From positions 630,001 through 662,000 of the forward strand of contig MKSO01000001.1 of assembly GCA_001897305.1 (NCBI GenBank): DNA of 32,000 bases, read 5' to 3'. Source of the DNA: Candidatus Saccharimonadota bacterium. GTDB lineage: Bacteria > Patescibacteriota > Saccharimonadia > Saccharimonadales > Saccharimonadaceae. Positions within the stretch are counted from its first letter, which is position 1. Every line of letters starts with the position of its first letter. The notes beneath the pieces were generated by a model. The model did not search any database and was not told the DNA's origin. It worked only from the letters and a program-made list of their open reading frames with translations. Of the stretch, positions 1 to 32,000 are shown piece after piece. The position numbers and the translations under genes are program-made.

Positions 1-1
1 C

Positions 2-328
2 CATAATGAAAAATTTATACGCGTAGCTGACCTTACTATTGATCCAGGTCGTCGCACCGTGGAACGTAGCGGAGTCACTATTCCTCTGCGCCGCAAAGAA
101 TATGACATCCTGGAATATCTTGCTACTCATCCTGGGAGGGTATTATCGAGACAAATGATTATCGATCACGCATGGGAGAATGGCAGGGCTAGTTGGGTAG
201 GGTCGGTTGACGTACATATTAAACAGCTACGCGATAAGGTTGATCGGCCCTTTCGATACCCTCTAATTAAAACTTCTTACGGGGTTGGTTACATGATAGA
301 TACATCAGCAAGCGACAATGCAAAATAG
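2..328 (+). CDS. Response regulator, OmpR/PhoB-type winged-helix output domain (5' part outside window)
   Basis: Frame open from base 2. HNEKFIRVADLTIDPGRRTVERSGVTIPLRRKEYDILEYLATHPGRVLSRQMII...VDVHIKQLRDKVD...YGVGYMI is the classic OmpR C-terminal pattern. TAG stop at 326-328; kinase gene starts 10 nt later. Confidence 0.85.
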   Translation, partial: HNEKFIRVADLTIDPGRRTVERSGVTIPLRRKEYDILEYLATHPGRVLSRQMIIDHAWENGRASWVGSVDVHIKQLRDKVDRPFRYPLIKTSYGVGYMIDTSASDNAK

Positions 329-337
329 CCACATCAC

Positions 338-1696
338 ATGTATCGTACACTTTTCAAACACCCCTCTGTCCACTATGCTCCAGCCAATATCATTACGATC
401 ATCCTCCACGGCACACTTGTTGCAATAATTATTATTGCGATCCTATCACTACTATATACGTTGGTCCAAGACATACCCATCGATAGGCGGCATATTCTTA
501 TACTTTCGAGTGTTATGTATCTATTTTTAGTAGAGATTATGTGTCTATTTAATATGTTCCGGCTTGTTAGCTGGATGCTCGTAAGTTTTTACTCGATCAT
601 GGCGGGTGTTGGGTTTATCCTATGGGGAACCAATGATGTAATGGGTATTCTATCCGCCTGCTTCGCAATTGTCTTATCTGGCGTAATCGTAGGAACATCA
701 GTAATCTTTCCCGTCACCATTACGATAGCCTCTGTTTTGGTAATAAACTATTGTTTTCGATCAATTTCAATATCTCCATCACAGATAACTATTCATGACG
801 TTGAAGGCTGGAACGTATTGCTTTACGCAACAGCCCTCCACTTACTCGCGCTTGTCACTTGGCTATCCTATACACAACTTGAACAAAGTGTTAATCGCGC
901 GCAATTAGCCGAAGAAATAATACGACGCCAAAAAGCCTCAATAAAAATCGAGTTGATTAAAGAAACGGCACTCCTACGAAAGACCCAGATCGATCACCTT
1001 CACCAGTTGCACAAATTTGCCCTACTAGGTCAATCAGCAGCTGCGACGTTACATGAATTATCCAACCTACTCAGCATCTTAAATCTCGACATAAATGATC
1101 TACGACAACAATATACACATTCGCAGGCCATAAAAAATGCGACTACAAGCATCAAATCTATCAATAAGATGGTCATAAATGCGCGTCAGCAGTTAGATAC
1201 GTACGACACAAGCCTCTCTTTCGACGCTAGGAAGGCAGTTTATCAAATCACCAAAGACTTTAAGCAAAAGTTTCATCATAGAGGGATCAGTCTGACAATA
1301 CTGGATACTACACATCAACGCCTTTGCATACAGGGTTCATCTTTAGCTTTTATGCAGGTACTGACAATTTTATTACACAATGCGCTAGAGGCCTGCGCCC
1401 AAAATAGTAACGCAAACGTAACTATAAGAGTCGACCAAAATTCAGATTCCGCTCAAATATTACTAAGTGATAATGGACCTGGGGTTGAGCCTAACAAAGT
1501 GCCGACTTTATTCGCGCCAAAAATCAGCACCAAGCCAACAGGGCTAGGCGTAGGCCTCTACATTGCACATCATATTATTACAGATCACTTCAAGGGTACG
1601 ATTGATTTACTTGAAGCTAATCAAGGTGCGCATTTTTTAATACAATTACCTATCCGTACTAAGAAACCTGCTCAAATCAAGACGTCATCTCGCTAA
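338..1696 (+). CDS. Sensor histidine kinase with polytopic membrane N-terminal domain
   Basis: About 170 aa of hydrophobic helices, then a coiled linker. H-box TLHELSNLL, N-box LLHNALEA, G1 DNGPGV, G2 GLGVGLYIA. Directly downstream of the regulator. Confidence 0.85.
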   Translation: MYRTLFKHPSVHYAPANIITIILHGTLVAIIIIAILSLLYTLVQDIPIDRRHILILSSVMYLFLVEIMCLFNMFRLVSWMLVSFYSIMAGVGFILWGTNDVMGILSACFAIVLSGVIVGTSVIFPVTITIASVLVINYCFRSISISPSQITIHDVEGWNVLLYATALHLLALVTWLSYTQLEQSVNRAQLAEEIIRRQKASIKIELIKETALLRKTQIDHLHQLHKFALLGQSAAATLHELSNLLSILNLDINDLRQQYTHSQAIKNATTSIKSINKMVINARQQLDTYDTSLSFDARKAVYQITKDFKQKFHHRGISLTILDTTHQRLCIQGSSLAFMQVLTILLHNALEACAQNSNANVTIRVDQNSDSAQILLSDNGPGVEPNKVPTLFAPKISTKPTGLGVGLYIAHHIITDHFKGTIDLLEANQGAHFLIQLPIRTKKPAQIKTSSR

Positions 1697-2498
1697 TATA
1701 CGTCGTCAATCGCTTAGCATAATTACCCAGTATTTCATGGCCAGCATTTACCCGTATAAGCGAAATATTCGGCTTATCTTTCGCAAGTACAATTATATGC
1801 TTTCGAATCACCACCGGGTCAAACAAACCATAAAAAATAGTAATAGGCAATTTCAACCGCCCAACATCGGTCAGTGCCGTTTGGTTAATAATGCTCGATT
1901 CAAGCGCAGCCGTATATGAAGCGATTGTTGTGTCATTAATAGTGAGCGCCTTATTTGCTAGCCCTACTTTAACGGCCATTTGGGAAAAATACTGCAACTG
2001 ATCGGGGTGCTTACGGGCTGTCTCGTATAGGGTACGGAGCATGTCATCAAGCGACGGAGTTCGCTTACCATCAAGAGTCTTCGGTTTGTAAAAGGGCGGG
2101 CTACATAAAATGAGCCGACGTGCTATCAGTGGATACCGTTTAGCAACCTCAACCGAGACCAGCGCGCCAAGCGAATGCCCCACTAATACCGGTTGGTGCG
2201 CCATACGAAGCCCTAACAGTGTCATCGCCACCGAACGTGCCTGTGTCTTAGCATCGTAAATTGCCCAACTAGGCTTGGGTGATTCACCAAAACCAAGTAA
2301 ATCAATACCTATAACCCTAACATCAGAAGGAAGACCGGCCACGACATTATCCCATGCATGGAGCGTATTGCCGATACCATGAATAAACACATAAGTAGCT
2401 TTTGGGCGTTTCGGTGATTGAAATTCATACCAATGCAAACTGTAAGGTACTCGTAATGTTCGATGAACAAACTTTGATACGGCGCTTCTTAAACTCAT
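1677..2498 (-). CDS. Alpha/beta-fold hydrolase
   Basis: HGIGNT oxyanion-region motif, GHSLGA nucleophile elbow, C-terminal AGHE. I prefer ATG 2498 (MSLRSAV) because TGgTATAGT (2505-2513) lies 6 nt upstream. The track start GTG 2519 lies upstream of that -10 box. Confidence 0.75.
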   Translation of the reverse strand: MSLRSAVSKFVHRTLRVPYSLHWYEFQSPKRPKATYVFIHGIGNTLHAWDNVVAGLPSDVRVIGIDLLGFGESPKPSWAIYDAKTQARSVAMTLLGLRMAHQPVLVGHSLGALVSVEVAKRYPLIARRLILCSPPFYKPKTLDGKRTPSLDDMLRTLYETARKHPDQLQYFSQMAVKVGLANKALTINDTTIASYTAALESSIINQTALTDVGRLKLPITIFYGLFDPVVIRKHIIVLAKDKPNISLIRVNAGHEILGNYAKRLTTYISEMTS

Positions 2499-2544
2499 AC
2501 TTTCACTATACCAGACCACCCTTCTGGGCTTTTAGACGTCAAAG

Positions 2545-2573
2545 AAAAAAGAGCCTTAAGAAGACTCTTTTTT
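2545..2573. terminator. AU-rich hairpin just 3' of tRNA-Gln (weak terminator candidate)
   Basis: AAAAAAGAG (2545-2553) pairs with CTCTTTTTT (2565-2573) around an 11-nt loop. Only 3 G:C pairs, so low confidence. Confidence 0.35.
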
Positions 2574-2575
2574 CT

Positions 2576-2650
2576 TGGCTAGGGTGGAGGGATTCGAACC
2601 CCCGAATGCCAGGACCAAAACCTGGTGCCTTACCACTTGGCGACACCCTA
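2576..2650 (-). tRNA. tRNA-Gln (anticodon UUG), CCA encoded
   Basis: Reverse complement folds as acceptor TAGGGTG/CACCCTA, D-arm GCC-AAGTGGTAA-GGC, anticodon stem CCAGG/CCTGG with loop TTTTGGT, T-arm GGGGG-TTCGAAT-CCCTC, discriminator G, then CCA. Confidence 0.9.
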
Positions 2651-2725
2651 GTACGGTACGCGCGGTACCGATGTATTATACCTTAATAGAGGGCAATGCT
2701 CAAGTAGTCCTAGAGGGCGCAGTGT

Positions 2726-3274
2726 TTACTTGTCTTCTGACTTTTTAGCGCTCTTTACGCCTTTAGAGCGCTCTACGTGTGCGAACTCACCATGAACTTC
2801 GAATAAGAAATAGGCGCCAACTACAATAAATATGCCTTCAAACAAAATGCTCGAAACAAATCCGATAACATTTTGCGTCATAATAGCCCCAACTACCGTC
2901 GACACTACTGCAAGCAGCAATGTAAGGAATACAAGCACCCAGCCCTTCTTTTGCTTTTCACGCAGTGGTACAACCGCAAAGGCAAGTATAACGGTCGTCA
3001 AAGCATTAAAGACGAGATTAATAGTTGCTATAACATTAGCCCACACCAAAAAGCTCGTTGAAGCATAGTAACTAATACTGCCGCTTTCAATAACCGATTG
3101 ATTTCCTAAGAGTGTAAAAATATTACCCATTGCTGCGAGGCCCGTCACAATCGCCACCAAGACGGTAATCCACCATATATTGTCACCTAACCAATGCTGC
3201 ACACCACGTGGCAGGTGTGGAACGGCCTTAAACCAATGCAATACAGTACGCTCAAGCTTTGTTATAGTATCCAT
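2726..3274 (-). CDS. Hypothetical integral membrane protein
   Basis: 182-aa ORF with 4-5 hydrophobic helices. GGAGGA 8 nt upstream of the ATG. No family recognised. Confidence 0.6.
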   Translation of the reverse strand: MDTITKLERTVLHWFKAVPHLPRGVQHWLGDNIWWITVLVAIVTGLAAMGNIFTLLGNQSVIESGSISYYASTSFLVWANVIATINLVFNALTTVILAFAVVPLREKQKKGWVLVFLTLLLAVVSTVVGAIMTQNVIGFVSSILFEGIFIVVGAYFLFEVHGEFAHVERSKGVKSAKKSEDK

Positions 3275-3316
3275 GCGACACTTCCTCCATTTCTATCCAT
3301 CATACGCTCACTAGGG

Positions 3317-3805
3317 TTATTTCTCAATAACCTTAGTTGCTGAACGGAGCGGCCAAAGGCCCCACGCCGACCAAGCAGCCAGTAGCGCCAACAGGAGCCC
3401 GACTATCAAAGTCGCCAGGCTGCCCATTTCGACAACTGTTCCTAATAGGCCTGTATTTGCTGCATCAATTCCGTTTATAAGTAGGTATGATCCTATCCCT
3501 ATCCAGGCCAAGGCGGCAACCCACCCACAGAACATGCTTAGCCAACGAAAAGCAATACTTACAGTCATTGTCAGTAGGAAAGGCAGGGCAAAGACTTCCG
3601 CAACGACAATAAGCGGCGCAATAGCGTACTGGAAACCACCAGAAAACGGCAAGCCAATACTTGGTAATAGCTCCACTAAATGGTCGAAGGTAAATAATTG
3701 TGTAAGCACTATACCTACAAGTATGGCCGCAAACGCCACAGCCACAAAGCGGGCTTGTTTCGAGCGAGGAGCGGGAGCAAGGGTTGGTTTTACAAACACA
3801 GTCAT
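3317..3805 (-). CDS. Hypothetical integral membrane protein
   Basis: Four hydrophobic helices. I prefer ATG 3805 (MTVFVKP) because TATACT (3812-3817) sits 6 nt upstream, matching the leaderless pattern. The track start 3841 is a TTG. Confidence 0.55.
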   Translation of the reverse strand: MTVFVKPTLAPAPRSKQARFVAVAFAAILVGIVLTQLFTFDHLVELLPSIGLPFSGGFQYAIAPLIVVAEVFALPFLLTMTVSIAFRWLSMFCGWVAALAWIGIGSYLLINGIDAANTGLLGTVVEMGSLATLIVGLLLALLAAWSAWGLWPLRSATKVIEK

Positions 3806-3834
3806 GCTTACAGTATACGTCCGCGACGATCTTT

Positions 3835-3861
3835 TTGACAAATCGTTGTTATTTTTATAAT
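3835..3861 (+). promoter_or_regulatory. Orphan sigma70-like promoter facing a non-coding gap
   Basis: Perfect TTGACA (3835-3840) and perfect TATAAT (3856-3861), but the spacer is only 15 nt. No credible + strand CDS follows. Confidence 0.35.
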
Positions 3862-3990
3862 TATGCTTGTGTTTTTCATCCCGGTTATGTAGAGTAGTTT
3901 GTAAGCGACAGTTACAAAAACAAAAACTCCAATCTAAAAAATTTTGTTGTAGCTACAATCGCTATACGATATATCCACCACAACAGAGGG

Positions 3991-4019
3991 AAACCCGTCT
4001 TCGGACGGGTTTTTCTTTT
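3991..4019. terminator. Rho-independent terminator, better formed on the + strand
   Basis: AAACCCGTC-TTCG-GACGGGTTT followed by TTTTCTTTTG on the + strand. On the minus strand (downstream of trmD) the same stem is followed by only TTT. Confidence 0.7.
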
Positions 4020-4034
4020 GTTCACAATGATAGA

Positions 4035-4694
4035 TTATTCTTTAGCGGCTTTTATCGAGTGTTCTTCGCGCCACTGTGCAATTGCTGCGTGGTTGCCACT
4101 TAGGAGCACCTCGGGTACTGTCATGCCATTATAGTCTGCCGGTTTTGTGTATTGAGGGAACTCTAACGTTTCACCGTCAGAAAAGCTTTCAATCTCGGCA
4201 CTCGCCTCGCCACCTAGCACACCTGGAATAAGCCGTACGATGCTATCTATAATAGTCATAGCTGGTAGTTCACCACCCGTGAGTACATAATCACCTACAC
4301 TTAACTGCTCATCCACCAGGCTGACAATCCGCTCGTCATAGCCTTCGTAGCGGCCACAAATAAAGATATACCCGTGGGCGTCATCGGCATACTGCTGAGC
4401 CGTGGCCTGCTTCCAGCGTTGCCCTCGCGGTGTCATCAGGAGTACTTTTGCGGTTGGGTCTTTTTCCTTAGCTGCCGCCACAGCAGCAAATAATGGCTCC
4501 GGCTTCAATAACATGCCGTCACCCCCACCGTATGGCGTGTCATCAACTTGCTTTCGCGGGCCAATCCCAAAGTCTCGCAAATTAACCAAGCCAAATTCAA
4601 CAGCCCCTTCTTTCTGGGCCTTCCACATCATCGAAGTATTGAATACCCCTTCGAACATTTCCGGAAACAGGGTTATGACTTGGATTTTTTTCAT
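4035..4694 (-). CDS. trmD: tRNA (guanine37-N1)-methyltransferase
   Basis: MKKIQVITLFPEMFEGVF, DDTPYGGGDGMLLKPEP and YVLTGGELPAM are hallmark TrmD motifs. Length 219 aa. Confidence 0.95.
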   Translation of the reverse strand: MKKIQVITLFPEMFEGVFNTSMMWKAQKEGAVEFGLVNLRDFGIGPRKQVDDTPYGGGDGMLLKPEPLFAAVAAAKEKDPTAKVLLMTPRGQRWKQATAQQYADDAHGYIFICGRYEGYDERIVSLVDEQLSVGDYVLTGGELPAMTIIDSIVRLIPGVLGGEASAEIESFSDGETLEFPQYTKPADYNGMTVPEVLLSGNHAAIAQWREEHSIKAAKE

Positions 4695-4725
4695 CTGTAC
4701 TAGTGTACTTCATTTTAGCTTCAGA

Positions 4726-4755
4726 AACAAAAAGACACCCCTAAAGGTGTCTTTT
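4726..4755 (-). terminator. Terminator after the KH-protein gene
   Basis: AAAGACACC (4731-4739) pairs with GGTGTCTTT (4746-4754) around a 6-nt loop. On the minus strand the stem is followed by TTTTTGTTT. Confidence 0.65.
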
Positions 4756-4843
4756 ATACACATAAGCTCTCAACAAATGTGGTGATTTGTCGCTCGCATG
4801 AGCTGATCTCGCAGTTCAAAGATGTTTGTTGAACTGCTTGTGA

Positions 4844-5254
4844 TTATATATCAAGATCGTCGAGTTCTGCAAGCTCTGCGCGAGTCTTTTTTGTGTAGTC
4901 TGAAGTGTTGTCCACAGATTCATCTGTTGAAGTTTCCACAGTCTCGACAGACTCGTTAGAAGATGATGAAGGTGTATCGTCGCTTGAATAGGTTGCGCCG
5001 GTTTGTCCATCGTTATTTACAATCTTTAAATTGTAGCGAGCATCGTTCTTAGTACCGAGTGCGCGCAGCAATGTACGCAGGCTTTGGGCCGTAACGCCAC
5101 GCTTTCCAATAACCCGTCCAAGATCATCTGGGTTAACAGTAAGTGTCAAAAGTACACCTTTTTCGTCGATAATTCGCTCGACAACAACATCGTCGGGGTT
5201 CCCAACGACTGATTTTACGATATATTCTATGAACTGCTGGTCTATGGTCGACAT
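4844..5254 (-). CDS. KH-domain RNA-binding protein (YlqC/KhpA-like) with acidic C-terminal tail
   Basis: VVERIIDEKGVLLTLTVNPDDLGRVIGKRGVTAQSLRTLL contains the KH GxxG loop. GGAGGAGGG lies just upstream of ATG 5254. The position near rpsP and trmD is typical. Confidence 0.85.
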   Translation of the reverse strand: MSTIDQQFIEYIVKSVVGNPDDVVVERIIDEKGVLLTLTVNPDDLGRVIGKRGVTAQSLRTLLRALGTKNDARYNLKIVNNDGQTGATYSSDDTPSSSSNESVETVETSTDESVDNTSDYTKKTRAELAELDDLDI

Positions 5255-5292
5255 ATGCCCTCCTCCGGTCTCTGTCAATGTATCGTACCTTT

Positions 5293-5301
5293 ATTGTAGC
5301 A
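5293..5301 (-). promoter_or_regulatory. Extended -10 (TGcTACAAT) for the KH-protein gene
   Basis: Minus strand reads TGCTACAAT 38 nt upstream of ATG 5254. The -35 is weak. Confidence 0.45.
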
Positions 5302-5359
5302 TAGGCATTTCAGTTCTATGGAATATGCTTATGTTAAAATGGGGCGTATGGTATGTATA

Positions 5360-5387
5360 TTGACTTTTTTATATTTTGTGATATAAT
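5360..5387 (+). promoter_or_regulatory. Near-consensus promoter of GC-rich cassette 1
   Basis: TTGACT (5360-5365), 16-nt spacer, extended -10 TGaTATAAT (5379-5387). Confidence 0.7.
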
Positions 5388-5463
5388 GTAATCCACATTG
5401 ACTCCCGAGCCTATTGAGAGACAATGTAGCACACCCTGTCAGTACACTACCGGAAGGCCTATT

Positions 5464-5994
5464 TTGTCCAACACCGAAGGCTACACCCAGCGTACGAGCT
5501 ACGACCCCCGGACGATCCGACGCATCGCGAACCGCGCCAAGAACCTCATCCAGAAGTCCATCGAGTGCGACGCGACCATCACGCTCTTGGCGACGACGCT
5601 GATCGACGACTTCGTCGACCTGGTCGGAAACCGCCCCGGCACCCCTCCGAAGGTGCTCATCTCGGAAGCTCGTTCGATCTCCGAACCCCGTGGTATCAAG
5701 CCCACCCACCAGCATGAAGCCGGCGCCGGCCTCGGCGAGATCGCCCTCGAGCAGTCGTTCGAAGTCGAGCTCGGCAAGATCACCTTCCCGGAAGCGCGCC
5801 AGCGGATCAACCGCAAGATCCGCGAGCGCCTCGCGAACTACCGCCGCGAGGAAGCCAGCAAGCGGAGCGAAGCCCGCATCGGCCGACCGTCGATCCCCAT
5901 CAGCATCGACACGAACTCGCAGGGCGGTTCAACCCGTTCGCGCAAGCAGCCCTACAAGCGGCCCAACCCGCAGCGGCGGCGCAAGGCGGCCTGA
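5464..5994 (+). CDS. GC-rich ORFan protein A (176 aa, basic C-terminal tail), function unknown
   Basis: Strong G/C third-position periodicity in this frame only: 37 of the first 40 codons end in G/C by hand count. GGAAGG lies 6 nt before TTG 5464. TGA stop at 5992-5994, and promoter and terminator have the same polarity. The frame has no ATG; the alternative start is TTG 5398. Confidence 0.7.
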   Translation: MSNTEGYTQRTSYDPRTIRRIANRAKNLIQKSIECDATITLLATTLIDDFVDLVGNRPGTPPKVLISEARSISEPRGIKPTHQHEAGAGLGEIALEQSFEVELGKITFPEARQRINRKIRERLANYRREEASKRSEARIGRPSIPISIDTNSQGGSTRSRKQPYKRPNPQRRRKAA

Positions 5995-6040
5995 GTACAC
6001 ACCTGACAGGGAACGCCCAACCCACAAGGTTGGACGACCA

Positions 6041-6078
6041 CCCCCGGATCACCATATCCGGGGGCTTCCCTCTTTTTT
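6041..6078 (+). terminator. GC-rich terminator of cassette 1
   Basis: Perfect 9-bp stem CCCCCGGAT (6041-6049) / ATCCGGGGG (6056-6064), then CTTCCCTCTTTTTT. Confidence 0.65.
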
Positions 6079-6087
6079 GGAGCATTT

Positions 6088-6117
6088 AAAAAATCCCGCC
6101 TGTACGACGGGATTTTT
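6088..6117. terminator. Bidirectional terminator, serves rpsP on the minus strand
   Basis: AAAAATCCCG (6089-6098) pairs with CGGGATTTTT (6108-6117). A-run and T-run flank the stem. It lies 16 nt downstream of the rpsP stop. Confidence 0.7.
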
Positions 6118-6132
6118 AGTAACTATGCTTGA

Positions 6133-6513
6133 TTATTCAGCAGCTTCGGTTGGTGCTTCAGCTGGAGTTTCAGCAACCTCTTCAGGAGCTTCTTCTTTTG
6201 GCTGGTTCTTGCGAAGTTTTTCTGGGTTACGGAGGGCCTTTTGCTTGTCGCTGGTTGCTTCTTTTACCCACTTAGGAAGCTTTACGCCAGCTTCTTTAAG
6301 GAGTTTAGCCACACGAGGGGTTGGCTGGGCACCGTTATCGAGATACTTTTGAGCAGCTTCAACCTGAATGTTAGCGTCTTTAGTGTGCGGATTGTAGCTC
6401 CCTACATACGCGACAACACGACCGCTTGATGGGTGGCGTTGAGATTCTTGTACGGCGAGGCGGTAGGTTGGGTAGCCGGCACGACCGATACGTTGCAAAC
6501 GAATTGCGAGCAT
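6133..6513 (-). CDS. rpsP: 30S ribosomal protein S16 with Glu/Ala/Pro-rich C-terminal extension
   Basis: MLAIRLQRIGRAGYPTYRLAVQESQRHPSSGRVVAYVGSYNP is canonical bS16. AAAGGAAG Shine-Dalgarno upstream. Confidence 0.95.
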   Translation of the reverse strand: MLAIRLQRIGRAGYPTYRLAVQESQRHPSSGRVVAYVGSYNPHTKDANIQVEAAQKYLDNGAQPTPRVAKLLKEAGVKLPKWVKEATSDKQKALRNPEKLRKNQPKEEAPEEVAETPAEAPTEAAE

Positions 6514-6579
6514 AGTTTAATTAACTTCCTTTAACTCTTTAGTCTATTAACGAATAGCTTTTTATTAAATTCTCTGGCT

Positions 6580-6608
6580 ATTTTACACGTTTTATCTCTG
6601 TAAGTCAA
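6580..6608 (-). promoter_or_regulatory. rpsP promoter
   Basis: Minus strand TTGACT (6603-6608), 17-nt spacer, TAAAAT (6580-6585). Confidence 0.55.
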
Positions 6609-6613
6609 GGACT

Positions 6614-7594
6614 CTATGAATCGCTTCCGAACTGGAACACTCCGTTTTGTGCGTCCGATAGCGAAAACCATGTTCCACTCGCAAGACCAAGCTGTTGGTA
6701 GTTAGAAGGATTAGTATAAAAGACCTCAATAGACTTCGTGTCTGTATTCTTCGTCTTTACGAACGATACTTCTTGACGCCCATCGCCATTCACGTCAACC
6801 GACGAGAATACGCCGTTTTTTGCATCAGATAATTGGTAAAAGGTTGGCGTAGCAATGACAAGTTGAGACGAAGGCGTGCCAGATACTGAAGTATTATTTT
6901 GACTTGCTTGGAAGAACTCGATCTTTCCCGTGCCCGTCGCTTGCTTCTTAATGAAAGTCATTGCATTGTAGCGGGTTGCAAGAATCCCGTTACTACCAAC
7001 CGCATCATTCGCTTCTTGTGAGCCAAATGGCGTTGTTGTGGCATAATTGTTTGAATTGATACCTCGATCGCCACTTGCGCTCTGAGCATATGTTTTATCG
7101 CCGCTAAAACCAGTCGTCATGAATACACGCGGGAATCCATTCTGAGAGCCACTAATCGTAATTGGACGACTGTCGCTTTGTTTATACTTGTTGCAGACAT
7201 ACTCGCCTCCCAAGTAGCTACTATAAGCAGCGTGCATACCAGAAGTATAGCCACTGCTTGCCGTTGCCGAGTGAACTTCCAAATAGCCCGAACCAGTGTT
7301 ACATACTTTTATGAAATAGAGGTCGCGCCCGACAACTTGCCAGTAGCCGTTATCGGCATCAGCCGTGCTGAACCATGTTGCGGTATGCAGATCCGACGAT
7401 TTGTAATTACTTGCTTTTGTTGCGGTATGGAGCTCAACTTTGCCGCTACCTGTATTTTTTGTCTTAACAAAAAAGAGCGTCTCGGTGTCAGGACCGACCG
7501 CACCAGCGTTAGTAGTTGGTATAAAATTTACCCCTAGGATAGTGATACCAAAAAGGAGAATGAATCCTAAGACACTTTTTGGAAAATATTTCAT
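6614..7594 (-). CDS. Secreted repeat protein (FG-GAP / beta-propeller-like repeats)
   Basis: N-terminal signal-like helix FPKSVLGFILLFGITILGV. Four or more copies of the repeat F[VI]K..NTG[ST]GK.E.H.A....Y..., plus a DVNGDGRQE calcium-loop-like motif. GAGAGG Shine-Dalgarno upstream. Confidence 0.7.
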   Translation of the reverse strand: MKYFPKSVLGFILLFGITILGVNFIPTTNAGAVGPDTETLFFVKTKNTGSGKVELHTATKASNYKSSDLHTATWFSTADADNGYWQVVGRDLYFIKVCNTGSGYLEVHSATASSGYTSGMHAAYSSYLGGEYVCNKYKQSDSRPITISGSQNGFPRVFMTTGFSGDKTYAQSASGDRGINSNNYATTTPFGSQEANDAVGSNGILATRYNAMTFIKKQATGTGKIEFFQASQNNTSVSGTPSSQLVIATPTFYQLSDAKNGVFSSVDVNGDGRQEVSFVKTKNTDTKSIEVFYTNPSNYQQLGLASGTWFSLSDAQNGVFQFGSDS

Positions 7595-7642
7595 CGTGTC
7601 GTACCTCTCTATACTTAATTACTCCCTATAAGTATACAGGAA

Positions 7643-8344
7643 TTACGCGTAGGTTTGTAACGCCGCCCTGGCCGCTTCTTGTTGAGCGGCTTGCTTACTT
7701 GGACCAGTCCCCTTACTGACAAGCCGGTCACCGGCATATACACCGAGTGTAAATACTTTATCGTGGTCAGGCCCTACTTCTTCTAATACAACGTACCGCG
7801 GGGTAACGCCATCTTTTCGTTGCATCACTTCCTGCAAGTGTGACTTAGGGTCGCGCCAGCTGCCTTCTTTCAAGATACCCTCAAGCTTGCTGGCGATATG
7901 CTTCATAATAAATTCAGCGGCATCGTCGTAGCCACGCTCAAGGTAAATAGCACCAATTAAGGCCTCGAAGGCATTAGCAAGAATTTGCAGACGGGCACGT
8001 TCACTGCCCTGCTTTTCGCCGCGGCTCATACGCACCAGTGGCTCGTAGCCCAATTTTTGACCAGCATCACCAATGCTTTCGGTGCGTACCAAAGCAGCAC
8101 GCCAACTCGTTAAAATGCCTTCAGCTTCTTCATAATTTCGAAATAAAAAGTCAGTTACGACTAGTTCAAGCACAGCATCGCCTAAAAACTCGAGTCGTTC
8201 GTTGTGCTCCGAAACACTTTTGCGATGTTCATTAACATAACTACGGTGCGTCAATGCAGTTACTAATAGGTCTACGTTCGTAAATTCAAAACCCAGCTTT
8301 TCGTGTGCAAATTGTTGGTACGGAGCCGTTTGCATCCCACTCAT
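7643..8344 (-). CDS. rnc: Ribonuclease III
   Basis: NERLEFLGDAVLELVV catalytic signature and C-terminal dsRBD (GPDHDKVFTLGVY...GTGPSKQAAQQEAA). Confidence 0.95.
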   Translation of the reverse strand: MSGMQTAPYQQFAHEKLGFEFTNVDLLVTALTHRSYVNEHRKSVSEHNERLEFLGDAVLELVVTDFLFRNYEEAEGILTSWRAALVRTESIGDAGQKLGYEPLVRMSRGEKQGSERARLQILANAFEALIGAIYLERGYDDAAEFIMKHIASKLEGILKEGSWRDPKSHLQEVMQRKDGVTPRYVVLEEVGPDHDKVFTLGVYAGDRLVSKGTGPSKQAAQQEAARAALQTYA

Positions 8345-8835
8345 TACAAGTTCTCCTGCCGAATACGCTTCATGGCGAGCAGCATTAATTTACCAATATC
8401 TTCATACTCGATAGCATCGAGAGCTTCATGGAACGGAAACCACTTAATGCCATTCATCCACTCTTCCTTTTGAATAGCATTCGTATCGCCTTTGGCACGG
8501 ACCAAGTAAATTTGGGTTGTCATAAGGACGAGCTTATCGATACGACGGTAGCGGAAATGAATTTTGCCAAGCCAGCCAAGGATATCAACATCTTTAAGGC
8601 CAGCCTCTTCACCAATCTCACGTCGGGCCGTTTGCTGAGCCGTTTCACCTTCTTCGATGTGACCCTTGGGGATAGTCCAGCGGTCTTTTGCATCTTGAAT
8701 CAAAAGGATCTCAATGCCTTTTTCACCATGTCGAAAAACAATCCCACCTGCGGTTGGTTCACGGACAATTTCTTGAATAGACGGTTTTTTACGTGAAAAA
8801 TATTTCTTGAATTTATCGAACTGTGGTGCTGCCAT
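8344..8835 (-). CDS. Nudix hydrolase
   Basis: Nudix box GHIEEGETAQQTARREIGEEAGL. I prefer ATG 8835 (MAAPQFDKF), which has AAAGGA upstream. It overlaps the nusB stop and abuts the rnc start. Confidence 0.85.
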   Translation of the reverse strand: MAAPQFDKFKKYFSRKKPSIQEIVREPTAGGIVFRHGEKGIEILLIQDAKDRWTIPKGHIEEGETAQQTARREIGEEAGLKDVDILGWLGKIHFRYRRIDKLVLMTTQIYLVRAKGDTNAIQKEEWMNGIKWFPFHEALDAIEYEDIGKLMLLAMKRIRQENL

Positions 8836-9283
8836 TATCAGTTCCTTTAGCATCCTCAATCAGAGTGCGATAGGCGGTACCAAGTACTCCGTTCACAAAC
8901 TTACTTGAGTTATCGGAACCAAACGCTTTTGCAAGCTCGACTGCTTCGTTAATAGCAACCTTAGGTGGTACAACTGCCGCTTGATGCAGCAACTCGTAAA
9001 CACCTATGCGCAAAATGTTACGGTCAACCCGGGCGATCTGCTCAATAGGCCAATCGGGCGCAATTGGTTGGATTTTACCATCAAGGTCTTTTTGTTCTTT
9101 TAGAACGCCTTGCACCAATGTTTCAACAAACTTGGTGTCGTCAATTGCCGTTTCATAGCGCTCAAGATTGCGCTTCAAAATCTCTTGAATATCAACAGAC
9201 TCGTCGTGAGCTTCTTCACGAAATTCGTATTCGTAAAGTGTTTGAAGCGCGACGATGCGGCCGAGATGACGATTAGATGCCAT
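8813..9283 (-). CDS. nusB: Transcription antitermination factor NusB
   Basis: RIVALQTLYEYEF...VDRNILRIGVYELLH...VAINEAVELAKAFG...KFVNGVLG matches NusB throughout. Confidence 0.9.
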   Translation of the reverse strand: MASNRHLGRIVALQTLYEYEFREEAHDESVDIQEILKRNLERYETAIDDTKFVETLVQGVLKEQKDLDGKIQPIAPDWPIEQIARVDRNILRIGVYELLHQAAVVPPKVAINEAVELAKAFGSDNSSKFVNGVLGTAYRTLIEDAKGTDNGSTTVR

Positions 9284-9377
9284 AATGCGTTTAGTTCTCT
9301 TGTTATTGTAAATGTAGCTTTTTAGAAATTATTCTATTGTTTCAGTATACACGCGAAAGTGAAAAAGGCGCTTACGA

Positions 9378-9527
9378 TTATTTCGCAAGTGCCTTGCCAG
9401 TTTCACGGCGAGTTGTTTTCACTTTTACAGGTGACGTGCCGTTCACGCGACGAGCAAGCTCGAGACGCAAGTGACTGCGGCGGAGACCCGTTTTGCGTGG
9501 GCTGCTTTGTTTCTTTGGCTGTGCCAT
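9378..9527 (-). CDS. rpmF: 50S ribosomal protein L32 (49 aa, missed by the ORF track)
   Basis: My translation of the minus strand is MAQPKKQSSPRKTGLRRSHLRLELARRVNGTSPVKVKTTRRETGKALAK. AAGGAG lies 8 nt upstream of ATG 9527; TAA stop at 9378-9380. Confidence 0.85.
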   Translation of the reverse strand: MAQPKKQSSPRKTGLRRSHLRLELARRVNGTSPVKVKTTRRETGKALAK

Positions 9528-9657
9528 GCAAAGTACTCCTTTTCTTAGGTGTTATTACCTCTTGGGGTACATTATACCTTTTTTTCGTCTGTTACTCAAG
9601 AGGCAGCTGCGATAACAATTATGCTTTTTTGAAGCGATGTGCTATTTTAAAACTATA

Positions 9658-10200
9658 ATGAGTGCTTTACCCTTACACAAGAGCGAATCAGAATCACCCG
9701 TAGCCCACACCTCGCAACCCGACGACGAAGATACTTTTTCACACGGAGTAAGTCGAGCACGAGCCATGACCTTCGGCGCAGTTGGTGCAGCAGTTGCGGT
9801 TGGTGTTGCTGGTGGCGTCGGATACGCTCAAGCAGAGCAGCGCAATGATGCCACACGCATAGCGACGGAAAATGCACAGCAAGAACAAGAGGCTGCTGAT
9901 GCATACCAGGATTCCATTACGGAGGCAATCAATAAGACGTATGACCAAGCAGATGTCGTTGGGCCCACTTTTACACTCGAAAGTAATAACAGCATATACG
10001 GCAATGCCCTTACTTCGCTCGACACAGCGGGCATTAAAACTTCCGAAATTGACCTAGGGCCACTTGATGCATCTTCAAAACAATTGGCTTCAAAAATCCC
10101 ACAGCCTAAAGATTCATTTGCTGTTGTTGATACCGATATCGATGGTGATGGAATCAAAGAGCCTATCGTTGTACCAGAAAACCATATCTCACAGCAGTAA
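9658..10200 (+). CDS. Hypothetical membrane-anchored protein
   Basis: Single Ala/Gly/Val-rich helix MTFGAVGAAVAVGVAGGVGYA followed by an acidic extracytoplasmic region. Start uncertain (ATG 9637 or 9658). No family recognised. Confidence 0.5.
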   Translation: MSALPLHKSESESPVAHTSQPDDEDTFSHGVSRARAMTFGAVGAAVAVGVAGGVGYAQAEQRNDATRIATENAQQEQEAADAYQDSITEAINKTYDQADVVGPTFTLESNNSIYGNALTSLDTAGIKTSEIDLGPLDASSKQLASKIPQPKDSFAVVDTDIDGDGIKEPIVVPENHISQQ

Positions 10201-10214
10201 TAGCTATCGCTTTA

Positions 10215-12641
10215 CTAAATAACAATACTTACTAATCGCCCAGGTACGTAAATTACCTTCTTTGGCTCACCAGTAACAAACTTAGCCACGTTTTCGTGCG
10301 CCAATGCTTTTGCCTTAATTTCTTCAGGGTCAGTATCTTTACCGACACTTACTTCACCGCGTAATTTTCCGTTCACCTGAACAGCGATTGTAATAGTATC
10401 TTCAACCGTCAAGTCCTCGTCCCACTCTGGCCAGGTAGCATTTTGGACCAACCCCTCACCACCAAGTTGTTGCCATAGTTCATCAGCCATGTGCGGCGCG
10501 AATGGCGCTACCATTTGCACTAAGGCAGTTAACGCGTCGCGCCATGCCTCGTTTGAGAAGCCTTCAACTTTAAACTTGTACAGTTCGTTGACGTACTCCA
10601 TTAAAGCAGCAATGGCGGTATTGAAGCTTAAACGGCGAAAATCATCGGTTACCTTACGGATGGTTTTGTGCTGCACTACCCGAATAGCATCATCATGGCC
10701 AGTAAACTCTTTCGAAGCTTCTTCGTATTGTTGAACCAGCGTCCAAATACGGTTTAGGAAACGATAAATACCGGCAATACCGCGTGAATCCCAACTGGCA
10801 TCCAGTTCAATCGGCCCCATGAACAGCACGTAGGTACGTAATGCATCAGCACCATACCCTTGGTCGATAACATCCAGTGGGTCAATAACGTTACCCTTAC
10901 TCTTGCTCATCTTAGTACCATCTTCGGCATTAATATAACCATGGTAGACGAGCTTTTTAACCGGCTCTTTGAAGTTTACCAAGCCCATATCATGGAATAC
11001 ATGCGTCCAAAAACGTACATACAATAAGTGAGCTACGGCGTGGTCGCCACCTACGTAAAAATCAAGTGGGTTCCAATAGTTAATTTTTTCAGGGTCCCAA
11101 GCACGCTCAGCGTTGTGGGGGTCGCCATAACGAAGCAAATACCAGCTTGAACAAGCGTAGCCGTCCATAGTATCGGTTTCACGAAGAGCCGGCTTGCCAC
11201 ATTCTGGGCAGGTTGTTTGGACCCAATCGGTAGCACTTGCCAAAGCAGATTTACCATCACCCTTTGGTGCGTAGTCTTCTATCTCAGGCAACACAACCGG
11301 AAGTTGATCTTCAGGCACCGGTACAGCACCATGTTCTTCACAGTGAACAATAGGAATCGGCGCGCCCCAGTAACGCTGACGACTGATCAGCCAGTCACGC
11401 ATTTTGTAGGTCGTCTTTGCCGCGCCCAAACCGTTCTCTTCAAGCCAGGCGACAATCTTTTCACGAGCTTCATTACTGAGCAAACCATTGTATTTACCGG
11501 AGTTTATAAGTACACCCTCGTCGTGGTATACCTGCTCGTCATTAGCTGCCGGCTTCTCAATAACTTCAACAACTGGTAAATGATACTTTTCAGCGAAGGC
11601 GAAATCGCGCTCATCATGCGCTGGCACACCCATAACCGCACCGGTACCATAACCCCCAAGTACATAATCGGCTACCCAGATAGGAACCTGCTCGCCTGAC
11701 ACTGGGTTAATGGCATATGAACCAGTAAAGACGCCTGTCTTTTCTTTGGTATCGTTCGTACGTTCCATCTCGGACTTTTTAACAGCCTCTTTAATATAGC
11801 TCTCGGTTGCCTCTTTGAAGTCACCTTTAGCCAAACCTAAAGCAAGCGAATGCTCTGGCGCCAATACAATAAAACTTGCACCGAAAATAGTGTCGGGACG
11901 AGTCGAGAAGACGGTTATAGAACCGTCGCCTTCGACGAGCTTAAATTGAATTTCAGCGCCAACCGACTTACCAATCCAATTAGTCTGGGCCGTTTTAATT
12001 TTCTGCGGCCAGTCTAAATCTTCAATTTCATCAAGCAAGGCGTCGGCGTATTCAGTAATCTTGAAAAACCATTGCTTCATTGATTTCTTTTCAACTAAGC
12101 TGCCGCAACGCCAACAATGACCACCTTCAACCTGTTCATTCGCAAGAACTGTTTTATCAACCGGGCACCACCACTGCAGGCTCTCTTTTTGATATGCCAA
12201 GCCGCGTTCAAATAATTTCGTAAATACCCACTGGGTCCATTTGTAATATTCGGGGTCACTGGTATTAATTTCGCGCGACCAATCAATCGATACCCCCATG
12301 CGCTTGAATTGCTTTTTGAAATTAGCAATATTTTCGGCAGTTACCTTAGCAGGGGCTGTGCCGGTTTTTATGGCGTAATTCTCGGCGGGCAAACCGAATG
12401 TATCCCACCCCATTGGGTTTAGTACATTGTGGCCGTGCTGTCGATAAAAACGAGCAATGGCATCAACAATAGAATAACTAAACGCATGCCCAGTATGCAT
12501 ACCAGCACCACTGGGGTACGGGAACATTCCCGAGACATATGTCTTTACCTTCGATGTATCAACATCGACTTCATTCGCTTTTTGCTCTTCCCAAACTGCT
12601 TGCCATTTGGGTTCAATTTCTGCCGGATTGTATCGCCTCAT
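10215..12641 (-). CDS. leuS: Leucyl-tRNA synthetase
   Basis: 808 aa. HIGH-type motif PYPSGAGMHTGHAF, KMSKS motif GTKMSKSKGN, and CP1 editing-domain sequence. Confidence 0.97.
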   Translation of the reverse strand: MRRYNPAEIEPKWQAVWEEQKANEVDVDTSKVKTYVSGMFPYPSGAGMHTGHAFSYSIVDAIARFYRQHGHNVLNPMGWDTFGLPAENYAIKTGTAPAKVTAENIANFKKQFKRMGVSIDWSREINTSDPEYYKWTQWVFTKLFERGLAYQKESLQWWCPVDKTVLANEQVEGGHCWRCGSLVEKKSMKQWFFKITEYADALLDEIEDLDWPQKIKTAQTNWIGKSVGAEIQFKLVEGDGSITVFSTRPDTIFGASFIVLAPEHSLALGLAKGDFKEATESYIKEAVKKSEMERTNDTKEKTGVFTGSYAINPVSGEQVPIWVADYVLGGYGTGAVMGVPAHDERDFAFAEKYHLPVVEVIEKPAANDEQVYHDEGVLINSGKYNGLLSNEAREKIVAWLEENGLGAAKTTYKMRDWLISRQRYWGAPIPIVHCEEHGAVPVPEDQLPVVLPEIEDYAPKGDGKSALASATDWVQTTCPECGKPALRETDTMDGYACSSWYLLRYGDPHNAERAWDPEKINYWNPLDFYVGGDHAVAHLLYVRFWTHVFHDMGLVNFKEPVKKLVYHGYINAEDGTKMSKSKGNVIDPLDVIDQGYGADALRTYVLFMGPIELDASWDSRGIAGIYRFLNRIWTLVQQYEEASKEFTGHDDAIRVVQHKTIRKVTDDFRRLSFNTAIAALMEYVNELYKFKVEGFSNEAWRDALTALVQMVAPFAPHMADELWQQLGGEGLVQNATWPEWDEDLTVEDTITIAVQVNGKLRGEVSVGKDTDPEEIKAKALAHENVAKFVTGEPKKVIYVPGRLVSIVI

Positions 12642-12670
12642 ATTGTTTTAAGTATAACAGAGGAGACTGA

Positions 12671-13954
12671 TCAGCTCAATGATTCAAAAAAGGCTCGTTT
12701 CTTTTCCATCCAGTGTGGGGATTGCCGTACAAGCTGGTCCTCTTCTTCGGTAGCATGCAAAACAATTTTGACGGCTTCTTCAAGGTAAATACCACCCTGT
12801 GAACCCTTAAATAGGATAGCCGCGCCCTCTTCCATTACCTTGTGAGCATAGGCGCCGGCCTCAAGAGCGCTTTTAAAGCTCACCACGTGGCAGCCATTAG
12901 CCCTTGCTGCGGGTGCCAGGTATTTTTCGGCGTCCTCACCAACCGTAATAACATGCGCCAATTCAATTGGGTCGCACAACTTGCCAACAGCACTATGTTC
13001 AATTTCAGAGGTTTCCCCTAATTCATTCATACTTCCCAACACCGCAATGCGCTGTGGAACGTTGAGCTGATACAACGCGCGCAAAGCTGAAGCAACAGCC
13101 AATGGGCTGGAATTATACGTGTCATCGATAATAATCGACTCGTTTAAGCCTTTAAGTACGTTCATACGGCCTTTGACGGCCCTTATTTTTGCCATACCGC
13201 TAGCGACTTCGGCTTCTGACATCCCTAAACGTACGCCCACTGCGCCAGCAGCAACAGCGGCGCGGGTACTGTGCTCACCTATAACCTGTAGGGTAACTGG
13301 TACGGATACTGACCATTCCGGCGCTATAAATGCCCCCGAAAAACCACCTTCTAAGTTATAGTCTTGCGTTTCAAACCGATATTCAGCATTTTCGGTTGTG
13401 CCGTATGTATTAATATTCGGGTTAGTAATATCGGCAGCATAAACGCCAGGGATATCATCGCGGTTAATAAGGGCCGCCCGGCTGTAATTAACGGCAGACA
13501 GCTCTTCGGCCGCTACGACATCCATGGTTTTGAAAAATTCCATGTGCTCTGGGGCAACTGACGTTACGACTGCGATGTCTGGTTTTAAGTAAGTACCAAA
13601 ATGAGGGATCTGACCAGGTCTATCCGTTCCGAGTTCTTGCACAATCACGTCAACATCGGTCGGCTGTTTAATGCGGCGGCGAACTGCACGAAAGACCGTC
13701 AACCAATGCCCTAAATTACGAATATTCTCGGGGAATTCCACGCCAAGAATCGCAAGCGGCGCGCTAAGCTCTGAGTTGTGATTACCTTCATGAAGCCGAA
13801 CACGAAACTTCTCATTTAACACCGTACCGACGGCAATTTTAGTGCTTGTCTTACCAACACTACCCACCACCACAACAAGTTTTACTTCTGGATGTTTTTT
13901 GAAATAGCGTCGTACCGCTCGCTCGAGCTTTGTTTGTATATATTTTTTAAACAT
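12671..13954 (-). CDS. murF: UDP-N-acetylmuramoyl-tripeptide--D-alanyl-D-alanine ligase
   Basis: P-loop GSVGKTSTK, GNHNSELSAPLAIL (the MurF GNxNNxIGxP region), Mur ligase middle and C-terminal domains. I prefer ATG 13954 because TGgCATAAT lies 7 nt upstream. The longer track ORF overlaps the trpS start. Confidence 0.85.
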   Translation of the reverse strand: MFKKYIQTKLERAVRRYFKKHPEVKLVVVVGSVGKTSTKIAVGTVLNEKFRVRLHEGNHNSELSAPLAILGVEFPENIRNLGHWLTVFRAVRRRIKQPTDVDVIVQELGTDRPGQIPHFGTYLKPDIAVVTSVAPEHMEFFKTMDVVAAEELSAVNYSRAALINRDDIPGVYAADITNPNINTYGTTENAEYRFETQDYNLEGGFSGAFIAPEWSVSVPVTLQVIGEHSTRAAVAAGAVGVRLGMSEAEVASGMAKIRAVKGRMNVLKGLNESIIIDDTYNSSPLAVASALRALYQLNVPQRIAVLGSMNELGETSEIEHSAVGKLCDPIELAHVITVGEDAEKYLAPAARANGCHVVSFKSALEAGAYAHKVMEEGAAILFKGSQGGIYLEEAVKIVLHATEEEDQLVRQSPHWMEKKRAFFESLS

Positions 13955-14003
13955 TACGCTTATTATGCCACAAATCCCCAGATATACGCTATAATAATGG
14001 CCA

Positions 14004-15038
14004 ATGAGTAAACCTGTCATCTTAACTGGTATCCGATCAAACGAAGAGCCTACACTTGGCAATTATCTTGGTGGCATGCTGCCTATGGTAGCTCTGCAGC
14101 GCGAGCACGCCGGCGAATATCAAATTAATATGTTTGTGCCTGATCTCCACAGTTTCACCACCCCTATTGATCACGCCTCTTTATACCGCAACAGCTTAAC
14201 TAACTTAAAATACTTCATTGCAGCAGGCCTTGATCTGTCCAACCCAGACACTTTTTTATATCGCCAAAGTTACATTCCTGCCCATAGCGAGTTAACCTGG
14301 ATTCTTGACTGTTTTACCTATGTTGGCGAAATGAGCCGCATGACACAATTTAAAGAAAAATCGTCGGAACACAACGAAAGCGTAACCATGGGCTTATTCA
14401 ACTACCCCGTTTTGATGGCAGCTGATATTCTTCTGTACAATGCCAAGTATGTACCAGTTGGCGAAGACCAGTTCCAACATTTGGAAATTACCCGTGACAT
14501 CGCCACTCGTTTCAACAATAAATTTGGCGACATCTTTACCATCCCTGAAGCAACCAAACAGCAAATGAGTTTCATACAGCGCGATAATGGCCTGCGCATT
14601 CGTAGCCTGACTGACCCTACTAAAAAAATGAGCAAAAGCTCAACCGATGAAAAGTCGAAGATTCTTTTGGCCGATGATCCAGAAGTAGCTCGCAAGAAAA
14701 TTATGTCCGCCACCACTGACAGTCTAGGCGAAATTAACTTCAACTGGGAAACGCAACCTGGTATTACCAGTTTATTGCAAATCCTAGCACTGCTAGGCGG
14801 GCGCTCACAAGAAGAAGTCAATGCCGAATGGGTCGGACACACCCAGTACGGTGATTTCAAGAAAGCTGTCGCCGATGAAGTTGCCCGTTTCTTAACCGAT
14901 TTTCAAGCCCGACTGGCTACTATTACTGACGAAATTCTTTTGGCAAAGCTCGAGCAATCAGAACGTGACATGGCTATTACAGCTAACGAAACTCTTTTAC
15001 GGGCACAACGTGCGGTTGGCCTACGCCCTACTGTGTAG
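14004..15038 (+). CDS. trpS: Tryptophanyl-tRNA synthetase
   Basis: TGIRSNEEPTLGNYLGG (HIGH-region variant), KKMSKSS (KMSKS), class I TrpRS length of 344 aa. Confidence 0.95.
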   Translation: MSKPVILTGIRSNEEPTLGNYLGGMLPMVALQREHAGEYQINMFVPDLHSFTTPIDHASLYRNSLTNLKYFIAAGLDLSNPDTFLYRQSYIPAHSELTWILDCFTYVGEMSRMTQFKEKSSEHNESVTMGLFNYPVLMAADILLYNAKYVPVGEDQFQHLEITRDIATRFNNKFGDIFTIPEATKQQMSFIQRDNGLRIRSLTDPTKKMSKSSTDEKSKILLADDPEVARKKIMSATTDSLGEINFNWETQPGITSLLQILALLGGRSQEEVNAEWVGHTQYGDFKKAVADEVARFLTDFQARLATITDEILLAKLEQSERDMAITANETLLRAQRAVGLRPTV

Positions 15039-15672
15039 CCTCGCCTAAATAGCGTTCTAGGTTTTGGGCCGCCACTGTATCAAAAGCACTCGGTGTACCC
15101 ACATGCTCATGTAAGAGTGGAAGTTCATTTCGCATTTCGTTGATAGTAAATCTTACGAACTTGGCAGTTCGCTCTTTGTGGGTCTGGAGGTCGATAGGAT
15201 TACCCAATACTTCCGCCTCTTGAAATAGTGAAGTATTTGTAGCCAAGAAGCCAGCATATGGGCCGCCGATATTATCGATGTCAGCACGGTGCAAAGCGAG
15301 ACCAGCAGGACTACGGTGTTGCGTGTTATGGCGCGTGGCTAAAATTGCATCTTCTACGAAAGCAATAACCGCCGAATCGGCGCCTTGTTGCTCTAAATAG
15401 CGAGCAGCTTGATACGCTGCAAAGGCCTCTTCACTGTCGAAGCCATTTTTGGCATATTCACCACCAAACCGTACATCATGCCAGGCAGCGGCAACTATCA
15501 AACCATTGCGTTTAGCCTCTGGGAAACGATTACCCCGCCGTTCCATCCGTGCCAACAGGCCCTTGAGGGACTCCATAACCGCCTGAGCATGCCCCCAGGT
15601 GTGATATGGCAACGCGTCATTGTACTGCGATTCTGCAGCGGCGACAAAACGTTCCATTTGAGAGGTGTTCAT
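15028..15672 (-). CDS. HD-domain phosphohydrolase-like protein
   Basis: PYHTWGHAQAV...AAAWHDV gives H...HD spacing. I prefer ATG 15672 (TATACT lies 6 nt upstream). The longer track ORF runs through the tRNA-Ala gene. Confidence 0.6.
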   Translation of the reverse strand: MNTSQMERFVAAAESQYNDALPYHTWGHAQAVMESLKGLLARMERRGNRFPEAKRNGLIVAAAWHDVRFGGEYAKNGFDSEEAFAAYQAARYLEQQGADSAVIAFVEDAILATRHNTQHRSPAGLALHRADIDNIGGPYAGFLATNTSLFQEAEVLGNPIDLQTHKERTAKFVRFTINEMRNELPLLHEHVGTPSAFDTVAAQNLERYLGEATQ

Positions 15673-15765
15673 ACTTGCAGTATAGGCGGAGTTTTCAACA
15701 CCCGCAAGCATAAGGATTACACACCAAAAATAGCCAGGAATATCCTGACTATTTTGCATAAATTC

Positions 15766-15842
15766 TGGTGGAGCATATCGGATTCGAACCGATGACCTCT
15801 TCCATGCCATGGAAGCGCGCTAGCCAACTGCGCCAATGCCCC
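15766..15842 (-). tRNA. tRNA-Ala (anticodon GGC), CCA encoded
   Basis: Acceptor GGGGCAT/ATGCTCC with the G3:U70 alanine identity pair. D-arm GCGC-AGTTGGCTA-GCGC, anticodon stem CTTCC/GGAAG with loop ATGGCAT, T-arm ATCGG-TTCGAAT-CCGAT, then ACCA. Confidence 0.9.
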
Positions 15843-15858
15843 GTGGGTGCACCGGTGT

Positions 15859-15867
15859 ATTTTAGCA
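15859..15867 (-). promoter_or_regulatory. Extended -10 (TGcTAAAAT) upstream of tRNA-Ala
   Basis: Minus strand TGCTAAAAT ends 16 nt before the mature tRNA 5' end. The -35 is weak. Confidence 0.4.
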
Positions 15868-15885
15868 AAAATAAAGGGCTAGGGC

Positions 15886-15932
15886 TAGTAGCAGAAAATC
15901 GCCCCAATAATTGCGGCGATTTTCTGCTGCTG
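15886..15932 (+). other. 18-bp hairpin in a 390-nt non-coding gap
   Basis: TAGTAGCAGAAAATCGCC (15886-15903) pairs with GGCGATTTTCTGCTGCTG (15915-15932). Pairing is 16 Watson-Crick plus 2 G:U, and the G:U pairs exist only if the + strand is the RNA. The loop is 11 nt. Confidence 0.5.
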
Positions 15933-16230
15933 CGCGCCCACCCGGGGCGGCTTGCTTTTCGGAATGTGTTTGTTTTAAGCACGGGTCACCCCATGCGCAT
16001 CAGCATAGCTCTAGTATGCAACTGTTCATTAAAAAACACAAGCATCTTCACAAATATAGGCACCTACTAGTATATTTTGTCATTGTGTGCTTAACTAAGC
16101 CTGTTCAGAAGCTCACGCACAGACAGCGTATAGCGTATCTCTTCACCAAGTGATACTCTCTCGTTCGCCGAAGCGATTGCCAGCAGGTCGATCTGACATC
16201 ACTAAAAAGAATCAAGAGAGTATACATTTT

Positions 16231-16554
16231 ATGTCACAAAACTTGTTTATCGGAAGCCTTGCTTACGCAACTACCGACGACACCCTTAAAGCCTTCTTTG
16301 AGACCATTGGCGAAGTTAACAGCGCTCGCGTTGTTACCGACCGCGACACTGGCCGTTCAAAGGGCTTCGGTTTCGTTGAATTTGCTGATGAAGCAAACAA
16401 CCAAAAAGCCGTTGATGAGCTCAATGGTAAAGAACTTGATGGCCGCGCCATCAACGTTAGCCTTGCTCGTCCAAAGGAAGACCGTCCACGTCGTGATTTC
16501 AACAACGACCGTGGTGGTAACGGTGGTGGTTCTTTCCGCCAACGCAGCTGGTAA
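16231..16554 (+). CDS. RRM-type (RNP-1/RNP-2) RNA-binding protein with Gly/Arg-rich tail
   Basis: RNP-2 LFIGSL, RNP-1 KGFGFVEF, tail RGGNGGGSFRQRSW. I prefer ATG 16231; the upstream part of the track ORF looks non-coding. Confidence 0.85.
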   Translation: MSQNLFIGSLAYATTDDTLKAFFETIGEVNSARVVTDRDTGRSKGFGFVEFADEANNQKAVDELNGKELDGRAINVSLARPKEDRPRRDFNNDRGGNGGGSFRQRSW

Positions 16555-16570
16555 TCCAGTCTACCTTATA

Positions 16571-16595
16571 AAATAGCCCCGTTTGGGGCTATTTT
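16571..16595. terminator. Bidirectional terminator between the convergent RRM and PGPGW genes
   Basis: AAATAGCCCC-GTTT-GGGGCTATTT, with an A-run and a T-run on either side. Confidence 0.7.
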
Positions 16596-16603
16596 AGTGT
16601 CTA

Positions 16604-16963
16604 TTATCGAAACAAAGGCGATACAAGCCAGTCGCGGCGCAAATCAAAGATATTATTAAGTATACCGAAAGCATTAAACAGCCATAGCGTAGCAATGACC
16701 ACACTGGCCGTGAATGCTAGCACGAGTACTTTTACAACAATGTTTTGGCGCTTCAACCATGCCACCCAAGCATCGTATTTACTTTTGGCAAACTCGAGTA
16801 CTTTAGCCGCAAACGGAAATTCAGTTGCAAGTATCGCCAAGCCGCCAAATACAATTAACCAGCCTGGGCCTGGGTAGGGCACGAGGATTAACCCCAGTAA
16901 TACAACCAGCCCACCAAGGGTGCCGATAAGAACTTTTTTACTACGACGGCGAAGCTTATCCAC
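16604..16963 (-). CDS. PGPGW-family small membrane protein
   Basis: LILVPYPGPGWLIVFGGLAILATEF contains the PGPGW signature, and there are 3-4 TM helices. GTG start at 16963 with TATAAT 6 nt upstream. Confidence 0.7.
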   Translation of the reverse strand: MDKLRRRSKKVLIGTLGGLVVLLGLILVPYPGPGWLIVFGGLAILATEFPFAAKVLEFAKSKYDAWVAWLKRQNIVVKVLVLAFTASVVIATLWLFNAFGILNNIFDLRRDWLVSPLFR

Positions 16964-16975
16964 CTCTTTATTATA

Positions 16976-20019
<3,044 letters not shown>

Positions 20020-20036
<17 letters not shown>

Positions 20037-20895
20037 TTTGACGCAACCTATTTATACGGTCTTCAAGGGGAGGATGCGAACTAAATAGCCCAGCAAAAAA
20101 ACCAGGTTTTAATGGGTTACTAATAAATAATTGAGCAGTGGCCGTTTGCTGCTTTTGCATAGGCCGACCATACTGTTGAAGCTTTTGTAGTGCACTTACC
20201 ATGCCGTCCGTGTCACGGGTTGTCATGGCGCCGGTGGCATCGGCTAAATACTCGCGTTGGCGACTAATCGCCATTTGCACAATCGCAGCTATGATTGGCG
20301 CCAAAATAATGACAATGATCCCTATAATCAAAAGCCATGGGTTATTGTTACCTTCGCGACGATCGTTCCAAAAAAGAGTGTGTAGCACAATGTCAGACAA
20401 AAGCCCAATCGCGCTTACCAGTCCGAATGCAATCATACTGACACGAATGTCATAGTTTTGGACATGGCCCATCTCGTGTGCCATGACCGCTTCTAGTTCA
20501 CGATCGTTCATAATATCAATCAGGCCAGTAGTCGCCGCGACAATGGCGTGTTGCGGGTTACGACCCGTAGCAAATGCATTCGGTGCAGGATCTTCGATAA
20601 TATACACTTTTGGCATTGGCATACCTAAAGTGATAGATAGGTTTTCGACAATTCGATAAAACCGTGGATTATCGGCTTTTTCAATTTGCTGCGCACCAGT
20701 CATTGCAACCGCGAGCGAACCAGCAGCAAAATACTGTATCAACGCATATATAAGCGCGCCTGCTAGCACCCACCAAGTAACAGAAGTATTACCAAAAAAG
20801 TAACTTACCACCCAGCCAATAGCAGTAATAAGCCCAACGAACACGGCCATAATAATGACCGTGTTACGCTTATTCGTAGCAATGGCTTTATACAT
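20020..20895 (-). CDS. htpX: HtpX-type M48 zinc metalloprotease
   Basis: HEMGH zinc motif (MAHEMGHVQNYD), downstream EYLAD, four TM helices. Confidence 0.9.
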
Positions 20896-20930
20896 ACTAA
20901 GTAAACTACTTTTCTCTACTTAGGATGAGC

Positions 20931-21494
20931 TTAGAACTTTACGTCGACTGGCTTGTTTGCAGCGGCTTGTTCTGCTTCGTCAACTTCAAAGAATTCACGA
21001 TTTTTAAATGCGAACATTCCGGCTACAACATTTGCTGGGAATGTTTGAATTTTCGTGTTCAAACTAGTAACACCAGAGTTGTAGAAACGTCGAGATGCTT
21101 GGATCTTGTCTTCAGTGTCAACAAGCTCACGTTGCAATTCGAGAAAGTTCTGGTTTGCCTTAAGGTCTGGGTAGGCTTCCGCTACAGCAAACAGGCTTTT
21201 TAGTGCGCCCTCGAACTGGTTCTCGGCTGCTGCAGTATCTTTTACGCCTTTTGCGTTAATAACATTGGCACGAGCTTCTGTTACGGCTTCAAAAACACCA
21301 GATTCGTGCTTGGCATACCCCTTAACGGTTTCTACCAAATTAGGGATAAGGTCAAGACGACGCTTTAGTTGTACGTTAATATCGCTCCAGGCTTCGTCAA
21401 CCCGAATACGCAATGTTACCAAACTGTTGTAGGTTGCCCATACAAAGATAATGATAATTGCGACGATTCCCAGAATAATCCACAGTGCTAGCAT
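20931..21494 (-). CDS. lemA: LemA family protein
   Basis: [43 protein letters not shown] is the LemA core. I prefer ATG 21494, which has AAGGAG upstream and TATACT further up. Confidence 0.9.
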
Positions 21495-21531
21495 ATGATC
21501 AAACTCCTTATTTGTATAATTCCAGTATAGC

Positions 21532-21561
21532 AAAAATCTCGGCTAAAGTACCGAGATTTTT
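21532..21561. terminator. Hairpin terminator after the tRNA pair
   Basis: AAAAATCTCGG (21532-21542) pairs with CCGAGATTTTT (21551-21561) around an 8-nt loop. Confidence 0.6.
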
Positions 21562-21574
21562 GCTTAATAAGTAT

Positions 21575-21661
21575 TGGTGCGCAGAGCGGGACTTGAACCC
21601 GCACGGCCGTGAAGCCAAGAGATTTTAAGTCTCTCGTGTCTACCAATTCCACCATCCGCGC
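21575..21661 (-). tRNA. tRNA-Leu (anticodon UAA), class II, CCA encoded
   Basis: GCGCGGA acceptor, D-loop with GG, anticodon loop CTTAAAA, long variable arm, T-arm with TTCAAGT, then ACCA. Length 87 nt. Confidence 0.9.
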
Positions 21662-21681
21662 TTAATTGTTAATGACACGAG

Positions 21682-21718
21682 TCGTGTCTACGCATGTTAC
21701 GTAATCCACCGTCCGTGC
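21682..21718 (-). pseudogene. Degenerate copy of the 5' half of tRNA-Leu
   Basis: TCGTGTCTAC matches 21634-21643 at 10/10. CCACCGTCCGTGC differs from CCACCATCCGCGC of the tRNA at 2 of 13 positions. Extra bases sit in the D-loop region, and there is no anticodon or T arm. Confidence 0.5.
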
Positions 21719-21728
21719 TTATATATTA

Positions 21729-21802
21729 TGGAGGCACCTACGGGTAACGCTCCCGTCTACACGGTTTTGCAGACCGTTGCCTAACTTCTCGGCCAAGGCG
21801 CC
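21729..21802 (-). tRNA. tRNA-Cys (anticodon GCA) with non-canonical D and T loops, CCA encoded
   Basis: Acceptor GGCGCCT/AGGTGCC, anticodon stem ACGGT/ACCGT with loop CTGCAAA, discriminator U73 (a Cys identity element). However the T-loop is AGCGTTA and the D-loop GAGAAGTTA has no GG. Confidence 0.65.
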
Positions 21803-21814
21803 ATCTGTTGGTTT

Positions 21815-21823
21815 ATTATACCA
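21815..21823 (-). promoter_or_regulatory. Extended -10 (TGgTATAAT) for the tRNA-Cys/tRNA-Leu unit
   Basis: Minus strand TGGTATAAT ends 12 nt before the tRNA-Cys 5' end. Confidence 0.5.
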
Positions 21824-21949
21824 GAGCATCCTCCGAGACTAATCTATTTTACACAAAACATATATATTTCTCAGCAAATTCTTAGTAATTCTATGGTAAA
21901 AATAGTGCAGACGTTTCATAATAAAAGCTATATAAGAGGGTATTTTTCT

Positions 21950-23170
21950 ATGACAACAAACCAAACCAAGACACAAATCGAACCTGATTCAGAGCAATCT
22001 AGCACGCCCGTACCACAACAGACAGCAGCTCAACAATCCACTCGTCGTTTTAAACGAACAGCCGCAACGTTTATAGGTATTTTTGGCGGCGCAGTGCTTA
22101 TTTGTTTCGGTATTGCGGGTGGCATGCTTATTAGCCATACACTACAACCTACCGCCACGCCTTCACTGACATCAGCCGATGACGGCAATAAAGCCGTGAC
22201 GGCCGAAGAAAGTTCTATTGCTGCTGTAGCTGAAAAAGTTGGGCCAAGCGTTGTTTCTATTGTGACTGAAACCGAAACACGATCATACCTAGGCACTACT
22301 TCAGGCGGCGCAGCTGGGACCGGCATTATCGTCAGCAAGGACGGCTACGTCATGACAAATAACCATGTGCTTCAAGATTCGACAAATGTAACAGTTGTCG
22401 ATAGCGAGGGCAATAGCTACGACAATGTTGAAGTAATTGGCCGCGACCCCTTGAACGACGTTGCATTCCTGAAAATTAAAAGCGATAAAGAGTTTACACC
22501 GGCCGCACTCGGAAATAGCTCGACTATTCGCACTGGCCAGCAAGTCGTCGCAATCGGCAACGCTCTAGGTCAATTCAGCAACACAGTGACGAGCGGTATT
22601 ATTTCTGGTACAGGACGCACCGTTACAGCAAGTACAAGCTCCAACGGCAACGACGCCGAAACACTCACCGACCTTATTCAAACTGATGCTTCAATTAATG
22701 AGGGCAATTCAGGGGGTCCATTGGTGAATATGGCCGGGCAAGTCATTGGCATTAACACAGCAATTGCCCAAGACGCAAATGGTGTCGGTTTCTCTATTCC
22801 TATAAACTCGACAAAGGGCATCTTGGCAGGTGTGCTGCAAAACGGCAAAGTCAGCCGTGCTTACCTAGGCGTTAACTACATTACCATCACCCCTGAAGTT
22901 TCTCGCCATTATAAGTTAAATGTAACAAGGGGCGCGTACGTGCATGTTGATGGGAATGGCTCGCCTATTGCCTCTGGTAGCCCAGCCGCCCAGTCAGGCC
23001 TACAAGATGGCGACATTATTACTAAAATTAATGACCAAGCGATTGGCTCGGCCGGCTCATTGTCTAGTATTATTGGCCAATACCGACCCGGTGATAAGAT
23101 AACGCTTACCTACCTTCGCGACGGCAAAGAACAGACTGCAACTATTACTCTCGGTTCTTACGCGAATTAG
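21950..23170 (+). CDS. htrA: HtrA/DegP-family serine protease with PDZ domain
   Basis: TNNHV (His), DVAFLKI (Asp), GNSGGPLVN (Ser), and a C-terminal PDZ (GDIITKINDQAI). N-terminal TM anchor. I prefer ATG 21950, which has AGAGGG upstream. Confidence 0.9.
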   Translation: MTTNQTKTQIEPDSEQSSTPVPQQTAAQQSTRRFKRTAATFIGIFGGAVLICFGIAGGMLISHTLQPTATPSLTSADDGNKAVTAEESSIAAVAEKVGPSVVSIVTETETRSYLGTTSGGAAGTGIIVSKDGYVMTNNHVLQDSTNVTVVDSEGNSYDNVEVIGRDPLNDVAFLKIKSDKEFTPAALGNSSTIRTGQQVVAIGNALGQFSNTVTSGIISGTGRTVTASTSSNGNDAETLTDLIQTDASINEGNSGGPLVNMAGQVIGINTAIAQDANGVGFSIPINSTKGILAGVLQNGKVSRAYLGVNYITITPEVSRHYKLNVTRGAYVHVDGNGSPIASGSPAAQSGLQDGDIITKINDQAIGSAGSLSSIIGQYRPGDKITLTYLRDGKEQTATITLGSYAN

Positions 23171-23210
23171 TAGATACGCTTAGATCCGCTCGGGGGCGTA
23201 TAATGGATAC

Positions 23211-24368
23211 ATGCCCGAGCGAGCGCCTGCCATTAACTACCATGCCGAATTAAAGAAAGCATACCGAGCCCAACGTCGTTATGAACGCGCCGAAACGAGT
23301 TGGGATCGGGCCCACTTTGGCATTGCGACATTCATGCTTTCCTTCATAGCCCTGACACAGGCCTACAATACAGACGTTGCGGCCAATAAAGAAGCAGCCG
23401 CAGAATCTGCACCACAAATGATCCTTACCACAGAGGACCCTGCTCATCCAACAGACGCTAACTTTTACCTTGGCGGTTTTGATACAACAGGTGGTAACTC
23501 AATAGCACAGGACGTTGGACCTGCTATTAATCAGATACTTCCCGGAGACAATGTAGCTATTCATACCGGCGAGTCTATACGTGACCCGCAGTTATTAGGC
23601 AACACGATCGTTGATTACTCCGAAGAAGAAGGCTACAAAACCATTTCTTTAATTGGCAACAGCATGGACGGTATTACAATGGCAGAGGTCGCTGATTATA
23701 TATCGTACAGCTCTGACCTTCCCGTTAAAACAGTCGTTATGAACGAAAGCCCCAATGGCTACGAAGGCTTAAAGCCAGAAGGCCAGACTAACCTTGAATG
23801 GTTACTCGGGTTTGTATCTTCAGTCAAGGACTCCGAGTATTCTACCTACGCTAAATATCTTGTTACGATGGTTCAAGGTATTCCACGGTTTACTCAAGAC
23901 GAAAACCCCTTAACAAACGTAAATAATTTTTTTAAAGTCTCTGATGAAACCTGGCAAGATATCGTCACTGGTCGTCGTTCACCCATGTGGCAAGTTACAC
24001 GACAGGCTTGGGCTTTAAAAGACAGTAATCTTCAGGCCACCATATCGCACCTTGGGCAGCTTGACCCAAAAAAGATGCGACCTACTTTTATTTTGGCACG
24101 CACAACCAACCCCGATGACGACACGCTTGTTAACGTGGATACCTCTACCAAGGCAACCGAACAATACCTAAAAGATGCAAAGCTTGATTATGACATTGTG
24201 TATGTCGATGGCGTACACCACACTAGCTACAACTACGACAAGGAAGCATACGGCAAAGCATTCTCTAATCAAACTGTCATTACTAACAAGATTGCAACAG
24301 AACAAGCTCGGTACGCCCTACAAAACAGTACTTTACCGTGGCTTATGTACAGTATGCGCAACCGTTAA
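23211..24368 (+). CDS. Hypothetical membrane-anchored protein, possibly hydrolase-like
   Basis: One TM helix (FGIATFMLSFIALTQAY). LIGNSMDG loosely resembles a nucleophile elbow but is not a clean GxSxG. TATAAT lies 6 nt upstream of ATG 23211. Confidence 0.5.
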   Translation: MPERAPAINYHAELKKAYRAQRRYERAETSWDRAHFGIATFMLSFIALTQAYNTDVAANKEAAAESAPQMILTTEDPAHPTDANFYLGGFDTTGGNSIAQDVGPAINQILPGDNVAIHTGESIRDPQLLGNTIVDYSEEEGYKTISLIGNSMDGITMAEVADYISYSSDLPVKTVVMNESPNGYEGLKPEGQTNLEWLLGFVSSVKDSEYSTYAKYLVTMVQGIPRFTQDENPLTNVNNFFKVSDETWQDIVTGRRSPMWQVTRQAWALKDSNLQATISHLGQLDPKKMRPTFILARTTNPDDDTLVNVDTSTKATEQYLKDAKLDYDIVYVDGVHHTSYNYDKEAYGKAFSNQTVITNKIATEQARYALQNSTLPWLMYSMRNR

Positions 24369-26728
24369 CGTTTCGTAGCTGGCTTGCTCGGTTCACCCTC
24401 TATAGAAACGTGTGGCAGTATGTTGTCGAGCCACTTCGGCAACCACCAAGCAGCCTTATCAAGATATGACATTACAATTGGCACTATAACCAAACGGACA
24501 ACAAATGCATCGACTGCAACACCGACAGCTAAGGCAAAGCCCATCGACTGTATAGTCGCATCATGGTTGCTAATAAAGCCGGCAAAGACCGATATCATAA
24601 TAAGCGCAGCCGCAACCACAACTCGGCTACCAATGGCAAAGCCGTCAACTACTGCCTGCTTGGACTTTTTACTAAAATGAAAGGCTTCCTGCATACCCGA
24701 AACAAGGAAGAATTCGTAGTCCATAGCAAGCCCGAACAAAATACCGATGCCAATAATTGGAATAAAGCTCACAATTGGCGCCGGGGCATCGGTAACCCCT
24801 AACCATCCCCACTGGAAGACTGCCACCAAAGCACCAAACATAGCCGCAACCGACAACAAGAAACCAAGTGTTGCTTTGAGTGGAATAAGGAGCGAACGGA
24901 AGGCAATCATCAAGATAATAAACGACAGTCCAACAACAACCGCCAAATACACTGGAAGTGCCTCTGCAAGCTTTTGGTTAATGTCAATCTGCACCGCAGT
25001 CGTACCAGTTACGGCAAGCGTAGCGCTGGTACCAGCAACAAGATCTTTGTCGGTGTCCTGGTTACGCAACGTGCTTGCAAGCGCCTTTGTTGCCTCTTCA
25101 GACGGACCAGTCGTTGGCACAACTTGTATAACACCCTTGGTGCCGTTGTCTGTAGTAAGAGCGGCTTGGGCGTTAGCAACACCGTCAAGCTTGCCTATGC
25201 GCTCAGCGATAAGCTGTAACTGATAGTACGGAGCGTATTGTTCGACTTGCGCATTAATAGTAGCTTGCGCCTCGGCCTGCTGCTGTGGTGTCATCATCAT
25301 CGCTAATTGCGCCGGTGTGACGCCTAGGCTTTGAGCTTTTTCGGCAAGTTGCTTTTGCGCCTGTTCTGTAATTTTTTCTCGTACAGCTGTTTTATCCGCC
25401 TCCGAAACGGCTGGTAAGTCTTCGACCACAACTAGGAGCGGACCATTCACGCCTTTACCAAACCCTTTCGCAAGTAAGTCGTATGCTTGGCGTTGTGAAC
25501 TCCCCTCGGCGGCCGTTTCATCAGTTGGAAGACCAAGCTGCAAGTGAGTCATTGGCCATGCTAGGGCAGCAATGATTAGGAAAGCAACCAGCAAGAAAGT
25601 CTTACGATACGTCGTGATACGGACACCTAGTCGATACCATATCGTTTTGTGGCTTACGGCCTCGTGGTGAACAATGCCCTTCTCTTGTTGCAGCTTAATT
25701 GCCTTGCGTGTTTTCAGGCTAAAGATAGCCGACTTGAAAATACCCAAAACGGCCGGAATAAGCGTTACAGCAACAAGGGCTGCAATTGCTACCGTCCCAG
25801 CTGCCGCCAAGCCCATTACTGTCATGAATGGAATTTGCACCACAGAAAGCGCCGCTAATGCAATAACTACCGTTGCAGCGGCAAAAATGACCGCGTTTCC
25901 CGCCGTTGCTATGGCTTTACCAGCAGCCGTCTTCATGTCGTAGCCGTCAATAACATAGGTACGATAGCGGTTAATGATGAATAGTGAGTAATCGATACCA
26001 ACTGCTAGTCCAAGCATCACTGATAAAGTTGGCGCAGTACTAGAAAGGTCAACCATGGTACTGAGCGAGAAGAGTGCGAGCATACTGACACCAACCGCAA
26101 TCAGGGCGGTGATAAGTGGCATACCAGCAGCAACTAATGAGCCGAGGGTAACAAGCAGCACTACCATGGCAAGTACAAGCCCAGCGATTTCACCTACGCC
26201 AAGAATTTCACCTACCTCGTGTTTTACTAGGTCACCGCCGGCCGCAATTGTTAACCCGGTGTCGCTCTTTGCCTTGTTTAGTTTATCTTGTACACCAAGG
26301 ATAGTATCATTACTGACTTGGCCACCATCCCCTTCACCCTTCATTTGAACAGTAATAAAGCCGATAGTACCATCTTCTGAAATACCCGAAGGATTACTGA
26401 AGGGGCTGATAGCATTAGTAACACCGGATACCGTCGCAATATCCTGTGACAATTGGGTAATTTGCGACTGATAGTCGGCAATTTTCTTGCCATCTGGCGC
26501 AGCAATGACTACCTTAGCAGACTGCGCACCGGCATCAGGGAAGAGTTCATTAAATCGAGTAAGAGCTGTTTGCGCCTTTGTGCCCGGAATAGAGATTTCA
26601 CTGGTGGTATGGAAGCCAACCTGGGACACAACCACACCAAGAATCACCAATATCACGACCCAGCTAGCGACCGTCCACCACTTTAGCCTAAACATCAATT
26701 CACCAAGCTTGCGCAGCTGCTCTGCCAT
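24365..26728 (-). CDS. MMPL / RND-superfamily membrane transporter
   Basis: Two homologous halves, each with 1 TM, a large loop and a 5-TM bundle. Asp-Tyr relay motifs GIDYSLFII and AMDYEFFLV. I prefer ATG 26728, which has AAGGGAG upstream. Confidence 0.85.
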   Translation of the reverse strand: MAEQLRKLGELMFRLKWWTVASWVVILVILGVVVSQVGFHTTSEISIPGTKAQTALTRFNELFPDAGAQSAKVVIAAPDGKKIADYQSQITQLSQDIATVSGVTNAISPFSNPSGISEDGTIGFITVQMKGEGDGGQVSNDTILGVQDKLNKAKSDTGLTIAAGGDLVKHEVGEILGVGEIAGLVLAMVVLLVTLGSLVAAGMPLITALIAVGVSMLALFSLSTMVDLSSTAPTLSVMLGLAVGIDYSLFIINRYRTYVIDGYDMKTAAGKAIATAGNAVIFAAATVVIALAALSVVQIPFMTVMGLAAAGTVAIAALVAVTLIPAVLGIFKSAIFSLKTRKAIKLQQEKGIVHHEAVSHKTIWYRLGVRITTYRKTFLLVAFLIIAALAWPMTHLQLGLPTDETAAEGSSQRQAYDLLAKGFGKGVNGPLLVVVEDLPAVSEADKTAVREKITEQAQKQLAEKAQSLGVTPAQLAMMMTPQQQAEAQATINAQVEQYAPYYQLQLIAERIGKLDGVANAQAALTTDNGTKGVIQVVPTTGPSEEATKALASTLRNQDTDKDLVAGTSATLAVTGTTAVQIDINQKLAEALPVYLAVVVGLSFIILMIAFRSLLIPLKATLGFLLSVAAMFGALVAVFQWGWLGVTDAPAPIVSFIPIIGIGILFGLAMDYEFFLVSGMQEAFHFSKKSKQAVVDGFAIGSRVVVAAALIMISVFAGFISNHDATIQSMGFALAVGVAVDAFVVRLVIVPIVMSYLDKAAWWLPKWLDNILPHVSIEGEPSKPATKR

Positions 26729-26801
26729 GACTACTCCCTTATTTTCGATTATAGGCTTATTATACCCGCTTTGACACAACTATAGAAAGAGCAAGTCGAT
26801 A

Positions 26802-26830
26802 TTGACTTTCTTATACATAAGTGCTATAAT
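26802..26830 (+). promoter_or_regulatory. Near-consensus promoter of GC-rich cassette 2
   Basis: TTGACT (26802-26807), 17-nt spacer, extended -10 TGcTATAAT (26822-26830). Confidence 0.7.
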
Positions 26831-26928
26831 ATATGCTACAAAGAACTTTGTTGCAGTGTAATTGGCACATGCCGCCCACTCCAAAGTTCCTTGGGAACTT
26901 TGGACAAATCGAGAGGAAACATAAGAAA

Positions 26929-27408
26929 ATGAGCAATGGATTCATCATCCCCGGTTCTGTCGCATCGACCAACACCACCCTCGAGGCGCACCGCGCCAAG
27001 AAGAAGGAGTTCGTCGACCTATTCACCGAGCTGTTCGCGGACCTGAAGGAAGGCGACTTCTTCCCCGGCCTCGCGAAGACGATCACCGTCACCCAGCAGT
27101 CCCACCCGCAGGACTTCCAGCTCCAGCCGGTCGCCGGCATCCAGATGGAAGCCGTGCTGTCGGCGCCGAAGCTGCAGCCGAACCTCGACCTGATCGTCTA
27201 CCGGACGACGTTTGACCGCGAGGTCGCCTTCGGCCTGTGGAACGGGCAGTACGTCGAGAAGGCAACCTGCATCATCGTGCGACCCCTGCGGTTCGCCGAG
27301 ATGACGCTGCCCGACGACATCCACGCCGATGCCAGCCTGTGCGAACAGGCGTACCAGGGCGTGCAGAGCATCGCGGACCCGCTCATCCGGCTCGTCGCCT
27401 CTCGCTGA
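26929..27408 (+). CDS. GC-rich ORFan protein B (159 aa), function unknown
   Basis: GAGAGGA lies about 11 nt upstream of ATG 26929. GC3 periodicity: 34 of the first 40 codons end in G/C by hand count. The track start ATG 26833 lies 2 nt after the -10 box, so it is not transcribed from that promoter. TGA stop, then a GC hairpin. Confidence 0.75.
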   Translation: MSNGFIIPGSVASTNTTLEAHRAKKKEFVDLFTELFADLKEGDFFPGLAKTITVTQQSHPQDFQLQPVAGIQMEAVLSAPKLQPNLDLIVYRTTFDREVAFGLWNGQYVEKATCIIVRPLRFAEMTLPDDIHADASLCEQAYQGVQSIADPLIRLVASR

Positions 27409-27421
27409 TCCCGTCCAAAGT

Positions 27422-27460
27422 GCCGGTCATCCCTTACGGGGTGGCCGGCGCTTCATTTTT
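27422..27460 (+). terminator. GC-rich terminator of cassette 2
   Basis: GCCGGTCATCCC-TTAC-GGGGTGGCCGGC (12 bp including 2 G:U) followed by GCTTCATTTTT. Confidence 0.7.
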
Positions 27461-27486
27461 ACAAAGTTTTTGTTGAATGCTATGAT
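27458..27486 (+). promoter_or_regulatory. Promoter of the S51 peptidase gene
   Basis: TTTACA (27458-27463), 17-nt spacer, TGcTATGAT (27478-27486). Confidence 0.55.
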
Positions 27487-27507
27487 TTGGCAAAGGAGTG
27501 TCTAAAA

Positions 27508-28275
27508 GTGACAAAAATTATCGCGATTGGCGGCGGTGAAGTCGGAGAGCCTAAAGAAGACGGCGACGGCTTTTACCCTGTCGAGACAACAGCTATTGAT
27601 CAAGAAATTGTACGACTCACCGAGAAGAAGAACCCTCGGCTCCTTTTTATTCCAACAGCTAGCTATGATTCGGTAGATTATTACGAAAGAATAAAAAGGC
27701 ACTTTACACACATTGGGTTTAGCGAGGTTAACGCGCTGTATTTATCCGAAAAAAGCCTCACGAAAGAACAAATCAAACATGCTATTTTGTCCCACGATGC
27801 TATTTATGTTGGCGGTGGCAATACCCTGCGCATGATGAATGTCTGGAAAAAGCTTGGTGTCGATAAGCTACTTAAGCAAGCCTTAGATAACAATATCGTA
27901 CTAGCAGGTTTGAGTGCTGGTTCGATATGCTGGTTTAGCTGTGGCAACTCTGATTCCCGCAAGTTTACCAGCGGAAGTAGTAAGCTCATAAAGGTAACCG
28001 GGCTGGGTTTTATTGATGCGTTGCACTGCCCCCACTACGACGCCGAGCCATTTCGACAAGACGACCTAAAACGAATGATGAAAACTACCCCCGGGGCGGC
28101 AATCGCTCTCGATAACTGCGCCGCTCTTGAAGTTGTCGATGGTAAGTACAGGATTGTTACCAGTAAGTCGGGTGCGAAAGCCAGGAAAACATATTGGCGC
28201 AGGGGCGAATATGTTGTGGAGGAAATTAAGGCTGAGGCTAGCTATAAAAATTTAAACGAACTACTACAAAAATAG
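27508..28275 (+). CDS. pepE: Peptidase S51 family (dipeptidase E / cyanophycinase-like)
   Basis: IIAIGGGE, LLFIPTAS, YVGGGNTLRM and AGLSAGSICWF (Ser nucleophile region). GTG 27508 with AAGGAG 9 nt upstream. Native-type composition. Confidence 0.8.
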   Translation: MTKIIAIGGGEVGEPKEDGDGFYPVETTAIDQEIVRLTEKKNPRLLFIPTASYDSVDYYERIKRHFTHIGFSEVNALYLSEKSLTKEQIKHAILSHDAIYVGGGNTLRMMNVWKKLGVDKLLKQALDNNIVLAGLSAGSICWFSCGNSDSRKFTSGSSKLIKVTGLGFIDALHCPHYDAEPFRQDDLKRMMKTTPGAAIALDNCAALEVVDGKYRIVTSKSGAKARKTYWRRGEYVVEEIKAEASYKNLNELLQK

Positions 28276-28296
28276 TAACCCTGCTACCCATTCTTG

Positions 28297-28351
28297 AAAA
28301 TGGAAAGGGCCCGCACTGACGCGGTCCCTTTCGGGTGCGTCGGCGCGGGCC
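28297..28351 (-). terminator. GC-rich composite terminator of cassette 3
   Basis: Minus strand GGCCCGC..GACGC.CCC-GAAA-GGG..GCGTC..GCGGGCC gives nested 7, 5 and 3 bp stems with a GAAA tetraloop, followed by CTTTCCATTTT. Confidence 0.65.
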
Positions 28352-28361
28352 GTGACTTGCA

Positions 28362-28865
28362 TTACGTCCAGTAGTCCGGCTCCGTCGAGTAGCTCGATTC
28401 GGCTTCTTCTCGGATCCGGGCTTCGTCGTAGCGTCCCTCGCTTCGGAGTTCGTCGATGGACATGCCGTTGAGACGACGCTGTTCGGCATCACGGTCGACT
28501 CGCTCCTTGGTGGCCTGGGCGGCCTCCTCCTCGAGCGTCTTCCGCGTCTCCACCGCATGGTCGAGACGCTCCTTGAAGTCGGGAAGAAGAGTGACCTCTT
28601 CCCGAACGCCGACCTCTTGGACCATGACGATGACGCCGTGGTGCGGGTAGAACTGGTTGAGGCCCTGCTCGAGGATCTCGATGGCAGTGGTGCCGAGCGA
28701 CGCGGAGCGGATGCTCAGCGTGATACCCGGGATGTTCTCGCCCTTGCCGATGGCAGAGGGCTCGTTGACGTCCAGGACTGCCTGAACGATGACCTCGAAC
28801 CTCTCCTTAAAAGTTTCGATGGAGAGGTTGGCAGGTGCATACAGTGTTGCCCCGATGTACGACAT
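28362..28865 (-). CDS. GC-rich ORFan protein C (167 aa, charged C-terminal helix), function unknown
   Basis: ATG 28865, TAA stop at 28362-28364. G/C-ending codons dominate (29 of the first 40, higher further in). Promoter and terminator have the same polarity, and the opposite-strand ORFs give low-complexity junk. Confidence 0.75.
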   Translation of the reverse strand: MSYIGATLYAPANLSIETFKERFEVIVQAVLDVNEPSAIGKGENIPGITLSIRSASLGTTAIEILEQGLNQFYPHHGVIVMVQEVGVREEVTLLPDFKERLDHAVETRKTLEEEAAQATKERVDRDAEQRRLNGMSIDELRSEGRYDEARIREEAESSYSTEPDYWT

Positions 28866-28915
28866 GATGGTAGGTTCTTTCTCTCGATGTGACGTGCGAA
28901 CGCTAAGTCTTATAT

Positions 28916-28944
28916 ATTATAGCATAAAATTTAACATTACGCAA
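28916..28944 (-). promoter_or_regulatory. Promoter of GC-rich cassette 3
   Basis: Minus strand TTGCGT (28939-28944), 17-nt spacer, extended -10 TGcTATAAT (28916-28924). Confidence 0.6.
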
Positions 28945-29002
28945 TAATACACAGAGATAGTTTGATTAGGATTTGGCAAGAATACGGAAAAGAATATCTA
29001 AT

Positions 29003-29323
29003 TTATACTGATTCGTTTTGGTTTTTGAGAACAGCTATCATAGTCTTTAGTTCTTGTGTCTTTTCGGCGTTTATACCTTTGTAGATTGCCGATGCTTCTT
29101 GCATTTCGCTTATTTCTTTTTTAATGATTTCTTTTACATCATCTATACTCAACTTTCTGCGCGGGAGTTCTGTTGCATCGGTGTCATCAGGTATATGTAT
29201 CGCGCTTGCATTATCAATAGCATTCATCAATATCAGCAAGGCTTGTGATTTTAACACATTTCGTTCTTTACGAGCCTGGACAAGATCACTTCTGATATTC
29301 GCAACGAGAGTTTCAACATTCAT
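29003..29323 (-). CDS. GatB/YqeY-domain-like small protein
   Basis: IRSDLVQARKERNVLKSQALLILMNAIDNA resembles the YqeY N-terminal helix pattern. I prefer ATG 29323, which has TGcTATAGT 6 nt upstream. Confidence 0.55.
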   Translation of the reverse strand: MNVETLVANIRSDLVQARKERNVLKSQALLILMNAIDNASAIHIPDDTDATELPRRKLSIDDVKEIIKKEISEMQEASAIYKGINAEKTQELKTMIAVLKNQNESV

Positions 29324-29377
29324 ATTTTTACTATAGCAAAAATACGTCCAGAGGCGCATTTGACAAGCTGCTTATAT

Positions 29378-29405
29378 TGGTGCGGGTACAGGGACTCTAA
29401 CCCCA
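29378..29405 (-). other. tRNA-like 3' remnant (T-arm, acceptor 3' strand and CCA)
   Basis: Minus strand TGGGG-TTAGAGT-CCCTG-TACCCGC-A-CCA. No matching 5' acceptor strand (GCGGGTA), D arm or anticodon arm lies upstream. Confidence 0.4.
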
Positions 29406-29487
29406 GCTCGCTGCGGCTCGCCGGGTTTCTGGGCTATTATTTTCTTATTCGGCCCAGGGTTAGAGCATCCTATCGACCAATAACCAA

Positions 29488-29512
29488 TAAAATAACCCCA
29501 GCTATACTGGGG
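29488..29512 (-). terminator. Terminator downstream of the flavoreductase gene
   Basis: Minus strand CCCCAG-TATAG-CTGGGG followed by TTATTTT. Confidence 0.5.
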
Positions 29513-29644
29513 CAATTTTATTGGTGCAGCATAGTTGACGCATTTCAAACGACAGCTACACTTGCTCAAGACGATTATAAGTTAAAGCATCTAGCCGAAC
29601 AATTCCAACTTTCAGATACATTGATTGCTACTAACTAAAATATC

Positions 29645-30337
29645 TTAGTAAGTACCAAAACTGTCTATCCGAATATCTCTTACAGCTACGCCTCTATTTA
29701 TGAGTAGATGCTCGGTCGCATCAACCATCGCCTCAGCTCCAGCTATGTAATAGCGGTTCGCTCCTTTCGTGAGCAGCTTATTTAACTGCTGTTCACGAGC
29801 TTTGCGTTTTAAGTCTTTGGTAGCAATGTAATCAATAGAAAGTTGTGGTAAGTGTTGCCGCCAAATGTCCAGCTCAGTCTTGAACAGAAAGTCATCAGTT
29901 TTGTTTAGGTAAATGAGCTGCACATCAGCCCGTACTTTTTTGTCATATAGTTCCTTGACCATACTCCGAAAAGGAGCAACACCGATGCCCCCTGCAATAA
30001 GAACACTTGAACGCTTATCATTCAGTTGAAACCCATAATCATTGCCGTATTGGCTAATGTACAGCTTATCGCCTGGCTTTACTGATTGTAGTTGCCGCTT
30101 GAATGGAGTGATACCGATACGGAACGATATAGCCAGATCGCTTTCGGTAGGCGAGGATGATAAAGAATATACCTTGCCGCCATTTAGGTTTGTATCTGCA
30201 AAATTTATATCTATCCAATCCCCAGCCTCAAACTGAAAACCAATTGGTCGCTCAAAATAAACCGACATACTGTTGTCGCCAATCAGCTGAGTACGAAGAA
30301 CGGTTAAGCCGACCTGAACATTTTTCGTTACGGGCAT
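29645..30337 (-). CDS. FNR-like FAD/NAD(P)-binding oxidoreductase
   Basis: FAD-binding KVYSLSS (RxYS-type), GITPFKR, NAD-binding VLIAGGIGVAPF. 230 aa with no extra cofactor domain. Starts 20 nt after the ATPase stop. Confidence 0.75.
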   Translation of the reverse strand: MPVTKNVQVGLTVLRTQLIGDNSMSVYFERPIGFQFEAGDWIDINFADTNLNGGKVYSLSSSPTESDLAISFRIGITPFKRQLQSVKPGDKLYISQYGNDYGFQLNDKRSSVLIAGGIGVAPFRSMVKELYDKKVRADVQLIYLNKTDDFLFKTELDIWRQHLPQLSIDYIATKDLKRKAREQQLNKLLTKGANRYYIAGAEAMVDATEHLLINRGVAVRDIRIDSFGTY

Positions 30338-30357
30338 CGTGTTATCTTCTCGCCGCC

Positions 30358-32000
30358 TTAGTGGCTATGACCCGGATGGTAATGAGCACGTCTTAGTAGC
30401 TGTGCATTGATGGCTACAATTACCGTTGATAACGACATTAAAACAGCTCCTACGGCTGGCGACAGTAAAATACCGGATTTATAAAGCACACCGGCTGCTA
30501 GTGGAATAGCGAGTACATTGTAGCCAGTAGCCCAAGCAAGGTTCTGTACCATCTTACGGTAAGTTGCTTTGGACAAATGAATAACCCTTAACACATCTCG
30601 TGGATCGCTTTTAACTAAGATAATGTCGGCTGATTTAATGGCAACGTCAGTACCAGCTCCGATTGCCAATCCAATCTCTGCCTGAGTTAGAGCCGGTGCA
30701 TCGTTAATGCCATCGCCAACAAAGGCTACTTTATTACCACTTTGCTGTAATTCTTTGACCTTATTGGCTTTATCCTCTGGACGTACCTCTGCAAAATACT
30801 GGTCCAAACCGAGCTGTTTTGCAACATAAGCAGCAACATCTTGGCTGTCGCCCGTTACCATTGCCGTCTTAATACCCTCGGCTTTTAACCCAGCTATAGT
30901 TTGTTTTGATTGCTCACGGATAACATCAGCTAAAGCAATCGCACCAATAACTACCTTGCCATCTTTGATTAGATACACCTCGGTCTTGCCATCCTTAGCA
31001 GCTTGCTTGGAATGCTGCTCTATATCAGCAGGTACTTTGAGCTTGTTTTCTTTGATGTACCGATGACTCGCTGCTGTGAAATTATCCTTACCGTGTAGTC
31101 TGCCTTTTACGCCAAGCCCAGGTAAAGCGGAAAAGTCTTCAACTTTATCAAAGTGAACGTGCCTTTTATTTGCTTCGTTGACGATCCCTTTGCCAACTAT
31201 ATGCTCACTGTTTTGCTCAAGGCTTGCGGTTAGATGCAGAATGTCCTCATCGGTATAACCTTTCGTTGCCCAAATATCCGTTACGCCGTGTTCGCCTTTA
31301 GTGAGCGTACCTGTCTTATCAAAGAGTACCCAATCAACTTTGCGAGCAGCTTCAAGTGCCAAACGCTTCCGTACCAGCAAACCGTTTCTTGCCGAAAGTG
31401 CAGTTGATATTGAAACAACTAACGGTATAGCCAAACCCAATGCGTGTGGACAGGCGATGATAAGGACGGTTACCGAACGTTCAAGAGCAAAGGCAGCATC
31501 TTTGGCAACGAGCCAGTAGATAAAAGTAAGTACGCCCGTAACTATTGCGATGAGCGTTAGTGCAAATGCCGCCTTGTCAGCAAGTACCTGCACATTAGAC
31601 TTTGAGCTTTGTGCTTCGGCTACAAGTCGCATAATCCCGGCAAGGGCAGTGTCTTCGCCGAGCTTTGTAACTTTGACCGTCAGTGAGCCGTCTTGGTTGA
31701 TCGTTCCGGCAACTACCTCGTCATTAACCGTCTTACTTGTCGGCTTGCTCTCGCCTGTGATAGCCGCTTCATTTACCGATGAACTACCCTCAGTGATTAC
31801 ACCATCTACCGGAATGCTCGAACCTGGACGGATCAATACCAAGTCGCCAACTTTTAGATCGCTTACGAGCACCTGCTTTGGATTACCGTTTACCAGCTTT
31901 TCGGCTTTATCGGGTAGGAGCTGAGATATAGCATCTAAGGCACTTTCAGCCTTAGCCACTGATGCCATCTCTAACCAATGCCCTAATAGCATAATCGTTA
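30358..32000 (-). CDS. Heavy-metal P1B-type ATPase, CPH motif (N-terminus outside window)
   Basis: TGES (AITGESKP), CPH (IIACPHALGL), DKTGTLT, GDGINDAP, and a His-rich C-terminus HYHPGHSH. The reading frame stays open past base 31992 to the window edge. Confidence 0.9.
   Translation of the reverse strand, partial: TIMLLGHWLEMASVAKAESALDAISQLLPDKAEKLVNGNPKQVLVSDLKVGDLVLIRPGSSIPVDGVITEGSSSVNEAAITGESKPTSKTVNDEVVAGTINQDGSLTVKVTKLGEDTALAGIMRLVAEAQSSKSNVQVLADKAAFALTLIAIVTGVLTFIYWLVAKDAAFALERSVTVLIIACPHALGLAIPLVVSISTALSARNGLLVRKRLALEAARKVDWVLFDKTGTLTKGEHGVTDIWATKGYTDEDILHLTASLEQNSEHIVGKGIVNEANKRHVHFDKVEDFSALPGLGVKGRLHGKDNFTAASHRYIKENKLKVPADIEQHSKQAAKDGKTEVYLIKDGKVVIGAIALADVIREQSKQTIAGLKAEGIKTAMVTGDSQDVAAYVAKQLGLDQYFAEVRPEDKANKVKELQQSGNKVAFVGDGINDAPALTQAEIGLAIGAGTDVAIKSADIILVKSDPRDVLRVIHLSKATYRKMVQNLAWATGYNVLAIPLAAGVLYKSGILLSPAVGAVLMSLSTVIVAINAQLLRRAHYHPGHSH

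Follow-up and report, generated by a model that had tools for sequence, protein, structure and literature searches.

Phage morons are autonomous transcription units that lie between phage genes (PMC3594210). In bacteria, GC-biased gene conversion (gBGC) is associated with a higher G+C content of recombining genes, most of all at third codon positions (Lassalle et al. 2015; PMC4450053). Saccharibacteria, which grow on Actinobacteria, are naturally competent (PMC10633639). The T4SS (type IV secretion system) that Saccharimonadia possess is required for growth as epibionts, in most cases has no relaxase, and has no known substrates (PMC12102498). A literature search returned no account of GC-rich cassettes, whether from Saccharibacteria or from other CPR bacteria. 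One such cassette is described here from a window of Saccharibacteria DNA (the whole 32,000-nucleotide stretch that was analysed), together with two sister cassettes.

The cassette occupies 5360–6078 on the forward strand and consists of a promoter, a leader, a Shine-Dalgarno (SD) sequence and TTG start, a 176-codon open reading frame (c1), and a hairpin terminator (Table 1). It is a genuine, autonomous gene cassette. The original prediction described a self-contained forward-strand unit, an ORFan of atypical G+C and GC3 between rpsP and a KH-protein gene, and that description stands. The promoter, SD sequence, TTG at 5464, ORF to the TGA at 5994, hairpin, and T-run could each be read in the sequence. 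The hand counts were exact (37/60 G+C in 5521–5580; 18/60 in 5281–5340), and 37 of the first 40 codons do end in G or C in a frame without ATG. Positions 5464 and 5398 had both been named as candidate starts. Homologues share an N-terminus of the form MSNTE, MSKTE, or MSHTD, begin with TTG, GTG, or ATG at the equivalent place, and keep GGAAGG or GAAAGG as the SD sequence, so 5464, and not 5398, is the start.

Table 1. Coordinates of the cassette, its edges, and its sister cassettes; regulatory and RNA elements are predicted.
Feature	Position	Strand	Details
KH (khpA) gene extended -10, TGC-TACAAT	5293–5301	-	Divergent from cassette promoter
Cassette promoter, TTGACT-16 nt-TG-n-TATAAT	5360–5387	+	-35 at 5360–5365; 11/12 consensus match, with TG
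5′-terminal stem-loop of predicted mRNA	5395–5427	+	MFE and centroid folds
Long-range helix, 5′ arm CCCTGTCAG	5434–5442	+	Pairs with 6003–6011 in MFE and centroid folds
Shine-Dalgarno GGAAGG	5452–5457	+	6 nt ahead of TTG 5464
ORF c1, 176 aa	5464–5994	+	TTG start; TGA 5992–5994; product identical to OJU97161.1
Long-range helix, 3′ arm CTGACAGGG	6003–6011	+	8 nt past stop codon
3′ UTR hairpin, CCAACC/GGTTGG	6017–6033	+	Predicted fold
Intrinsic terminator	6041–6078	+	9-bp G+C-rich hairpin, arms CCCCCGGAT (6041–6049) and ATCCGGGGG (6056–6064), followed by CTTCCCTC and by T6 at 6073–6078
rpsP terminator hairpin, ATCCCG...CGGGAT	6093–6113	-	Right edge of cassette
Sister cassette c2	26803–27468	+	TTGACT-17-TATAAT promoter; leader with 10-bp hairpin; 16-bp terminator hairpin
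c2 ORF, 159 aa	26929–27408	+	GC3 0.91
Sister cassette c3	28290–28925	-	TGC-TATAAT promoter; 5′/3′ UTR closing helix; terminator
c3 ORF, 167 aa	28362–28865	-	GC3 0.79

The KH protein matches Pfam KH_KhpA-B (9e-22). Its gene and rpsP are normally adjacent, as had been stated, with a gap of 90–230 nt in most of 80 related genomes. Their supposed co-transcription was not borne out in this clade, since rpsP is followed by a terminator of its own and the KH gene is preceded by a separate extended -10, also in the absence of a cassette. The khpA -10 (attgtagca) stands at the same position in every relative shown, whether or not it carries a cassette, and relatives have an equivalent hairpin downstream of rpsP. 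The cassette promoter is the top promoter-like site within 4000–7000 and is predicted to be strong, of the sigma-70 type, and equipped with an extended -10. A TTGAC-type promoter is similarly placed ahead of the cassette in most cassette-bearing relatives. One relative (L010) retains an ORF-less remnant in which such a promoter and GGAAGG are fused straight to the terminator tail.

The predicted transcript is ~690 nt long, G+C-rich, and strongly structured. Its 5′ stem-loop is retained, with some two-sided changes, in the consensus fold of seven family members. In the predicted fold, a 9-bp helix between leader and 3′ UTR closes the c1 mRNA, enclosing the SD sequence and the ORF. The 7-bp core of this helix is unchanged in 7/7 family members while the remaining leader differs, and the motif pair was found around c1-family ORFs only. 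The 3′ UTR hairpin is present at the equivalent position in every member with a differing stem sequence, which suggests conservation of structure, not sequence. The consensus fold of the terminator has three two-sided changes (loop-closing pair). The duplex energy between the 5′ and 3′ UTRs is significant against shuffles in c2, c1, L004, L006, and L050 and not in L003, L005, or L027, so end-closure is not universal.

In AT-richer genomes, islands of high G+C often prove to be structural RNAs; the whole c1 transcript also shows better folding than its dinucleotide shuffles (z -5.1; 20 shuffles) and has conserved UTR elements. A structured non-coding RNA with an incidental ORF is nevertheless scarcely credible here. 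At the Rfam gathering threshold, four tRNAs were the sole matches in the window and no RNA family matched the cassette. The sequence has a strong three-base periodicity in which GC3 greatly exceeds GC1 and GC2, dN is below dS, the protein model is confident, and the ORF stays open and protein-alignable across the family down to 27% identity. Predicted folding energies lie between -0.37 and -0.42 kcal/nt in the cassette ORFs and between -0.23 and -0.31 in native genes. Shuffling synonymous codons left the folding of the ORF no weaker in c1 (z -0.29) or c2 (z -0.43); the value for c3 was z -2.5. These values give no sign of a particular fold under selection within the ORF of c1 or c2, and the idea was rejected for both.

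ORF c1 is a real gene, as judged by codon periodicity, by selection, and by its protein model. Against allele L001, pS is 0.164, pN is 0.077, and dN/dS is 0.44. The AlphaFold model (pLDDT 79.5; pTM 0.65) has five helices and predicts a soluble five-helix bundle (residues ~15–137) followed by a disordered Arg/Lys-rich tail ending RRRKAA. The basic tail that had hinted at nucleic-acid binding in the original prediction is real: net charge is +9 over the final 20 residues, and mean pLDDT is 51–70 across residues 131–176. As predicted, no family was recognized. Searches of Pfam, PHROGs, PADLOC, NCBIfam, and a PDB sequence profile gave no match, and Foldseek of the model against PDB and BFVD gave nothing significant, the best being generic helical bundles (E ≥ 0.04).

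The base composition of c1 (GC 0.657; GC1/2/3 0.59/0.51/0.876) departs from that of its surroundings. Overall GC is 0.66 versus 0.45–0.51 in flanking genes, and GC3 is 0.88 versus 0.40–0.50 in rpsP, the KH gene, trmD, rnc, an MMPL gene, and a pepE-like gene. The scans confirmed the predicted step against the flanks, and its placement at the coding start rather than at the promoter proved correct (promoter 17% GC; leader 50%). The cassette promoter and outer flanks are AT-rich, and so sharp and ORF-limited a step has the classical look of foreign DNA. With a 150-nt sliding window (window mean 0.467; sd 0.06), only three long segments in the 32 kb have GC ≥ 0.58: 5422–6120, 26924–27487, and 28269–28848. 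Among the sister cassettes, c2 has only two homologues found and an AlphaFold model of pLDDT 34; c3 has only near-identical copies elsewhere.

The GC excess is mostly synonymous, and amino-acid composition is native-like, across 21 pooled GC-rich ORFs. The shift from native to cassette genes is +0.35 for GC3, +0.05 for GC2, and +0.02 for GC1; the raised GC2 of c1 itself (0.51) arises because the protein is Arg-rich. FYMINK and GARP fractions are 0.220 and 0.283 in the pooled ORFs and 0.239 and 0.259 in native genes, versus 0.11–0.15 and 0.35–0.39 in small ORFs of Rhodococcus and Clavibacter (p 9e-7, 4e-5). Pooled GC1 is 0.60 versus 0.64–0.73 in five true high-GC references, a small set of five plasmid regions with heuristic ORF calls. 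Over five reference regions, relative synonymous codon usage correlates best with Actinobacteria (r 0.95–0.96; closest Clavibacter and Rhodococcus) and less with Cupriavidus, Pseudomonas, and Thermus (r 0.82–0.89). An actinobacterial-type codon preference is also expected from an actinobacterial donor.

About ten homologues of c1 were found, and every one with a readable contig lies at the rpsP|khpA junction of Saccharibacteria, with khpA and/or rpsP flanks. Scanning all 1.84 billion representatives with HMMER yielded 7 hits, as did a profile search of 5.8 billion clusters; neither protein collection contained a c1 homologue outside Saccharibacteria. tblastn of c1, c2, and c3 against GenBank phages and PLSDB plasmids gave nothing, and IMG/VR scans for c2 and c3 gave no match. 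From these searches the c1 family appears to be tiny, very fast-evolving, and confined to Saccharibacteria.

The original prediction of a recent insertion was overturned by these homologues. At least six further loci or species (L004, L007, L008, L083, L085, and L090) have c1 homologues of matching composition in this junction, and c1 orthologues keep GC3 at 0.83–0.93. Between the window and L004, L007, and L008, whose loci also include the flanking genes, pS is 0.53–0.68 for rpsP and khpA and 0.76–0.83 for trmD, values that place the housekeeping genes near or at synonymous saturation. For c1 in the same comparisons, pN is 0.34–0.52, pS is at the codon-randomized ceiling (0.46–0.50 versus 0.53–0.54), and GC3 stays at 0.84–0.93. 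The GC excess has persisted across speciation. Given same-composition homologues and near-saturated housekeeping genes, the cassette is best regarded as an old resident of a sub-clade, in a place subject to cassette turnover.

Turnover is suggested by the varied contents of the junction. It is empty in most relatives. In the closest relatives the gap between rpsP and the KH gene widens to 580–1,090 nt, is GC-rich, and contains a high-GC3 ORF on the opposite strand. The nearest species (L003; rpsP 96% amino acid identity) has a different GC-rich basic ORF there, and a second family at the junction ranges in GC3 from 0.89 down to 0.45. These patterns, together with the L010 remnant, mark the rpsP|khpA junction as a cassette hot spot. 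Profile comparisons of the c1 family with other junction ORFs were collinear and non-significant (L003, P 0.09; L015, P 0.04; L065, P 0.006), and homology of those ORFs to the c1 family is possible.

Artefactual fusion of GC-rich foreign DNA to a Saccharibacteria contig, in assembly or binning, was considered and carries almost no weight. Metagenome assemblies do make such joins. Contig L089 is a true chimera of an unrelated 5′ part and a c1 3′ half, and L004 was binned as 'Dongiaceae' despite Saccharibacteria rpsP and khpA. The identical protein and junction, however, recur in independent NCBI, JGI, ENA, and Logan assemblies, with contigs of 0.9–1.3 Mb; short contigs span both junctions; and homologous cassettes with the same architecture and junction occur in several species. 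An assembly artefact is effectively refuted. A chimeric contig also led to the rejection of protein P0011 as an N-terminal variant.

Divergent c1 alleles are swapped by homologous recombination within near-identical flanks. Between the window and L001 the flanks differ at 8/764 nt and the ORF at 52/531 nt, and proteins P0007 and P0009 are mosaics of both alleles. The close match of the cassette promoter and 3′ UTR to those of L008, despite divergent ORFs, also speaks for recombination. Mutagenesis by a DGR-type element was ruled out, since the allele differences are not adenine-specific. Parsimony polarization of these differences gave 24 S>W versus 6 W>S changes, counts biased towards S>W because the only usable outgroup is itself GC-rich (GC3 0.91) and nearly saturated.

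Under ordinary lateral transfer the ORF, if not the whole cassette, would derive from an organism of high GC, with the actinobacterial host or one of its mobile elements as the most plausible source. Competent Saccharibacteria would take it up, spread it by recombination through the khpA and rpsP flanks, and replace it too often for it to ameliorate. The sharp GC3 step at the ORF, the closeness of codon preferences to Clavibacter and Rhodococcus, natural competence, and growth on Actinobacteria (PMC10633639) all fit such a transfer. So does the patchy distribution, with a different ORF in the nearest species. The 31-nt cassette promoter is identical to that of the distinct species L008 and the 3′ UTR ~93% identical, while the ORFs share only 51% amino acid identity. 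Over c2 with its promoter and leader, pS between the window and L086 is 0.35, below the 0.83 of the adjacent MMPL gene, and the GC3 range of the second junction family resembles an amelioration series. Against these points, no donor homologue appeared in the protein, phage, or plasmid collections, nor an IMG/VR match for c2 or c3. After a recent transfer the donor should be detectable, and after an old one GC3 should have decayed, yet it stays at 0.83–0.93 in orthologues from species near or at synonymous saturation. Amino acid composition and GC1 are native-like, and amelioration cannot lower GC1 while GC3 stays high. No integrase or transposase domain was found in the 26 large ORFs of the window, the nearest tRNA lies 2.7 kb from the cassette, no direct repeat flanks it on reading its edges, and the surroundings are housekeeping genes. 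Lateral transfer is judged unlikely, though well short of negligible.

The combination of host-phylum codon usage with native-like amino acids, kept over speciation, could also be explained if the genes were directed at the host. They would carry actinobacterial codons because they are translated there, having reached the host either as DNA or as mRNA that is closed and protected by hairpins, for example through a relaxase-less T4SS; this is very improbable. Selection by the host translation apparatus would then hold GC3 near 0.9 in genes for Saccharibacteria-like proteins, much as phage genes adapt to host codon usage, and the chance of this is similarly slim. An actinobacterial sigma-A holoenzyme and ribosome could read the consensus promoter and SD sequence of the cassettes. 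The mRNA is predicted to be closed 5′ to 3′ and very stable, and the Saccharimonadia T4SS described above (PMC12102498) could offer an export route. There is, however, no evidence at all of nucleic-acid export, the codon resemblance comes from five reference regions, and the cassette promoters are of the ordinary Saccharibacteria type, like that of rpsP. We know of no bacterial epibiont that delivers genes or mRNA for translation in its host. In a milder form, a gene-scale GC drive, by conversion or selection, may act with a strength so far unseen in bacteria.

The preferred explanation, held tentatively and with a little less than even confidence, is an accessory locus that is resident, recombines and evolves fast, and at which synonymous sites are kept GC-rich in situ. 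The cassette would be an accessory or 'conflict' locus and no fresh import. Its synonymous sites might be kept rich in G and C by selection for a G+C-rich, nuclease-resistant, long-lived mRNA, or by gBGC at a hot spot of recombination. The protein would work through its helical domain and basic tail in the interaction of epibiont and host, possibly as an exported effector, or alternatively in nucleic-acid binding; by analogy, the tail may equally well bind nucleic acid as serve secretion. To our knowledge, gene-scale GC3 of 0.85–0.9 arising in situ is without precedent in bacteria whose genomes have 47% GC.

Saccharibacteria and other Patescibacteria live on host bacteria, and the molecules by which they act on these hosts are almost wholly unknown; the cassettes provide a recognizable class of candidates. 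As a group they are single-gene, self-expressed, fast-evolving, and multi-allelic, lie at fixed hot spots between housekeeping genes, and can be found by a GC3 scan alone. Genes of a 47% G+C genome that are kept at ~85–90% GC3 through speciation also pose a problem of genome evolution. Either an unsampled reservoir exists, or single genes are subject to a local force (mRNA selection, biased conversion, or decoding elsewhere) much stronger than is commonly supposed for bacteria.

Among known systems, laterally acquired ORFan islets and genomic islands that go on to ameliorate share with the cassettes atypical G+C and codon usage, an absence of known homologues, a lineage-restricted and patchy distribution, and a hot spot between conserved genes. 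The cassette differs in having no donor, mobility genes, or att-like repeats, in GC3 that is undecayed in orthologues at near-saturating divergence, and in an amino-acid composition like that of the recipient. Integron cassettes, too, are units with one ORF each, diverse and for the most part unknown in function, that are swapped at a fixed site in the chromosome. Here, however, each unit has its own promoter and terminator, and no attC-like site, integrase, attI, or array was found in the 32-kb window. The only inverted elements of the cassette are two 9-mers (5434–5442 and 6003–6011) and the terminator hairpin; the 9-mers are far shorter than an attC site and are conserved in one family only.

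T4SS substrates of the Agrobacterium VirB/D4 type carry positively charged C-terminal signals. The c1 product resembles such substrates as a small, fast-evolving, lineage-specific protein with a disordered, strongly basic C-terminus, and differs in that no T4SS gene lies in the window. The likeness to gBGC rests in the mosaic c1 alleles and in a shift whose size at GC3 greatly exceeds that at GC1 or GC2. Bacterial gBGC effects reportedly amount to a few percentage points, whereas the GC3 shift of ~0.4 here is limited to single small genes and lies far beyond that. To morons the cassette is alike as a single ORF with its own sigma-70 promoter and terminator, placed between genes that are adjacent elsewhere, with a composition unlike its neighbours and a patchy presence among relatives. 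Unlike morons, it sits in a cellular housekeeping region (rpsP, khpA, trmD, rnc, leuS, and ligA, among others) with no phage genes nearby, and c1 has no PHROG, GenBank-phage, or BFVD match, nor c2 or c3 an IMG/VR match. The same c1 family also occupies the same site across species, and the compositional oddity of such ORFs lies mostly at synonymous sites.

The GC-rich ORF between rpsP and the KH-protein gene khpA (c1) is a real protein-coding gene. Codon periodicity is strong, and the product is 100% identical to OJU97161.1 from Candidatus Saccharibacteria bacterium 47-87, a sequence found in assemblies from NCBI, JGI, ENA, and Logan, where its contigs reach 1.3 Mb. The window allele differs from that of locus L001 at 52 of 531 ORF positions (pS 0.164, pN 0.077, dN/dS 0.44). 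Homologues are alignable down to ~25% identity and share a conserved N-terminus, which fixes the start at 5464 and not at 5398, the alternative first offered. The c1 promoter is the top sigma-70-like site within 4000-7000. Promoter, Shine-Dalgarno sequence, start and stop codons, and hairpin with T-run are all present as first described, and recounts reproduced the G+C hand counts (37/60 and 18/60), the G or C ending of 37 of the first 40 codons, and the lack of ATG in the frame. GC and GC3 scans confirmed the proposed composition step: c1 has GC1/2/3 of 0.59/0.51/0.88 against GC3 of 0.40-0.50 in six adjoining genes, and across the 32-kb window G+C rises above 58% in just three long segments (c1's and two listed in the table). 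Feature coordinates are collected below.

Features of the window and of the neighboring junction in related loci
Feature	Coordinates	Strand	Details
c1 promoter	5360-5387	+	TTGACT 5360-5365, 16-nt spacer, TG-n-TATAAT; 11/12 with TG
c1 5'-terminal stem-loop	5395-5427	+	MFE and centroid
c1 closing helix, 9 bp	5434-5442 with 6003-6011	+	CCCTGTCAG with CTGACAGGG; encloses Shine-Dalgarno and ORF; MFE and centroid
c1 Shine-Dalgarno	5452-5457	+	GGAAGG, 6 nt 5' of TTG 5464
c1 ORF	5464-5994	+	TTG to TGA 5992-5994; 176-aa product
c1 terminator hairpin	6041-6064	+	CCCCCGGAT/ATCCGGGGG, then T6
Secreted-looking protein	6614-7594	-	326 aa
c2	26803-27468	+	TTGACT-17-TATAAT promoter; 159-aa ORFan, GC3 0.91; 16-bp terminator hairpin
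c2 near-repeat copies	26836-26852; 27463-27478		TACAAAG(AAC/TT)TTTGTTG
Segments >58% G+C	26924-27487; 28269-28848
c3	28290-28925	-	167-aa acidic ORFan, GC3 0.79; convergent on pepE/cyanophycinase-like gene
khpA|trmD GC-rich ORFs	L003 5076-5687; L016 4640-4909; L019 4585-4845; L027 4690-4938	opposite

Searches of c1 against Pfam, PHROGs, PADLOC, NCBIfam, PDB sequences, PDB folds, and viral folds gave nothing significant, and Rfam gave no match. AlphaFold predicts a confident five-helix bundle followed by a low-confidence basic tail (pLDDT 79.5, pTM 0.65). Alternative-frame and antisense ORFs over c1 (220, 128, and 105 aa; at 5690-6352 on the forward and 5329-5816 on the reverse strand) are the usual shadows of G+C-rich DNA and could mislead a gene caller. 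Housekeeping genes in the window are rpsP, khpA, trmD, rnc, a NUDIX gene, leuS, a Mur ligase, a class I tRNA synthetase, ligA, an M48 peptidase, LemA, an HtrA-like protease, an MMPL transporter, and a P-type ATPase; no mobility genes were found in the 32 kb. The secreted-looking 326-aa protein has native composition and no Pfam family, and a motif of the type F[VI]K[TK]KNTG[ST]GK[VI]E occurs in it four times. Chimeric assembly was excluded because independent short contigs span both c1 junctions.

c1 had been proposed as an insertion into the ribosomal cluster, and this is refuted by same-composition homologues at the same junction in relatives. Scanning 1.84 billion representative proteins in full with HMMER gave seven c1 matches, as did a profile search of 5.8 billion clusters. 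All readable contigs (L001, L002, L004, L007, L008, L083, L084, L085, and L090) have a common order: khpA start, khpA -10, cassette promoter, leader, ORF, structured 3' UTR, terminator, and rpsP terminator. The rpsP-khpA gap is 90-230 nt in most of 80 related genomes; in the closest relatives it is 580-1,090 nt, G+C-rich, and carries an opposite-strand high-GC3 ORF. Between the window and L004, L007, and L008, synonymous sites of housekeeping genes are saturated or nearly so (pS 0.53-0.68 for rpsP and khpA, 0.76-0.83 for trmD), yet the c1 orthologues there retain GC3 of 0.84-0.93. Their pN of 0.34-0.52 is 5-10 times the non-synonymous divergence of housekeeping genes, and their pS of 0.46-0.50 has reached the ceiling that their own codon usage imposes (0.53-0.54 for randomized codons). 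The c1 family is Saccharibacteria-only, fast-evolving, and fixed at a cassette hot spot, and its G+C excess is long-lived. The L004 contig (DATMTU010000052.1), filed under a "Dongiaceae bacterium" MAG, has Saccharibacteria rpsP, a c1 homologue, and a 90% identical khpA, and is probably mis-binned. P0011, a 97-aa c1 "variant," was rejected as spurious; it derives from a chimeric metagenome contig (L089, ENA, 668 nt) in which ~290 nt of unrelated DNA is fused to the c1 3' half at a short shared string.

The rpsP-khpA junction is a hot spot with cassette turnover. The nearest species (L003; amino acid identity 96% for rpsP, 93% for khpA, and 90% for trmD) has a different 126-aa GC-rich ORF there, and still other ORFs occur in L005, L006, L015, L050, L065, L072, L074, and L082. 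Five further species carry an opposite-strand 63-69-aa family (W..E..A[EQ]DY[LI]) with a full compositional gradient at one site (GC3 0.66 in L017, 0.51 in L020, 0.72 in L021, 0.89 in L027, and 0.45 in L030). TM7i (L009) has neither cassette promoter nor ORF. In L010 (3678-4000), the cassette promoter and GGAAGG run almost directly into a CTTCC...TTTT tail plus the rpsP terminator, and the ORF is missing; this remnant looks like a precise ORF deletion, or else a small RNA gene. The high-GC3 ORFs examined from the junction are nearly all net basic (+3 to +17 per 100 residues), the small-family member of L027 being the sole exception (-3); GC-rich ORFs of other sites are not basic. Profile comparisons of the c1 family with other junction ORFs were collinear and not significant, so extreme divergence is indistinguishable from replacement. 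At the next junction along, khpA|trmD, some relatives carry opposite-strand GC-rich ORFs, two of which are predicted to encode membrane proteins; the window's own gap (~150 nt) is empty.

Two sister GC-rich cassettes, c2 and c3, lie in the window. c2 has a perfect 10-bp hairpin in its leader and only two known homologues; c3 occurs elsewhere only as near-identical copies. Between the window and L086, c2 promoter, leader, and ORF are less diverged than the adjoining MMPL gene (pS 0.35, randomized 0.53 +/- 0.05, against a saturated 0.83). A near-repeat brackets c2, one copy at its transcription start and the other just past its terminator, within the likely promoter of the pepE-like gene; it may represent an operator common to both, the scar of an insertion, or a coincidence.

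The c1 alleles recombine. Between the window and L001, the khpA flank differs at 8 of 764 positions, cassette promoter and leader are virtually identical, the 3' UTR has three differences, and all 52 ORF differences fall within codons 5-153. Proteins P0007 and P0009 are mosaics of both alleles. Against L008, a separate species, the 31-nt promoter is identical and the 3' UTR ~93% identical, the ORFs share 51% amino acid identity, and the adjoining intergenic DNA is unalignable. Shared promoters and 3' UTRs with diverged ORFs, the mosaics, and c2 in L086 indicate that parts of cassettes pass from one lineage to another. For the phylum, natural competence has been documented (PMC10633639).

The c1 transcript, predicted as 5394-6078, folds in both MFE and centroid structures with a 5' stem-loop, a closing helix, a 3' UTR hairpin, and the terminator. 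Across the seven family members compared, the closing helix always has the same 7-bp core, while the remaining leader varies, and the motif pair is found around c1-family ORFs only; such invariant pairs offer no proof by covariation. For the 3' hairpin, the location is constant among family members and the stem sequence differs. The c3 5' end pairs with sequence right after the stop codon (MFE and centroid), UTR complementarity is strong in c2, and some other junction cassettes lack it. Folding energies are -0.37 to -0.42 kcal/nt for cassette ORFs and -0.23 to -0.31 for native genes. Folding of c1 and c2 was no weaker after synonymous codons were shuffled, so stability comes from composition and not from a particular fold.

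Pooled GC-rich ORFs (21-23, window and related loci) have GC1/GC2/GC3 of 0.60/0.45/0.81-0.82 against 0.58/0.39/0.47 in native genes. They prefer CTC about equally with CTG, GTC far over GTG, and CCC at least as much as CCG, and TCG is frequent. RSCU fits best to Clavibacter (r 0.955; 0.86 for G/C-ending codons alone) and Rhodococcus (0.946; 0.84), and less well to Cupriavidus, Pseudomonas, and Thermus. The main rival explanation, repeated lateral transfer out of a high-GC reservoir that has not been sampled, accounts for this actinobacterial codon dialect and the sharp composition step but leaves the missing donors, the native-like proteins, and the persistence of GC3 unexplained. FYMINK and GARP are 0.220 and 0.283 in the pooled ORFs and 0.239 and 0.259 in native genes of comparable size, with the caveat that small ORFans as a class may be compositionally odd; small ORFs of two actinobacterial references have 0.11-0.15 and 0.35-0.39 (Mann-Whitney p 9e-7, 4e-5). 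GC1 is 0.64-0.73 in five of five high-GC references, which are plasmid regions with heuristically called ORFs. c1 alone is Arg-rich (GC2 0.51). The amino acid composition of the pool is the recipient's, native-like across 21 such ORFs, and the c1 G+C excess lies at synonymous sites. Amelioration is unable to give native GC1 and amino acid usage while GC3 stays at 0.8-0.9. Native-like GC1 and amino acids, the lack of a found donor, and persistence over speciation point to a force acting in place on synonymous sites.

c1 may be a resident accessory or "conflict" locus. What holds its codons G/C-rich in situ would be either selection favoring a stable, structured mRNA or, at a recombination hot spot, conversion biased toward GC; for such conversion in bacteria, the direction of effect has been shown (PMC4450053). 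The protein, as modeled, might use its helical domain and basic tail to interact with the host or to bind nucleic acid. The tail, predicted disordered with net charge +9, would presumably fit a candidate T4SS signal. In this group the T4SS is essential and mostly lacks a relaxase, and no substrate of it is known (PMC12102498).

Literature searches on Saccharibacteria and other CPR bacteria turned up no account of such cassettes. Three of four tests applied for a laterally transferred island were negative for the c1 cassette. Its own promoter and the absence of attC and integrase set the unit apart from integron cassettes and rule out that identity. The unit is autonomous and moron-like, and the c1 gene within it is real; the phage moron (PMC3594210) is its closest counterpart in architecture, although no phage surrounds the c1 cassette. 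It belongs with the accessory ORFan cassettes already known from hot spots, and its unusual compositional behavior deserves follow-up.
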